DNA from: Gemmatimonadota bacterium | Lineage (GTDB): Bacteria; Gemmatimonadota; Gemmatimonadetes; Palauibacterales; Palauibacteraceae | NCBI GenBank assembly: GCA_039588275.1 | Contig: JBDHAC010000007.1 | Coordinates: 18,413 to 82,412, forward strand | Length of the DNA: 64,000 nt | Direction of reading: 5' to 3' | Notes under the pieces: generated by a model | What the model was told of the DNA's origin: nothing | Seen by the model: the letters and a program-made list of their open reading frames with translations, nothing else | Database searches by the model: none | Shown here: piece after piece, positions 1 to 64,000 of the stretch | Numbering within the stretch: the stretch's first letter is position 1 | Layout: every line of letters starts with the position of its first letter | Translations under genes and position numbers: made by a program

Positions 1-1788
1 GACGCGAGCGGGCGCTGGCTCCAGGTCCTCGGGCGGCTCGAGCCAGGTACGTCGATCGAACGCGCTCAGACCGAGATGAGCACGCTCGCCAGCCGGCTGG
101 AGATGGAGTACCCGGACCGCCAGTCGGGGTGGACGGTGAACGTGGTGTCCCTTCAGGAGCAGGTGGTCGGGGAGGCGCGAACACCGCTCCTGATTCTGTT
201 CGGCGCGGTCGCGTTCGTCCTGCTCATCGCGTGTGCCAACGTGGCCAATCTCCTGCTCTCGCGCTCGGTTGGGCGGCAACAGGAGGTCGCCTTGCGGACT
301 GCCCTGGGTGCGAGCCGTTTGCGACTGGTCCGGCAGCTCCTGACGGAGAGCTCGATCCTGGCACTGGCTGGTGGAGCCCTGGGCCTGGGCCTGGCGTTCG
401 TGCTGGTGGATGCCCTTCTGAGATTGGGCCCTGATATCCCCAGGCTTGCGGACGTTTCCGTCAGCGGACCGGTGATCGCGTTCACGCTGGGCATATCCGC
501 CCTTACCGGTCTCGTATTCGGGCTCGCGCCCGCTCTCAGGGCCTCTCGGCCAGATCTGGCCGGGTCGCTCAAGGAAGGAGGAGCTCGAGCCGGGAGAAGC
601 GGAGGTCTGCTGCGCGCCCGGAGCGCCCTCGTCGTCGCCGAGGTGGCGCTCGCCCTCATTCTTCTCGTGGGGAGCGGGCTTCTGCTGCGCAGCTTCGCGA
701 ACCTCTTGGACCTCGGCGTGGGGTTCGAAACCGACGGGCTGATCACCGCCGAGGTCGCGCTCCCGGGGCGCGTATACGAGGAGGAGGCCGACCGCGTTCA
801 GTTCTTCGAGGAGCTGGTCGGCCGGGTACGAAGCATCCCGGGCGTGAGCGCCGCGAGCGCGATCACCTTCCTCCCTCTGGCCGGGAGCGGGTCGGCGACC
901 TCGTTCTGGGCCAACGATCGACCGGTGCCTGAGCCGGGCGAGCTTCCGGTCGCCGACCTCCGCTGGGTGCACCAGGACTACCACCGCACGCTCGGCATTC
1001 CCGTCATCCGCGGCCGTCTGTTCGACGGGCGAGATACGCGCGATGTGCCGCTCCGGATCGTGATCAGCGAGGCGTTGGCGCGCGACCTGTGGCCGTCTGA
1101 GGATCCGATCGGCCGCACGATTTCCATGCCGTGGGGCGATACGCTGGTGGCCGAAGTGATCGGGGTCGTGGGCGACGTGCGGCACCAGGGCCCCGAGACG
1201 GAGGCGCGCGACAAGATCTACTGGCACCATTTGCAGTGGCAGGACTGGTCCGGCATGACCATCGTCGCTCGCACGTCGGGCGACCCCTCCATGCATGTCG
1301 GCTCGATCCGGGCCGAGCTCAGGGCGATGGACTCCAACCTCCCCCTGTTCAACGTGAGCACGATGACCGATCTGCTCGGCGAGGCGCTCGCGGCTCGGCG
1401 GTTCACGATGCTGGTGCTGGGGCTGTTCGCGCTCGTGGCGTTGCTCCTGGCGAGCGTGGGCGTGTACGGCGTCATGTCGTACGGCGTGAGCCAGCGCACG
1501 CAGGAGTTCGGAGTACGCATGGCGCTCGGGGCCAGCGCAAGGGCCGTCGCGATGCAGGTCGTGAAGGGCGGGCTGCGTCTCGTGCTGATCGCCGTCGCGA
1601 TCGGTGGGCTCGGGGCGCTGGCGCTCTCCAGGCTCATGCAGAGCCTCGTGTTCGAGATCAGCACCAGCGATCCCGTGACGTTCGCGCTCGCGGCCCTGTT
1701 CCTGGCGGCCGTGGCCGCGGCGGCGTGCTATTGGCCGACGCACCGGGCCGGCCGCGTGGACCCGATCGAGGCGCTCCGCTTCGAGTAG
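1..1788 (+). CDS. ABC transporter permease, duplicated MacB/FtsX (ADOP-type); 5'-partial
   Basis: Frame is open from base 1 (DASGRWLQVLGRL...). Two FtsX repeats (RQQEVALRTALGASRLRLVRQLLTES; RTQEFGVRMALGAS) and typical C-terminus RVDPIEALRFE. Confidence 0.93.
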   Translation, partial: DASGRWLQVLGRLEPGTSIERAQTEMSTLASRLEMEYPDRQSGWTVNVVSLQEQVVGEARTPLLILFGAVAFVLLIACANVANLLLSRSVGRQQEVALRTALGASRLRLVRQLLTESSILALAGGALGLGLAFVLVDALLRLGPDIPRLADVSVSGPVIAFTLGISALTGLVFGLAPALRASRPDLAGSLKEGGARAGRSGGLLRARSALVVAEVALALILLVGSGLLLRSFANLLDLGVGFETDGLITAEVALPGRVYEEEADRVQFFEELVGRVRSIPGVSAASAITFLPLAGSGSATSFWANDRPVPEPGELPVADLRWVHQDYHRTLGIPVIRGRLFDGRDTRDVPLRIVISEALARDLWPSEDPIGRTISMPWGDTLVAEVIGVVGDVRHQGPETEARDKIYWHHLQWQDWSGMTIVARTSGDPSMHVGSIRAELRAMDSNLPLFNVSTMTDLLGEALAARRFTMLVLGLFALVALLLASVGVYGVMSYGVSQRTQEFGVRMALGASARAVAMQVVKGGLRLVLIAVAIGGLGALALSRLMQSLVFEISTSDPVTFALAALFLAAVAAAACYWPTHRAGRVDPIEALRFE

Positions 1789-1906
1789 GAACGGGCGGCT
1801 CAGCGCGAGCCGCCCGTGGAGTTCAGTTCAGGCGCTAAGCTGGTCGATCGCCGTCTGGGCGGTATTGACGAGGGGCTGACCTTGCTCGAGCGTCAGCGTT
1901 CCGCCC

Positions 1907-2581
1907 GTGACCATGGCCTGTACCTCGTTTTGGAACGCGACCAGCAGGTTGATGGCCGCCGTCACGTCTCCGCGATCGATCGCTCAGGTGCTCTCTCTGG
2001 TCAGCGAACTGAGCGGCCAACCATTGGAACGCGAAGCTAGGGACGGGCTCGAGTTCCAGATGGCGGTCGAGCTTCTCTGGCACGACCAGACTCGAGCGGG
2101 CCGAGAGATCCTCGACGAGCTCGCCCGTCGGTTGACTGAGCGTCGGCGGGAAGAGGGCGAAGGTGGAGCGTGGCCGATTGTCGGGGTTCTGCTTCACCTG
2201 GATCGGGCGGAGGAAGCCTGGAGGGTCCTCGGCGGATCCGGGTTTGAAGCTTCGACAGTGATCCGCCCCGACAGCGTGCCCGAAGGCCAGTGGCGGCGGA
2301 CGAGGACAGCGGAACTGAGCATCCGGGGCGTCGTGGCCGCGCGTGCGGGACGCCGCGAGGAGGCCGAGCGAATGGACCGGGAACTGGTGGCGTTCGGCAA
2401 TCGCCCCGGCGAGATGCTCGAACGGGCTGGCATCGCCGCCGCCCTAGGAGACTGCGCGCGAGCGGGCAGATTCCTGGAAAGGTCCTGGGAGGGCCGACAC
2501 CAGTGGATCCACAGGCACGCCGGCTTGTTTTACTGCCGCCACGACCCCGCCTTTCAGGAAGTCGCCAAGCCGCGAGGTTAG
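1907..2581 (+). pseudogene. Hypothetical helical-repeat (TPR-like) protein, probably a 5'-truncated remnant
   Basis: C-terminus (AGIAAALGDCARAGRFLERS...HDPAFQEVAKPRG) resembles the ends of large TPR proteins. In-frame stop at 1877-1879 and no good RBS. Confidence 0.45.
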
Positions 2582-2602
2582 CTGCAATCGCGTGCTGGCC
2601 CG

Positions 2603-3085
2603 CTAGAGGTGTAGCAGCCTTCCCTGCGCGTCGATCAGCAGGCTCCGCTCCCCCGTGCGGGTCATCACGGTGATCAAGCCGGGAGGCAGCTGACAGTCTC
2701 CGCCCGTCACGAGTCGGCCGCGCGGATCGAAGCAGAGCATCGTGCGGTCGCTCACGATCTCCACGGCCGGCGGCTGGACCACACGTGCTACCGTGGGGGT
2801 ACCGCTCGCACCCTGGGTCGTGTCCACCTCGACCCACAGGCGGTCCGCATCCGAGTCGATGTGCAGGACGGCCACCTGACCGTGGCGAATGGCCAGCGTA
2901 CGCGCCTCGGCGTACGCGATCTCGATCAGCTCGATCGCGTTGCGGGTCGCGTCCTCCTCCGTCGCACGCAGCATCGGCCAAGCGGTCGCGAGGACGGTAA
3001 CGGCGGCGAGGGCGCCGACCGCAAGCCCTTCGAGCCCTTTCGGCGCAGGTCGCTTCAGGTCGCCAGGCAATCTTGTCGGTGACAT
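2603..3085 (-). CDS. GspH/FimT-like pseudopilin-fold protein
   Basis: N-terminal hydrophobic helix, AYAEARTLAIRHGQVAVL, LCFDPRGR and C-terminal IDAQGR resemble FimT/GspH. The canonical G|FTLIE prepilin site is absent. Confidence 0.6.
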   Translation of the reverse strand: MSPTRLPGDLKRPAPKGLEGLAVGALAAVTVLATAWPMLRATEEDATRNAIELIEIAYAEARTLAIRHGQVAVLHIDSDADRLWVEVDTTQGASGTPTVARVVQPPAVEIVSDRTMLCFDPRGRLVTGGDCQLPPGLITVMTRTGERSLLIDAQGRLLHL

Positions 3086-3143
3086 GATCTAATCCGTCTG
3101 CTGTGAAACCGGTCTTCCGCAGTGCTTCGGGTCGCCGGGACCC

Positions 3144-3180
3144 CGGCGCAAGACCCAGACGGCGCAAGACCCAGACGGCG
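3144..3180. repeat. 16-bp tandem duplication (GGCGCAAGACCCAGAC x2.3)
   Basis: Exact copies at 3145-3160 and 3161-3176 in a divergent intergenic region. Confidence 0.85.
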
Positions 3181-3398
3181 TACTCTCGCATCATCAACTA
3201 CAACAACGTCTTACACGGCCACACATGGGCACTATCGGCCTGCGGTGCGGTGCGATCGCGACAGGCTGACACTGGCATTCTGCCTGGAACCCTGGTGATC
3301 TGCGCTCCCTAAGGCGAGGTGGCCGTCTCCCTCCGGGGACCGACCCCCCGTTGCGCCGCAGGCCCCCCCGTCTAATCGTGCCCGAGCCCGACTGCGCG

Positions 3399-4604
3399 AT
3401 GACTTCCCCCACACGAGGACGCGCGTTGCGATACCGAAGCGGACGACACTTCCTCCAGCTCCCCGGTCCGACCCCCGTCCCCGATCGTGTCCTGCGGGCG
3501 ATGAATCGGGCCCTGATCGATCATCGGGGTCCCGAGTTCGCCGACCTGGGACGGCGGATTCTCCAAGATCTCCGGCCGGTCTTCAAGACGGACTCGCCGG
3601 TGCTGGTCTTCCCCTCATCGGGCAGTGGCGCCTGGGAGGCCGCCCTCCAGAACACTCTGTCTCCCGGCGATCGTGTGCTTGGCATCGACCAGGGGTTCTT
3701 CGCCGGGAAATGGCAGGATGTAGCCCGGCGACTGGGACTCGAGGTGCAGGAGGTCGCCAGCGACTGGCGCCGGCCTGTCGATCCGGGTGCCGTCGAGGAG
3801 GCGCTGTCCGATGACCCGGATCGTACGGTCGCGGCCGTGCTCCTTGTGCACAATGAGACATCCACGGGCGTCACCAGTGACATAGCTGCCATCCGAGCGG
3901 CTATCGATCGGACCCGACACCCCGCGCTGCTGATGGTGGACGCGGTGTCATCATTGGGGGCGACCGACTACCGGCACGACGAGTGGGGCGTCGACGTGAC
4001 GGTGAGCGGATCGCAGAAAGGGCTCATGCTGCCGCCCGGGCTCGGTTTCACGGCGGTGAGCGGCAAGGCCCTCGATGCGCACGAGCGGGCGCGCCTCCCA
4101 CGCGCGTACTGGGATTGGGGCGACATGCTCCGGTTCAACGAGGAAGGGTTCTTCCCGTACACGCCCGCCACCGGTCTCCTGTACGGACTCGAGGAAGCCC
4201 TGACGATGCTGCGCGAGGAAGGATTGGATCGCGTCTTCGCCCGCCACGCGCGCTTCGCCGAGGCGACGCGTCGGGCGGTAGCCGCCTGGGGGTTGGAGAA
4301 CTACTCCGTGGATCCGACCGCGTACTCCAACTCGGGCACCACGGTTCTGATGCCCGAGGGCCCGGATGCGGACGAGCTGCGTCGTGTAATCCTGGAGCGC
4401 TTCGACATGTCGCTGGGCACCGGGCTCGGGAGGCTCCAGGGCGACGTGTTCCGCATCGGTCACCTGGGCGATCTCAACGAGCTGACGCTGGCCGGGGCGT
4501 TGTGCGGTGTGGAGATGGGCCTCGGTCTGGCCGGCGTGCCGCACGCAAAGGGGGGCGTGGACGCGGCGCTGGAGTTCCTGGCGGCCCCGGCGGATGGGCC
4601 GTGA
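3399..4604 (+). CDS. Class V PLP aminotransferase (serine/alanine--glyoxylate aminotransferase family)
   Basis: GRHFLQLPGPT, VHNETSTG, VDAVSSLG, GSQKGLMLPPGLG (PLP lysine), FRIGHLG. Confidence 0.92.
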   Translation: MTSPTRGRALRYRSGRHFLQLPGPTPVPDRVLRAMNRALIDHRGPEFADLGRRILQDLRPVFKTDSPVLVFPSSGSGAWEAALQNTLSPGDRVLGIDQGFFAGKWQDVARRLGLEVQEVASDWRRPVDPGAVEEALSDDPDRTVAAVLLVHNETSTGVTSDIAAIRAAIDRTRHPALLMVDAVSSLGATDYRHDEWGVDVTVSGSQKGLMLPPGLGFTAVSGKALDAHERARLPRAYWDWGDMLRFNEEGFFPYTPATGLLYGLEEALTMLREEGLDRVFARHARFAEATRRAVAAWGLENYSVDPTAYSNSGTTVLMPEGPDADELRRVILERFDMSLGTGLGRLQGDVFRIGHLGDLNELTLAGALCGVEMGLGLAGVPHAKGGVDAALEFLAAPADGP

Positions 4605-5662
4605 CGCTCCGGCGCGGACGCGGTCGATCGGTGCCCGGCACCGTTCCGGAGCGTAGCCGGCCCGCGGGTGCCCTCGCCCTCCTCGCTCCTGTCCTCCTGG
4701 CGCTCGCGCTTCCGGCTCTCGCGTGCGGGGGCGGATCCTCGGACGACGGCGTGATCGAGCTCAAGTTCGGGCACGTCGGCGGGCCGAGCTCGCTTTATGA
4801 CCTGGCGGTGAACGAGTTCGCGCGGCGAGTCAACGAGCGCCTGGCCGGGCGGGTCGAGATGACGGTGTTCGGAGCGAGCCAACTCGGCGGCGATGAGATC
4901 CTGCTCCAGAAGCTCAAGCTCGGGACCGTAGACCTGTCCCTGCCCGCGACGATCATGTCCTCGACCATCGAGCAATTCGGTCTGTTCGAGATGCCTTATC
5001 TGGTGAGGGACCGCGAGCACATGAAGCGCATCGAGGAGGAAGTCGTGTGGCCCGATCTGGCCCCGCTCGCGGAGGCGCAGGGGTACCGGCTGCTCGCGGT
5101 GTGGGAGAACGGATTCCGGCACGTCACGAACAACCGGCGCCCGATCGTGGCGCCTGAGGATCTGCGCGGCATCAAGCTCCGCACACCCCGTGGCGTCTGG
5201 CGAGTAAAGCTGTTTCAGGCCCTTGGGGCGAACCCCACGCCCATGCCCTACTCAGAGGTGTTCATCGCGCTGCAGACCGGGGTGATGGACGGTCAAGAGA
5301 ACCCGTTCACGCAGATTCGCGGCGGCCGGCTACACGAAGTGCAGAAGTACCTTTCGCTGACCGAGCACGTCTACTCGCCCGCGTTCGTCATGGTCGGTAC
5401 GGCTCGGTGGGATCGGCTTCCCGAGGACATTCAGGTGGCGGTGGCGGAGATCGCGCGCGAAGTCCAGGCGTTCGTTCACGAAACCGCCGAGCGCCTTGAC
5501 GACGAGCTCTTGCAGGAGATGCGCGAGGCGGGGATCGAGGTGAACGACGTGGACCGCGGCGCTTTCCTGCGGGCCAGCGGTGCGGTGTACGAGGAATTCG
5601 CGGCAGCCGTCGAGGGCGGTCAGGAGCTGATCGAGAAGGCCACCTCCGTTGCCGGCGGCTGA
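4601..5662 (+). CDS. dctP: TRAP transporter substrate-binding protein (lipoprotein-like)
   Basis: GTG start overlaps upstream stop (GTGA). LACG lipobox, ENGFRH, GANPTPMPYSEVFIALQTGVMDGQENP. Confidence 0.93.
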   Translation: MTLRRGRGRSVPGTVPERSRPAGALALLAPVLLALALPALACGGGSSDDGVIELKFGHVGGPSSLYDLAVNEFARRVNERLAGRVEMTVFGASQLGGDEILLQKLKLGTVDLSLPATIMSSTIEQFGLFEMPYLVRDREHMKRIEEEVVWPDLAPLAEAQGYRLLAVWENGFRHVTNNRRPIVAPEDLRGIKLRTPRGVWRVKLFQALGANPTPMPYSEVFIALQTGVMDGQENPFTQIRGGRLHEVQKYLSLTEHVYSPAFVMVGTARWDRLPEDIQVAVAEIAREVQAFVHETAERLDDELLQEMREAGIEVNDVDRGAFLRASGAVYEEFAAAVEGGQELIEKATSVAGG

Positions 5663-6227
5663 CTCGCGCAGCTCCGAGACGCCTGAGCCGCCCGTGTCGC
5701 GCGCTCGCGAGCCATCCACGAGTACGCGCGGCAGCACCCACCTGAGAACGGTCGTGGAGCGATTCCTGGAAGCGGCCGTCCTGATCCTGATGGCCCTCCT
5801 GGCTGGTGTCGTCGTCGTGGGCGTCGTGTTCCGAAAGCTGGGTGCGGCGTTGGTCTGGTATGACGAGATCGCGTCCATACTCCTCGCCTGGCTCACCTAC
5901 TATGGCGCGGCGCTGGCCGCCTTGAAGCGAGCGCACATCGGAGTTCCGACCGCCGTTCAGCGACTCCGCGGGCGCTGGAGGTTGCTGGCCGTGGCTCTCG
6001 CGGAGACCGCCGTGATCGGGTTCTTCGTCGTCGTGGCGTGGGCGGGCTGGCGGGTCCTCCGGGTCCTCGGCGGGACTACGCTGGTCAGTCTCCCGTGGGT
6101 TCCCGCCATTCTCGCGCAGTCGGTGATCCCGATCGCGGCGCTCCTCTTCATCGTGGCCGAGTTGCTGAGCGTGCCCGATGCGCTGGCGCCGCACCGCCGG
6201 CGCGAAGCTCCCGGGGCCGAGCCGTGA
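5649..6227 (+). CDS. dctQ: TRAP transporter small permease
   Basis: Four TM segments, WYDEIASILLAWLTYYGAALA...HIG; lies between dctP and dctM. Start uncertain. Confidence 0.9.
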   Translation: MPAADSRSSETPEPPVSRAREPSTSTRGSTHLRTVVERFLEAAVLILMALLAGVVVVGVVFRKLGAALVWYDEIASILLAWLTYYGAALAALKRAHIGVPTAVQRLRGRWRLLAVALAETAVIGFFVVVAWAGWRVLRVLGGTTLVSLPWVPAILAQSVIPIAALLFIVAELLSVPDALAPHRRREAPGAEP

Positions 6228-7507
6228 CGCTCTTCCTGATGTTCCTGGGGCTGGTCGTGCTCGTGACCCTCAACGTGCCAATCGCGGTCGCGTTGGGGAT
6301 CGTCGCGATTCTCGCGATGGTCCTCACCTCCGGCGCGGCGGTGCTCCCCAACGCGGGTTTGGTCCTGTTCGACGGCGCCACGTCGTTCCCCCTCATCGCT
6401 ATCCCGCTGTTCATCCTCGCGGGAGCGATCATGAACGCGACGGGGATCTCGCGTCGATTGATCGCGTTCGCGTCGGCGCTGGTGGGCTTCATCCGGGGCG
6501 GACTAGCGATGGTGAGCATCAGCGCGTCCCTGTTTTTCGCGGAGATCTCGGGCTCGGCGGTTGCCGATGTAGCCGCGCTCGGTTCGCTGTTGATCCCGGC
6601 GATGGAGAGACGGGGGTATTCGAAGCCCTTCGCTGCGGCGGTCATGTCATCGGCCGCGACGCTCGCGGTGATCATCCCGCCTTCCATCCCGATGATCATC
6701 TACGGCGTCATGTCCGAGAGCTCGATCGTCGAGCTGTTCGTGGCGGGCATCATCCCGGGCGTGATCGGCGGGTGCTCACTCATGTTCGTGGCGTATATGC
6801 TCGCGCGGCGTCACGGTTTCCCGGTCGAAGAATCGTTTCAGGTGCGCCGCGTGTGGCGGACGTTCAGGGAAGCGGGCTGGGCGCTGCTGCTCCCGTTGAT
6901 CATCCTGGGCGGGATCTTCAGCGGGTGGGTGACCGCGACCGAGGGCGCGGGGCTGGCGGTGGTGGCCGCGCTCGCGATCGGAGGCCTGGTTTACCGCGAG
7001 CTCGATCTGGCCCACCTGCGGGAGGCGATGCTCGAGGGGGGCGTGCAGACGGCGGTGGTGATGCTGCTCGTCGCCACCTCCGCCCTGCTCGGCGATTTCC
7101 TGACCGAGCAGCAGCTCCCGCAGCGCGTCGCGTCCGGCATCATGTCCGTCACGGAGAGCAGGTGGCTGATCCTCGCGCTTCTGAACGTCTTCTTCCTAAT
7201 CATCGGGCTCTTCCTCCACTCGGCCGCAGCCATCATCCTGGTGGTGCCGATCGTGATGCCGCTCGTGCACGCCGCGGGGATCGACCCGATCCACTTCGGG
7301 CTCATCGTGACGCTCAACCTGGGGATCGGCCAGCAGACTCCACCCGTGGCCAGCGTCCTCGTGACGGCGTGCTCGGTGGCCAAGGCGGACATCTGGGAGG
7401 TGAGCAAGGTCAACGTCCGGTTCATCGCGGTGTTATTCGCGGTGTTGGTGCTCGTGACCTACCTCCCGGCCATCCCGATGAGCCTGGTGAATTGGTTCTA
7501 CCGCTGA
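6224..7507 (+). CDS. dctM: TRAP transporter large permease
   Basis: AIPLFILAG, SGSAVAD, IIPPSIPMIIYG, GIDPIHFG, TPPV motifs; GTG start overlapping dctQ stop. Confidence 0.95.
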   Translation: MTLFLMFLGLVVLVTLNVPIAVALGIVAILAMVLTSGAAVLPNAGLVLFDGATSFPLIAIPLFILAGAIMNATGISRRLIAFASALVGFIRGGLAMVSISASLFFAEISGSAVADVAALGSLLIPAMERRGYSKPFAAAVMSSAATLAVIIPPSIPMIIYGVMSESSIVELFVAGIIPGVIGGCSLMFVAYMLARRHGFPVEESFQVRRVWRTFREAGWALLLPLIILGGIFSGWVTATEGAGLAVVAALAIGGLVYRELDLAHLREAMLEGGVQTAVVMLLVATSALLGDFLTEQQLPQRVASGIMSVTESRWLILALLNVFFLIIGLFLHSAAAIILVVPIVMPLVHAAGIDPIHFGLIVTLNLGIGQQTPPVASVLVTACSVAKADIWEVSKVNVRFIAVLFAVLVLVTYLPAIPMSLVNWFYR

Positions 7508-7513
7508 AGCACG

Positions 7514-7540
7514 AGCGCCCCGCCGATCGAGCGGGGCGCT
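7514..7540. terminator. GC-rich hairpin between convergent genes
   Basis: AGCGCCCCGC-7nt-GCGGGGCGCT perfect 10-bp stem; no U-tract. Confidence 0.55.
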
Positions 7541-7599
7541 GATTCAAGTGGTGGGGCGAGCGCGCCTCGGCGCGGTACCGAGTGCACCTGCGCTTTCGT

Positions 7600-8466
7600 T
7601 CAGCCCTCCGTCCACATCGCCACGGTCTCGGCGACGAAGTCCTCGAAGCGGCGCGGCGGGTGACCGAGCACGCGATCCTGGAGAGCCAGATCCTCATCCG
7701 TGGCTGTCAGACCACGCGCCAGGAAGTGCTCGAACATGATGCGGACATCCTCGACCATCCATTCCGGCATCATCCCGCGGGCGGCCTCCTCCCAGGCGTC
7801 GAGGTCATCGCCCACGTAGTGGATCTCGCGTCCCAGCCCCCGGCTCCAGGCAGCGGCCGTGTCCTCTCCCGTGAGCACCTCGGGGCCGACGAGTGGATAC
7901 CGTACCCCCTCGTGGCCTTCGTCGAGGAGGGCGTTCACGGTCGCGTCGGCGATGTCTCGGACGTCGACGCGACTGAGACCCACGGAGCCAACGGGCGACG
8001 GGTAGATTCCCATCTGAAGGATCGGGTCCTTGAGCCAGTAGTCGTTCTGGTAGTAGTTGTTGGGTTCGACCGTCACCCACGGAATCCCCGACGTCTCGAT
8101 CGCTTCCAGTATGCGGATCTTGCTGGCGAAGTGGGGGATCTGGGGTGCGTCGTCGACCCGGTGAACCGAATGGAGCACGATGCGCCCGACACCCGTGTTC
8201 TGCGCGGCATCGATGGCGGCGGCCCCGAGCGCGGCCTCGTTCGGGTGCACCGGGGTCAGGAGGTGCAGGCGGTCGATCCCACCGAAGACGGGCCCGAGGC
8301 TGGCCGGGTCCTCCAGGTCACCCTTCACGTACGAGACACCGTCCACGGTCGAGCCCGCTACTTCCTCCGAGCGCGTCATGCAACGCACGGAGGCGCCGCG
8401 CTCCACCAGGCGAGCGACGACCTGGCTGCCCACCGTGCCCGTGCCCCCGAGACAAAGAACGTTCAT
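7600..8466 (-). CDS. NmrA-family NAD(P)-binding protein (atypical SDR)
   Basis: MNVLCLGGTGTVG Rossmann motif, VDVRDIADA, PHFASK; ATG overlaps upstream stop. Confidence 0.9.
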   Translation of the reverse strand: MNVLCLGGTGTVGSQVVARLVERGASVRCMTRSEEVAGSTVDGVSYVKGDLEDPASLGPVFGGIDRLHLLTPVHPNEAALGAAAIDAAQNTGVGRIVLHSVHRVDDAPQIPHFASKIRILEAIETSGIPWVTVEPNNYYQNDYWLKDPILQMGIYPSPVGSVGLSRVDVRDIADATVNALLDEGHEGVRYPLVGPEVLTGEDTAAAWSRGLGREIHYVGDDLDAWEEAARGMMPEWMVEDVRIMFEHFLARGLTATDEDLALQDRVLGHPPRRFEDFVAETVAMWTEG

Positions 8467-9293
8467 CGAGAGTCCTCCGATCGGCTTCGTGAATGCTGCG
8501 CGGTTGGAACCGTGTAAGCGGCTGCGATCTCGGACACCGCTGTCTCCAGAGTGCTCAGGTAGTCCTCCAGGCCGGCGGCCGCGATCGGGTTCCCATGGAT
8601 GGGTGCCACGAAGGTCACAGGGTGCTCGTCCAACATGCGCCGAAGCGTACCGCTCAGGCGGGGCGGGTCCACGTAGCGCAGCCACTTGAGGGCACCCCGG
8701 TGAAAGTCCGCAACCCCGAGCTCGCGACCTTCCTCGGGCAACTCGGAAGACATCAGCCGACAGGCGCCCGGCTCGTGGTAGTTACCGAACCCATCCGCGA
8801 CGAACATGACGCGCGACTCTCGATCATAGATCCACGTCGTGTGCGACCGATCGGCCAGAGGTGGATCCAGGAAGGTGAACTCGCGTCCCAGGACATCGAG
8901 CGTCTCTCCGATCCTGGACCGCCGCGCGTAGGGCAAACCCTGCACCCCGGCATCGGCACACGACGCGACGATCTCGAAGTCGCCCCACTCCCCGCGGAAC
9001 GTGGGGATGTTGCCCGAATGAGGGTAATCCGAATGCGAAAGGATGAGGGCCTGGATGCCCTGGCCGCGCGTAGCGGCGGTCAGCCGCGACTCGATGCTCT
9101 CCCTGTGGTAGAACGATCCGGAATCGACCACGATGTTGCCGCCCGTTGCCCGGATCAGATATAGAGACACGTGCAGGTGACGATCCCCGATCGGATAGCA
9201 CTCGCTGATCCACTCCACGTCATCCGTCAGCCGCACGGTCGTGCTCGCGTCCGGGGCTGCCGCCGACCCCGTGCTGCTCGCCGAGTCAGTCAT
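8463..9293 (-). CDS. MBL-fold, flavodiiron/ODP-like protein (paralog A)
   Basis: VVDSG, SHSDYPHSGN, FVADGFG, APIHG; no flavodoxin domain. Confidence 0.8.
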   Translation of the reverse strand: MTDSASSTGSAAAPDASTTVRLTDDVEWISECYPIGDRHLHVSLYLIRATGGNIVVDSGSFYHRESIESRLTAATRGQGIQALILSHSDYPHSGNIPTFRGEWGDFEIVASCADAGVQGLPYARRSRIGETLDVLGREFTFLDPPLADRSHTTWIYDRESRVMFVADGFGNYHEPGACRLMSSELPEEGRELGVADFHRGALKWLRYVDPPRLSGTLRRMLDEHPVTFVAPIHGNPIAAAGLEDYLSTLETAVSEIAAAYTVPTAQHSRSRSEDSR

Positions 9294-10097
9294 TCACAGC
9301 ACCCCGACGCGACCGGTCTCCGCCACGCGGCTCACCACGTCCTTCATGAGCTCGAAGTAGCGCTCGACGTCGCGTCGGATCACCAGCCCGTGTGCGGGAG
9401 CGATTCGGCGCGGGCGAAACTCTCGAGCGAGACGGTCGACCTCCGCGCGTGTCTTGCCGACGTCGACGTATTGGAACCAGAACAGGACCCTGCTGTGGAA
9501 CTCGGTCAGCCGCTCGATGCCGATCTTCACGTCGAGCTCGTCTGCGAAGCGCATGCATTCCCCGTCCAGGTGAGGGAAGCCCAACCAGTCGACCGGGAAG
9601 AGCGTCGCTGTGTGCACCTCGGTCATCCACACGTGCAACGCCGCGTCCAGGAACGTGGCTTCGTGGAAGCGCACGATCGGGCCGCCGAGGTCGATCTCGT
9701 CGCCGGGTCGGACCTTGAGTGCCTGATCCAGCCGGTAGAGCGCGTGCGTATCTCCTTCGCCCGGGGCCACGAGCTGGACCTCGGGATAGCGGCGCATAAT
9801 CCGGGCGGTGTTCCCGGCGTGCGGAACATCCGGGTGTGAGATGACCAGATAGTCGAGATCCGCACCGTCAAGGACCCGGTCGAGCTCATCAATGATCAGC
9901 TCGCCACCCGCGGGCGAGAGGGTGTCGAACAGCAGACTTCGCTCGCCTCGGAGTAGATATGCGTTCTGCGGCACGTGGAGCTCGCGGCCCGATGGACACC
10001 AGGTGCCGCCGCGGGCGCGAACGGCCTCAGCGATCCCCTCACGGTGGGGGCCGCATTCCTGGATCCAGTAGAAACCCGGTTCGATCTCCCGATGCAT
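9294..10097 (-). CDS. MBL-fold, flavodiiron/ODP-like protein (paralog B)
   Basis: QNAYLL...LLFDT, SHPDVPHAGN, FPVDWLG, IAPAHG; stop abuts ATG of paralog A. Confidence 0.8.
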   Translation of the reverse strand: MHREIEPGFYWIQECGPHREGIAEAVRARGGTWCPSGRELHVPQNAYLLRGERSLLFDTLSPAGGELIIDELDRVLDGADLDYLVISHPDVPHAGNTARIMRRYPEVQLVAPGEGDTHALYRLDQALKVRPGDEIDLGGPIVRFHEATFLDAALHVWMTEVHTATLFPVDWLGFPHLDGECMRFADELDVKIGIERLTEFHSRVLFWFQYVDVGKTRAEVDRLAREFRPRRIAPAHGLVIRRDVERYFELMKDVVSRVAETGRVGVL

Positions 10098-10424
10098 CGG
10101 CTCCTACCCGAAGAGATCTGCCTGCAGGGGCTCCGGCGGGCGCCCACGGTGCTCGGCTCGGGCGCGCGGCCCTCGGTGCGAGCAGCCACACTACCCGGTC
10201 CGAAGATCGAGGGCCAGAGAGCTGCGAGCGCGGCGCACTGCGAGACCCCGCGCGGCCCGGCGATACGCGGTTCCGGGGTTTTGGCCACTCCGCGCAACCG
10301 GAGGTGTAACATGTTGCCACATTGACGCTTACGCCCATCGACGCGGGTTCAGCGAACGCGGCTCGGTTCCTGCGGGCCTGAACCGCCTGACGTGGGGATG
10401 GCGCAGCCGATCCGGGGCGCCGCA

Positions 10425-12284
10425 ATGGGGACTGTTCCTCAAGCTCGAAAAGCGCCTGTGCTACAACAGATCCTCCCGATATTAGCGGTCCTGCTGGTCG
10501 GCCTGCTCGTCGCCTGGCGTGCCCAGGTGCGGCGAGACAGCCGGCGCCATCGACGCACGCAGAAGCGGTACCAATCCCTGTTCGTGAACAACGTGGATGC
10601 GGTCGTGTCCCTGGATCCAGGAGGCGCGGTGGAGCGCGTGAACCCCACCTTCACGCGCCTCACCGGTTGGAACGAGGAAGAGACCCGCGGGACGGCCTTC
10701 GCGGGGTACGTGAGCTCCGAGGACCGGAACCGGGTGCTCAAGACCCTGAAAGGAGCGACCAGGGGTGCGCCCCAGACGATGGAGACCGCACTCCAGCACC
10801 GGGACGGGCAGCTGGTCGAGGTCGAGCTGACCACGGTTCCGATCGTCGTCGATGATGACGTCCTGGGCGCCTATCAGATCGCCCGAGACATCGGGCAGCG
10901 GAAGGAGACCGAGCGCAAGCTCGAGACGCAGGCGCTGCACGATTATCTCACCGGCCTCCCGAATCGATCCCTGTTTCAGGATCGACTCGAGCACGCGATC
11001 GAGCGCGGAGCGCGGACGGGCGCGCAGGTCGCGCTCCTGTATCTCGACCTCGATCGCTTCAAGGCGGTGAACGACAGCGCCGGCCACGCGGCCGGCGATC
11101 TGCTGCTCCAGCAGGTGGCGTCGAGGCTCAGCTGTTTCCTGCGAGGAGGCGACACGGTAGCCCGGCTGGGCGGAGACGAGTTCGCGATCCTGTTGGAGGA
11201 CATCTCCGACGTCAACGCGGCCCTGGGCGCGGGAAAGAGAATCGCGGACCTTCTGAGCGAGCCGATCCGGCTCCCGATGGGTGACTTCGAGACCGGAGCC
11301 AGCATCGGCGTGGCGCTCAGCTCGTCCGATACGGAGTCGCCGGAAGATCTCGTGCGACAGGCCGACGTCGCCATGTACGAGGCCAAGCGGTTAGGTGGGC
11401 ACCGATTCCAGCTCTACGGCGCCGAGCTCGAGGAGAAGCGCGACAGCGTGCCCGTGCACCTCGAGGGGGACCTGCGTCGCGCGATCCAGCGGGACGAATT
11501 GACCCTTCACTACCAGCCGATCGTCGACCTCGCCGGCACTCGCATCGTGGGAGTGGAAGCTCTCGTGCGCTGGCCGCACCCGGAGTTGGGCATGCTCGCC
11601 CCGACGACCTTCATCCCGCTGGCCGAGGAGTCCGGGATCATCGTCGCGCTGGATCACTGGGTGTTGAGGCGTGCATGTCTGGAGATCAAGGGACTGATCG
11701 AACAGAGAGTCGTGACCTCGGACTCCTTCTACATCAGCGTGAACTTCTCGAAGCGCCACCTGGAAGAGCAGGATCCCGCGGAGGCCGTGGAACGGATCGT
11801 CGGCGAGGTGGGGTTCGATATCGCCAGGCTCCAGCTCGAGATCACCGAGAGCATCGCCGGGGTCGACCGGGAGAAGGTCAACCGTCTGAAGGCGCTCGGG
11901 CTCACCGTGGCCATCGATGATTTCGGTACGGGCTATTCCTCGCTCGGCTACCTCAAAGACCTGGACGTCGACATCCTCAAGGTCGATCGGTCGTTCGTTC
12001 ACGCGCTGTCGGGAGACAAGGCCTCACTGGCGATCGTGCGAACGATTCTGACCCTGGCGGAGATGCTGGGAATGGACGTCATCATCGAAGGCATCGAGGA
12101 GCCGGTACAGCTCAGGCGGCTACAGGAGCTGGGCGGGCGCTTCGTACAGGGGTTCTACTTCAGCGCGCCGGTCAATCTAGAAGGCCTCGAGGATTTGTTG
12201 CGACGCGGCCTGCCCCCCGAGTGGGTGCTCAACCTGAACGTCAAACCCGAAGCCAAAGCCGCACCCGTCCACACGGGAGTCTGA
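10425..12284 (+). CDS. Membrane-anchored PAS-GGDEF-EAL diguanylate cyclase/phosphodiesterase
   Basis: One TM helix, PAS domain, HDYLTGLPNR, RLGGDEF, VEALVRW, IDDFGTGYSSL. Alternative starts at 10392 and 10398. Confidence 0.95.
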   Translation: MGTVPQARKAPVLQQILPILAVLLVGLLVAWRAQVRRDSRRHRRTQKRYQSLFVNNVDAVVSLDPGGAVERVNPTFTRLTGWNEEETRGTAFAGYVSSEDRNRVLKTLKGATRGAPQTMETALQHRDGQLVEVELTTVPIVVDDDVLGAYQIARDIGQRKETERKLETQALHDYLTGLPNRSLFQDRLEHAIERGARTGAQVALLYLDLDRFKAVNDSAGHAAGDLLLQQVASRLSCFLRGGDTVARLGGDEFAILLEDISDVNAALGAGKRIADLLSEPIRLPMGDFETGASIGVALSSSDTESPEDLVRQADVAMYEAKRLGGHRFQLYGAELEEKRDSVPVHLEGDLRRAIQRDELTLHYQPIVDLAGTRIVGVEALVRWPHPELGMLAPTTFIPLAEESGIIVALDHWVLRRACLEIKGLIEQRVVTSDSFYISVNFSKRHLEEQDPAEAVERIVGEVGFDIARLQLEITESIAGVDREKVNRLKALGLTVAIDDFGTGYSSLGYLKDLDVDILKVDRSFVHALSGDKASLAIVRTILTLAEMLGMDVIIEGIEEPVQLRRLQELGGRFVQGFYFSAPVNLEGLEDLLRRGLPPEWVLNLNVKPEAKAAPVHTGV

Positions 12285-12423
12285 TCCCGAACGGTTGCGG
12301 TCCTGCGTAGCCATCCCGGCCAGCGCCGGGTAGGTTCATCCGTCATCCAAATCGACGAGCCGCGGCGGAGGGGGCCGGCTCTCGCCCCAGGCGCCGTAGG
12401 AACTGCCCGATTCCCGACCGAGG

Positions 12424-13149
12424 ATGTCCATGACTTCATCCGCGTCCATTCTCCTCGCCGCTTTGGCTCCGCTGAGCTGTGGTTCTCCGGTCGAGTCGGC
12501 CGCTCCGACGACGATGCTCTCGACCTCGCTCTTCTCGGGCGCGCACGCGCACGAAGTGCTCGCCAGCCCAGCCAACGCGCTCGCGACCCTGGAGGAGCTG
12601 TACCGCTCGGGGCTCACGTTCGACGAGTTCTTCGCGCAGGCGGATCGCCGCAAGGCCATGTGGGCGGATCACTACGGGAACGGGGTCGTCTCGGAGGCGC
12701 TGCTCGACCGCGCGCGCCGCATCACGGGAACGTGGCGTATCCTGGCCGTCGCCGAGGACTGGTGCAGCGATTCCGTGAACACGGCCCCTTACCTGGCTTT
12801 GCTCACGGAGCAAGCCGATGGGATCGAGATGCGGATCATCGACTCCGAGGCAGGACGCGAGATCATGGAGACGCACCGCACACCCGATGGCCGCGCGGCG
12901 ACCCCCACGATCCTGATCCTCGACGAGGAGTTCACGCAGGTCGGCTGCTGGGTCGAGCGTCCGGCAGACCTGCAGACATGGGCCCTCGAGAATCGCTCGA
13001 AGCTCGAGGATGAGGAGTTCCTCGACCGGAAGATGGCCTGGTATCGGGAGGACGGCGGCGAGGCCACGGTGTCCGAGATCCTCGGCCTGATCGAGGCTGC
13101 CGCGTCTGGAACGCCAATCTGCGGAGCCCGGTCGATCGAGCCAGGCTAG
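12424..13149 (+). CDS. Thioredoxin-family protein, exported, CxxS active site
   Basis: ILAVAEDWCSDS, GRAATPT, WVERP; N-terminal signal with LSCG. Confidence 0.8.
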   Translation: MSMTSSASILLAALAPLSCGSPVESAAPTTMLSTSLFSGAHAHEVLASPANALATLEELYRSGLTFDEFFAQADRRKAMWADHYGNGVVSEALLDRARRITGTWRILAVAEDWCSDSVNTAPYLALLTEQADGIEMRIIDSEAGREIMETHRTPDGRAATPTILILDEEFTQVGCWVERPADLQTWALENRSKLEDEEFLDRKMAWYREDGGEATVSEILGLIEAAASGTPICGARSIEPG

Positions 13150-14327
13150 CCGAACGCGGACAACCCCGTGACGTCGTGTCCGAGGATCAACCCGTGGATG
13201 TCGTGCGTCCCCTCGTACGTGTATACGGACTCGAGGTTGGCCATGTGGCGCATCGACTGATACTCGACCAGGATCCCGTTCGCCCCCAGTAGTCGCCGCG
13301 CTTCACGGGCAATGTCGCAGGCCATGTTCACGTTGTTGCGCTTGGCGAGCGAGACCTGTTGCGGCCGCATCTTCCCGACGTCCTTCAAGCGTCCGAGTTG
13401 TAGCGCCAGAAGCTGTGCCTTGGTGATCTCCGTCAGCATCTCGGCAAGCCGCACCTGCTGGATCTGATACGCCGCGATCACCTGCTCGAACTGAACGCGA
13501 TTCTTCGCGTATTCCAGCGCCTCACGGTAGCACGCCATCGCCGATCCGATCGCCCCCCAGGCGATCCCGTAACGCGCCTGCGTGAGGCAGCTGAGCGGGC
13601 TCTTCAGACCGCCGCTGTCGGGCAGGAGGTTGGCGTCGGGCACGCGTACGTCCTGGAGGACTAGCTCGCTCGTATCGGATGCGAGCAGGGAGAGCTTTCC
13701 TTCCTGATCCTTCGCGGAGAACCCCTCGCGGGAGGTCTCCACGATGAACCCGCGAATCGAGCTCACGTCATCCAGGTCGCCCGTCTTCGCCCAGATGATC
13801 GCCACGTCCGCCATCGACCCGTTCGTGATCCACATCTTGGCGCCGTTCACGACCCACTCCTCTCCATCCTTCACGGCTCGCGTGATCATCCCGCCCGGGT
13901 TGGAGCCGAAATCGGGCTCGGTGAGACCGAAGCACCCAATCGCCTCACCGGTAGCCAGCTTCGGGAGCCACTCGACCCGCTGCTCCTCGCTTCCGAAGGC
14001 GTAGATCGGATACATGACGAGCGATCCCTGGACCGACGCGAAAGAGCGGAGGCCCGAGTCGCCGCGCTCGAGCTCCTGCATGATCAGCCCGTATGCCACG
14101 TTATTCAGCTCGGCGCACCCGTACTTCTCGGGGAGGTTCGCGCCCAGGAATCCGAGCTCACCCATCTTCGGGATCAGATCGGTGGGGAACGTGTGCTCGA
14201 CATAGTGCCGATTGATGATCGGGATCACCTCGCTCTCCACCCAATCCCGCACCATGTCTCGCACGGCTCGTTCCTCCTCGCCGAGGAGCGAGTCCATGTC
14301 ATAGTAGTCGACGCCCTCGAAGCTCAT
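13146..14327 (-). CDS. gcdH: Acyl-CoA dehydrogenase, glutaryl-CoA dehydrogenase type
   Basis: ELERGDSGLRSFASVQGSLVMYPI, GCFGLTEPDFGSNPG, NLESVYTYEGTHDIH. Confidence 0.88.
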   Translation of the reverse strand: MSFEGVDYYDMDSLLGEEERAVRDMVRDWVESEVIPIINRHYVEHTFPTDLIPKMGELGFLGANLPEKYGCAELNNVAYGLIMQELERGDSGLRSFASVQGSLVMYPIYAFGSEEQRVEWLPKLATGEAIGCFGLTEPDFGSNPGGMITRAVKDGEEWVVNGAKMWITNGSMADVAIIWAKTGDLDDVSSIRGFIVETSREGFSAKDQEGKLSLLASDTSELVLQDVRVPDANLLPDSGGLKSPLSCLTQARYGIAWGAIGSAMACYREALEYAKNRVQFEQVIAAYQIQQVRLAEMLTEITKAQLLALQLGRLKDVGKMRPQQVSLAKRNNVNMACDIAREARRLLGANGILVEYQSMRHMANLESVYTYEGTHDIHGLILGHDVTGLSAFG

Positions 14328-14587
14328 ACCTCGATCTCTCCCTCGGTTTCTTGGATGCGGGTCGGATCGGCCCCGCGTCGAGTGCTCTCGCCCGGTCTGC
14401 GGACCTCGGCGGCTCGAAACAGGCGTACCGTCAGGGCGATGCCCAGTAGCGCCGTCAACGAGCCGACGACGATCGCGGCGCTCCCGTAATGTCCCGGGTT
14501 GGCCGCGAGCACGAGGCCACCCATGACCGCCAATACGGTCAGCGGCAGCGCGTACAGAGCGGCAGGCCGGCTCCGCCTGTCGCTCAC
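14324..14587 (-). CDS. Small two-TM membrane protein
   Basis: GTG start and stop both overlap neighbours by 4 nt; two hydrophobic helices. Confidence 0.6.
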
Positions 14588-14904
14588 CGAACGCGTCGCC
14601 AGCGCAGGTAGCCCTTGACGGCTTCGCGACCGATGCGAAATCCCAGGTAGTAGGCGGCTCCGAGCGGAATCAGCCACGCGTAGGCCGGAAGGAACTCGGC
14701 CTTGTCCAGCTGCCACACCCAGATCGCGAACGGAACCACGATGAGGGTGGCGATCACGTGCGGGCTGATGCGCATCCGGCGCTGCATTCGGGGGCGACAA
14801 TCCGCACACCACCCGTCCTCGTCCAGCGCCTTCTTCGGGTGCAGCTTCCCGCAGCCGTCGCACTGCGTGCCTTTGAAGTGCAGCTCGTCGCTTTGCTCCG
14901 TCAT
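14584..14904 (-). CDS. Hypothetical Zn-ribbon (CxxC...CxxC) plus two-TM membrane protein
   Basis: CDGC...CADC followed by two hydrophobic segments; purine-rich RBS before ATG at 14904. Confidence 0.7.
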
Positions 14905-14951
14905 CCCTCGTCCCGAAGTCAGGTGGCGTTCAAGGAGGCCGCTGCAGCCTC

Positions 14952-15977
14952 TCACCGGCCTGCCAGGTTCTCGATCACCGCGTCGCCGAACTCGACGGTG
15001 GTGGCCGACCCGCCGAGGTCCGGCGTGAGCGCGTCGCCCCGGAGCGTCCCTCGGAGTGCGGTCCGTACGCGCTTGGCGGTCCCGGTCTCGCCCAAATGGT
15101 CCAGCATCAAGCACCCGGCCAGCAAGATCGAACACGGGTTCGCGATCCCTTTGCCCGCGATATCCGGCGCGGAGCCGTGGACCGCCTCGAAGATCGCCGC
15201 ACGCTCGCCCAGGTTGGCGCCGGGTGCGAACCCGAGACCGCCCACCAGCCCGGCGGCCTCATCCGAGAGGATGTCGCCGAACATGTTCTCGGTGACGATC
15301 ACGTCGAACTGGTACGGATCCAGGACCAACTGCAACGCGGTGTTGTCGACGATCCGTTCGTTGAACTCGACCCGGCCCTCGTAGTCCCGGGCCACATCAC
15401 GACCGACCTCGAGAAAAAGCCCCTGCGTGTACTTGAGGATGTTCGCCTTGTGGACCAGAGTCACCTTCCGGCGCCCGTGCGACAGGGCGTACTCGAACGC
15501 GAAGCGGACGATACGCTCCGACCCGAAGCGCGTAATCAGCATCACGGACTCGGCCACGGCCCGCGGGTCGTTCTCCATCCCGATGAAGTGCTCGATCCCC
15601 GCGTACAACCCTTCGGTGTTCTCGCGCACGATGACGAGATCGATGTCGGGGTATCTGGGCTCGGGCAGCCAGGTGACCGCCGGGCGCACGTTGGCGAACA
15701 GATCAAAATGCTTTCGCAGGGCCACGTTCACCGAACGGAAGCCGGACCCGATCGGAGTCGTGAGCGGTCCCTTGAGCGCCACTCTCGTACGCTCGATCGA
15801 CTCCAGGGTCGGCTCGGGCAAAGGGTCGTGCTGGCTCTCCATGGCCGTCATCCCGGCCTCGTGCTCGTCCCAGTCGATCGGCGCCCCCGCCGCCTCCAGG
15901 ATGTGCACGGCGGTCTCCGCGATGGAGGGTCCGATCCCGTCCCCTGGAATCAACGTGACCTGGTGCATCGATGCCAT
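14952..15977 (-). CDS. Isocitrate/isopropylmalate dehydrogenase family protein (IDH3/homoisocitrate DH-like)
   Basis: [61 protein letters not shown]. Confidence 0.92.
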
Positions 15978-15996
15978 CTACCTGTCCGCTGGAGGT

Positions 15997-16674
15997 TCAG
16001 GATGGGGCGAGCTGTCGCGCCGCCTCGAGCGCCAGCGACGTGAGCAACATGCGCGAGGTGGGCTCGGCGGGCTTGCCCTCGATGAACCCGTGCCACAGCA
16101 CGGCGCTCCTGCGGATATCGATCACCGCCGCGAGCATGACCGCCCGACCCCACGCCTGCTCTCCCTCCGCACCGCGGGCCGCGACCACCTCGCGCTCTTC
16201 CTCGGTCGGCCCCCGGTACCAGACGAGCAGCGGGAGGACCACGATGCGCGCGTCGAACAGCGCTGCGAGCTGGCGCAGCTGAGTGTGGAGCGGCTCGTAT
16301 ATCTGGGCGTTCCGCTCCGGCTTGTTCAGGAGACCGTGGTACGCGAGACGTCGCGGGTCCACGCGGATCATCGGGTTCCGCTCCAGCCGGGCGGTGATGT
16401 CGTCGGGCATCGCCCAGCTTTCCGCGCCTTCCTCCTCGCCGAACGCGAACGCGAGCTCGGCGCCGAGCAGATCGCGCACTTCCCGATCGGTGCGCAGGCC
16501 GCCCAGCCAGGCGCCCCCTGCCGTCGGGCGAGTGGCCTGCACGGGAAGAAACACCGCCGGCACGCCGGCCGGGATGGTCGGAACGGACTCGTCCTGTGCG
16601 GCGGCGGGTGTAGTGTGAGCCAGCCCTGGCAACGTCGCGACGATGGCGGCGGCGAGTATACGGTGCGTCATCAT
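15997..16674 (-). CDS. Hypothetical exported protein
   Basis: Sec signal peptide ending AAA|Q; GGAGG RBS; operon context. Confidence 0.75.
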   Translation of the reverse strand: MMTHRILAAAIVATLPGLAHTTPAAAQDESVPTIPAGVPAVFLPVQATRPTAGGAWLGGLRTDREVRDLLGAELAFAFGEEEGAESWAMPDDITARLERNPMIRVDPRRLAYHGLLNKPERNAQIYEPLHTQLRQLAALFDARIVVLPLLVWYRGPTEEEREVVAARGAEGEQAWGRAVMLAAVIDIRRSAVLWHGFIEGKPAEPTSRMLLTSLALEAARQLAPS

Positions 16675-16677
16675 CCT

Positions 16678-16711
16678 CTTCTTCCTCCCATCAGCTTCTT
16701 CCTCCCATCAG
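16678..16711. repeat. 17-bp tandem duplication covering a stop codon and Shine-Dalgarno
   Basis: CTTCTTCCTCCCATCAG at 16678-16694 and 16695-16711. Confidence 0.9.
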
Positions 16712-17946
16712 CCCGAACTACGCATGCGGGCGATCTCCGCCTCGATCTCGTCCCGCGTCAGCGTGTGGTCACACCGCTTCGCGAGTCCGAAGACCGCTTC
16801 GCACAGATCCTCATCGTGTGGGTCGTAGCCATGTTCCCCCAGCCAGTACTTCACGTTGCTCAGGCCCGAGACCGGGGAAATCTCGATTTGCTGGCGGCAA
16901 CCCACCACCGATGCCGGAACCCCGCTATAGACGCAGTCCTCGAGCCACGGGTCACCCTTACGCATCGCTTTGATGATCGCCGCTGCGTGCACGCCTGTCC
17001 CGGTGCGGAACGCGTCGGCCCCCACCACGGGATAGTTGTGCGGCACCTCCAACCCGCACATGTCGGCCGCGAGCCGGCAATAGTCGGGAAGCCGGGTGAG
17101 ATCCGCTTCGTGCACGCCCAGGAGCTTCAGGTTGACGAGGAGCAGGTCCATCTCCGTGTTGCCGACGCGCTCCCCGATCCCAAGCGCCGTCCCGTGCACC
17201 CGATCCACGCCTTCCTCGATAGCGGTCATCGCGTTCGCGAGCCCGTAGCCACGGTCGCGGTGGCCGTGCCAATCGATCTTTGCCCGGGCACCGCTGTCCG
17301 CCACGATCTCCTTCGCGAAACGCACCAGCTGCCGCACGCCATCCGGTGTGGCGTGGCCCACGGTGTCGGCCAGGCAAATGCGGGCCGCGCCGGCCTCGAT
17401 CGCCGCGGTGTACAGGGCGCGGAGGGCCTCCGGCCGTGACCGAGTCGTGTCCTCGGTTACGTACATGACGTCGAGACCCTCGCCGACCGCGAATCCTATC
17501 GCCTCGCGGGTCGACTCGAGGATGTGCTCCACGTCCCAACCCTCCGCGTACTGCCGGATGGGGGAGCTCCCGATGAACGCTCCGACCTCGAGCCTCAGAC
17601 CGGTCGCTTGCGAGACACGAGCGATCGGCTCGATGTCCGCTCGCACGGTGCGCGCCGCACAGTTGGCGGAGATCGGGAGCCCTCCGTCGGCGATCTCACG
17701 CGCGAGCACCAGCACGGCATCGTACGCCCGGGGACCGGCCCCGGGCAGGCCGATATCGGCGGCGTGGATCCCGAGCTCCACCATCATGTGCAGAAGCTCG
17801 AGCTTCCTCTCCACGGGCGGGTCGGTCACGGAGGGGTTCTGTAGCCCGTCCCGAAGGGTCTCGTCATCCAGCTCTACCGAGGTCGAATCGTATTCGAAGC
17901 TCCCCGGGAGCTCGTTCCAGTCGTATATCAGGTCGTCGCGGTTCAC
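16708..17946 (-). CDS. LeuA-family (DRE-TIM) synthase without C-terminal regulatory domain
   Basis: DETLRDGLQ, LADTVGHATP, WHGHRDRG, GIGERVGN, TGVHAAA; GTG start overlaps upstream stop; 412 aa. Confidence 0.88.
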   Translation of the reverse strand: MNRDDLIYDWNELPGSFEYDSTSVELDDETLRDGLQNPSVTDPPVERKLELLHMMVELGIHAADIGLPGAGPRAYDAVLVLAREIADGGLPISANCAARTVRADIEPIARVSQATGLRLEVGAFIGSSPIRQYAEGWDVEHILESTREAIGFAVGEGLDVMYVTEDTTRSRPEALRALYTAAIEAGAARICLADTVGHATPDGVRQLVRFAKEIVADSGARAKIDWHGHRDRGYGLANAMTAIEEGVDRVHGTALGIGERVGNTEMDLLLVNLKLLGVHEADLTRLPDYCRLAADMCGLEVPHNYPVVGADAFRTGTGVHAAAIIKAMRKGDPWLEDCVYSGVPASVVGCRQQIEISPVSGLSNVKYWLGEHGYDPHDEDLCEAVFGLAKRCDHTLTRDEIEAEIARMRSSG

Positions 17947-18971
17947 GATCCCAGCCGGCTCGATTCGGCGCGCTGCGGAGACGGACGGCCACTCACCTCG
18001 GAGTGATCCCCGACGTTCACGCGTCCCTGTACGCCGTGGAGCCGCGCGTGGTCCCCGACGAGAGAATCGTGCAGATCGCAGTCCTCGATCACGGTTCCCT
18101 CTCCCACGATACAGTCGCGGAGCCGGCTGCGGCGGACCGTGCAACCGGCCGCCAGGCTCACGTTCGGCCCCAGCCGTACCTCTTCGAGCTTCACATCGGT
18201 CGCTACGGCGATCGGATCCCGTACCTCGATGCCCGAGAGCTCTCCGCCCGGAGGCGCGGCGTGACCCCGCTCGAGCATGGCTCGGTTCGTCTCGAGCACG
18301 GTCTCCGGCTTCCCGCAGTCGAACCACCCGCCGACTTCGGCCGTGTACAGGCGCGCCTCGCGGTCGATCATGTACTGAAACGCATCGGTGAGAAAGAACT
18401 CCCCCAGCTGCGGATCCTGGCCCATGACTTCGTGAATCCCTTCGAACATGAGCTCATGATCGCGCACGTAGTAGACGCCGATGTTGGCGAGCTTGGAGAT
18501 CGGCTCGCTCGGCTTCTCCACGATCCGGAGCATGTAGCCGTCCTCGTCGGTCACCACGACGCCGAATCGCTGGTAGTCCTCGACCTCTTTGGCCCAGATG
18601 ATCCCGGCATCGTCCGGACGCTCGCCGATCACCCTGAAGTCCGCCTCGAACAGCGTGTCCACGAACAGGATGAGGATCGGCCCTGACACGAATGGCTCGG
18701 CCAGTCGGATCGCGTCCGCCGTACCGAGCTGCTTCACCTGCTCGACGTAGCGCACCGGCATCGACGGATATTCCCGCGCCAGGAACTCCTCGATCTGACC
18801 GGCCAGATGGCCGGTGATGCAGATCATCTCATCGACGCCGATGTCTTGCAGCTGCTCCACCACGTAGCTGAGCACGGGTCGATTCGCCACTCGCAGAAGC
18901 GGCTTGGGGCGCGTGTGGGTGTGGGGCCGGACTCTTGTACCCTTCCCCGCCAGCGGTATTATGGCCTGCAT
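17943..18971 (-). CDS. Sugar-phosphate nucleotidyltransferase with C-terminal beta-helix
   Basis: IIPLAGKGTRVRPHTHTRPKPLL, QLGTADA, IVEKP, WFDCG. Confidence 0.92.
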   Translation of the reverse strand: MQAIIPLAGKGTRVRPHTHTRPKPLLRVANRPVLSYVVEQLQDIGVDEMICITGHLAGQIEEFLAREYPSMPVRYVEQVKQLGTADAIRLAEPFVSGPILILFVDTLFEADFRVIGERPDDAGIIWAKEVEDYQRFGVVVTDEDGYMLRIVEKPSEPISKLANIGVYYVRDHELMFEGIHEVMGQDPQLGEFFLTDAFQYMIDREARLYTAEVGGWFDCGKPETVLETNRAMLERGHAAPPGGELSGIEVRDPIAVATDVKLEEVRLGPNVSLAAGCTVRRSRLRDCIVGEGTVIEDCDLHDSLVGDHARLHGVQGRVNVGDHSEVSGRPSPQRAESSRLGS

Positions 18972-19147
18972 GTTTGCTGGAATCCTTCGACCACCCGCGG
19001 GTGCTCGTGCATGGGTTCGGGAATCGCCGGGCGCGGGAGCCGTGGATCATCCCCGCATTGGCCGAGCGATGGCGTCCGGCAACGTACCGTGGGGCGGTCG
19101 AGACGGTCAACCGGATTCGTTCGGAATCCCCAACACGCTGTCACACC

Positions 19148-19588
19148 GTGAGTTCTGCGCGCGACGACAACGTTCTGAGTGAGACGCTGCGGCGGTGGTT
19201 GAGCGAGAACGTCGCGGATACCCGGGCGGAGGGCGGGCCCGAAGGCCGGGTGTATGCGGCGCCCTTCGCTCAGGTGTGGGACGCGATTCTGGACCAGGTC
19301 GAGTCGCGCCGGGGCTGGGTCCTCGCGCACAAGGACGAAGAGCTGGGGATCATCACGGTACGCTGCCGCACACCGGTCTTTCGGTTCATCGACGATCTGA
19401 CGATCTGGGTCGGTCTGGACGAGAATGGACTGACCTGGGTAGACGTTCTGTCGCGCTCTCGAGTCGGCAAGGGCGACCTGGGAGGCAACCGGCGCCGGAT
19501 CGTGCGCACTCTCTCGACGCTCGATCGGGCGTTGGGCCCGAATACGCGGCTGCGACAGGATCGGGCGCGCGCGGAGGCGAGCGCGTAG
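19148..19588 (+). CDS. DUF1499-domain protein
   Basis: TPVFRFIDDLTI...VDVLSRSRVGKGDLGGNRRRI signature. Start uncertain. Confidence 0.8.
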   Translation: MSSARDDNVLSETLRRWLSENVADTRAEGGPEGRVYAAPFAQVWDAILDQVESRRGWVLAHKDEELGIITVRCRTPVFRFIDDLTIWVGLDENGLTWVDVLSRSRVGKGDLGGNRRRIVRTLSTLDRALGPNTRLRQDRARAEASA

Positions 19589-19589
19589 T

Positions 19590-19864
19590 AGCAGGCCGCT
19601 GCAGGACGTGAGTACGTCGCGCGCATGGGTCTTGTGAGTCGAAGACAAGGAACGAGGAGGAAGGCGATGCTCGAGCATCGTCGACGACGAGTGACGCCGT
19701 ATTCGGCCACAACCCCATGCGCCCTGCGGGTTACGGCGGCGTGGGGGCATCTCCTGTGTTGTCGCTCCTCCCCGATGGCTCACGACATCGCGTCGTCGCG
19801 CCGCCTTGGATCTGCCCCCACGGCGCTCGTAACGCGATCCCCTCACGTCCTGCAGCGGCCTGCT
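19590..19864. mobile_element. MITE-like non-autonomous element with 23-bp perfect terminal inverted repeats
   Basis: AGCAGGCCGCTGCAGGACGTGAG (19590-19612) and its exact reverse complement (19842-19864); no transposase; strongly base-paired interior. Confidence 0.7.
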
Positions 19865-19904
19865 TAGGCCGTTGACGACCGCGACACTCTTACCTGCCAG
19901 ACGC

Positions 19905-20906
19905 ATGTACGGTCTCGAGCTCTCGCGCGCGGCATTCGCTGCGGTCGCCGTCGGCCTGGGGCTCGCGTGCGCCGCGTGCGGTGACCCGCCCCCGATTCCC
20001 GAGGCCAGCGACACACCCGAGCTGACCGCCGCGAGCGCCGGCGCCCCCGCCGCCGCCCGCTACCTGACCACCTACGCGTTCACCTCCGCCGGGGGCGATG
20101 AGGCGCTCTATTCGACGTTCCGCAACGAGACAGGTGGGTCCCGGCTCGTCCGCAACTACGCCGCCTGGCTGTCGCGGGAAGGATCGTGGACGCGGGTGCT
20201 CGGGGTGCAGGATTCGCTCCCCGTGCCCCGAGCAGGGTGGCGGCTTCTCCCCACCGACGCGCTCGGGATTCTGGTAGGGGACGGCGCACAGGTCGTGGGT
20301 CTACGCTTCCGGCGCGGCGAGACGGACGTACATCTGCGATTGGGGGACGAGATCGCGGCGTGGACCGGCGCCACGGGCCAGGTGCAGGCCCTTTATCTAG
20401 CAGGCCTCGAAACGGGAGAGGACCTGAGCGCGGGTTTCGTGTTCTTCCACAGAGCCGCGAGATCGCTCGACTCACCACCTGAGCCGACAGCGGACCGGGT
20501 ATTTCTGCTCGCGGACACGCTCGGCAACGCACTCCTGATCGAAGCATCGGTCCAGCCCGACGAGCCAGCGGTGGCTCGCACGTGGCTGCACGGGACCCCG
20601 GGAAGCTGGTCGGATGTAACGCTCGTGCCCACGTACTCGGACTCGAGCGAGGCGACCCCGGCCCAAGCCTCCGGCGACCCCGCCGCTCCCACGGATTCCG
20701 CGGATTCCGCGCGCGGGCCCACGGGCTGGCTGTTCGTCATCCCGCAGGCGGACCTGAGCGGCGAGCTGCGGATCACGCCGGAGGAGGACATGCCGGGACC
20801 CGCTTCACCGACGGCGCGCCGCGCCATCCGCATCTCCGGTGAGCTGGTCGCTGACGGGGAGTCGTTTCGCTTCCAGGGTCTGACCGTGGAGCTCCCCCTC
20901 CCGTGA
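19905..20906 (+). CDS. Hypothetical lipoprotein
   Basis: Hydrophobic signal ending LACAAC; stop overlaps the next gene's start. Confidence 0.75.
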   Translation: MYGLELSRAAFAAVAVGLGLACAACGDPPPIPEASDTPELTAASAGAPAAARYLTTYAFTSAGGDEALYSTFRNETGGSRLVRNYAAWLSREGSWTRVLGVQDSLPVPRAGWRLLPTDALGILVGDGAQVVGLRFRRGETDVHLRLGDEIAAWTGATGQVQALYLAGLETGEDLSAGFVFFHRAARSLDSPPEPTADRVFLLADTLGNALLIEASVQPDEPAVARTWLHGTPGSWSDVTLVPTYSDSSEATPAQASGDPAAPTDSADSARGPTGWLFVIPQADLSGELRITPEEDMPGPASPTARRAIRISGELVADGESFRFQGLTVELPLP

Positions 20907-22480
20907 TGGCGTTCTCGGTCGACTGGCTTCGCGCGGCACTCACGATCTTCTTCGGCGCTCTGGCTGGAGGCGTCACGAACCGAATCGCGGTGTGGATGCT
21001 GTTCCACCCGTACGAGCCGCCGAGCGTGGCGGGCCGGCGAGTGCGCTGGCTCCAGGGTGCCGTCCCCAAGAACCAGAAGCGGCTCGCCAGCTCGATCGGC
21101 CGAGTGGTCGGCGGGCAGTTGCTCACCTCCGAGGACATTGCCGCGGAGCTGCGGGACGAGGAGCTGAGGGACGCCTTTCAGACCCGGTTGCGGGAGCTGA
21201 TCGTCGCCCTCGTAGAGGGCGATCAGCCCGCCCTCGCGGACCTGCTCCCCCCGTCCGCCCTCGAGGAGCTGCGGGCGCTCGCCGAGCACGTGCTGGACGA
21301 GGGTCGCGAGCAGATTCAGAAGGCGGTGGAATCACCGGAGTTTCAGACCGAGGCGGAGCGCCTCCTGGACCACGTTCGACAAACGCTCAGCGATGAGCCG
21401 CTGTCGACGGCCCTCGACGAGGAGCGGCTCGACGCGGTACGCGACAGCCTGGACGAGTGGCTGGCGCGGTTGGCGAATTCGGAGGCGTTCGAGCAGACGG
21501 TCAACCGCCACCTGGAGGGGGCGGCGAATCACGTCCTGGCCCCCGGCCGGACGCTCGAGGAGCTGATTCCGCAGGGCCTGGTCGCCGCCGTCGAGCACGC
21601 GATCAACGATTACCTCCCCCTCGCGATGGAGCGGCTAGGGCGGCTGCTCGAGGATCCCGAGGCACGCCACCGCGTGGAGCGCCTCATCCACGACCTGCTC
21701 GACCGGTTCATGCGAGACCTCCGCTTTCACCAGCGTGTGGTGGCCAAGCTGATCATCACCGAAGAGACCGTGACGAAGGTCCTCGAAACGCTGGAGGCGG
21801 AGGGCGCGGACCGGCTCGGCGACCTGCTCAAGGAGGAAGAGGTGCAGGGGGCGATGGCCCGCAACGTGAACGAGGCCATCTCGGAGTTCCTCCGCCGCCC
21901 CACCACCAGCGTGCTGGGTGAGGTCGACGCTCCGCAGGTGCTGAGCGCGCTCGCCGCCATCCAGGGCTGGATCCTCCAGAGCGCCCGAGACGAGAAGGCG
22001 CGCAGGTTCTTCCTCGAGCAGCTCGAGGATGCGGTAGCCCGCCTGGGTGAGCGCAGCTGGGCGGATCTGCTGCGTCTGGTGCCGGCGTCGCGGATCGGTC
22101 CGTGGCTCGCGGCGGGGTTGCGATCGGAGCCCGGCCAGGAGGTGTTCGACTCGATCACCGCGACGCTGGTCGAACGTTTGCTTCACCGACCAATCGGACG
22201 CCTGAACCGGTTTCTGCGCGAAGATGCCGCGGTGCGGCTTTCGGACAGCCTCGCTCCTCCCGCGTGGGAGTGGGTGACGGGCCAGGTCCCGGAGGTCGCC
22301 GAGCGAATCCGCATCGCCGAACGCATCGAGGAGAAGATCGAGGGCTTCCCACTGGTGGAGGTGGAACGCCTCGTGCGCGAGATCAGTCAGCGCGAGCTGG
22401 ATCTCATCATTCGCCTCGGGTACATCCTCGGGGCGTTCATCGGGACGATTCTGGTCATCATCACGACTATTCTGGGTTGA
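20903..22480 (+). CDS. DUF445-family membrane protein
   Basis: GGVTNRIAVWMLFHP...GAVPK at the N-terminus; RELDLIIRLGYILGAFIG at the C-terminus. Confidence 0.88.
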   Translation: MMAFSVDWLRAALTIFFGALAGGVTNRIAVWMLFHPYEPPSVAGRRVRWLQGAVPKNQKRLASSIGRVVGGQLLTSEDIAAELRDEELRDAFQTRLRELIVALVEGDQPALADLLPPSALEELRALAEHVLDEGREQIQKAVESPEFQTEAERLLDHVRQTLSDEPLSTALDEERLDAVRDSLDEWLARLANSEAFEQTVNRHLEGAANHVLAPGRTLEELIPQGLVAAVEHAINDYLPLAMERLGRLLEDPEARHRVERLIHDLLDRFMRDLRFHQRVVAKLIITEETVTKVLETLEAEGADRLGDLLKEEEVQGAMARNVNEAISEFLRRPTTSVLGEVDAPQVLSALAAIQGWILQSARDEKARRFFLEQLEDAVARLGERSWADLLRLVPASRIGPWLAAGLRSEPGQEVFDSITATLVERLLHRPIGRLNRFLREDAAVRLSDSLAPPAWEWVTGQVPEVAERIRIAERIEEKIEGFPLVEVERLVREISQRELDLIIRLGYILGAFIGTILVIITTILG

Positions 22481-22483
22481 GTC

Positions 22484-23170
22484 ATGCGATCGATACATAC
22501 CGCGCGGGCCGGAGCGTCGGCCAGGCTCTCGGCTGGGCTGTCGGCCGGGCTCGGCGCCGCCGTGCGCCTCGCGAGCTCCGTGTTGATCGGAACGCTCTTG
22601 CTGACCGCGTGTGGCGAGCGGAGCGGGAGCGCACGGATCGATTCTGAATTCCGAGGCTCCGCGCTGCCCGAGCCGTTTCCCGCGCCGGACTTCACGCTGC
22701 TCGATACGGACGGGGCCGAGTTCCGCTTCCGCGAGGAGACGGCCGGTTACCTGACGATGTTGTTCTTTGGGTATACACACTGTCCCGACATCTGTCCGGT
22801 ACATATGGCGAACCTCGCGGCGGTGCTCGGCGACCTCCTGTACGAGCAGCGGAGCCGGGTGAAGGTCGTGTTCGTCACCACCGACCCCGAGCGCGACACG
22901 CCGGCGGTCGTGCGCGAATGGCTGGATCGTTTCGACCGGAGCTTCATCGGGCTGATCGGAGATCTCGAATCGGTGAACGAGATTCAGGCGAGCTTCCGAC
23001 TGCCGCCGGCCGTGCGTCAGGAGATGCAGAGCGGTGAGCACCTCGTTGGACACGCCTCGCAGGTGGTCGCGATCACGAGCGACGGTCTCGTCCGCGTCTT
23101 CTACCCCTCGGGAGTCCGGCAAGCCGACTGGGCCGAGGACCTACCCCGTCTTCTCGAAGTCGGCCGCTGA
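22484..23170 (+). CDS. SCO1/SenC-family copper chaperone
   Basis: FFGYTHCPDICP, TTDPERDTP, conserved His in VGHAS; LTAC lipobox. Confidence 0.93.
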   Translation: MRSIHTARAGASARLSAGLSAGLGAAVRLASSVLIGTLLLTACGERSGSARIDSEFRGSALPEPFPAPDFTLLDTDGAEFRFREETAGYLTMLFFGYTHCPDICPVHMANLAAVLGDLLYEQRSRVKVVFVTTDPERDTPAVVREWLDRFDRSFIGLIGDLESVNEIQASFRLPPAVRQEMQSGEHLVGHASQVVAITSDGLVRVFYPSGVRQADWAEDLPRLLEVGR

Positions 23171-23176
23171 GCGCAG

Positions 23177-23965
23177 ATGAACTGGTGGTGCGCCGCACAG
23201 GGGGTCCCCTGGGCGTGGACGTGGCGACCGTATCCCGGCGTATGGCTGTTCATCGCCCTGGTGGCCGTCCTCCACTGGACCGTGGGCGGCGGGCGATCCG
23301 TCGAGGCCCGCCGGCGACCCTGGTTCTGGGTCGGGCTCGCGCTTCTGTGGGTCTCGTTGGACTGGCCGCTGGGCGCGTTGGGAGCGGGCTATCTGGCGTC
23401 GATCCACATGGTTCAGTTCGTGCTCATCGCCCTCATCGTGCCACCGCTCCTGTTGAGCGGGGTTCCGCGTGAGACGTTCGAGCGTCTGGACGCCAGCCCG
23501 GCTGGGCGAGGTGTGATTCGCCCCCTGACGCACCCCCTGGTGGCGCTCCTCCTGTTCGCGCTCGTGGTCGTGGTGACGCACTGGCCCGCGGTCGTCGACG
23601 GGCTGATGGCCACGCAGCTCGGATCGTTCGCTCTCGATATGGCCTGGCTGGGCGCGGCGATGCTGTTCTGGTGGCCGGTCGTCGTGCCCGTGCCCGCGCG
23701 TCCCCGATTCACGTATCCCGCCAAGGTGGCGTACCTGATCCTCACCACCGTCGTGATGACGGCGCCCTACATCTTCCTGACGTTTGCGGAGCTGCCCTTC
23801 TACGCCACGTACGAGCTCGCGCCACCGGTTGGCGGACTCAGCGCGCGGGTGGATCAGCGCATCGCGGGTCTGGTGATGCGAATCGGAGGAGGGGCGGTGC
23901 TTTGGACCGCGGCGGGCATCGTCTTCTACCGGTGGTATCGGAGCGAGAACGCCCCGGTCGGCTAG
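23177..23965 (+). CDS. ctaG: Cytochrome c oxidase assembly factor, caa3 CtaG type
   Basis: YLASIHMVQFVLIALIVPPLLL, DQRIAGLVM; multi-TM; follows SCO. Confidence 0.85.
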   Translation: MNWWCAAQGVPWAWTWRPYPGVWLFIALVAVLHWTVGGGRSVEARRRPWFWVGLALLWVSLDWPLGALGAGYLASIHMVQFVLIALIVPPLLLSGVPRETFERLDASPAGRGVIRPLTHPLVALLLFALVVVVTHWPAVVDGLMATQLGSFALDMAWLGAAMLFWWPVVVPVPARPRFTYPAKVAYLILTTVVMTAPYIFLTFAELPFYATYELAPPVGGLSARVDQRIAGLVMRIGGGAVLWTAAGIVFYRWYRSENAPVG

Positions 23966-24303
23966 GCGGTTTCCCCCACGATCCACGCCAGGTAGGCGTT
24001 CGAGCCACCGACGACGGGCAGCGCGATCACTTCCGGAACATCGTAGGGGTGCAACTCGACGATACGGCGCTCGAGCGGGTCGAGGCGCTCGGCGGTAGTC
24101 TTGAAGATGGCCAGGGCCTCGCCCTCATCCTCGATCGCGCCTTCCCACCGGTAAATGGAGCGAACGCCGTCCAACAGGTTCACGCACGCGGCGAGCTTCT
24201 CATCGACGATGGTGCGGCCCAAGCGGGCCAGCGATTCGATGTCCGGGCCGGTCACCAGCACCACGACGACGTTCGCGCTCGAGCCTCGAACCCCGTCGCT
24301 CAC
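23962..24303 (-). CDS. cutA: Divalent-cation tolerance protein
   Basis: LAACVN, SIYRWEG, LHPYDVPEVIALP. Confidence 0.95.
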   Translation of the reverse strand: MSDGVRGSSANVVVVLVTGPDIESLARLGRTIVDEKLAACVNLLDGVRSIYRWEGAIEDEGEALAIFKTTAERLDPLERRIVELHPYDVPEVIALPVVGGSNAYLAWIVGETA

Positions 24304-26213
24304 CCCCCGAGCTCCTCGCGCTCGTCGGCGTCGGCCGCTTCCTGGTCGCGTTCCGCGGCCTCGTACAGCTCGTCGATCTCGTTCGCGTAACGCTTCACGA
24401 CCACGCGCCGCTTCACCTTCAGGGTGGGCGTCAGCTCCCCTCCCTCGACCGTGAACTCGTCGGCTACGGGCAGGATGCGCCTGGGCCGCTCGTAACGGGC
24501 GAAGTCCGAGCAGCGGGAGAGAACGGATCGTTCCAGCTCGTCCCGCAGCCGTGGCTCGCGCAGAAGCGCCTCAGCGGTCTCGGCCGAGATCCCCAGCTCG
24601 AGCGCGCGGGCCTGAAGGAGCTCGAGGTTCGGAACGATGAGGGCGACCGGGAACTTCCTGCGATCGCCGAGCATCACGGCCTCGATCACCAGGGGATCGG
24701 TCTTCATGGCCCGCTCGAGGGGCTGGGGTGCGATGTTCTTCCCGTACGCCGTGACGATCAGCTCTTTCTTGCGGTCGGTGATCCGCAGGTAGCCGTCCGC
24801 ATCCAGCTCGCCGATGTCTCCCGTGTGAAACCACCCGTCCTCGTCGATGACCTGACGGGTGGCCTCCGGATCGTTGTAGTACCCCAGCATGATCTGGGGG
24901 CCGCGCGCCAGGATCTCGCCGTCGCCGGCGATTCGAATCTCCGTGCCGGGCAACGGGCGTCCCACCGTTCCGAGGCGTACGGCGTCGACGGGATTGAACG
25001 TGAGGATGGGCGAGGTCTCGGTGAGTCCGTATCCCTCGAAGATCGGGAGGCCGGCCGCGAAGAAGAATTGGGCGATCTCGCGTGACAGCGGCGCACCTCC
25101 GCTGAGGAAGTAGCGGATACGGCCGCCCGTCCGCGCGCGCAGCTTGCTGAACACCAGCCGGTCCGCCAGCGTGCCCCGGAGCGTCAGCCAGACCCCGGCT
25201 CGGCCGCCCTCGAGCCGGCGGGTGGCGCGTTCCTCCCCCACCCGCCTGGCCCACGAGAAGATGGCGGCCTTCAACGCCCCTCCCTCACGCGCCGTCTCTT
25301 CAACGCGCTCGAGCACCTTCTCGTACACCCTCGGCACCGCGGCCATCACCGTCGGACGCACCTCGCCCAGGTCCCGCGCTACGGTCAGCGTCGATTCGGC
25401 GTACGCAACGGTGACCCCGGCCAGCCACATGATGTATTGGCCGACCACGCGCTCGAAGATGTGGGCCAGCGGAAGGAGTGAGAGCGCGATGTCGTCGGTC
25501 GCGATCGGAAAGACCTCGGTGGCGAGCTTCGCGTTGCTCTGCACGTTGAAGTGGCTGAGCATCACCCCCTTGGGCGACCCGGTCGTTCCGGACGTGTAGA
25601 TGAGCGTCGCGAGATCTTCGGGCTGCGTCTGGAGCGCGTACGATTCGTAACTCTCCCCCAGCGTCGTCTCCGCCCGTGCACCGCGCTCGAGCAGATCGTC
25701 CAGGGATATGGTGGACAAGCGGCGCGACAGGGTCTCGCGAGAGGTCCTGTCGTCCTCCGGGACCGTAACGGGATCGAAAACGACCAGCATCTCGAGCTCG
25801 GGCAGCTCGTCGAGGACCTCGAGCACCTTGTCGAGCTGTTCCTGGTCGGAAACGAAGAGGGCGCGGGCCCCCGCGTTTTCCAGCACGTAGTGGACCTGGT
25901 CGGAGGGGAGGACGGGGTACACCGGTACGCTTACGAGGCGCGCCATCACGAGCGCGAAGTCGGTCAGCGTCCATTCGAGCCGGGTGTGGGAGAGGATTCC
26001 GACCCGGTCGCCGGGCACGAGACCGAGGTCGCGCAGCGCGAGCGCGAGCCGCCGGATACGCCCGGCCACGTCGTCCGTCGACAGGCTCTCCCATCTGCCA
26101 TCGGGTAGCCGACGTCGGAGCGCGTCGGCTTTCCCCACACCTGCCCCATCGAGGAACAGCTCCGCCAGGGTCCCGGGTTCCATCGTCATCGAGGCGCCGG
26201 AGGCCTGAGTCAT
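24300..26213 (-). CDS. Long-chain fatty-acid--CoA ligase (FACL-like)
   Basis: YTSGTTGSPKG, EGYGLTETSP, FHTGDIG, ITDRKKE, LTPTLKVKR. Confidence 0.93.
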   Translation of the reverse strand: MTQASGASMTMEPGTLAELFLDGAGVGKADALRRRLPDGRWESLSTDDVAGRIRRLALALRDLGLVPGDRVGILSHTRLEWTLTDFALVMARLVSVPVYPVLPSDQVHYVLENAGARALFVSDQEQLDKVLEVLDELPELEMLVVFDPVTVPEDDRTSRETLSRRLSTISLDDLLERGARAETTLGESYESYALQTQPEDLATLIYTSGTTGSPKGVMLSHFNVQSNAKLATEVFPIATDDIALSLLPLAHIFERVVGQYIMWLAGVTVAYAESTLTVARDLGEVRPTVMAAVPRVYEKVLERVEETAREGGALKAAIFSWARRVGEERATRRLEGGRAGVWLTLRGTLADRLVFSKLRARTGGRIRYFLSGGAPLSREIAQFFFAAGLPIFEGYGLTETSPILTFNPVDAVRLGTVGRPLPGTEIRIAGDGEILARGPQIMLGYYNDPEATRQVIDEDGWFHTGDIGELDADGYLRITDRKKELIVTAYGKNIAPQPLERAMKTDPLVIEAVMLGDRRKFPVALIVPNLELLQARALELGISAETAEALLREPRLRDELERSVLSRCSDFARYERPRRILPVADEFTVEGGELTPTLKVKRRVVVKRYANEIDELYEAAERDQEAADADEREELGG

Positions 26214-26223
26214 TCGGGCAGTA

Positions 26224-26820
26224 TCAGATCTCGGGTTTGGCGTCTGCGCCGGGCGCGTCTGCGTCGGGCGCGTCCGCGGCTGAGGCGTCGGCGTCGGGCT
26301 CGTCCGCGGCGGGCGCGTCTGCGTCTACCTCGTCCTTGGGAGGCGCGTCGGCGTCTGCCTCGGCTACCCCGAGATCATCTGTACCTCGCTCTTCGGAGGC
26401 GGACGGCGCGTGGCCCGTCACACGCCCCAGCGTTCTCCGCGCGTGAGTGATCTGCCGCGCGTCGTCTCTTCCGGGCTTGGCCCGTCGGAGAAACGCCTCG
26501 AGGTGGACCACGGCGGCTTCTACGTGCCCGGCCTTGAGCAGCAGGAACGCGAGACCGTAATGCGCAGAAGTGCTGGTGGGGCGAAGCTCGAGCGCCCGTT
26601 GATACGACTTGATCGCGTTATCGGCTAGCCCGATATGGGTGTACGCAACGGCCATCTGCTCGAGCGTGGCCGCGTCGTCGGGGCGCTGTCTCAGGGCCAG
26701 CCGGAAGGAGGTGAGCGCATCGTGGTGAAGCTCCTGGCGTAGCAAGGCGACACCCTCTTCATAGTAATCCGGAGCGCGTCTCCCGCTGGAATCGCGTTCC
26801 CAGAACTTCCACCAGACCAT
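26224..26820 (-). CDS. TPR protein with acidic Ala/Asp/Pro repeat tail
   Basis: About three TPR motifs; tail DADAPPKDEV-DADAPAADEP-DADASAADAP-DADAP. Confidence 0.85.
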   Translation of the reverse strand: MVWWKFWERDSSGRRAPDYYEEGVALLRQELHHDALTSFRLALRQRPDDAATLEQMAVAYTHIGLADNAIKSYQRALELRPTSTSAHYGLAFLLLKAGHVEAAVVHLEAFLRRAKPGRDDARQITHARRTLGRVTGHAPSASEERGTDDLGVAEADADAPPKDEVDADAPAADEPDADASAADAPDADAPGADAKPEI

Positions 26821-26836
26821 GGCTACCGTTTCTCGT

Positions 26837-27106
26837 TCACGCGAGCGGCGGCGGCTCGGGCGGTGACGCCGCCAGGTTATGCACGAAGGCGAATACTGCT
26901 CCGCCGAAGAATCCGTAAATGTACGCCCACATCGCTCCGATGAACGCGCCCGCCGGGCTCACCGAGTACCCGAACAACACGCTCCTGAGGAGCGGCGGCG
27001 TAGCGACTTCACCGACGCCGAGGAGCATCGCGAGCGTACCGATGAACACTGCCCCGGCGGCCACCGCGCCGCCGGCGATTCCAAACGCTCTCGTGTTCAG
27101 TCGCAT
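26837..27106 (-). CDS. Small two-TM membrane protein (resembles the family annotated as holin-like)
   Basis: MRLNTRAFG...GYSVSPAGAFIG...FAFVHN pattern; GAGG RBS. Confidence 0.65.
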   Translation of the reverse strand: MRLNTRAFGIAGGAVAAGAVFIGTLAMLLGVGEVATPPLLRSVLFGYSVSPAGAFIGAMWAYIYGFFGGAVFAFVHNLAASPPEPPPLA

Positions 27107-27228
27107 ACCTCGATCGGGGGTGGCCGGAATCCCGGCGGAATCGGCGCGAAAACGGCCGAACCGAAGTTAGACGGGGCATCGAGGCCGGGCAATCGACCTC
27201 GGAAGGGCGCTGAAGGGTGCGAGGCCCG

Positions 27229-27912
27229 CTACAGACGCGTGGCGACGAGCGCGAGGGCCTCGGCCGCGTGGACCTCGAAGCCCCCCTCCCGTATGGCTTC
27301 GAGCACGTCCTCCGCCGGGTCGAACACGGCCAGGCGGCCACCGGGTGCCAGGACGCGCTCGGCTTCGGCGAGGCGCTCCGCCGATCCGCCGAGGAGCGCG
27401 ATGCCGTGCAGCGCACGCGGCCGGAAAGGCCACGGGAGGCCGGACGCGCCGGCCATCGGTGTCACGCCGGCGAGGGGCTCGTGCGGTCGGGGCCGGGAGT
27501 CGCCTGGCGAATCCGCCGGCAGAAAGGACTCCGGCGCCAGAAACAGGATCTCGAGCCGTTCTCCCCAGCCCGCCACGGGCTCCGCGCACGCGGCCAGTCC
27601 CTCGTCGAGGAGCAACCGCGCGCCGGCGCGTTCCTGGACCCCCAGAAGCGCTGCCACCTGCATCGCACGCTCGGGTGGACACGGGTGGGCGGAGGTCGCG
27701 GCGGATGCGGAGGGGCCCGGCTCGGCGGAATCGCTCGCTTCGCGGCGGAGATCGATGGCACCCCCGACGATGGGGTACTCCACCCCACACTGCGGGCACC
27801 CGAGGTGACCCTCGACTACGCGCCGGTCCTGCAGGTCGCCGACGAAGGCAACCAAACCCAGGGCGGCCTGGCAATCGGGACAGTCGAGCGCTTCGGCTAG
27901 CTCGATGAACAC
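27229..27912 (-). CDS. Trm112-like Zn-ribbon fused to a degenerate class I methyltransferase-like domain
   Basis: LDCPDC...EGHLGCPQCGVEYPI at the N-terminus; EAERVLAPGGRLAVFD at the C-terminus. Confidence 0.7.
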   Translation of the reverse strand: MFIELAEALDCPDCQAALGLVAFVGDLQDRRVVEGHLGCPQCGVEYPIVGGAIDLRREASDSAEPGPSASAATSAHPCPPERAMQVAALLGVQERAGARLLLDEGLAACAEPVAGWGERLEILFLAPESFLPADSPGDSRPRPHEPLAGVTPMAGASGLPWPFRPRALHGIALLGGSAERLAEAERVLAPGGRLAVFDPAEDVLEAIREGGFEVHAAEALALVATRL

Positions 27913-27932
27913 GCGCCTCGCTCGAGGCTGGG

Positions 27933-28514
27933 CTAGGAGATGAACTGCGGAGAGAGCACGAGCTGCATGAACTCCTCGCGCGTGCGTGGATCACTGCGGA
28001 ACAGCCCGCGGACCGCGCTCGTGATGGTCTTGCTGTTCTGCTTCTGGACGCCGCGCATCATCATGCACAGGTGGTAGGCTTCGACGACGACGCCCACACC
28101 CTGTGGCTGGAGCACATCCTCGAGCGCCTGCGCGATCTCCTCCGTGAGGCGTTCCTGCACCTGCAGCCGGCGCGCGAACACTTCCACGACCCGCGGCAGC
28201 TTGCTGAGCCCGACGATCTTCCCATCCGGGATATATGCGACGTGCGCCTTTCCGAAGAAGGGAAGCATGTGGTGCTCGCACAGCGAGTACAGCTCGATGT
28301 CCTTGACGATCACCATGCTGTCGTGCGCCTCGTCGTACACGGCGTCGCCGATCGCATCCTCCACCGACAGCCCGTAGCCGCGCGTGAGAAAGCCGAGCGA
28401 GCGGGAGACTCGCCCCGGCGTTTCGCGCAACCCTGCCCGGTTCGGGTCCTCGCCCAGGGCTTCGAGCTGCGCGCGCACGAGCTCCTCGAAAGGGACGTCC
28501 CGTTCTTCACTCAC
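27933..28514 (-). CDS. folE: GTP cyclohydrolase I
   Basis: [39 protein letters not shown]. Confidence 0.97.
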
Positions 28515-28583
28515 CTCGATACTCCGCCATGTGGCGTGCCGCGTCGTGCGACTTCACCGACGCCGACTTGCCCACGTCCAGAG

Positions 28584-28616
28584 AAAAAAAAGGGGCGACC
28601 CTCTCGGGTCACCCCT
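28584..28616 (-). terminator. Intrinsic terminator downstream of the 6S-like RNA
   Basis: Minus strand AGGGGTGACCC-GAGA-GGGTCGCCCCT followed by a T-run (A8 at 28584-28591 on +). Confidence 0.9.
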
Positions 28617-28622
28617 ATGATT

Positions 28623-28787
28623 GAGACAGATGCGAGGGGTTTTTTGAAGCCCTTTTCCTAATAATCCCTAAGGAATTCGCCCCTCCTCCCCGTCGTACGC
28701 CGTCCCACTCGGGGCCTGACGCCGGCCGGAAGATCGGGAGCGTTATGGCGTCTGTTGGTTCAAAAATACGCCTCACATCCGCTGCTC
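28623..28787 (-). ncRNA. ssrS: 6S RNA (candidate)
   Basis: Rod fold read by eye: GCGGATGTGAGG/CCTCGCATCTGT closing stem, TTTTTGAA/TTCAAAAA inner stem with TTGAACC, A-rich central bubble with 3' hairpin, long terminal stem; flanked by promoter and terminator. Confidence 0.78.
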
Positions 28788-28790
28788 TGA

Positions 28791-28819
28791 ACCTTACGCA
28801 GGGGGGCTGCCGCCGTCAA
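28791..28819 (-). promoter_or_regulatory. Sigma70-type promoter of the 6S-like RNA
   Basis: TTGACG (28819-28814), 17-nt spacer, TAAGGT (28796-28791). Confidence 0.75.
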
Positions 28820-28888
28820 TCCTCGCGCCATCCGGACCCGTCCGCGGACCACGCACATCGACCCCGGAGGTCGAACCCGGTGGCCGAC

Positions 28889-29656
28889 TTAGTGACCGCC
28901 GGCCGGAACCAGCATCAGACCGAGGATCATCACCGCGACGCCCAGCAGGAACGCGAGGGTATTGCGCCGGCGACCGCTCGCCTGGCCCTCGGGGAGGAGA
29001 TCGGCGGCCCCCACGTACAGGAACGTCCCGCCCGACGCCGCCAGGAAGATCCCCAGGAGCATCGTGCTCGCGTCACGCAACAGCGCGTAGCTCACGACGA
29101 CGGCGAGCGGCGTGATCAGAGCGACCCAGGTCGCGTAACGCGCGGCCTCCCGCCGCTCCAGGCCGCCGTGGTACAGCACGCTCATGGTGGCGATCCCCAC
29201 CGGCAGCTTGTGCGATACGACGAGCGACAGGATCACCGCCCCTGTGAGGAAGCTCGCCGAAAAGCCCGCCCCCACCGCGAGCCCGTCCAGAAGCGAGTGG
29301 AGCGCGAGTCCGAGGATCGCGGCCCAGCCGACTTGGTCCGGGTGGTCGTGGTGGGCCTCGTCCTCCCCTTCCTCGGCGCGGGCGTGCGGGTGTGGGAGGA
29401 AATGGTTCTCGGCGATGTACAACAGGATGAACGCGCCCAGACCCCATGCCATCGACGCACTCGATCCGATCATTTCGCCGGCACGCGTCAGGAGGTGGAG
29501 CAACGAGCCCGCTACCAGCAGCCCGCTGGCAAACGTGATCAGCTCGGGGGTGTGCCGACGGGCCCATGCCTCGTGACCCCACATCAGCCACACGCCGACC
29601 AGGCCGGCGACGCCCGCGATCGCGGCGAAAAGGACTACGGCGGGCCAGGTGGGCAT
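28889..29656 (-). CDS. ZIP-family divalent metal transporter
   Basis: LHSLLDGLAVG, SHKLPVG, GTFLYVGAADLLPE, His-rich loop HPH...HHDH. Confidence 0.93.
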   Translation of the reverse strand: MPTWPAVVLFAAIAGVAGLVGVWLMWGHEAWARRHTPELITFASGLLVAGSLLHLLTRAGEMIGSSASMAWGLGAFILLYIAENHFLPHPHARAEEGEDEAHHDHPDQVGWAAILGLALHSLLDGLAVGAGFSASFLTGAVILSLVVSHKLPVGIATMSVLYHGGLERREAARYATWVALITPLAVVVSYALLRDASTMLLGIFLAASGGTFLYVGAADLLPEGQASGRRRNTLAFLLGVAVMILGLMLVPAGGH

Positions 29657-29718
29657 CGGGCTCCTCGTCTGCTCCAGGCGGGGGGAAGCGCCGCGTCGGG
29701 CGAGTGCCAGCGCGACTT

Positions 29719-29750
29719 GATTGCACGTAATCGCCTACAAACCCTACATT
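29719..29750 (+). promoter_or_regulatory. Putative sigma70 promoter with overlapping imperfect palindrome
   Basis: TTGCAC (29721-29726), 18 nt, TACATT (29745-29750); GATTGC-AC-GTAATC dyad at 29719-29732; ATG 7 nt downstream. Confidence 0.5.
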
Positions 29751-29757
29751 TCGCGCG

Positions 29758-30111
29758 ATGTTAGGGCAATATCCTTCCCTTTGGCCGGTGCTGTTGCGGA
29801 GGCCGGGCGTGGCGCTTCTGGCGCTCCTCTCGGTGGGCGTACCCGTCAGTCTCCCCCTCGTGGACGCGGGTGAGCGCGTCGATGGGGCGTTTGTCGAGTC
29901 CAGCCACGACCCGGCGACGTGTCTTCGGGTGCACGACCACGCGGCCTGCTCGCAGTTGCTCAAGTCGTTCGCGGGGCTGTGGCCCGCGTGGCTCACCCCG
30001 CTCCGCCCTGCTCGGGCTAGAGGACCACTGTCTACTTCCGGGAAGGCTCCGCCACTCCGACTCTGGCCCGTCTCCCACGCACCTCGCGCCCCTCCGGAGA
30101 TCGCTCTCTGA
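29758..30111 (+). CDS. DUF2946-like upstream ORF with His/Cys cluster and C-terminal RAPP motif
   Basis: Hydrophobic N-terminal segment, ESSHDPATCLRVHDHAAC, Pro-rich linker, PRAPPEIAL-stop. Confidence 0.72.
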   Translation: MLGQYPSLWPVLLRRPGVALLALLSVGVPVSLPLVDAGERVDGAFVESSHDPATCLRVHDHAACSQLLKSFAGLWPAWLTPLRPARARGPLSTSGKAPPLRLWPVSHAPRAPPEIAL

Positions 30112-30225
30112 TTCGAAGGGTCCTATGACGGACCTGCGCATGGAGGAGCCTTCGCTTGATCCGTGCGTGACGCGCGCCCGTTGAAGCGCGTCTGACAGGA
30201 GCCAGACATCCTCGGAGGACCACAC

Positions 30226-31614
30226 ATGAAAGCCGATTATGCCAGGGCTGTGCGAGGCTCGCGCCGGGCCATCCTGGGTGTCGTCCTCGGCACCCTGGTG
30301 CCGGGCGTCCCGCTGGCCGCACAGGAGACCCGCGCCGATTCACTCGAGGCGCGTGTACGTCGCCTCGAAACGCTGGTCGATAGCCTGCTCGTCGAGTTGC
30401 GGCGCCAGCGAGCGGCGGAGGCGGGGCAAGCCGAGGCGGGGCAGGCGGAGGCGGCTCGACCGGAGGCGGATGAGCTCGCCGCCCTGCGAGCGGCGGCAGC
30501 AGCCGCGGCGGCGGAGGCGGCGCCCGCGGCCGCTATGGACACGGCAGGCGAAGCGGGTAGCCGCACGCGGAACCTGAACGTCCTCAACCCGGAGATCAGC
30601 GTCTCCGGCGACGTGGTCGGCGGCTTCCTGTCGCCATCCGAGGAGGACGACCGTGGGACCGCGTTGCCGCGCGAGTTCGAGTTCTCGTTCCAGGCCGCGC
30701 TGGACCCCTTCACGCGGACCAAGATCTTCCTCAGCAGAGAGGAGGAGCTGGAGATCGCCGGGCTCGAAGCCGTCATCGAGGGGGGCGGCCTCGGCGACGG
30801 CGAAGGAGGAGAGGGTGGAGGAGGACACGGCTCCGGGCTCGATCTGGAGGAGGGATACCTGTACTGGGTGGGTCTTCCGGGCGCGATCGGACTGAAGGCC
30901 GGTCGGTTTCGTCAGGAGATGGGGCTGTACAACCGCTGGCATACCCACGCGCTTCTCGAGGTCGAGCGGCCATTGCCGATCGGCGCCTTTCTCGGCGATG
31001 ACGGCCTGATCCAGACAGGCGCGTCCCTCACGCTCCCCAGCTTCCAGGTCGGGCCATCCACCCAGACCGTCACGTTCGAGACGGCGCTGGCCGACAACAA
31101 GCTGTTCGAAGGCGGCACGGACTTCTCGTACTCGGGGCGGGCTCAAAGCTTCGTTGACGTCTCGCCGAGCATGTATCTGCAGGTGGGAGCGAACGGAGTA
31201 TACGGCCGAAACGACGACCTCGACCTCGATGCCACGTTGTTCGGGCTGGACGTGGCGTTTCGATGGGCGCCGCCGTCGCAGGCACGCTACCGTGAGCTGA
31301 GGCTGAAGGGCGAGTGGTACTGGGCGGATCGCAACATCGGTCCCGAGAGCTTTTCGGGCAACGGGGGGTACGCCCAGGCCAGCTATCGTTGGGATCAGCG
31401 CTGGATCACCGGCTTCCGGGCCGATTGGCTGGACCACTTCGGAGACGACCCGACGGCCATTCAGCTGGTCCCGTCCGTTACCTGGTGGCAAAGCGAGTGG
31501 GTGCGACTGCGCCTCCAGTACCACTATTTGAAGCGCGCCGGCCTCGACGCCGACCATACGCTCCTGTTCCAGACCGTGTGGGCCGTCGGGCCGCACAAGC
31601 ACGAGACCTACTAA
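30226..31614 (+). CDS. Outer-membrane beta-barrel (porin-like) with N-terminal coiled coil, metal-uptake associated
   Basis: Signal peptide, coiled coil, LNPEISVSGD, NRWHTH, amphipathic strands, C-terminal GPHKHETY. Confidence 0.8.
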   Translation: MKADYARAVRGSRRAILGVVLGTLVPGVPLAAQETRADSLEARVRRLETLVDSLLVELRRQRAAEAGQAEAGQAEAARPEADELAALRAAAAAAAAEAAPAAAMDTAGEAGSRTRNLNVLNPEISVSGDVVGGFLSPSEEDDRGTALPREFEFSFQAALDPFTRTKIFLSREEELEIAGLEAVIEGGGLGDGEGGEGGGGHGSGLDLEEGYLYWVGLPGAIGLKAGRFRQEMGLYNRWHTHALLEVERPLPIGAFLGDDGLIQTGASLTLPSFQVGPSTQTVTFETALADNKLFEGGTDFSYSGRAQSFVDVSPSMYLQVGANGVYGRNDDLDLDATLFGLDVAFRWAPPSQARYRELRLKGEWYWADRNIGPESFSGNGGYAQASYRWDQRWITGFRADWLDHFGDDPTAIQLVPSVTWWQSEWVRLRLQYHYLKRAGLDADHTLLFQTVWAVGPHKHETY

Positions 31615-31656
31615 GGCAGGTCGCTGACAGACCTGCCACCAGGAGAGACGCGGAGC

Positions 31657-32757
31657 ATGAGAGACACGATGACGAGACGGTTCACCGCTACGCGTTGGGC
31701 CGCCCTCGCAGTCCTCCTGACCTCGATCGAGCCCACTCCGCTCGGCGCCCAAGACAGACTCAACGTGGTCGCCACGCTCCCGACGTACGCGGCGATCGCG
31801 CGCGAGATCGCGCGAGACCGGGCCGACGTGCGGGCCATAGCCCGAGGTGACGAGGATGCTCACTTCGTGAACCCGCGTCCGTCATTCGCGCGTCTGCTGC
31901 AATCCGCCGACCTGTTCATCTCGACGGGTCTGGACCTCGAGCTGTGGGTGCCGGGCCTGCTCGACCGCGCCAACAATCCGGACGTGTCCGAGGGAGGCCC
32001 CGGGCACGTCGTCGTCTACTCGGGGATCGAGCTGCTCGACATCCCCGCCTCCGTCTCACGATCGGGGGGCGACGTGCACGTGTTCGGCAACCCGCACATC
32101 CATACGGACCCGATCAACGGGATCCTCATCGGCCGGAATATCCTCGCGGGTCTGAAGCGGGTCGACCCGGACGGCTCCGCGACGTACGAGGCGAACGCGC
32201 GCGAATTCGAGGAGCGCGTCCTTCGCCGGCTGTTCGGCGATGAGCTGGTCGACATGCTGGGTGCCGGTGCCCTGTTCGGTCTAGCTCGCGCAGGCCAGTT
32301 TTGGAAGTTCGCGGAGGGCCAGGAGTTCGAGGGTCGACCTCTCGCGGAATACGTTGGCGGGTGGCTGGCGGAAGCCGAGCCCTTCCGCGGCGAGCGGATG
32401 GTGTGCTATCACAAGAACTGGGCATACTTCAGCGCGCGATTCCAGATCGAGTGCGCCATGTACGTAGAGCCCAAGCCGGGCATCCCGGCATCGCCGGGGC
32501 ACGTGCGGGACGTGATCGCCTTCATGGAGGCCAACTCGATTCCGGTGCTGTTCGCCGCCAATTACTTCAGCCAGCGTCAGGTCGAGCTCGTGGCCGATCG
32601 AAGTGGCGCGCTGCCGCTGCGGATCCCGGAGCACGTGGACGGAGAGGAAGACGTGGATGATTACTTCGATCTGTTCGACGCGTGGATCCCCTGTCTGGCG
32701 GTGGCCTTCCAGCAGGGAGAGGGTGTGGCTCACCGCTGCCCGCGTCACCACCCATAG
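31657..32757 (+). CDS. Metal ABC transporter substrate-binding protein (ZnuA/TroA family)
   Basis: EDAHFVNPRPS, GDVHVFGNPH, YHKNWAYF, EPKPGIP. Confidence 0.92.
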   Translation: MRDTMTRRFTATRWAALAVLLTSIEPTPLGAQDRLNVVATLPTYAAIAREIARDRADVRAIARGDEDAHFVNPRPSFARLLQSADLFISTGLDLELWVPGLLDRANNPDVSEGGPGHVVVYSGIELLDIPASVSRSGGDVHVFGNPHIHTDPINGILIGRNILAGLKRVDPDGSATYEANAREFEERVLRRLFGDELVDMLGAGALFGLARAGQFWKFAEGQEFEGRPLAEYVGGWLAEAEPFRGERMVCYHKNWAYFSARFQIECAMYVEPKPGIPASPGHVRDVIAFMEANSIPVLFAANYFSQRQVELVADRSGALPLRIPEHVDGEEDVDDYFDLFDAWIPCLAVAFQQGEGVAHRCPRHHP

Positions 32758-32822
32758 CATGCCTGACGCTCTCCCTGCGGCCAGCGGCGCACTGCGCGTG
32801 ACTGACGCGGCCTCCTGACGTC

Positions 32823-33653
32823 ATGCTCGAGTTCATGCTCGTGCCGCTCGTGGCGGCGCTCGTACTGGTCGGTATCCACGCGTACCTGGGCGTACACGTC
32901 ATCGCGCGCGGCGTGATCTTCGTGGATCTGGCGCTGGCGCAGATGGCCGCTCTCGGGTACACGGGCGCGACGCTGGCCGGGATCGAGCCCGGATCCACGG
33001 GCGGGTACGTGATCGGCGTCGCCGCGACGCTCCTCGGAGCCTTGATCCTGAGCTTCACGCGCCTCGAGCACGAGTTCATCACCCAGGAGGCGCTCATCGG
33101 CGTCATGTACGTGACGGCGTCGGCCGCGACCATACTGCTCGCCGCGCAAGCGCCGCGCGGATCGGAGCACGTGGAAGAGCTGCTCACGGGCACGCTTCTG
33201 TGGGTCACGTGGTCCGACGTGCTCCGGATCGGCGCGATCTACCTCGTCCTGGGTCTGATCTACTGGGCGCTGCGGCGACGGTTCTTGACGATTTCGCTAC
33301 GGCCCGCGGAGGCGCTAAGCCACGGGTGGAAGCTCAGGTGGTGGGACTTCGTGTTCTACGGGCTGTTCGGCGCCGTGGTGACCGTCTCGGTCGCCGTCGC
33401 GGGCGTTCTGGTGGTGTTCACCTTCCTGGTGATGCCGGCGGTGATCGCATTCCTGTTCACGCGCCGCCCGGGTCCGTTACTCGGCATCGCGTGGGCGAGC
33501 GGGACCGCCGCGACGGTGGCGGGGTTGGCCTTATCGTTCCGCTACGACCTCCCGACCGGGCCCATGGTGGTGTGCGCATTCGCGCTCGCGCTCGTGCTCG
33601 CGTTCGTCGCCCGCGCGGTGACGGGCCGCTCGGGAAGTCCCGGACCCTCGTAG
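32823..33653 (+). CDS. Metal ABC transporter permease (ZnuB/ABC-3 family)
   Basis: HAYLGVHVIARGVIFVDLALAQ, AGVLVVFTFLVMPA, DLPTG. Confidence 0.92.
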   Translation: MLEFMLVPLVAALVLVGIHAYLGVHVIARGVIFVDLALAQMAALGYTGATLAGIEPGSTGGYVIGVAATLLGALILSFTRLEHEFITQEALIGVMYVTASAATILLAAQAPRGSEHVEELLTGTLLWVTWSDVLRIGAIYLVLGLIYWALRRRFLTISLRPAEALSHGWKLRWWDFVFYGLFGAVVTVSVAVAGVLVVFTFLVMPAVIAFLFTRRPGPLLGIAWASGTAATVAGLALSFRYDLPTGPMVVCAFALALVLAFVARAVTGRSGSPGPS

Positions 33654-33690
33654 CCAGATCGCCGCAGGCTATCCGGCGATCGCCTGGTTA
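33651..33690. terminator. Hairpin between convergent permease and ggt
   Basis: GATCGCCG/CGGCGATC stem (33657-33681), extendable by TAGCCAG/CTGGTTA. Confidence 0.5.
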
Positions 33691-33707
33691 CACAGCTATC
33701 CCGTGGG

Positions 33708-35657
33708 CTACCATGCGATGCCGTAGTCGTCGCCGTGGTGGCTCGAGCCACCCCAGAACGACCCGTGCTCCCAGTCGAAGAAGATCGCGTTGATGGGACC
33801 CGACGTCCGCTCGCGGAACGTGAGCGAGTAGCCCATCTCGCGGAGCGCCGACCGTACCCAGGGGGGGGTCGCCTCCTGCAGGAGCAACCGCCCGGGCTGC
33901 GTCTCGTGATCTCCGAAAGAGCCTCGTAGCTGGTAGCTGTTGATGTTCGGGGCCTCCACGGCCTGCTGCACGTTCATCCCCCATTCGACCACGTTGAGGA
34001 AGAACTGGAGCAGGTTCTGATCCTGCGAGTCGCCCCCCTGCACGGCGAAGGAGAGGAACGGCTTGCCGTCCTTGAGCGCCATGCCGGGGGTGAGCGTCGC
34101 GCGCGGGCGCTTGCCCGGCTCGACCACGTTGTAGGGGTTCTCGGCCGCGTCCAGCACGAAGCTCTGCGCTCGCTGCGAGAGCCCGATCCCGGTGCCGCCG
34201 GCGATCACCGCCGGGATCCAGCCTCCCGATGGCGTGATCGACACGACCCAACCCTCTTCATCGGCGGCCTGGATGGACGTCGTCCCGAGGTAGAAGTCCT
34301 CCTCGAGCTTACGGATGCGGGCCTCGTCGAGCATCGCCATCCCGGCGCCTTGCTCGGTCGTGACCGCGTCGCCCGTCCTACCCCATTGATCCAGGTACTG
34401 TTTGAACGGATTCTCTTCGCCCTGGAACGGGTACGGATCTCCCGGGGCCGCGTCCGGATCGTTCTTCTCCCAATCGATCCCGTCCAGACGCGCCTTCGCG
34501 TAGTCCTTCGAGAGGAGCCCGACGATGGGCTCTGCCGGCGGGTAGTAGGGGTCGCCGTAGTAGAAGTCACGATCGGCGAACGCCAGGTTCATGACTTGGT
34601 ACAGCGCATGAATGTAGTTGGCGCTGTTGTACCCCATGGCTTCGAGGTCGAGCTGCTCGACCATGTTGAGCGCCTGCAGCATCACGGGACCCTGCACCCA
34701 GGTCGTGAGCTTGTAGACCTCGATCCCCTTGTAATCGGTGCTGACGGGCTCCTCGAGGTGGACCTGCCAGTTCCCCAGGTCTTCCATCGTGATCAGGGCA
34801 GCGGCCTCGCGCGCGCCGCGAACGAAGTCCTCGCCGATGTCGCCACGGTAAAACGCATCGTAGGCCGCGTAGATCGCTTCCTCACGGGATTGTCCGGCCT
34901 CGAGCGCCCCGGCCTCGGCGGCGACCAGCCTCTCGAGCGTTCGCTTGAGATCCGGCTGCCGGAAGATCTCGCCCACGCGCGGGGCCGGATCTTCCTCGTC
35001 GTCGGGGTGCGTCAGGTAAACCTCAATGGACGAGGGCCACTGTCGAATCTCGTCCAACGCACCGCGGATTCGACGCACGGGATCGGCCTCGATCGGGTAA
35101 CCTTCCGCCATCTCGATGGCGGGCTGCAGCACGTCGGCGAGGCTCAGGGTGCCCCACTCGGCGAGCATGGTCATCAGCCCGCCGGGCGTGCCGGGTGTTA
35201 CCGCCGACAACGGACCATACTGAGGCGGATACCGCTCATGGCCCTCGGACCGGTAGCGCTCCGGCGTCGCGCCGCTGGGGGCCACGCCAAGCGCGTTCAC
35301 CCCGATCACCTTGCCGGTGTTCGGGTTGTAGACCAGCGCCTGCGTCTCGCCGCCCCAACTGAGCACGTCCCACATCGTGGCTGTGGCCGCGAGCATGGCC
35401 GCCGCCGCGTCCACAGCGTTCCCACCCTGGTGGAACATGCGAGCCCCCGCCGTAGCCCCCAGGGGCTTGCCGGTTATCGCCACCCAATGAGATCCGTGCA
35501 GGACAGGCTTTGCCGTTTGCTGCGCGGTCAGTGGCAGTGCGGTTACCGTCGCGAGGGACGCTGCCAGGACGACGGACGCTCCGAGCCGCCCGGGGCTCCC
35601 CGAAGTCGGCCGAGTGTGGATGCGTCGTGAACCGAGGGATCGTGGCGCGCGGGTCAT
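33708..35657 (-). CDS. ggt: Gamma-glutamyltransferase family protein, exported
   Basis: GGNAVDAAAA, LAFADRDFYYGDP, catalytic GTTSIQAAD, PGKRPRATLTP, GGDSQDQ. Confidence 0.92.
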   Translation of the reverse strand: MTRAPRSLGSRRIHTRPTSGSPGRLGASVVLAASLATVTALPLTAQQTAKPVLHGSHWVAITGKPLGATAGARMFHQGGNAVDAAAAMLAATATMWDVLSWGGETQALVYNPNTGKVIGVNALGVAPSGATPERYRSEGHERYPPQYGPLSAVTPGTPGGLMTMLAEWGTLSLADVLQPAIEMAEGYPIEADPVRRIRGALDEIRQWPSSIEVYLTHPDDEEDPAPRVGEIFRQPDLKRTLERLVAAEAGALEAGQSREEAIYAAYDAFYRGDIGEDFVRGAREAAALITMEDLGNWQVHLEEPVSTDYKGIEVYKLTTWVQGPVMLQALNMVEQLDLEAMGYNSANYIHALYQVMNLAFADRDFYYGDPYYPPAEPIVGLLSKDYAKARLDGIDWEKNDPDAAPGDPYPFQGEENPFKQYLDQWGRTGDAVTTEQGAGMAMLDEARIRKLEEDFYLGTTSIQAADEEGWVVSITPSGGWIPAVIAGGTGIGLSQRAQSFVLDAAENPYNVVEPGKRPRATLTPGMALKDGKPFLSFAVQGGDSQDQNLLQFFLNVVEWGMNVQQAVEAPNINSYQLRGSFGDHETQPGRLLLQEATPPWVRSALREMGYSLTFRERTSGPINAIFFDWEHGSFWGGSSHHGDDYGIAW

Positions 35658-35736
35658 GGGTCACTCCTGTGGCTACGGCGGGTGAGGGCGAAATGTCGTG
35701 GCCGCCCGATGTCTCGGCAACCGTCGGCTGTCTGGC

Positions 35737-37029
35737 TCAACCGAGGTCGCACGCCCGCAGGTCGTCCAACGTCTCCCGACGTACGACTTCGCGCGCCTGC
35801 CCATCGCGTACGAAGACGACAGGCGAGCGTCCGACTCCGTTGTACCGGCTGGACATCGAGTAACCGTACGCTCCCGTGGCCGGCACCACGAGGAGCTCGC
35901 CCGGTGTCGTGTCCGAAGGCAGGAGCGCCTCTTCCGACACCACATCGCCGGTTTCGCAATGGCGACCGACGACGCGGAACGGCTGGTCGTGGAGGGCGCC
36001 GGGTCGCTCCGCGCACAGGACTTCGTATCGCGCCCCATATAGCGCGGGCCGCGGGTTGTCGGACATGCCCCCGTCGACCGCGATGAGCTCTCGACCTTCC
36101 GGCAGCCGTTTTCGGGCCTCGGTCCGGTACAACGTCACCCCGGCGTTCGCGATCACCGAGCGGCCGGGCTCCACCAGCAGCCGGTGCGTACCGAGGCGAT
36201 CGCCGGCGCGCGCTTCTTCGAGGCCCTCGAATAGCGCGTCTGCAAGCGCCGCCGGGGTGAGCGTGGGGTCGGTCCGCAGGTACGGCACCGCGAGCCCGCC
36301 ACCCAGGTCGAGCTCCACCGGGTCACCGAAATGGCCACGAAGCGGCTCGATGAAGTCGACGGCCGCCTTCGCCGTCCGTTTGTACGTGTCCAGATCGCGA
36401 ATCTGGCTTCCCACGTGGATGTGAATGCCTGCCAACCGGAGTGACGGCCAGCGATTCATGTCGGCCACGGCGCCGGCCGCCGTCCGTGCATCCATGCCGA
36501 ACTGCGCGCCAAGGCCGGTGGTCTTCACCTTCGGGTGTGTGATCGCGGCTACATCGGCGTTCAGGCGCAGCAGGAGGCGCACCTCTTTGCCGCTCGCCAC
36601 GGCGCCGTCGGCCAGCGTATCCAACTCTCCGGGGTGATCCACGACGACTCGCCCGATGCCCACCTCGATCGCTCGGGCGAGCTCGGCCGCCGGCTTCGCG
36701 TTCCCGTGCATCAGGATGCGGGAAGTCGCCATGCCTCCGCGTCGAGCGATCTCCAACTCGCCGGCGGAGACCACGTCTATCCACCAATCCGTTTCGTTCA
36801 GCAGCCCGACGAGGGCGCGGCAGAGGAATGCTTTGCCAGCGTAGACGAGCGTGGTCACCGGTCCGAACGCGTCGCGATACGCGGCGAGTCGGGCGCGAAC
36901 ATGCGCTTCGTCGACGATATACGCGGGGGTCCCGAATCTCTTGGCGAGCGCCTGCAGCTCGACTCCGGCGAGGCTGGCGCCCCCGTTCTCCGCATGCCAC
37001 GAGTCCGGCAGGACGTTCGAGAGCGCCAC
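35737..37029 (-). CDS. lysA: Diaminopimelate decarboxylase
   Basis: YAGKAF (PLP Lys), HIHVGSQI, EPGRS, DGGMSDNPRPALY, CETGD, GAYGYSMSSRYN. Confidence 0.93.
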   Translation of the reverse strand: MALSNVLPDSWHAENGGASLAGVELQALAKRFGTPAYIVDEAHVRARLAAYRDAFGPVTTLVYAGKAFLCRALVGLLNETDWWIDVVSAGELEIARRGGMATSRILMHGNAKPAAELARAIEVGIGRVVVDHPGELDTLADGAVASGKEVRLLLRLNADVAAITHPKVKTTGLGAQFGMDARTAAGAVADMNRWPSLRLAGIHIHVGSQIRDLDTYKRTAKAAVDFIEPLRGHFGDPVELDLGGGLAVPYLRTDPTLTPAALADALFEGLEEARAGDRLGTHRLLVEPGRSVIANAGVTLYRTEARKRLPEGRELIAVDGGMSDNPRPALYGARYEVLCAERPGALHDQPFRVVGRHCETGDVVSEEALLPSDTTPGELLVVPATGAYGYSMSSRYNGVGRSPVVFVRDGQAREVVRRETLDDLRACDLG

Positions 37030-37098
37030 GCTGCGCGTGATCTCGCTTGCCGAGGCGCTAGGCGGCCGCGACGCGGCGCGCGGTGCGGCGGCGTGGCG

Positions 37099-38520
37099 TC
37101 AAAGCAGGACGCCCAGGACGCCGAACCCCACGATCGCCGCTCCCCCCGCGGTCAGCGCGAATGGGAGCTGCGTGCGGACGTGCTCGATGTGATCGGTTGC
37201 CGATGCCAACGACGAGATGATCGTCGTGTCGCTGATCGGGCTGCAGTGATCTCCGAAGATCCCTCCCGACAGCACGGCTGCCACGAACGGCGCCGCCGGC
37301 AGCGAGAGCGCCTCGGCGAGCGGGACGGCCACGGGGAGCATGATCGCGAATGTGCCCCAGCTGCTCCCGGTCGCGAACGCGATTCCGCTGCCCACGACGA
37401 ACACCAGCGGCAGGAGGACTGCGACCGGGACTCGCCCACCGACCACTCCGGCGACGTACTCCCCGGTCCCCAGGGCGTCGGTCACGGAGCCCAGGGTGAT
37501 CGCCAGCCACAGGACGAGCGCCATCCCCGTGAGCGCCGCGGATCCCTTGAGGCTCACCTGGCTGAGCCCTTCCAGGTCCAGCGTCCCCTGCGCCAGCGTC
37601 AGGATCCAGGCGACGCCGAGACCTGCGAGGACGGCCCATACCACGCTCGTGGATCCCGAGCCCTGTGAAATGTCTCCGGCGCCCGTGATGTACATGAAGG
37701 CCGGCATGCAGGCGACCATGACGACGATCGGGATCACCATGTTGCGGGGGCGAAGGTCGGTGCCTGCTGGCGGCTCGGGCGCGATCTCGCCCGGGTCCGC
37801 GAGCGCCACCGCATGATCCCATTGGAGCTTACCGCCGCGCGTGCGTTCTTCCGCCTTTCCCATCGGACCCCACTCCAGCCCGAAGAAGGCCACGATGCCC
37901 GCCAGGGTGAGCGCCCCCATCGCGTACATGTTGAGCGGAATCGCGATCAGGAACGTCTTGAGCGGCTCGTCGACTCCCAGGCCGGCGAGGATGCCGAGGA
38001 TGTAGGCACCCCACGCGTTGAACGGGATCAGGATGCACACGGGGGCGGACGTGGAGTCGACCAGATACGCGAGCTTCTCTCGTGACACGCGGAAGCGGTC
38101 GAACAGGGGGCGGCAGATCGAGCCGGCGACCAGGATCGTGAGGTTGGATTCGATGAAGATCACGAGTCCGATGACCCAGGCGAGGATCTGTGCGCGTCTC
38201 CCGCTCGTGACGAAGCGTCGGCGTTCGACCCAGCTCACGAAGCCGCGCACGCCACCGTTCGCTTCCACGACCGCGATCAAGGCCCCTATCAGGAACGTGA
38301 ACACGATCACCTGGGCGCTGCCCAGATCGGCCAGGATGCGGATGGTGCCCTCGATGGCATCCGCCATGCCCGCGGCCGGATTCCAGCCGGCCATGATCGT
38401 GAACCCGAGCCAGATGCCGGCCGCCAGCGACAGGTAGACCTGGCGGGTGTACACCGCCAGGCCGATCGCCAGCAGAGGCGGCAGCAGCGAAAGCAGGCCG
38501 TACGTCGTCGAGCTCTCCAT
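37099..38520 (-). CDS. NhaC-family Na+/H+ antiporter-like (probable amino-acid) transporter
   Basis: LSLLPPLLAI, REKLAYLVDSTSAP, FATGSSWGTFAIM, GDHCSPISDTTIISS, HVRTQLP. Confidence 0.92.
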   Translation of the reverse strand: MESSTTYGLLSLLPPLLAIGLAVYTRQVYLSLAAGIWLGFTIMAGWNPAAGMADAIEGTIRILADLGSAQVIVFTFLIGALIAVVEANGGVRGFVSWVERRRFVTSGRRAQILAWVIGLVIFIESNLTILVAGSICRPLFDRFRVSREKLAYLVDSTSAPVCILIPFNAWGAYILGILAGLGVDEPLKTFLIAIPLNMYAMGALTLAGIVAFFGLEWGPMGKAEERTRGGKLQWDHAVALADPGEIAPEPPAGTDLRPRNMVIPIVVMVACMPAFMYITGAGDISQGSGSTSVVWAVLAGLGVAWILTLAQGTLDLEGLSQVSLKGSAALTGMALVLWLAITLGSVTDALGTGEYVAGVVGGRVPVAVLLPLVFVVGSGIAFATGSSWGTFAIMLPVAVPLAEALSLPAAPFVAAVLSGGIFGDHCSPISDTTIISSLASATDHIEHVRTQLPFALTAGGAAIVGFGVLGVLL

Positions 38521-38540
38521 ACGCGCTGACTAACCGGCCA

Positions 38541-39200
38541 CTAGCGCCGGGAGACCCAGCTGCTGTGCGCGTCGTAATAGCGCAGCCGGCGCTCGGTCCC
38601 TCTCGTGATGCCGATGCGGGTGGTGACGATGACGCGGTCCTCTGGAACCCGCTCGCCGCGCTCTATCCATAGGGGCGGGCGGTCTAGCGGATGACGCTGA
38701 AGCTCGGGCCCGACCGCCAACGCCTCCGCGAGGCGCGCGGGTCCGTTGGTGAGCTCCGATCGGCCTCGGCGCTGGCGCATCACCTCTATCCCCTCGACGG
38801 GCTCCAACGCACGAATCAGTACGCCGGCAGGCTCTTCCTCGAGACCCGTAACCGCGTTCAGGAGCCAGTGGATCCCGTAGTTCATGTGGATGTAGGCGGT
38901 GCCCGGCGGGCCGAACAGTGGATCGTTTCGAGAAGTGCGGCCGATCGATTCGGCCGCGTGACACGCCGGGTCTTCGGGGCCCGTGTACGCTTCCGTCTCG
39001 ACGATGCGTCCGGACACACGCGCCCCGCAGCACTCGGAAACCAGCGTGCAACCCAGCAGCTCTCGGGCTACGGCGTCGGCCGTACGGGCGAAGAACTCCG
39101 GTGAAAGCGGATCGGGACGCGAGGAAGTGCCGCCCGGAGCTCTCCCGTGGCGTCCCGCGCGACGCGTGGCGCTCGGGCCTCCGGGCGGCGAAGCGGTCAC
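38541..39200 (-). CDS. mpg: DNA-3-methyladenine glycosylase (AAG/MPG family)
   Basis: GRIVETEAY, YGIHWLLN, VLIRALEP, NGPARL, RIGI. Start uncertain. Confidence 0.93.
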   Translation of the reverse strand: MTASPPGGPSATRRAGRHGRAPGGTSSRPDPLSPEFFARTADAVARELLGCTLVSECCGARVSGRIVETEAYTGPEDPACHAAESIGRTSRNDPLFGPPGTAYIHMNYGIHWLLNAVTGLEEEPAGVLIRALEPVEGIEVMRQRRGRSELTNGPARLAEALAVGPELQRHPLDRPPLWIERGERVPEDRVIVTTRIGITRGTERRLRYYDAHSSWVSRR

Positions 39201-39208
39201 GAAGGCGG

Positions 39209-41506
39209 TCAGCCCCCGCCGTTCGACCGCTCCGACGCTCGTGCGGCGATCACCGCACGAGCGCGCGCTGCCGAGAGCACCTCCGTGAGGCGCTCCGGCT
39301 CACGATCGATCACTTGAAAGACTTCGGCGCCAAAGCGGTCGACCAGAGCCTCGGCCGTCCGACGACCCACGCCGCTGTAGTTACGGATCATGTGCGCGAT
39401 CGGGTCGGAGGTCGACTCCGACGGCTTCTTCGAGGCCGATGTCGTCGGCTCACTGCGTCGCTTCTCTTCCGATGCACCGTCAGGGGAGGCGGGTTCCCAC
39501 GCCTGGCCGGGAGACTCGGCTTTCGCCGGGCCGGAAGACGCGGCACCACCAACTGGGCCCGATGCCCCGATGACGGGGCCTTTGCGCCCGACCGAGCCGG
39601 TGCGGTACCGGCCCATGCCGCGTCGCTCGGGAGGCCGATCGGCCGGCCCGTGGGCGGTGGGCTCTGGAGTTGGCGGTCTCGTAGGTTCGGGAGACGGCTG
39701 CGAGTGCGCCTTCGGCGATTGCCGTGCCGGCTCGGAAGACTGCGGCCGGGACCGGGATCGCTCGGCACGGGGCTTCCTCGACGGCTCTTCACGTGGCTTC
39801 TGCGATCGCTCGGCCCGCTCCTTCGGCGGCCGCTCGGGGCGCCGCTTCTGGGACCGGTCCTCACGCGGCTTCTGGGACCGGTCAGCGCGCGGTTTCGGCG
39901 GCTGTTCTCCCCGCGGCTTCCGGGATCGGTCGGCGCCCTGTTTGCGAGACCGTTCCGCACCTTGCTTCCGAGAGCGGTCCGCAGGTCGCTTCCCCGACCG
40001 CTCGCCTCGTGGGGTGGCGGGCCGCTTCGTGGGCTCTCCCGCCTTCTCACCGGACCGTGTCGACTGCCCGTCGTCCGCCGGGGTATCCGGTCCGGGCTCG
40101 GCGGCCTTCGCGCCCGCGGGCGCGGATGGGGCACCCGGGCCTCCCCGGATTCGGCCGAGCGTCCGACGAGCCACCTTCTTTGCCGCGGCAAACGCGGAGC
40201 CGCCACCGGACTGCGGGGTCTCGGCTGCTGCTGCACCCGCAGCGGGTCGCCCCTTTTCACCTTCGTCCGCCGGCTCGGACCCGACGCCCTGACGCGCACG
40301 ATCCGAGCGGCCTCCTCCCCCACGATCGCCGCCCCCACCCCGCCGACCCCGGCGGGACGATCCCTTCCCGGCCTTCGCGGGAGTGAGGTAGAAATTGCCG
40401 TCGTCCCCCTGCCTTAGACTCACGATGCCGTCGTCGTCCGCCTGCTTCAGAAAGCGGTTGAACTTGTTGAATCCGAGGGCACCTTCGTCGAACGTCGCGT
40501 CACGTTCGAGCAGACGCCGCTTCACCATCGAGTCACGCACCGCGTCGGACCCGTCGAAGAGCTCGGTCACGACGGTCGCCAACTCATCGTACGCCCGGCC
40601 GAGAGCCACCTCGGGTACGTCGGGACCGCTTGCCTCGCGGCCAGTGGCGGCGGCCGCGGTCGCGGCTTCCGAATCGGGCGCCGTCTTCACGCCAGCCGCC
40701 TCGGTCGGGGCTTCGGTATCCTCTCGTCGGGCCGCTCCATGGCCCCGTGATACCTCGTATTGCCCGCTCTCGCCTTTGCGGAGGCGGATGAGGTCTCGGT
40801 GGGCCGCCTCGGTCAGGAAGCGATTGAATTTGGTGAAGCCGGCCGTTTTCTCGTCGAAGGTCGGATCGATCTCGAGCATGACCTGCTTGAGCCGATCCGA
40901 GCGCATGACGTCCTTGCGCTTGACCATTCGTTCTATCGCATGCACGACGAGCTCCCACGGATCCAGCCGTTCCGTGGGCATATCCGCGGCGGACGTGAGC
41001 CCGCCCAGCGTGTTGTAGCTGTAGTACTCGTCGCAATTCTGGACCAGGATATCCGAGGTGGATTCCTGCAGCCCGACCCCGATCACGTACTTCCCGTACT
41101 CCTTCAGCTTCAGGACGAGACTCGAGAAATCCGAATCACCCGAGAGCAGGATGAACGTGCCGATCTCGGGTCGGGTGAAGACGAGCTCGAGCGCGTCGAT
41201 CGCGAGGCGGATGTCCGTCGCGTTCTTGCGGGATGATCCGTACGCCGGAGCGAAGATCAGGTCGATCGACGCCTCGGAGAGCGAGACGATGTACTGGGGA
41301 TAGCGCCGCCAGTCCGCGTACGCGCGCTGTACGGCCACCTTCCCTTTGATGAGCTGGGAATCCAGCAGTTTGCGGAGCTCCTGACCCAGGTTGGATCGGA
41401 TCCCCATGGTGACGTTGTCGAAATCGATCAGTAAGGCCGCGTTATGAGACGGCCGCTCGGAGGGTTGGGCGCCCATGTGGGGGGCGCGCACGAATTCGTT
41501 ATTCAT
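39209..41506 (-). CDS. NYN (LabA/DUF88) domain protein with two LOTUS/OST-HTH domains, disordered repeat region and C-terminal HhH-like domain
   Basis: LIDFDN, KNATDIRLAIDA, SGDSDF; FDEKTAGFTKF and FDEGALGFNKF; GVGRRTAEALVDRFG. Confidence 0.9.
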   Translation of the reverse strand: MNNEFVRAPHMGAQPSERPSHNAALLIDFDNVTMGIRSNLGQELRKLLDSQLIKGKVAVQRAYADWRRYPQYIVSLSEASIDLIFAPAYGSSRKNATDIRLAIDALELVFTRPEIGTFILLSGDSDFSSLVLKLKEYGKYVIGVGLQESTSDILVQNCDEYYSYNTLGGLTSAADMPTERLDPWELVVHAIERMVKRKDVMRSDRLKQVMLEIDPTFDEKTAGFTKFNRFLTEAAHRDLIRLRKGESGQYEVSRGHGAARREDTEAPTEAAGVKTAPDSEAATAAAATGREASGPDVPEVALGRAYDELATVVTELFDGSDAVRDSMVKRRLLERDATFDEGALGFNKFNRFLKQADDDGIVSLRQGDDGNFYLTPAKAGKGSSRRGRRGGGGDRGGGGRSDRARQGVGSEPADEGEKGRPAAGAAAAETPQSGGGSAFAAAKKVARRTLGRIRGGPGAPSAPAGAKAAEPGPDTPADDGQSTRSGEKAGEPTKRPATPRGERSGKRPADRSRKQGAERSRKQGADRSRKPRGEQPPKPRADRSQKPREDRSQKRRPERPPKERAERSQKPREEPSRKPRAERSRSRPQSSEPARQSPKAHSQPSPEPTRPPTPEPTAHGPADRPPERRGMGRYRTGSVGRKGPVIGASGPVGGAASSGPAKAESPGQAWEPASPDGASEEKRRSEPTTSASKKPSESTSDPIAHMIRNYSGVGRRTAEALVDRFGAEVFQVIDREPERLTEVLSAARARAVIAARASERSNGGG
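39760..39985 (-). repeat. Degenerate 24-bp (8-aa) coding tandem repeat, about 9 copies
   Basis: RSRKQGAE-RSRKQGAD-RSRKPRGE-QPPKPRAD-RSQKPRED-RSQKRRPE-RPPKERAE-RSQKPREE-PSRKPRAE. Boundaries approximate. Confidence 0.8.
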
Positions 41507-41731
41507 GTCCTCTCTTCAGTTGCTGTGGGGGCAGCCGATCCGCCGAAGCGGGCGAGAGGCCCCCCGTCCTCGCCTCCGACCGACCGGCCGAAGGGGATGG
41601 CACGAGGGGTCTCACACCGACCGCTTCCCCGTTTCCTTTTGCTTCTCTCTACGAAGTTCTCTTTTGCGTCCGGCCTTTTGGCACCCCGGCTCGGATCCGC
41701 GATCTGGTCGCGGGCTCGGCCTGGCGCCCCC

Positions 41732-43366
41732 TCAGCCTCGATCCGCGGAATCGGACGCGACTTCCGCACGGACGATGCGGGCCAGCTCGACGCGGCGCGC
41801 ACGTTGCTCCGAGGCCTCCGGAAACTCATCCATGAATAGGACGATATCCGGCACTTTGTATTTCGTGACCGAGCCGCGGCAGTAGCCGCGTAGCTCGTCG
41901 GCCGTGATCAGCGCCCCCTCTACGGGGACGACGCAGGCGCATACGAGCTCGCCAAGCACTTCGTTCGGCACCCCGAGCACGACGGCGTCGGTCACCGCCG
42001 GGTGAGAGCGCAGCAGATCCTCGAGCTCGCGAGGATGCACGTTGTACCCCCCGCGAATGATCACGTCGCTCAACCGACCGACGATGTGCAGGTAGCCCTC
42101 TGCGTCGATCATGGCAAGGTCACCCGTTCGCAGGAAGCCGTCGGGAGTCATTGCCGACGCCGTCACCGACGGTTGGCGGAAGTAGCCCTGCATGACGTTG
42201 AACCCGCGCACTCCTAGCTCGCCCACGGACTCGGCGGGCAGCGCTTCCCCTTCCTCGTCGAGAATGACGACCTCGACGCCGGGGAGTGGCCGGCCCACCG
42301 TCTGAACCCGCTTCGCGGGTGCGTCATCCGGTCGGGTGATCGACACCGTCGGAGACGTCTCCGTGAGCCCGTACGCGATCTCGATCCCGGCCGTGAAGCG
42401 GTCACGCACATCCCGCGCCAACTCCTCACGCACGGGCGCGCCGGCGACGATCCCACCCCGCAGCGACGAGAGGTCGCGCTTCGACCCCTCGGCCTCCCGG
42501 AGCTGCATGACGAACATCGTCGGAACGCCGTGATCGATGGACACTCGGTGGCGCTCGATCAGCTCGAGGGATTCCTCCGCCTCGAATTTCTCCTGGAGCA
42601 CGAGGGCCGACTCGGACACGAGCGCGGTGAGCAGGGCGGCCGACAGCCCGAAGATGTGGTAGAGCGGTACGGCACACAGCGTTACGTCGGCCGGAGTCAG
42701 GCTCAAGGCTTCCGCCGTCGCGCCGGCGGTCCGCAGCAGGTTTTCGTGCGTCAGCACGACCCCTTTCGGCGTGCCCGTGGTTCCCGGCGTGTACAGGATC
42801 GCGTACGGATCCTCCTCCGGGTTGACCTCCGCCGGCTCGAACTCGCGCCCTCGGCCGCTCGCCACCAGGTCCTCGAACTGGTAGATCCGGTCGTCGTACC
42901 AGAGATCCTCTTCGCCGACCGTGACGAGATACTGCAGGTCGGGCAGGTCGACGAGGAGCGTCTCGAACACCTGAAGATAGTCCACGCCATCGAAGTGTTC
43001 GGCCGTGATCGCGACCGACGCCTCGGAGTTCCGGAGCATGTACTGCAACTCGCGGGGGGTGTGGCCCGGGTTCAGCGGTACGATCGTCGCTCCCAATTCA
43101 GCCGCCGCGAGCGTGGAAATGACGAACTCCGGCCAGTTCGGCATGTCGATCGCGATCCGATCGCCCCGCTCGATGCCGAGGTTGTGTAGCCCCACGGCCA
43201 GCGCCCGGGCTTGCGTGGCGGCGTGGGCATAGCTCCAGGTGCGCTCCCCGAAGATGAGGAACGGCGCCTCGGGGCGGCCCTCGGCCGCAACTCTCAGGGC
43301 TTCCGCGACGGTCAACGTCTCTGTCCTGGCCGGCTCTGCGACTGGCACAACCCTCTCGCTTGGCAA
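41732..43366 (-). CDS. Class I adenylate-forming enzyme (acyl-CoA ligase-like) with atypical motifs
   Basis: YTPGTTGTPKG, YGLTETSP, RTGDL, IIRGGYN; C-terminal GK motif replaced. Confidence 0.9.
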   Translation of the reverse strand: MPSERVVPVAEPARTETLTVAEALRVAAEGRPEAPFLIFGERTWSYAHAATQARALAVGLHNLGIERGDRIAIDMPNWPEFVISTLAAAELGATIVPLNPGHTPRELQYMLRNSEASVAITAEHFDGVDYLQVFETLLVDLPDLQYLVTVGEEDLWYDDRIYQFEDLVASGRGREFEPAEVNPEEDPYAILYTPGTTGTPKGVVLTHENLLRTAGATAEALSLTPADVTLCAVPLYHIFGLSAALLTALVSESALVLQEKFEAEESLELIERHRVSIDHGVPTMFVMQLREAEGSKRDLSSLRGGIVAGAPVREELARDVRDRFTAGIEIAYGLTETSPTVSITRPDDAPAKRVQTVGRPLPGVEVVILDEEGEALPAESVGELGVRGFNVMQGYFRQPSVTASAMTPDGFLRTGDLAMIDAEGYLHIVGRLSDVIIRGGYNVHPRELEDLLRSHPAVTDAVVLGVPNEVLGELVCACVVPVEGALITADELRGYCRGSVTKYKVPDIVLFMDEFPEASEQRARRVELARIVRAEVASDSADRG

Positions 43367-43441
43367 TCCGGGCTCGTCGTCCCTTGCAGGCCGCGGAGGA
43401 ACTCGCGCGCCGCGGGCCTCATAGCCTGCAATCGTCTTAAT

Positions 43442-44581
43442 CTAGGCCTGGGCCGGCGGACGTAAAGCGGCGGCCACCCACTCCTCACCCGATTCGGGCG
43501 AGATCTCGAACGTATGGCTCCCCTCGGGCGAGGTCGCTACCTCGCCCAGCCGATGGAGCAGCACGCAGCGTACCCGGCCACCCCTGGCCTTCTTGTCACG
43601 CACGAGGGCGTGCCAGACGTGCGACGGGGATCGCTCCTCCTCCCAAAGCCGATCCAGCTCACAGGCCTCGAGCAGATGCTCGATTCGAGGCGAAGTTTCC
43701 GGCTCGGTCACGCCGATTTGCTCACCGAGGCGTGCCTCGACGCGCATGCCGGACGCGACGGCCTCGCCGTGCAGCACGGCGTATCCCCCGAGAAGCTCGA
43801 GCGCATGCCCGATCGTGTGACCGAAGTTCAGGATGGCGCGCCTGTCGGTCTCGGTCGGGTCCGCGCTCACCACATCGATCTTGTGGCTCACCACCCGGCG
43901 GATGAGCGCCTCCAGGCAATCCTCGTCACCATCCAGGAGCGACCCCGCGTTCCCTTCGATCCACTCCCACAGATCGAGGTCGAGGATCGCCGCGGTCTTG
44001 ATCGCTTCGGCCAGACCGGCGGCCCGCTGGTGGCGTGGCAGCGAGTGCAGCAGGTGCGGGTCGATCAGCACGAACGACGGGTGATGGAAGGCGCCCACCA
44101 GGTTCTTTCCAGCCTCGGTATCCACGCCCGTCTTGCCCCCCACCGAGCTGTCCAGCATCGCGAGCAGGGTGGTCGGGACCTGGACGACGGGAACGCCCCG
44201 CATGTAGGTGGCCGCCAGGAAGCCCGCCAGATCGCCCGTGACGCCCCCGCCGAGCGCGATCACGGCCGTATCCCGGCCAAACCCGCCGAGCAGCATGCGG
44301 TCCGAGAGCTCCGCCCACGTCTCCCGCGTCTTGTTCCACTCGCCGGCCGGGAACGGTACCAGCTCCACTTCCGCCCCAGCCGCCTTCATCGAGGCCAGCG
44401 CCGCATCGCCATAAAGGCGAGCGACCTGGGAGTCGGCGATCAGGGCGTACCGGTGAGCGTCGAGCGACCGAGTGCACAGCTCGCCCAGTCGCTCCAGGCC
44501 CCCGATTTCCAGATGGACCTCGTACGCGGATGCTTCGGTGTCGGGCTGCTCGATCAGCAACGGTTCGAGATCGACGTTCAC
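43442..44581 (-). CDS. aroB: 3-dehydroquinate synthase
   Basis: GGGVTGDLAGF, RGVPVVQVPTTLLA, DSSVGGKTG, LNFGHTIGHALE, HGEAVA. Confidence 0.97.
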   Translation of the reverse strand: MNVDLEPLLIEQPDTEASAYEVHLEIGGLERLGELCTRSLDAHRYALIADSQVARLYGDAALASMKAAGAEVELVPFPAGEWNKTRETWAELSDRMLLGGFGRDTAVIALGGGVTGDLAGFLAATYMRGVPVVQVPTTLLAMLDSSVGGKTGVDTEAGKNLVGAFHHPSFVLIDPHLLHSLPRHQRAAGLAEAIKTAAILDLDLWEWIEGNAGSLLDGDEDCLEALIRRVVSHKIDVVSADPTETDRRAILNFGHTIGHALELLGGYAVLHGEAVASGMRVEARLGEQIGVTEPETSPRIEHLLEACELDRLWEEERSPSHVWHALVRDKKARGGRVRCVLLHRLGEVATSPEGSHTFEISPESGEEWVAAALRPPAQA

Positions 44582-44588
44582 GGTGACG

Positions 44589-45974
44589 CTATTGTTCCGA
44601 GAGCTCCACGCGCGCCAGCGCTTCGAGGAGCTGCGGAGACGTTCCGCGTGGAACGTCCTGGATCACCACGCCGGACCGCCCTCCCAGCGAAACCCGTTCA
44701 ACCCGCACCTGGCGCGCACTTTCGGGCGGGGACGAGGAGCCGATCTCCAACCCGTACCGCGCACGGTACGCAGCCCGGGCCGCCTCCGCGAACTCGTCAG
44801 CCTCGGCGTCCGCATCCCATACGCTCACCCAGACCAGCACCTCTCCCTCGGGTCCCCGCAGCAATCGATACGCATCTCCGTCCCAGCCGCCAGCCGCAGT
44901 CTCCCCCAGGGCGTCGTCCCCGAGGTGCTGCGCCAAGAAGACGCGGGTTTCCAGCTCGCCGAGGCCGTTCGCGTAGACCTCCTCCCAACCGGGCGGGGCG
45001 GGCCGGCTGAAGACGACTTCGGTCGGGTGATCCCCGTCGATGTACCGGTCCAGGTGCAGGACCTGCTCGGTCGACCTGGGCAGACCATCGCCGAAGGGGA
45101 GCGGGCGCCCGTCCCGGGTACTCCAGGCGCGTTGCAGGAACACGAGCCCGCCCACGTAGGGGAAGATCAACTCCTCCTGGATGACCTGGGGGGCCGATCG
45201 CAGGACCGCCACCGATGCCACATCGCCCAACGCCTCGAGGTCGAGGTTCGCGAGTTGAGCCCCGAGGTCGGGCAGTTGGGTCAGATCGACCGTGCCTCCG
45301 GACATCTGCCCCAGCTGCCACTCCATCATCGCGAAGGTGGCGTGGCCCTCGATCGCCGCCTGCGCAGCCAGGGTGCGATCGTTGGCATCGATGATCTCGC
45401 GTCGCAGCGAGTCCAGATCGACGCGCTGATCCTGGAGCGCGTGCACCAGCTCGTGTGCGAGCACCACCTCGAGTTGTGCGGGCGGAACGTGCTCCAGCAC
45501 GAACAGCGTGTCAGAGGCCGGATCGTAATAGCCCACGACCTGCTCGCGTAGCAGGGCCTCGAGCAGCCCGCGTAGATCCAACGTGTCGGGAACCAATCCG
45601 AGCCGCGCGTACGTGGCCGTGACCGCCCGCGCGGTCGCCGGTGGAAGCTGCGATTCCAGCTGCTCCTGCACGTACGTCAAGAGCCGCGCCGAGTCCGCAC
45701 GCGCCACTTGAAGCGGCCGAACGGCGGCAATTCCGCTCGCGAGCTCCACCGCGGGCAGGATCTCGTTCAGGAGCCGTGTGAGCGTCGAGTCGCTCGCCGT
45801 TTGGGCATGCGCGGGTTCCTGCGCCGACGTGGACGCCTGGGCCTGCGCGGATGCCTGCCCGTCCCTGCACCCGGCGTGCGCGACGAACGCGGCTGCCAGA
45901 AGCACCGCCTTACGGCACGTCAGCAGCGTGCGTGCGAAATCCCGGCCGATCGCGTGGATAGCCCCGATTCTCAC
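44589..45974 (-). CDS. Exported/lipoprotein HExxH metallopeptidase-like protein
   Basis: GGAGG RBS before GTG 45974; signal ending HAGC; VGYYDP, LAHELVHALQDQ, AIEGHA, STEQVLH, GWDGD. Confidence 0.8.
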   Translation of the reverse strand: MRIGAIHAIGRDFARTLLTCRKAVLLAAAFVAHAGCRDGQASAQAQASTSAQEPAHAQTASDSTLTRLLNEILPAVELASGIAAVRPLQVARADSARLLTYVQEQLESQLPPATARAVTATYARLGLVPDTLDLRGLLEALLREQVVGYYDPASDTLFVLEHVPPAQLEVVLAHELVHALQDQRVDLDSLRREIIDANDRTLAAQAAIEGHATFAMMEWQLGQMSGGTVDLTQLPDLGAQLANLDLEALGDVASVAVLRSAPQVIQEELIFPYVGGLVFLQRAWSTRDGRPLPFGDGLPRSTEQVLHLDRYIDGDHPTEVVFSRPAPPGWEEVYANGLGELETRVFLAQHLGDDALGETAAGGWDGDAYRLLRGPEGEVLVWVSVWDADAEADEFAEAARAAYRARYGLEIGSSSPPESARQVRVERVSLGGRSGVVIQDVPRGTSPQLLEALARVELSEQ

Positions 45975-45993
45975 CAGCCCGTCCTCCTTCCCT

Positions 45994-46635
45994 TCAGCCC
46001 TCTCGGCCCTGTCGTTTCGCCAACAGGTCGCGTTTTCCAGCGACCCGCGGGCGGATAGCCGAGGCCTCGTGTCCCGTCGGCATTTGACCGGCAAGAGACA
46101 CGCCGGAGCGGTCGACACGGTCCGCCAGCTCGGCGATGGTCACCCCGCTCACCGGCTCCACCCAGCTCCCCGCGATCTCCGCCAGCGGGACGAGCACGAA
46201 GGCCCGTTCGGTGAGCCGTGGGTGCGGAATCCTGAGCGCCGGCTCGGCGACAATCTCCTCGTCATACAAGAGGATGTCGAGGTCGAGCTCCCGCGGGCCG
46301 TACCTGACCTCCCCGGGTCTCCGACCGGCTTCCTGCTCGATTCGCTTCAACTCCAGCAGGAGATCCTCGGGGGAGTGCCCCGTGACTCCCACGCAGCACG
46401 CGTTCAGGAACCGCGGCTGGTCGCGCACGCCCTCGGGATCGGTCTCGTACACCGAGGAGAACCGCACCCCGCTGACCAGCTCTTCGATCCGCTGCCGGGC
46501 CAGCCCGAAGTGAGCCAACCTTTCCCCCACGTTCGACCCCAGGCCCAGTGCGACGCGGGAGCCTGCGTGAGGAAAGTCCCCATCACCCTTGTGGGGAAAC
46601 CTTTGCCGGCCGGATCGTGTAGGTGCAGGTGGCAC
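45994..46635 (-). CDS. folK: 2-amino-4-hydroxy-6-hydroxymethyldihydropteridine diphosphokinase
   Basis: LGLGSNVG, SSVYETDP, FLNAC, YGPRELDLDILLY, IPHPRLTERAFVLVPL. Start uncertain. Confidence 0.93.
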   Translation of the reverse strand: MPPAPTRSGRQRFPHKGDGDFPHAGSRVALGLGSNVGERLAHFGLARQRIEELVSGVRFSSVYETDPEGVRDQPRFLNACCVGVTGHSPEDLLLELKRIEQEAGRRPGEVRYGPRELDLDILLYDEEIVAEPALRIPHPRLTERAFVLVPLAEIAGSWVEPVSGVTIAELADRVDRSGVSLAGQMPTGHEASAIRPRVAGKRDLLAKRQGREG

Positions 46636-46663
46636 TGGAGCCAATCTACCGCGGAAGGGGCTC

Positions 46664-47842
46664 TTGCACGCCAGACTCCCTGCACGCCGCCGGCGATCCG
46701 GCGGCGGTCTTCGACGTTCCCGACCGACCGCTTCGGCAGGTCCGAGATGTAGTGCGCTCTGGGGCCTCGTTCTCCTGTTGTCGACGGCTCTGTTCGCGGC
46801 GGCCACGTCGCTCGCCGCCCAGGACCTGAACCCGCAGTTGATCCGCGCGCGTTGCGAGGCAATCCACCAGATCGAGAACCAGTCGGTTCTTTACGGCTTC
46901 GTCGTGGACGGAGCCACGGAGACGCCGCTGCCGGGCAGCAAGGTACGCCTGAGCTGGGTGACGGTGGACGGTGTGAGCGATTCGACGTTTCATCAGGCGG
47001 AGGCCGACGCGGCGGACGGCGCCTACATCTTCTGCGATGTGCCGCAACAGACGCGCATGATCGCCCAGGCCGACGCTCTCGGGCAACTGGGCCGGCCCGT
47101 TGACCTCTGGTTCGAGGGTGGGGAGCTGGAGCGCCGTGACCTGATGCTGGCGTTCTGGGGCGCGAGGGGTGGGCTCGCGGGCCGCCTGATCGACGCGAGC
47201 ACCGGCGAACCGATACGGGACGCCACGATCGACATCACCAACGCGGAGGTTCAGGCGCTGAGCGACTCGGACGGGAACTTCCGCATCGACGACCTGGCTA
47301 CCGGGTCGTTCGAGGCGACCGTCCATCACATCGCGTACGGCGATCCCACCTTTCGGGTAGAGATCCAGGACCGGCGCACGGCGTTCGTCGAGCTCCGGCT
47401 CACTCCGGCCCCGGTCGCGGTGGAGCCGATCGCGGTCATGATCGAGTACCGGCCTCAGTGGCTGGAGAGCACCGGATTCTACGACCGGGTCGCGAGCCAT
47501 CTGGGAGAGTTCGTGACGCCCGAAGAGATGGAGACCCATCGCTGGCGACGGTTCAGCGAGATCCTGCGCAACGTGCCCGGCGTCGAGATCACGCAAGTAT
47601 GCACACCGCACTGTTCCCAGATCCTTCGCATGAGCACGACGACCCAGTCGCGCTGCATCCCCACCTTCTATGTGGATGGACGCAGGATGCTGTTTCGCGA
47701 GGCCCTGATCGATCTGGACGCGATAGCCCCGGCCAGCGATCTGGAAGCCATGGAAGTGTACCGTGGGATCGCGCAGACGCCGCCCCAGTTCTACGGACGC
47801 TGCGGATCGGTCGTGATCTGGACGCGGCGCGGCGGCGGCTGA
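46664..47842 (+). CDS. Exported protein with two carboxypeptidase-regulatory-like domains and a TonB plug-like domain, no barrel
   Basis: GFVVDGATETPLPG and GRLIDASTGEPI beta-sandwich starts; GFYDR, ILRNVPGV, FYVDG, EAMEVYRG, CGSVVIWTR-end. Start uncertain. Confidence 0.8.
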   Translation: MHARLPARRRRSGGGLRRSRPTASAGPRCSALWGLVLLLSTALFAAATSLAAQDLNPQLIRARCEAIHQIENQSVLYGFVVDGATETPLPGSKVRLSWVTVDGVSDSTFHQAEADAADGAYIFCDVPQQTRMIAQADALGQLGRPVDLWFEGGELERRDLMLAFWGARGGLAGRLIDASTGEPIRDATIDITNAEVQALSDSDGNFRIDDLATGSFEATVHHIAYGDPTFRVEIQDRRTAFVELRLTPAPVAVEPIAVMIEYRPQWLESTGFYDRVASHLGEFVTPEEMETHRWRRFSEILRNVPGVEITQVCTPHCSQILRMSTTTQSRCIPTFYVDGRRMLFREALIDLDAIAPASDLEAMEVYRGIAQTPPQFYGRCGSVVIWTRRGGG

Positions 47843-47894
47843 GTCGGCCAGCCCGGTCGCCCCTGCGGTTCCCGCGTCGCAGCGCGCAGAGGCG

Positions 47895-48110
47895 TCAGTG
47901 GTCCGCGTCGAGCTGCTTCAGGAAGTCCGGGTTCGAAAGCTCCTCCTCCGTCGCAGGCGCGATTTGCTCCTTGAGGGGAATGGTGTCTTCGGGGTCATCA
48001 TCGATGCCGATAGCGCCGCCGGACCCCAGGTCGCAGCCGGTGGCCCAGGAACCAAGGACTCCGATGCCGATCCCCAACAGCGCCAGAATACCGACACTTC
48101 TTTTCGTCAT
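47895..48110 (-). CDS. Small putative lipoprotein
   Basis: GGAGG RBS, MTKR plus hydrophobic core plus ATGC lipobox, acidic tail. Confidence 0.6.
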   Translation of the reverse strand: MTKRSVGILALLGIGIGVLGSWATGCDLGSGGAIGIDDDPEDTIPLKEQIAPATEEELSNPDFLKQLDADH

Positions 48111-48410
48111 ATGCCCTCCTGCACATCGCCCTGCACATCGCCCCTTCAGACCTTAACATAGGGGCCCGGGCGCGTCCGTAGTATACCGGGACCGGTCTGA
48201 GTTCGTTCCATGCCGCAAGCTGCAGTTCCATGCCGCTGGCTGCACCTTCGGCACGCGAATCTCGGCTCTCGGCCGCGAGTCCTCGCACGTTGGACGAGGC
48301 GCAAACGGCCGGACCACACGTAAGGAACGTCCGGCGGACCCCTTACATGACACCCCGAGGGCGAGAATCGTCACGCCCCGAGAATCAGAGCGGAAGACCC
48401 AAGGATGAAA

Positions 48411-48478
48411 GAAGGCCGCCGCGACGGGGAACCGCGGCGGCCTTCACAGTTGTCAGGAGACGGGGCGCCGAAGCGCCC
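48411..48478 (-). terminator. Terminator region downstream of susD (two hairpins)
   Basis: 13-bp stem GAAGGCCGCCGCG/CGCGGCGGCCTTC (48411-48445) followed by TTTC on minus; preceded by GGGCGC-TTCG-GCGCCC. Confidence 0.7.
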
Positions 48479-48500
48479 ACGCCTCACCAGCACACAGAGC

Positions 48501-50240
48501 CTAGTGAACCTGACTGGGATCGTCGTCACTCCGCTCCATCGCTTGCCGCTGCCGGACCCTCTCGAGGAAGTCCAGCATCCAGGCGGCTCGCTCCAGGGCG
48601 GCGTTCAAGTCACCCGGAACGATGTTCGGGGCCGACCCCGAGCCTCCGCCACCGAAGGTGTAGACGTTTCCGCCACCCAACGGCGGGAAGATCGCCTCCA
48701 CCTCGGAAGCGGGCATCGGATAGTGGACGCCCGTGCCGCTGGGGAGCACCCCCTGCCGGCGCGAAAAGAAGTACTCCAGACCGGCCGACAGGGAGAAGAT
48801 TTCCGTGAAGTGCTCCCAGATGAGCGCGTCGCGCCCATCCCCGCAAGTGCCTGCGACGTCGAAGCGCTTGCGGGGCACGCAGTCGGCTCCACCCGGCACC
48901 GTACCGAAGTCGATCACGGCCGGCAGACCACCGTTACCGACGCGGGTTTTGTTGATCATCGCCACGAAGGTCGCGACGTCGTTCATCTCGAGCGCGGCCT
49001 CGGCCTGATAGAGGTCATGCTCGACCTCCCACAGCTCCGGCAGCGGGCCGTTCTGTGTGGCAACATAGTCGTCCCAGAACATGGCGTGGTATCCCGACTG
49101 CCGGTACGTGCCACGCTCCGCGCGGCCGTTGACGTTGTCCACGTAGCCGTAGTAGGGCGTCCCCATGATGGCGTGCGTCGTCGCGCTCACGTCACCGTCG
49201 GCCGGGGCCGCACCGCCGCCCGGATAACGGTCGTCCGGGATGATCATGCAGCCACCGTTGCACCCCGCATCGGGTGCGGTGCGCTGCACGACCGGGATCG
49301 CCAGCCACGTCTGGTAGCTGCCATCCGTGTTGCCCATCCCAACGAAGTCGATGTGGGCGCGGGTCCAGGTGGCTTCCTCGGAGCCCTGGCGGCGCTTGAG
49401 GTCACCCCGCCAGGGGGCGTTCTCGGACCCGGCGATCGTCAGATCCTGAATGCCCGTCGCCGCGTCAGAGGCGACCTGGCCCCAATTCGTCAGGTTCGTT
49501 TCCGAAGGGAAGCGCGCCACGTTGGCCGCACACCGCGCGCGGTACGAGCGGACCAGGGCCGCAAAGTCCGCCGGATCGAGCACGTTCCCCTTGATCCAGG
49601 TCTCTTCGGTGGGCATACCCATCGCCGACGCCAGGGGCTCGGCCTCGGAGAGCTTACCCAGCGCCCAGGTCATCATCTGATCGTAGGGGACGCGGTCCTC
49701 CCACGTTACCTCCGCGATGACCGTGCTCTCGTCGATGATGAACGCCTGGTCGATGATCATGGCCAGATAGCAGCCGGCCAGACCTTGCGCGAACTTGGCG
49801 AACGCGATCGCCCGCGCGTTGCGCTCGCCGCCCGGTCCGATCTCGAGACCGGCCGCGATCGCGCGCAAGCCGTCGTTCGCCGCCCCGAGAGCGTTGTACG
49901 AGAACTGCCACGGGTCCTCGAACATATACGCGTACGCGTACGAGCTCGTGTTCTTCATCGCCTCGCGAGGCTCACGGCCGTGGTCGTTCATGCCGTAGTT
50001 GCCCCAGGCCGAGCTTCCGTGGCTGGACATCACGTGGGCCGAGGGGCCGAAGTTGCTGTCGTCCTGCAGGATGTCCCACATGGATGCGTACGTGGAGGCG
50101 ATGAGCGACTCCACGTCGTCCGGGGACGCGAGCGCCCGCGCGCGGTCGGCGTCGTTCAGGTTGGTCACGCCCAGCTCGCAACCCGAGACACCCACCGCGA
50201 GCGCGAAGGCGACCGCCGGTAGTATCAATCTCCTAATCAT
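48501..50240 (-). CDS. RagB/SusD-family outer-membrane lipoprotein
   Basis: VSGC lipobox, YNALGAANDGL, AEAAL...INKTR, HYPMPASE; directly downstream of susC. Confidence 0.85.
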   Translation of the reverse strand: MIRRLILPAVAFALAVGVSGCELGVTNLNDADRARALASPDDVESLIASTYASMWDILQDDSNFGPSAHVMSSHGSSAWGNYGMNDHGREPREAMKNTSSYAYAYMFEDPWQFSYNALGAANDGLRAIAAGLEIGPGGERNARAIAFAKFAQGLAGCYLAMIIDQAFIIDESTVIAEVTWEDRVPYDQMMTWALGKLSEAEPLASAMGMPTEETWIKGNVLDPADFAALVRSYRARCAANVARFPSETNLTNWGQVASDAATGIQDLTIAGSENAPWRGDLKRRQGSEEATWTRAHIDFVGMGNTDGSYQTWLAIPVVQRTAPDAGCNGGCMIIPDDRYPGGGAAPADGDVSATTHAIMGTPYYGYVDNVNGRAERGTYRQSGYHAMFWDDYVATQNGPLPELWEVEHDLYQAEAALEMNDVATFVAMINKTRVGNGGLPAVIDFGTVPGGADCVPRKRFDVAGTCGDGRDALIWEHFTEIFSLSAGLEYFFSRRQGVLPSGTGVHYPMPASEVEAIFPPLGGGNVYTFGGGGSGSAPNIVPGDLNAALERAAWMLDFLERVRQRQAMERSDDDPSQVH

Positions 50241-50347
50241 GATCCGATCTTTCTCCCGTTCTCGGTTCCTGTAATCCACTCGCATCTCCACACCGAGCGC
50301 GACGCCGGAGCCAGCCCGTCCGGGCGGCTCCGGCATCCTGCCGAGCG

Positions 50348-53300
50348 TCAGAAGACGATCTCGATCGCTCCGGTGAAGGTGCGGAAGTTCGGATATCGGA
50401 AACGGTCCGTACGACCGAGGGCCGTCGAACCCAGGTCGCTGCCCGAAAACCCGACTTCGGGATCGTAGCCGGTGTAGTCCGTGATCGTGAGCAGATTCCG
50501 GCCGATGAAGCTGATCGTGACGCGATCGACCGCGCCCTTGAACAGGCTCGCCACGGTCGACTGCGGGAGCGAGTAGCCCACCGCCAGCTCACGGATCTTC
50601 AGCCAGTCTCCCTTTTCGATGAAGCGGGAGTTTTCGTCGTTCACGTTGTAGAACTCGGACGTGTAGCCGATGGGCTTTTTGCTGCCCTCGGCTTTCCCGA
50701 GCTGGGAAACCTCCGACCCGCGCAGCTCGCGCAGCGGCCACTGGCGGGTGTTGTTGTAGATGTCCATCCCCACCGAGGCGTCCACGAGCGCGTTGATCGT
50801 CAGACCCTTGTAACGGAAGTTCGTCGCGAAGCTCCCGTTCCAGTCGGGGGTCGTGTTTCCGAGCGGGAGATACTCGACGAGGCCACATTCCTCGTCCGGG
50901 TCCCGGCCCTCTTTCAGCGTCTGGGCTATACAGACGGGATTCTGGTCCTGCACGGCGATCGGGAAGCCCCACGTGAAGGACTCGCCCGCCACATCACCGC
51001 TGGTGCCCCACAATCCCTTCGAGATTCCGTCCGTCCAGGCGTTGCCGGAACCCACGAAGACCAGGTGATTGTCATCGTTGGTCTGGAAGTTGGACGCGCA
51101 GTCGGACGCGCTGATGCCCTGGGGCGCCAGATCGGCGCACGTCGTTGCCCACTTCTTGCCCCACAGCTCGCCGAGAGTACGTCCTTCGGCGATGAAGAAA
51201 GCGCCGTCCGGGTTGCGGTACGGGGCCACGTTGAGCTTGGTGATCTCGTTCCGCGTGCGATCCCAGTTCGCCCGGAAGTTGAGCCCGACGTCCTGGTTGT
51301 CGATCGCGGCCCAGCGCAAGCTGACCTCGTGCGTCGTCGCGGTGATCGTGCCGGCGTTCTGCCACTGGCTCTGGAAGCCGGCAAACGAGGCCTGCGGGAC
51401 CGGCAGCAGCTGGTCCTCCGTGTCCTGCCAGGCGTAGGTGTAGTCGATCCCGAGGCGCTCGAACAGCACGATGTTGATGCCGGCTTCGCGCTCGGTCGAG
51501 AACTCGGGCTTGAGGGCCTTGTTCCCCAGGTTGGTCGGCGTGATCCGCCCCGAGCCCACATCGAAGGTCTCGTACTGGGCCGAGAAGCGCGGACGGCCGC
51601 CCGCGGTCCCCAACGAGAACCGCAGCTTCAGCTCATCCACGAAGCCCACGTTGAACCAGTCTTCCTGCGCCACGCGCCACGCGGCGCTACCGCGGTAGTA
51701 GGTGTTCCACCGCGAGTCGGGGCCGAACAGCGAGGAGCCGTCACGGCGGATCAGACCGTCGATGATGTACTTGCCCCGATAGTCCAGGCTCGCGATTCCG
51801 AAGTAGCCCTGGCCCTTGATCTCTCGGACGGTTCGGTTCCCCTCCGTGGTCTGCTGCTCGAGGGCGCCGAACGTCGGCACGCCGTCGACAATGAAGTTGT
51901 CGGCCTCAACGCCGTTCTCGTTGTACTCCTGGCTCTCCCCGACGTAGCGGGCCTTCGCCCGAACCGTCAGGTTATCGTCCAGGAAGGAGTTGTTGTAGCT
52001 GGCCGTAACCGAGGCCCCGACGGATTCGTCCACCCAGTTGTTGGTGTCGAGGCTACCGCCGGTGAACGTGTTCACGCCGCCCTCGGAGGTCTTCTCGTTC
52101 TTGACCCGCAGGTCGATCGATTCGAAGTCCGTGCGGTCGAAGTTCGCGTTGGCCTCGAGGCTGAACCAATCGGCCGGCGACCAGGTGGCGTCGAAGCTCG
52201 CCATGGTCCGGGTGCGGTAGTCGAAGCTGTCCCGGACGCCCAACTGGTAGAGCGGGTTCTCTTCTGCGGACAGCGGATCGATGTCGATGCGGGGCAGTCC
52301 ATCCGCTGGATCCGCCAAGGTGAGGTCGATCCCCGGCGACATGAAGGTGAGGCCGAAGAACGGGTTGGCCCCCCCCGTCGGTCCGGCCGCGTCATCCTGC
52401 TCCGAGCGCGAGTAGAAGCCGCTCGCGGCGATGTCGACGTTGCCGAACCGGGTGTCCACGTTGAGCCGCGCATTCTGCCGCTCGTACCCTTCACTCTCGA
52501 TCTTCTGCGGGCTGAGCGGATCCAGGCCCTGGGCGGCCCGTTCCGAATTGAGCGTCTGGACATTCGCGTCGCATCGCGAGCACGAGATGACGCCCGATTC
52601 CTTGAACTCCTCGAAGGAGACGCGGAAGCTGGACTCGCCGAAGCGGCCCGTTAACGCGCCGTAGAGCGAGAACGTCTCGCCCGGATCGAAGAACTCGTCG
52701 ATGTGGTCGAAGGCGACGGGCCACGGGTTGTCCGCGAACACCGTCTCGGTCGTCCCGCTCTCGCCATCGATGTTCGTGAAGTCGTCATCGAACTGCGCCG
52801 CCGGGAAGCCCGGCCGGCCCAGGTTGGTGAAGTCGGAGACCTCGACGTCCGCGCCGGACACGCTGCCCAGGAACGCCGTCTGGCCGGAGTTCATCTTGTA
52901 CTGGTGCGCGTTCGTGAGCGCGATGCTGCCCTCGAGCTGATTGATCCCGTACTCGCCGCGCGCCGTCACCTGGAACGTGTTCGTCGCCAGGGTGGTCCCG
53001 CGCTTGGTGGTGATCTGGATCACGCCCTGCCCCGCGCGCGCTCCGTACAGCGAGGCGGCCGCGGCACCCTTCACGATCTCGACGTGGTCGATGTCGAGCG
53101 CACCGATGTCGGCGAGCGTCGCGTTCGCCGATTGTGCCACGCCGTCGATGACGATCAGTGGGCCCTGCGTACGACCCGATGCGTCGATCGACGTCGGACC
53201 CCGCAGGGTGACGTTGGCCGCTGACCCCGGCTGCCCGCTACCGCTAACCACCCGCACGCCGGCGGCCTTCCCCGTGAGGAGGCTCGAGACGTTGGACGTC

Positions 53301-53758
53301 GGGACCGGGATGTCCTGCGAGTCCAGTCGTTCCACCGTGAACGGGAGCTTGACGCGCGGCGTCTCGGCCACGACGCCCGTGACGATGATGTCCTGGAGCC
53401 TGAGTGCGGTCTGCTCGACCACGAAGTCGGCCGTCGCTACCTGGCCGCCGGCTACGGTCACCGTCTGAGAAGATTCCCGGTAGCCGATCAGGCGGACGGT
53501 GACGGTCACCTCACCAGCGGGGACGCCTTCCAGACGGTACGTGCCGCGCTCGCCGGTTAGCGTGCCGACCACCGTTCCCGGGATAAACACCTGAGCGCCG
53601 GCCACGGGCCGGAGCGTCTCCGAGTCGCTCACCGTCCCGGCGACAGCGCCCTGCTGCGCGTACGCCGATCCGGCTCCGACGAGGAGCCAGGCTCCCAGGA
53701 CAGCAGTCAGCAGCGCAACGGCCTTGCTGCTGTACCTTGCTGACCAGTCAGCAAACAT
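50348..53758 (-). CDS. SusC/RagA-family TonB-dependent receptor
   Basis: N-terminal carboxypeptidase-like domain, LRGPTSI, PLIVIDG, VKGAAAASLYGARAGQGVIQITTKRG, RRDGSSLFG, YTGYDPE, terminal Phe. Confidence 0.96.
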   Translation of the reverse strand: MFADWSARYSSKAVALLTAVLGAWLLVGAGSAYAQQGAVAGTVSDSETLRPVAGAQVFIPGTVVGTLTGERGTYRLEGVPAGEVTVTVRLIGYRESSQTVTVAGGQVATADFVVEQTALRLQDIIVTGVVAETPRVKLPFTVERLDSQDIPVPTSNVSSLLTGKAAGVRVVSGSGQPGSAANVTLRGPTSIDASGRTQGPLIVIDGVAQSANATLADIGALDIDHVEIVKGAAAASLYGARAGQGVIQITTKRGTTLATNTFQVTARGEYGINQLEGSIALTNAHQYKMNSGQTAFLGSVSGADVEVSDFTNLGRPGFPAAQFDDDFTNIDGESGTTETVFADNPWPVAFDHIDEFFDPGETFSLYGALTGRFGESSFRVSFEEFKESGVISCSRCDANVQTLNSERAAQGLDPLSPQKIESEGYERQNARLNVDTRFGNVDIAASGFYSRSEQDDAAGPTGGANPFFGLTFMSPGIDLTLADPADGLPRIDIDPLSAEENPLYQLGVRDSFDYRTRTMASFDATWSPADWFSLEANANFDRTDFESIDLRVKNEKTSEGGVNTFTGGSLDTNNWVDESVGASVTASYNNSFLDDNLTVRAKARYVGESQEYNENGVEADNFIVDGVPTFGALEQQTTEGNRTVREIKGQGYFGIASLDYRGKYIIDGLIRRDGSSLFGPDSRWNTYYRGSAAWRVAQEDWFNVGFVDELKLRFSLGTAGGRPRFSAQYETFDVGSGRITPTNLGNKALKPEFSTEREAGINIVLFERLGIDYTYAWQDTEDQLLPVPQASFAGFQSQWQNAGTITATTHEVSLRWAAIDNQDVGLNFRANWDRTRNEITKLNVAPYRNPDGAFFIAEGRTLGELWGKKWATTCADLAPQGISASDCASNFQTNDDNHLVFVGSGNAWTDGISKGLWGTSGDVAGESFTWGFPIAVQDQNPVCIAQTLKEGRDPDEECGLVEYLPLGNTTPDWNGSFATNFRYKGLTINALVDASVGMDIYNNTRQWPLRELRGSEVSQLGKAEGSKKPIGYTSEFYNVNDENSRFIEKGDWLKIRELAVGYSLPQSTVASLFKGAVDRVTISFIGRNLLTITDYTGYDPEVGFSGSDLGSTALGRTDRFRYPNFRTFTGAIEIVF

Positions 53759-54196
53759 GGATCACCCTCCTGTGGCAAGTGGGATCCTTAGACCCGCCTA
53801 TGTATCGGAGAGAGCGAACCTCCCTCCGCCCATCGCGACCGGGTCAGCGCCGCGACGGGGCGAATAGTCCCTTCCGTCTGCTGTCGTTGTACGTCGTCTA
53901 TCTCGATCGCGCGATGCGAAGCGCGATGTCGGTCAGCCTCGGAGATGCACTTCTATGAGAAACGTCCGTGACCGATGGTCCCGGACGGGTGTTGCGGATC
54001 TTCGCTGGCGCGGACCAACGGATATCTGGCCGCGAGGTCCCACTCAGAAGTGTAGCGCGGGTCTTGGGCAATGAACCCACCCCTGAACCGGTTTCAGTTT
54101 CCCTCACCGCGTAACCGACTATGCGGCAATCGGTTATGGCGCACCGACCTGTCTAACGGTCGGTGGCACTCACCCGTCCCCGTTGGATAGTCTTTG

Positions 54197-54225
54197 AATA
54201 TGGGGCTGATGCGAGGGGTGGTCAA
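54197..54225 (-). promoter_or_regulatory. Putative sigma70 promoter for susCD overlapping the tyrS stop
   Basis: TTGACC (54225-54220), 17 nt, CATATT (54202-54197). Confidence 0.5.
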
Positions 54226-55433
54226 GCGATTCGCACCCGTACGAAGCGGCGTTTGCCACGCTGGAGCAAGTACTCCCCCGGGGCGAGGCGGTGATCGCGG
54301 TCCGACACGACCTCTCCCTCGACGCGCACGGCCCCCTGCTCGATGAGGCGCCCGGCCTCCGACGTCGACGTGGCCAGCCCGGCGCGCTTGAGTGCGTGGG
54401 CGATCCATACCGTGCCGGATTCCTCGTCGGCCTCCATCTCCTCGAGCGCTACCTCCGAAGGCGCCTCGCGACGACGGTGCACCCGATCGAACTCCTCGAT
54501 GGCCCGTCGAGCGGCCTCCCCACCGTGGTATATCTCGACGAGATCCCGCGCCAGCCACCGTTTGCACGCCAGCGGATCCCTGTCGGCCTGCTCCAGCCTC
54601 TTCCTCAGGTCCGGTCCCCGTGCGCTGGACACGAGGCGCAGCCACTCGCCCAACAGCGCATCCGGAATGGACATCGTGCGCCCGAAGACCTCGACGGGCG
54701 GCATCGCGATCCCGATGTAGTTGTCGAACGACTTGGACATCTTCCGCTCGCCATCGGTCCCGCGTAGCAGCGGCATGATGAGACAGATCTGCGGTTGCTG
54801 CCCGCTCCGTTCCTGCAGCGTGCGACCCAAGAGGAGGTTGAACTTCTGATCGGTGCCTCCCACCTCCACGTCGGCTTCGAGCGCTACCGAATCGTACGCC
54901 TGCATCATCGGATACATGAACTCGACCAGGCTGATGGGACGGCCGTCTGCCTGACGGGTCGCAAAATCGTCGCGCTCCAGCATGCGGGCGACCGTGTATT
55001 GCGAGGTCAGCCGCAACACGTCCACCAGGGTCAAGGGCGAGAGCCATTCGCTGTTCCGCCGGATCTCGGTCACCTCGGGGTCCAGGACTCGATCCACCTG
55101 CTCGTGGTAGGTGTGCAGGTTGGCCTCGATCTCCTCCTCCGACAGCATGGGGCGCGTCTCGTCCCGGCCGCTCGGGTCGCCCACGCGCGCCGTGAAGTCG
55201 CCCATCACGAACACCACCCGGTGTCCGAGCTCCTGGAAGGTCCGAAGCTTGTGCAGCGAGACGCCGTGGCCGATGTGCAGGTCGGGACGCGTGGGATCGA
55301 ACCCCTGCTTGATCAGCAGCGGGCGATCCTCCGCGCGAGAGCGTTCGAGCTTGGAAACGAGCTCGGCCTCGGGGATGATCTCGACTGCCCCGTCGCGGAT
55401 TCTCTTCAGCTGTTCGTCGACCGGGAGAAACAT
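54222..55433 (-). CDS. tyrS: Tyrosine--tRNA ligase
   Basis: GFDPT...LHIGH, YPMMQAYD, GGTDQKFN, KMSKS, C-terminal S4 domain. Confidence 0.98.
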   Translation of the reverse strand: MFLPVDEQLKRIRDGAVEIIPEAELVSKLERSRAEDRPLLIKQGFDPTRPDLHIGHGVSLHKLRTFQELGHRVVFVMGDFTARVGDPSGRDETRPMLSEEEIEANLHTYHEQVDRVLDPEVTEIRRNSEWLSPLTLVDVLRLTSQYTVARMLERDDFATRQADGRPISLVEFMYPMMQAYDSVALEADVEVGGTDQKFNLLLGRTLQERSGQQPQICLIMPLLRGTDGERKMSKSFDNYIGIAMPPVEVFGRTMSIPDALLGEWLRLVSSARGPDLRKRLEQADRDPLACKRWLARDLVEIYHGGEAARRAIEEFDRVHRRREAPSEVALEEMEADEESGTVWIAHALKRAGLATSTSEAGRLIEQGAVRVEGEVVSDRDHRLAPGEYLLQRGKRRFVRVRIA

Positions 55434-55601
55434 CACCATCCACCGGTGGTATATGAGCGGCGTGCCGCGTGAACATCGCGCACACCCGCAGCCGCCAGGG
55501 CGTCGTCCCTGAAGCGGCGGTTAGGTTAGGATCAGGGACTGCGGCGATCAAGCATTGGCGGCCGTAGCCGGGTCGGATCGAGGATATCGAGGGCGAGCGC
55601 G

Positions 55602-57767
55602 TTGAGACTGAGACAGCGAATCCTGAGACTCTACGATCGCACGTACGGGCGGCTCGGACCGCAGGGGCGCTGGCGCACGAAACTCGCGGCCCTGGCGGTC
55701 GTCGGGTTGGGAACCGGCCTCGGGTGGGGGTCCTGGGCACACCTGTGCGACGCGTGTCCCTCCATCGCCCAGATCTACGCGTTCGAGCCGAAGGAGGCGA
55801 CGCGCCTGTACACGGCCGACGGCAACATCCTCGCCGAGCTGGCCGTCGAGCGCCGCACGCCTATCGACATCCAGAATCTGCCCCGCCACGTGTACGAAGC
55901 GTTCATCGCGGTCGAGGACAAGCGTTTCTGGAAGCACGGAGGTATCGATCCGCGCGGGACCTTCCGGGCCTTCGTGGGCTACGTGCTCCCCGGGTATAGC
56001 GGGGGTGGCGGCAGCACGATCACGCAGCAGCTCGCCGGCAACATGTTCCCCGGCTCCGTGGACCGGCGCGAGATCTCGGTGCGTCGCAAGCTGCGCGAGA
56101 TGCGCGTGTCGATCGCGCTCGAAGGAGCCTACGAGAAGCAGGAGATCCTCGAGGCCTACCTCAACCAGATCAACTTCGACGGCATCTTCGGGGTCCAGGC
56201 GGCAGCGCTCCACTACTTCGCCAAGGACGCGTCTCAGCTGAACCTCCCCGAGGCGGCGACCCTTGCGGCTCTCCCGGTCTCTCCGGCGACCTACAATCCG
56301 GTTCGTCACCCGGAGCGGGCGGTCCGGCGTCGGAACCTGATCCTGGAGCTGATGACCGATCAGGACATGATCACGCGCGCGGAGGCGGAGGCGGCCAAGT
56401 CCTATCCGCTCGAGCTGAGCGTGGGGGCGGATCGCGGCCAGCTTGCCCCCTACTTCGTGGAGTGGGTCAGGCAGATCCTGTATTCCCGGTACGGGACGGA
56501 CGTATACGAGAAGGGGTATCGCGTCTATACGACCCTGGACCCGGAGCTTCAGCTCGTGGCCGATTCCGCGCTGCAGGCTCAGCTGACCTGGGTCGAGGGT
56601 CAACCGGAGTTCCGCGCCCCCACGTACGAGGAAACGCGCGACTGGCCGAGGGACAGCCTGACGCAGGTGGCGGGTGGCGGCGGGCTGATGCCGTACGTGC
56701 AGGGGATGTTCATCGCGCTCGACCCGGCGACCGGGGATGTGCGGGCGTTGATCGGGGGTCGGGATTTTCGGGATTCGGAATTCAACCGGGCCACGCAGGC
56801 GATCCGCCAGCCGGGCTCCGTATTCAAGCCGTTCGTGTACACGGCCGCGATCGCCGCCGGGATCCCCGCGTCCGAGATCATCTTCGACACGCCGATCTTG
56901 ATCGAGAACCCGGGCTCCGATCCGTACTCCCCCAAGAACTTCGGCGACGACTTCAAGGGTCCGATGACCTTGCGGGCAGCGCTCCGCAACTCGATCAACG
57001 TGGTGGCCGTCAAGCTCGGGCAGCGGGTGGGCGAAGAGTCCATGGCGCAGATCGCCAACAGCATGGGGATCGAGTCGGAGGTCCCGCGCGTGCCGTCGGC
57101 GGCCATCGGGGCGGCTTCCGTGAAGCCGATCGAGATCGCGACGGCCTATACGACGTTCGCGAACATGGGCGTGCGCGTCGCGCCGCGGGCGATCCTACGG
57201 ATCGAGAGCAACGACGGCCGCGTGTTGTGGGAGAGTCGGGTTAGCCGCGAGCAGGTGCTCGAGCCACGCGTCTCGTGGGTGATGTTGTCCATGTTGCGAG
57301 ATGCCGTGGACCGCGGGACCGGGCGGTGGGCGATACGGACGCAGGCCGGCATCCCCTTCGAGGTCCCGATCGCCGGCAAGACGGGCACGACGAACTCGGC
57401 GACGGACACGTGGTTCGTGGCGTTCACGCCCGAAATCGTGACCACCAGCTGGGTCGGCTTCGACCTTCCGGCCCGGCTGTACCGGAACGCCCAGGGCGGG
57501 ATCACCGCAGCGCCCGTCGGGGCGGCAGTCCTCGACTGGTACTACGCCGATCGCCCCGCACCCGAGGCCTGGCCACGTCCGCAGGGTCTCGTCAATCGGT
57601 CCGTGGATCAGTCGACGGGGCTCCTGGCCACCGCCTGGTGTCCCGCCGATCTCGTGTACCAGGAAGTGTATCTTCCTGGCACCGAGCCCACGGAGACCTG
57701 CGACGTGCATGGACCGTGGGGGATACGCGAGCGGCCGGACAGCCTGCGGTTCGACGACGGCGGTTAG
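55602..57767 (+). CDS. Class A penicillin-binding protein (PBP1A family)
   Basis: EDKRF, GGSTITQQL, RKLRE, YLNQI; SVFK, SIN, KTGT. Confidence 0.95.
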   Translation: MRLRQRILRLYDRTYGRLGPQGRWRTKLAALAVVGLGTGLGWGSWAHLCDACPSIAQIYAFEPKEATRLYTADGNILAELAVERRTPIDIQNLPRHVYEAFIAVEDKRFWKHGGIDPRGTFRAFVGYVLPGYSGGGGSTITQQLAGNMFPGSVDRREISVRRKLREMRVSIALEGAYEKQEILEAYLNQINFDGIFGVQAAALHYFAKDASQLNLPEAATLAALPVSPATYNPVRHPERAVRRRNLILELMTDQDMITRAEAEAAKSYPLELSVGADRGQLAPYFVEWVRQILYSRYGTDVYEKGYRVYTTLDPELQLVADSALQAQLTWVEGQPEFRAPTYEETRDWPRDSLTQVAGGGGLMPYVQGMFIALDPATGDVRALIGGRDFRDSEFNRATQAIRQPGSVFKPFVYTAAIAAGIPASEIIFDTPILIENPGSDPYSPKNFGDDFKGPMTLRAALRNSINVVAVKLGQRVGEESMAQIANSMGIESEVPRVPSAAIGAASVKPIEIATAYTTFANMGVRVAPRAILRIESNDGRVLWESRVSREQVLEPRVSWVMLSMLRDAVDRGTGRWAIRTQAGIPFEVPIAGKTGTTNSATDTWFVAFTPEIVTTSWVGFDLPARLYRNAQGGITAAPVGAAVLDWYYADRPAPEAWPRPQGLVNRSVDQSTGLLATAWCPADLVYQEVYLPGTEPTETCDVHGPWGIRERPDSLRFDDGG

Positions 57768-59083
57768 TCCGCCGTTATGCGCCCCAGTATGAGCGGGCGC
57801 TCGAGGCCCTCGTCGGGTGCCGCGTCGGTGATTTGAATCGCATCCTGCAGCCGCTCCACCGCCCGGCGCGCCCCTGCCTCGTCGCGGGCGTGGATCGCGA
57901 CCAGCGGCTCGCCGCCCTCCACGATGGCGCCCACCCGCGTCTCGACGATGAACCCGACGGCCAGGTCCACGCTGTCTTCGACGCGTCTTCTGCCCGCGCC
58001 GAGCTCGAGCGCGGTAAGACCGATGCGCCTCGCGTCCACGCGCGCGACCCGGCCGGAGCGCGGGGCTTCGTAGACGGCCTGAACGGGGGCGGACGGGAGC
58101 GATGACGGATCTTCGACGATGCCCGGGTCTCCACCCTGTCTCTCGACCAGCCGCGCGAAGCGCTGCGCGGCGCGTCCGCTGGCGAGGATGTCCTCCAGGG
58201 CGCGGCGGGCGGCGGGCGTCGTGTCGGCGATGCCGGCGCTCACCAGCAGCTCGGCGGACAGGGCGAGGGTGACCTCGCGGAGGTCGGCCGGGCCCCCGTC
58301 CGCCAGGGCGTCCAGAGCCTCGCGCACCTCGAGCGAGTGGCCCACCGCCTCACCCAGCGGCTCGTCCATCGCGGTCAGCAGCGCCGTGGCGCGCAGGCCT
58401 TCGGCAGCGGCCAACCCGACCATCACACGGGCCAGTGCTTCGGCGTCCTCCCGGCTTTGCATGAACGCACCGCGGCCGCACTTGACGTCCAGCACCAGGG
58501 CGGAGATTCCCTCCGCCACCTTCTTCGAGATGATGCTCGAGGCGATGAGCGGGATGGACTGGACCGTCCCGCTCACGTCTCGCAGCGCGTACAGCCTCCC
58601 ATCGAGCGGCGCGATCTCGGGGGTCTGACCGATCATCGCGCAACCGACGTCGGCGAGAACGGCCCGGAATTCCTCCAGATCGATCCGTGTCTGGAAGCCT
58701 GGGATCGACTCGAGCTTGTCGAGGGTGCCCCCGGTATGGCCGAGGCCGCGGCCCGACATCATCGGGACGCGCAGGCCGGCCTCGGCCACGAGCGGCGCCA
58801 GAATCAACGACACCTTGTCGCCGACTCCACCGGTCGAGTGCTTGTCGACGGCCGGCGGACCGCCGTCGTCGAAGTCGAGTCGCGCACCGGACCCGATGAT
58901 CGCGCGCGTGAGGGCGGTGAGCTCCGTGGCACTCAGTCCGCGGAAGAAGACGGCCATCAGGAAGGAGGCCATCTGGTACTCGGCGATGTCCCCGCTCAGG
59001 TAGCCGGCGAGGAACTCGTCGAGCTCGGCGGCCGAGAGCTCTTCCCCGTCCCGCTTTCGTTCGATCAGCTCAGCGACGAGCAT
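57764..59083 (-). CDS. pdp: Pyrimidine-nucleoside/thymidine phosphorylase
   Basis: VDKHSTGGVGDK, MSGRGLGHTGGTLDKLESIPG, LYALRDV, IASSIISKK. Confidence 0.95.
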   Translation of the reverse strand: MLVAELIERKRDGEELSAAELDEFLAGYLSGDIAEYQMASFLMAVFFRGLSATELTALTRAIIGSGARLDFDDGGPPAVDKHSTGGVGDKVSLILAPLVAEAGLRVPMMSGRGLGHTGGTLDKLESIPGFQTRIDLEEFRAVLADVGCAMIGQTPEIAPLDGRLYALRDVSGTVQSIPLIASSIISKKVAEGISALVLDVKCGRGAFMQSREDAEALARVMVGLAAAEGLRATALLTAMDEPLGEAVGHSLEVREALDALADGGPADLREVTLALSAELLVSAGIADTTPAARRALEDILASGRAAQRFARLVERQGGDPGIVEDPSSLPSAPVQAVYEAPRSGRVARVDARRIGLTALELGAGRRRVEDSVDLAVGFIVETRVGAIVEGGEPLVAIHARDEAGARRAVERLQDAIQITDAAPDEGLERPLILGRITAD

Positions 59084-59128
59084 GTCCGTCGATCTGCCAG
59101 CCCGCCGAAGAGGCCGAAGAGGTCGAGG

Positions 59129-59416
59129 TCAGTTCCTGGATGCGCGGCCTCCGCGTCGCACGGTGTCGCGCAGCCTGCCCCCGGATTTCTCTGCAACCTT
59201 GATCGCGTCCTCGGCCACGCGGCGTACTTCGTCCGTGGCGTCCTGCAACCGCTCGCTGGCAGTTTCCCCCCAGTCCTCTGCCGTGCGTGCGATATGTCTG
59301 CGCGTACGGCGGCCGGACTGAGGTGCCATCAGTAGCGCGGCCCCCGCGCCCAGCAGCGCACCAAGGGCCAAACCGGTGACGAAGCTGAATGCCGCTCGCT
59401 CGTCCTCGTTGTACAT
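59129..59416 (-). CDS. YtxH-domain protein
   Basis: FVTGLALGALLGAGAALLMAPQSGRRTR. Confidence 0.9.
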   Translation of the reverse strand: MYNEDERAAFSFVTGLALGALLGAGAALLMAPQSGRRTRRHIARTAEDWGETASERLQDATDEVRRVAEDAIKVAEKSGGRLRDTVRRGGRASRN

Positions 59417-59578
59417 CGTCTCATCTCCTGCTCGATCCCATCACCGCGCGTTCCGAGCCGCCCGCGCCGGACCCCACACCTCGGGAAGGTACCTGCTCCG
59501 GTTCGTCTCGGTTGAGCGCTCTCGCCCGGCGCGTACGAAAGCTTGTACCCGCGGAGGCCCGTGTCTAGGTTTCAGCTG

Positions 59579-60097
59579 ATGAGCGCTCGATCCGGAAAGC
59601 CCCAGGTCTCCTTCCCCTCTTCGGCCCTCACCCTACTCTCGAGACGGTGCTCCGAGCTCGGGAGTGACGGCGTGCGAGCCATGCGCGAGGCCGGCTACAG
59701 AGCCGGTGCCGATCTCTACACGGAGCTCGGTGAGAACCCCGACCGACTGTCCGCGCCCGCGTTCTGGAGAGCGGTCGACGGCGCCATCGGCCGGCTGGGG
59801 TGGGGCTCGATCTCGTTCGAGACGGTGGGCCCCGGGGTCGGAACGGTGGTTTGGGAGGGATCGCCCGAGGCGGACGGCCCGGGCTCCTCCTCGCCCCGCG
59901 CGCGATGTCACCTGGCGGCAGGTCTGCTGGGTGGATTGCTCAGCCGGGCCGCGGGCCGCACGGTGGCGGTGTACGAAGCCCGGTGTCGCGCGGGCGAAAG
60001 TGGGCCGTGCTGGTTCCTGCTCGGGGGGAGGGACCACCTCAGAGAGGTGCACAAATCGGCGGTCGCCGGCTCATTGCGCGAGGTGCTGGCCCCCTGA
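59579..60097 (+). CDS. Stand-alone V4R-domain protein
   Basis: LGWG, CHLAAGLLGG, EARCRAG...CWF. Confidence 0.82.
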   Translation: MSARSGKPQVSFPSSALTLLSRRCSELGSDGVRAMREAGYRAGADLYTELGENPDRLSAPAFWRAVDGAIGRLGWGSISFETVGPGVGTVVWEGSPEADGPGSSSPRARCHLAAGLLGGLLSRAAGRTVAVYEARCRAGESGPCWFLLGGRDHLREVHKSAVAGSLREVLAP

Positions 60098-60534
60098 ACG
60101 AACCCCCGGGCCGCGTCGTGGGCCTCGATTATGGCCGGCGGCGGATCGGAGTCGCCGTCTCGGACCCTACCCGTACGATCGCCTCTCCACATGCCGTGAT
60201 CGACCGTCCGCCGGGAGGCGGCGAGGCGCCGGATGCCCTGGTCCGGCTGATCGACGGACTGCGACCCTCGACCGTCGTAGTGGGTATTCCCTTTCAACTC
60301 GACGGGGATGAGGGCGAGATGGCCCGCGAGGCCCGGGCGTTCGCGACGGCGTTGCGATCTCGGATCGATATGCCCGTGGTCGAGTGGGACGAGCGCTTGA
60401 GCACGGTACGTGCGGAGCGGGAGATTCGGGCCATGGAGCTGCCGCGAAAGCGCCGGCGCGAGAAGGGAATCGCCGACAAGGTGGCGGCGGCGCTCATCCT
60501 GGACGGATACCTGCGGAGTCGAGCGGAGTCGTGA
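60094..60534 (+). CDS. ruvX: Holliday junction resolvase-like nuclease YqgF/RuvX
   Basis: GLDYGRRRIGVAVSD, VVGIP, WDERLST, DKVAAALIL. Start is either CTG 60094 (overlapping upstream stop) or GTG 60118. Confidence 0.93.
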   Translation: MNEPPGRVVGLDYGRRRIGVAVSDPTRTIASPHAVIDRPPGGGEAPDALVRLIDGLRPSTVVVGIPFQLDGDEGEMAREARAFATALRSRIDMPVVEWDERLSTVRAEREIRAMELPRKRRREKGIADKVAAALILDGYLRSRAES

Positions 60535-61542
60535 GTGCCACTGGTTCGAGGTAGCTGGCGCCGGGGAGCTCTCGTCGCCCTGGGCATGGCGTGGGCCGGT
60601 GCCGCGCTCGCGTGCGGGAGGGGCGAGGGGCCGCCGGCCGGGACCGAGGTCGACGTGCGCATTCCCTCGGGGGCGACGACCCGGACGATCGGAACGGAGC
60701 TCCAGCGCGTCGGTCTGATCGCCTACCCCAGGGCCTTTGCCCTGTACGTGCGCATCAAGGGCGCGCAGCGCGAGCTGAAGGCGGGGCACTACCGGTTTCG
60801 GGTGGGCCAGAGTTGGGGCGAGCTCCTGGCGGCCATACGCGCCGGCGATCTCGTCACCGTCCCGCTCACGATCCCGGAGGGCTTCACGCTGCGAGAGATG
60901 GCACCGCGGATCGCGGACCTCAGCGGGCTTCCGGAGGATTCGGTCCGCGGGCTGCTCGAGGACCCCGCGCTTGCCGAGCAGATGGGCGTCCCCGGGCCGA
61001 CCCTCGAGGGCTACCTGTTCCCGGAAACGTACAGGTTCTCCGAGGGACTCGGCGTCGAGACCATGGTCGGGGAGTTGGTCGCCAGGTATCGGTCCTTCTG
61101 GGGGCCCCGCGAGCGGGCGCTCGCGAACTCGCTCGAGCTCACCGAGCGCGAGGTCGTGACTCTGGCCAGCATCGTCGAAGAGGAGGCCCGGCGGGGCGAC
61201 GAGCGCCCCCGGATCGCGGGAGTGTACCTCAACCGGTTGCGGATCGGGATGCTCCTCCAGGCGGATCCGACGGTCCAATACGCGCTGGGAGAGCCGAAGC
61301 CGCGTCTCCTGTTCCAGGACATCGACAGCGTCGCCGACAACCCTTACAACACGTACACGCAGCCGGGGTTGCCACCCGGTCCGATCGCATCGCCGGGTGA
61401 GGCGTCGCTGCGCGCCGTCCTCGAGCCGGAGGAGCACGATTTCCTGTTCTTCGTGGCGCGGCCCGACGGTTCGCACGTATTCAGCCGCACCTCCCGGGAG
61501 CATGTGAACGCGATCAACCGCATCCGCCGCGGTCAGGGGTGA
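60535..61542 (+). CDS. mltG: Endolytic transglycosylase
   Basis: TIPEG, LEGYLFPETY, LASIVEEE, LQADPTVQY, PYNTY..GLPPGPI. Confidence 0.96.
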   Translation: MPLVRGSWRRGALVALGMAWAGAALACGRGEGPPAGTEVDVRIPSGATTRTIGTELQRVGLIAYPRAFALYVRIKGAQRELKAGHYRFRVGQSWGELLAAIRAGDLVTVPLTIPEGFTLREMAPRIADLSGLPEDSVRGLLEDPALAEQMGVPGPTLEGYLFPETYRFSEGLGVETMVGELVARYRSFWGPRERALANSLELTEREVVTLASIVEEEARRGDERPRIAGVYLNRLRIGMLLQADPTVQYALGEPKPRLLFQDIDSVADNPYNTYTQPGLPPGPIASPGEASLRAVLEPEEHDFLFFVARPDGSHVFSRTSREHVNAINRIRRGQG

Positions 61543-62186
61543 TGAGCCTGCGGGCCGACCGTCTGCGGGCCGACCGCCTGCAGCTCATGGTCATCACGCA
61601 CCCGCGCCCGGCATGTGGGCGCCCGCTCGAAGATGTCGTGGCCGAGTGCTGCGACGCCGGGGCCACCTCGATCGAGCTGCGGGACAAGGAGGCCACCGGC
61701 GAGGAGCTGCTCCGGCATACCGAGGCGCTGCTGGCGGTCACTCGCGCTCGCGATGCCTTGTTGATCATCAACGATCGGATGGATGTGGCGTTGGCGGCCG
61801 GTGCCGATGGGGTGCACCTCGGCCCCGACGATCTCCCTGTCGAGGCCGCCCGTCGCATCGCGCCCCGCGGATTCCTGCTCGGCTACTCGACGGACGATCC
61901 CGACGAGGCCCGGACCGCCGCGCGGGCGGGGGCCGACTACCTGGGGGTCGGCGCCGTGTACGGCACCCGCTCCAAGCCCGGGCTGGAGGACGAGGCGATA
62001 GGCCCGGAGCGCGTCCGCGCGGTGCTCGAGGCCGCTGCGCTCCCTGGCGTCGGCATCGGGGGAATCACGGCGGAGAATGCCGGCGCCGTGGCGCGGGCGG
62101 GGGCCGGCGTAGCGGTCCTCAGTGCGGTGATGGGCGCCGACGAGCCCGGACGCGCCGTGCGGGCGATCGTGGAGGCGCTCGGCTAG
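61539..62186 (+). CDS. thiE: Thiamine-phosphate synthase
   Basis: ELRDK, IINDRMDVA, ADGVHLG, GADYLGVG, TRSK, IGGIT. Confidence 0.95.
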   Translation: MMSLRADRLRADRLQLMVITHPRPACGRPLEDVVAECCDAGATSIELRDKEATGEELLRHTEALLAVTRARDALLIINDRMDVALAAGADGVHLGPDDLPVEAARRIAPRGFLLGYSTDDPDEARTAARAGADYLGVGAVYGTRSKPGLEDEAIGPERVRAVLEAAALPGVGIGGITAENAGAVARAGAGVAVLSAVMGADEPGRAVRAIVEALG

Positions 62187-62248
62187 ACTCGGATCGGAGC
62201 TGGTCAGCGGCCGGTCTGGAGCCGGTCTTGAGCGGGCCTCGGCCGGGT

Positions 62249-63594
62249 CTACGGACCGTCTGGCTTGCGTCGGCCGGACGCGCGCTTGATGCCGCTCGTT
62301 CCCTTGCCTCCGCCGGACGACCCTGTGGCATTGGGTGCGGTCCTGTTGGTCCCGCGCGTCGGTTGCACGCCCCGCACACCGGTCGGGCGCGTCCGTGTGG
62401 AGGGTAGCGCACGCGGGGAGTGAGGACCGCTCCGCGAGCTACCCACACGCCGGACCTCGACGACCGATCCACTGGTCGAACCGAAGCCCCGGGAGGGCAG
62501 CGAGCGCGCACCGCCAAGCGTCGGGAAGCCGCGATCCCGCCCGCTCAGCCGGGTGGCATCTCTGGGCGTGTACGTGCCCCCTCTCAGCCAGGTCGCACCA
62601 CCCGCACCCCCAAGGGGCCCGGCGTACCGGTCATCCGGCAACCTTACCGGGCTCCGGCACGTATCCGAGGCGCGGTAGGGTTCAGGGCTCCTGAAAGCGG
62701 TTGGCGCGTGGTACACCCCTTCGACCTCGTACGGCTTCTCCACGGCCACCCTCGGACCGACCCCCGTTTCTTCGAGAGCGGGGAGCGACTTCGGCACGAG
62801 CGGCGGCTCCGGTGCGATCGGGCTTGCCTCCTCATCGGTCTCCTCACCGGTCGTCCCGCGGGTCGGCTCGCCCATGCGAAGCACCTCCCGGGACTGCAGG
62901 AGCGCGATCGCCCGCGCGCCAAGCAGGGCGTCCACTGGGCCGGGCCGCTGGCATAGGCCCCGGTCGAAGAGCTGGGTCTCCCAGTACGTCGCCCACTCGG
63001 GTCCGGGTCCCGCCGGATACTCGGGCACGAGGTCTTCCACCAGTCGATCGACGGTTCCGCCGAAGCCCGCCGAGGCGAAGAAGAAGTTGCTGGGCGCGGG
63101 CCGGAGCGCGAAGGAGACTTCCCCCCGAAGCCGATCCAGTCGAAGCGGATGTTCGGAGGCGATGATCAGGCGGTAGTTGAGCGGTGCCGCGCAGCTTACG
63201 AAGACGCCGGTCTCGCCGGTAAAACGAGCGATGGCGTAGAGACCGGGGCCGACCCGGCGCTGGGTGGAGCGCACGTCGTACGGGTAGACGGCCCGCACGT
63301 GCCCTGCGGGGCGACCTCGAAGATCGCCACGTACGCCGGCCGCGTCACATAGAACGAGACGAATGCCGAGGCTTCGTTGGGTCCCGAGAACCACACCTCG
63401 AGCGGCTCATCGTACCACGGGTCGCCGGGCCTGCCCGACCCGGGGCCCCAGCACCCGGACACTCCGAGCAGCAGCGCGACAAAGGCGGATAGGAGCGCCG
63501 AGCTAGTAGCCTTGTCTTGGCGGTTCGGCCCGCTGCGACGTGCGTGGGTCGGGCCGGGGCTCGAATCGGTGGGCGGTGCGAACTCGCCTGTCAT
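62249..63594 (-). pseudogene. DUF4384-like lipoprotein gene interrupted by a 1-nt frameshift near 63301-63304
   Basis: Frame A (GAGGAGG RBS, VSGC lipobox, ...AYVAIFEVAPQG) continues naturally in frame B (HVRAVYPY...LIIASEHPL). Confidence 0.65.
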
Positions 63595-63701
63595 CACGAC
63601 CTCCTCGGGGACTCCCGAGCGCGCGTCCTGATCGTGCGTCATGTGGGGGTCAACGCCAAGACGACGCATGAGGTCGAAACGTCACATCCAGGTGCGATGG
63701 C

Positions 63702-63734
63702 AAAAGCCCCGAGATCCGTTGGACCTCGGGGCTT
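63702..63734 (-). terminator. rRNA operon terminator
   Basis: Minus strand AAGCCCCGAG...CTCGGGGCTT stem ending in a T4 run, about 10 nt after 5S. Confidence 0.85.
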
Positions 63735-63744
63735 CGCGACAAAG

Positions 63745-63862
63745 GGCCGGCAGCGACCTACTCTCCCAGAGCGTCTCCGCCCAAGTACCATCGGCGCTGA
63801 GGGGCTTAACTGCTGGGTTCGGGATGGGACCAGGTGTGTCCCCCTCGCGAAAGCCACCGGCC
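63745..63862 (-). rRNA. rrf: 5S ribosomal RNA
   Basis: Minus strand GGCCGGTGGC...CACCTGGTCCCATCCCGAACCCAGCAGTTAAG...CGCCGATGGTACT...GGGAGAGTAGGTCGCTGCCGGCC. Confidence 0.97.
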
Positions 63863-63968
63863 AGACCTGACGCCCGTCCTCACGCATGGAGTCGGGCGCA
63901 TCTATAGCAATCAGAAGTGGTGTGAGCGTAAAGACACGAGTGTATTGAGATCGCGTATCGAAAAAGAG

Positions 63969-64000
63969 GGATCAAGCCTCACGGCCGATTAGTACGGCTC
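63969..64000 (-). rRNA. rrl: 23S ribosomal RNA, 3' end (partial)
   Basis: Minus strand ...GTACTAATCGGCCGTGAGGCTTGATC matches the conserved 23S 3' terminus, about 105 nt upstream of 5S. Confidence 0.9.

Follow-up and report, generated by a model that had tools for sequence, protein, structure and literature searches.

A conserved, unannotated leader gene stands at the head of an operon for an outer-membrane porin, a ZnuA-family binding protein and a ZnuB-like permease in a Gemmatimonadota genome. From its sequence pattern, the 117-residue leader is very likely an arrest peptide, and it is likely to be metal-sensing, with zinc as the best guess for the sensed metal. What is new here would be a His-site form of the known CruR/CutF leader class on a porin-ZnuA-ZnuB operon. 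We consider it slightly more probable than not that the RAPP-ending leader stalls its own ribosome and thereby keeps porin-ZnuA-ZnuB on when metal, most likely zinc, is scarce. Coordinates refer to the window, that is, the whole stretch of 64,000 nucleotides that was analyzed, in which the following features are of concern.

27933-28514, minus strand: folE, GTP cyclohydrolase I (Pfam/NCBIfam); found upstream in 17 of the 51 loci whose flank was long enough
28889-29656, minus strand: divergent ZIP/ZupT-family transporter (PF02535, E 6.1e-27); upstream in 27 of 68 homologous loci
29721-29750, plus strand: putative sigma-70-type promoter, -35 TTGCAC (29721-29726), 18-nt spacer, -10 TACATT (29745-29750); from sequence and box conservation
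29758-30111, plus strand: leader ORF, 117 aa, with basic N-terminus, hydrophobic helix, His/Cys site, 45-residue low-complexity linker, RAPP and 4-residue tail
29788-29871, plus strand: hydrophobic export/membrane helix, residues 11-38 (AlphaFold pLDDT 84-95)
29863-29949, plus strand: putative metal site D36, E47, H50, C55, H59, D60, H61, C64; from column conservation
29950-30084, plus strand: Pro-rich linker of 45 codons with C-rich mRNA (possible Rho loading stretch); length conserved
30085-30096, plus strand: putative RAPP arrest motif, R110-P113; R, P and P invariant in 63/63 aligned leaders
30091-30110, plus strand: 5' strand of a predicted SD-sequestering stem (Pro-Pro codons, tail and stop); from MFE fold, duplex energy and consensus fold of 3 genomes
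30118-30135, 30136-30168 and 30169-30192, plus strand: three predicted intergenic hairpins that would bring the stop region beside the porin SD; from MFE and consensus fold
30196-30218, plus strand: predicted 3' stem strand with the porin SD GGAGG (30214-30218); from MFE fold and duplex energy
30226-31614, plus strand: outer-membrane porin-like protein, 462 aa, N-terminal helices and a barrel of about 16 strands (AlphaFold pLDDT 84); not TonB-dependent
31657-32757, plus strand: ZnuA-family binding protein (PF01297, E 2.5e-38; best NCBIfam model AztC, below cut-off)
32823-33653, plus strand: ZnuB-like ABC-3 permease (PF00950, E 1.6e-31)

The leader ORF and its RAPP ending are conserved upstream of porin homologues

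The leader ends in RAPP-EIAL and a TGA stop (30109-30111), so that the RAPP codons stand four codons 5' of the stop, and a gap of 114 nt separates the ORF from the porin ATG at 30226. An earlier note on this DNA had pointed out the ORF, the TACATT box, the RAPP codons, the words CCTCCG and CGGAGG and the porin SD region, and all were found at the places it gave. We searched the 450 nt 5' of porin genes for ORFs ending in R[AGS]PP, at most eight further residues and a stop. Of 95 loci fetched, 8 were dropped as short or partial and 14 as duplicates, and such an ORF was present in 67 of the 73 distinct loci that were left. The reverse strand gave 1/73 and 50 shuffles gave a mean of 1.98 and a maximum of 6, while replacing the R of the pattern with A, G, S, L, T or V gave 0/73 and replacing it with P gave 2/73. 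The result held in a set of held-out metagenome loci (68 fetched, 26 short ones and 14 duplicates dropped), with 25/28 carrying the ORF and 1 on the reverse strand. The loci are kin and hence not independent, and the set spans Gemmatimonadota and Planctomycetota; the porin homologues are mostly from Gemmatimonadota, with a few from Planctomycetota and others. Conservation of RAPP upstream of porin homologues, which the earlier note had named as a check, is thus borne out in both sets.

The motif reads RAPP in 44, RGPP in 16 and RSPP in 6 of 66 leaders. The only invariant positions are C64, R110, P112 and P113, at a mean identity of 28%. A profile built from the leaders matches 1285 clusters at 50% identity; in its own genome the ORF is single-copy with no paralogues, and the protein matched nothing in Pfam or NCBIfam. 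Since shadow frames of this genome commonly carry R[AGS]PP close to a stop codon (242 of 46,573 stop-to-stop frames), a chance ORF in GC-rich DNA had to be considered. However, the ending recurs at the same place in both locus sets together with an aligned ligand motif, and differences between close genomes fall mostly at third codon positions (45, against 28 and 18). These conservation tests refute the chance reading, to which we assign a negligible probability.

A putative metal site ends 45 residues before RAPP

The hydrophobic helix is a general property of the leaders, with a hydropathy peak of at least 1.5 in 61/63 homologues, and the AlphaFold model of the leader is disordered beyond residue 78. 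Between these lies the pattern D/H36-E47-H50-C55-H59-x-H61-x2-C64, for which the column counts among 63 aligned leaders are 54 for E47, 47 for H50, 56 each for C55 and H59, 39 for H61 and 63 for C64. Residue 36 (window position 29863) is D, H or E in 63/63 and stands at the end of the helix, in a place that resembles a signal-peptidase site; if it is an additional ligand, as it may be, this would speak for an anchor that stays uncleaved.

In the window protein C64 and R110 are separated by 45 residues. The same spacing of exactly 45 was found in 37/66 leaders and a spacing of 44-46 in 58/66, and in 23/25 held-out leaders it was 44-46, a count with a slight bias since the Cys nearest to 45 was chosen within a 10-residue window. 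With a His/Cys cluster placed at exactly 45 residues before RAPP, the leader is likely to be a built-in metal switch, probably for zinc. The site and its spacing are kept across homologues; conservation of the His/Cys motif was among the checks named in the earlier note.

The His site is a probable variant of a CxxC site

DUF2946 (PF11162) was the family to which the earlier note had related the leader, as a variant with a His-rich site in place of CxxC. No match of the window protein to PF11162 was obtained at E<=1, as the variant reading has it, and PF11162 matched at E<=1 in only 7/63 homologues, the best with 21.4 bits, below the gathering cut-off of 23.7. The four PF11162-matching homologues that were viewed individually are CxxC forms, and farther porins of the same family have H-x-H...CxxC leaders that score up to 20.6 bits. 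The last-ligand motif is HxxC in 39/66 and CxxC in 12/66 homologues; the window protein has H61-A-A-C64 and no CxxC. DUF2946 membership was rejected for the window protein on both the HMM cut-off and the CxxC motif. A language-model search placed it nearest to a cluster named 'putative DUF2946', a name without Pfam support.

In a quick porin tree, CxxC leaders occur in Planctomycetota and on several outer Gemmatimonadota branches (L062 also has a CxxC leader), and the H-x-H-x2-C form makes up one large, weakly supported group that includes the window. A change from CxxC to His is only suggested by this tree, because it comes from a quick search and is midpoint-rooted. Since the site is CxxC in deeper homologues on the same operon, the His site would be a variant of it, and the leader a branch of the CruR/CutF class, not a separate one. 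The earlier note's reading of the His site as a variant of CxxC is thus supported. By analogy, the leader probably works like CruR/CutF, as a diverged relative.

A conserved promoter-like box directly precedes the leader ATG

The TACATT box ends 7 nt 5' of the leader ATG. A consensus promoter/terminator scan of the window (threshold 9/12) gave 0 sites, and the promoter call therefore rests on conservation. With leader starts in homologues picked by length, some of them possibly wrong, a TAnnnT box was found 5-12 nt 5' of the leader ATG in 46/66 homologues, compared to 1/66 for the porin ATG; at many leaders TTGACA stands 17-18 nt farther upstream of this box, and an SD-like word preceded the leader ATG in only 5/66. 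The conserved box just before the ATG points to a transcript start at or next to it, and hence to leaderless or near-leaderless initiation, which the earlier note had suggested from the box and the missing SD.

Many promoters in the clade whose loci adjoin alkaline phosphatase have GGAAC in the place of TTGACA and an extended -10 box (GGAAC-N18-TATA(T/C)T); GGAAC-type promoters were seen upstream of the leader in L008, L017, L020, L022, L027, L029, L030, L043, L046 and L053. An imperfect palindrome at 29718-29731 spans the -35 box. It was not accepted as a Zur/Fur operator, being kept only in two same-genus genomes, and has 8 other copies (2 mismatches) in the genome.

The downstream genes encode a porin and parts of a zinc-type transporter

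Porin and Zn/Mn-type ABC parts, which the earlier note had read from the downstream genes, were recovered by structure and family searches. The best Foldseek match of the porin model was OprP (2o4v, E 1.2e-11), for an OprP/PorB-like fold; a TonB receptor would have a 22-strand barrel and a plug, compared to about 16 strands and no Plug match here. PF07396 was found on 7/65 porin homologues. An invariant His pair, H239/H241, lies in an internal loop, and an invariant H459 at the C-terminus. Searches for a 'zinc-regulated' protein name for the porin returned 2 weak unnamed hits by plasmid tblastn and almost only 'hypothetical' proteins, with one OprO/OprP name, in protein databases. The leader finding gives a likely function to this unannotated porin family.

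A ZnuA gene follows the porin in 65/65 and a ZnuB gene in 47/47 loci with enough flank, and the best NCBIfam models for the transport genes are AztC/AztB. The invariant ZnuA histidines 69, 147 and 252 are present in 67/67, 66/66 and 65/65 aligned homologues, and the third aligns with a Glu of the Mn-binding MntA. In cluster A-I binding proteins a three-His ligand set favors zinc. The best PDB sequence matches of ZnuA are, on the other hand, the Fe/Mn proteins YfeA and MntA. No ATPase gene follows ZnuB in the window, where the next gene is on the other strand; searches of the whole genome gave a single ZnuA, a single ABC-3 permease and nothing that passed the ZnuC cut-off. Two tandem permease genes were seen in the Planctomycete loci L057, L061 and L063. 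Upstream, ZIP and folE recur among the neighbors, and GTP cyclohydrolase I, the folE product, is a zinc enzyme. No copper gene was found among the recurrent neighbors scanned (targeted tblastn and a Pfam scan of 32/63 representatives). The three-His ZnuA and the ZIP neighbor, together with the ZnuD-like receptors behind homologous leaders and the lack of a regulator with Zur as best hit (both described below), make zinc the best guess for the sensed metal.

With respect to regulators, the two Fur-family genes of the genome matched best as Fur and PerR, next to an MntR/DtxR-like gene, and none had Zur as its best hit; these labels are best hits below cut-offs and not phylogenetic placements, and NCBIfam offers only a narrow model for Zur. 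Genome completeness is 86%, so that a Zur gene may have escaped assembly. Four closed genomes of a sister family carry two Fur-family genes each; 7 of these 8 genes were scanned, and all 7 matched Fur or PerR best. Some genomes have a third type of Fur-family protein, short and His-rich, as in L186 (1486-3399), L190 and L195, in L186 directly before a TonB-receptor-like gene; by resemblance we take it to be possibly a Zur.

The Pro-Pro codons are predicted to pair with the porin ribosome-binding site

The Pro-Pro codons CCTCCG (30091-30096) are complementary to CGGAGG (30213-30218), a 6-bp match that the earlier note had observed and conceded might be chance. In the MFE fold the pairing extends well beyond it: 30091-30110 pairs with 30196-30218 around the three hairpins, with a z-score of -1.56. 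The window duplex has -22.4 kcal/mol, and 0/200 synonymous recodings were as stable. Two same-genus genomes keep the layout of the stem, with two-sided change in 2/42 pairs (3 sequences), that is, with little covariation.

We surveyed folds in 61 of the 66 loci (5 were dropped for doubtful porin starts or N). The partners of the ribosome-binding site (RBS) peaked at the RAPP and tail codons and were near zero over the next 40 nt. Duplexes between the RAPP-tail and its cognate RBS were more stable than non-cognate ones, -17.9 versus -15.9 kcal/mol (mean z -0.67, compared to -0.03 for the linker control), and in the 25 held-out loci the values were -14.4 versus -12.6 kcal/mol (permutation p 0.0016, with p-values of this kind inflated by kinship among the loci). 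The tail alone gave p 0.013 in the 61 loci and p 0.0012 in the held-out set; linker controls were not significant, and among the intergenic controls one gave p 0.048 with the held-out loci. C-rich Pro codons pair with any SD, which is a caveat on this signal. The 6-bp match thus belongs to a predicted stem of greater length, in which the preference of each leader end for its own RBS is modest and was replicated.

Masking the footprint of a stalled ribosome lowered the predicted cost of opening the window RBS from 11.0 to 4.8 kcal/mol; with naked upstream RNA the cost was only 6.3 kcal/mol, and a drop of at least 2 kcal/mol on stalling was predicted in 30/61 loci only. SD release as an output is thus modestly supported by the folding models. 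Rfam gave no match at gathering score, with one chance-level hit elsewhere (25.9 versus 47.4 bits).

Termination by Rho would be another output. The genome has rho, the linker mRNA has C 0.40 and G 0.29 (31 C and 12 G in 30050-30109), and the intergenic regions among the 61 loci are 54-192 nt long. Four-fold third positions showed no excess of C that would indicate selection for a Rho site at silent positions (0.38 in the linker, 0.42 in the porin), and the excess of C over G in the linker is explained by its amino-acid content.

Proposed mechanism and alternative explanations

We propose that the mRNA would start at the leader ATG, leaderless or nearly so, and that the ribosome would halt with the two Pro codons in its P and A sites, as toeprinted for CruR. 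The stalled ribosome would cover 30091-30106, the strand that pairs with the porin SD, leaving the SD free, and would secondarily keep Rho off the C-rich linker. By its length of 45 residues, the linker would hold the His/Cys site immediately beyond the exit tunnel and next to the membrane anchor. Zinc binding would then fold the site, pull on the chain and end the stall; the ribosome would leave at the stop four codons on, the stem would close over the SD, and importer synthesis would fall. In a bolder version, which we put forward as rather unlikely, the main feedback control of zinc uptake in these Gemmatimonadota would come from a His-rewired CruR-type leader and not from a Zur repressor; the leader would detect zinc at the membrane and control a dedicated, His-lined zinc porin together with a ZnuAB pair that lacks an ATPase.

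Two alternatives keep the stall and change its output or its signal. The main output could be CruR-type, Rho-dependent intergenic termination with the anti-SD stem secondary, a possibility of some substance that is compatible with the preferred explanation: importer logic and 45-residue spacing match CruR, rho, the C-rich linker and the long intergenic regions are in place, and half of the loci have no clear SD switch. Against this stand the lack of silent-site C enrichment and the cognate RBS pairing, which was replicated in the held-out set. The stalling leader could also respond to manganese, nickel, cobalt or copper, or to several metals, which we consider unlikely, at a level still well above the readings discussed below. 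The Fe/Mn carriers among the best PDB matches of the binding protein are in favor of it, as are the CxxC versions at the head of the same porin operon, the Cys/His sites that bind copper in CruR and CutF, and the His-only CutF-like leaders that stand before HupE/UreJ Ni/Co genes (PMC9973294). The presence of an MntR/DtxR-like repressor for Mn/Fe control, the lack of copper genes among the recurrent neighbors scanned, the ZIP neighbor, the ZnuD-best receptors behind homologous leaders and the three-His set of ZnuA all speak for zinc instead.

The remaining alternatives dispense with metal sensing or with the stall. Export helix and RAPP are the layout of a secretion monitor, and C55 and C64, two conserved Cys nine residues apart, could form a disulfide, so that the leader, in the manner of SecM/ApdP, might monitor export or the redox state of the periplasm and not a metal. 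This we hold to be improbable, as the downstream genes are metal importers in 65/65 loci, His, Glu and Asp around the Cys are conserved, and C55 is absent in 7/63. Even less probable, in our judgment, is a trans-acting product, a small exported peptide that binds metal or serves as a chaperone and has RAPP incidentally. The export helix, the ligand cluster and the 1285 clusters matched by the profile would suit such a peptide, whereas a linker fixed in length without conservation of sequence, an invariant RAPP beside the stop, the first-gene position, the clean loss of the cassette in some lineages and a model disordered after residue 78 would not. The preferred reading thus remains a stalling leader that responds to metal, most likely zinc.

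Leader homologues can be lost and also precede TonB receptors

The whole leader is gone in 5/73 loci (L031, at 2400-3000, L033, L035, L038 and L055). Such losses fit a control cassette that can be removed and is dispensable for the transporter. In L031, L035 and L055 a promoter-like box lies directly before the porin ATG, an arrangement that suggests leaderless and unregulated expression of the porin. In a tandem duplication of the operon, the second copy (L023) has a decayed leader, while the leader of the first copy is intact. The cassette is also lost in L206, L208 and L210. In L175 (G055:C1:615500-627000), with two tandem porin-ZnuA-ZnuB copies, the second copy keeps the promoter box and RGPP and has lost the start and frame of the leader.

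A genome search with the leader profile gave matches in 45/61 genomes. Six matches away from the porin were fetched, and all precede TonB receptors; of the four receptors scanned, 2 were best as ZnuD and 2 as heme-type, with no score above cut-off. Three genomes that lack this porin have such leaders before TonB receptors, and the two receptors scanned from them had ZnuD as best NCBIfam model, whereas among leaders before TonB receptors in two genomes the one receptor scanned was heme-type, which speaks against zinc. In L165 (3707-7710, G019), L166 and L167 a ZnuD-like TonB receptor takes the place of the porin behind the leader homologue; the L165 unit lies between ZIP and folE, and in L166/L167 a small His-rich exported protein follows. 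In L163, L164 and L168 the leaders precede other TonB receptors, with HVHHDHExC-type and CxxC-type sites, the latter at 23.0 bits for DUF2946.

Relation to known systems

In the literature that we found, nascent-chain metal sensing has so far been tested only for copper (CruR and CutF), and the searches returned no zinc-sensing arrest leader. For specialists, a zinc leader would be a plausible extension of the CruR/CutF class, not a surprise. If true, zinc homeostasis would gain a post-transcriptional branch, and the control of uptake in lineages without an evident Zur would be accounted for. The series CxxC, H-x4-C and H-x-H-x2-C on one operon at fixed spacing provides a test set for ligand choice versus metal specificity, and the same natural series would be useful for studying how folding releases a RAPP stall.

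RAPP/RGPP arrest has been shown in several contexts, is general and is enriched before metal genes (PMC12992588). Among the rows listed, the source data of that paper include RAPP/RGPP ORFs before porins and 'zinc-regulated' outer-membrane genes; the main text does not contain 'zinc', 'porin' or 'Gemmatimonad'. Short RAPP ORFs of the LRGLDVLRRSxDRAPP type, from Actinomycetota, are also numerous in these data and lie ahead of TraR/DksA C4 zinc-finger genes. Three supplements of PMC9973294 had no relevant match, and PMC12914433, in the passages considered, contributed nothing further on zinc. In a Caulobacter zur mutant, DUF2946 genes are among those down, one of them heading a zinc efflux operon (PMC4176598), and no riboswitch is known for copper or zinc according to PMC9426467.

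The secretion monitors ApcA, ApdA, ApdP and SecM have, to our knowledge, no conserved metal site. They share with the present leader a RAPP-type arrest core after an export signal, and differ in that they precede sec/yidC genes (PMC12992588). In CutF of Rhodobacter capsulatus, copper prolongs the stall and opens an SD-hiding stem (PMC9973294; bioRxiv 10.1101/2025.02.05.636593). Like CutF, the leader has an export signal, a putative metal site and a C-terminal Pro motif, and a stem equivalent to the one that the stalled ribosome opens in CutF is predicted here. Unlike in CutF, the anti-SD strand would be the Pro-Pro codons and tail themselves, and CutF stalls with copper to switch on detoxification, whereas an importer is the target here and the opposite polarity is expected.

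The closest counterpart is CruR (Bp2923, DUF2946/PF11162) of Bordetella pertussis, in which copper relieves the RAPP stall and Rho ends transcription; its Cys-to-RAPP spacing is 45, kept within one or two across DUF2946, and five additional residues abolish copper control (PMC9426467). CruR arrest at the Pro-Pro codons was toeprinted in vitro (PMC12992588). As in CruR, the leader has an export signal and heads a metal-uptake operon, a Cys-containing site ends 45 residues before RAPP, RAPP lies 3-4 residues from the end, the intergenic region is long and the predicted polarity is on when metal is scarce. In contrast, CruR has CxxC where the present leader has H-x-H-x2-C with an upstream E-x2-H-x4-C and no DUF2946 match, the CruR target is a TonB receptor with PepSY_TM and not a plug-less porin with ZnuA/ZnuB, and the CruR mRNA has a 45-nt leader where the ATG here lies at the predicted start site. 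An anti-SD stem is predicted only on our side of the comparison; CruR itself works via Rho termination, and by analogy such a stem would be a CutF-type output.
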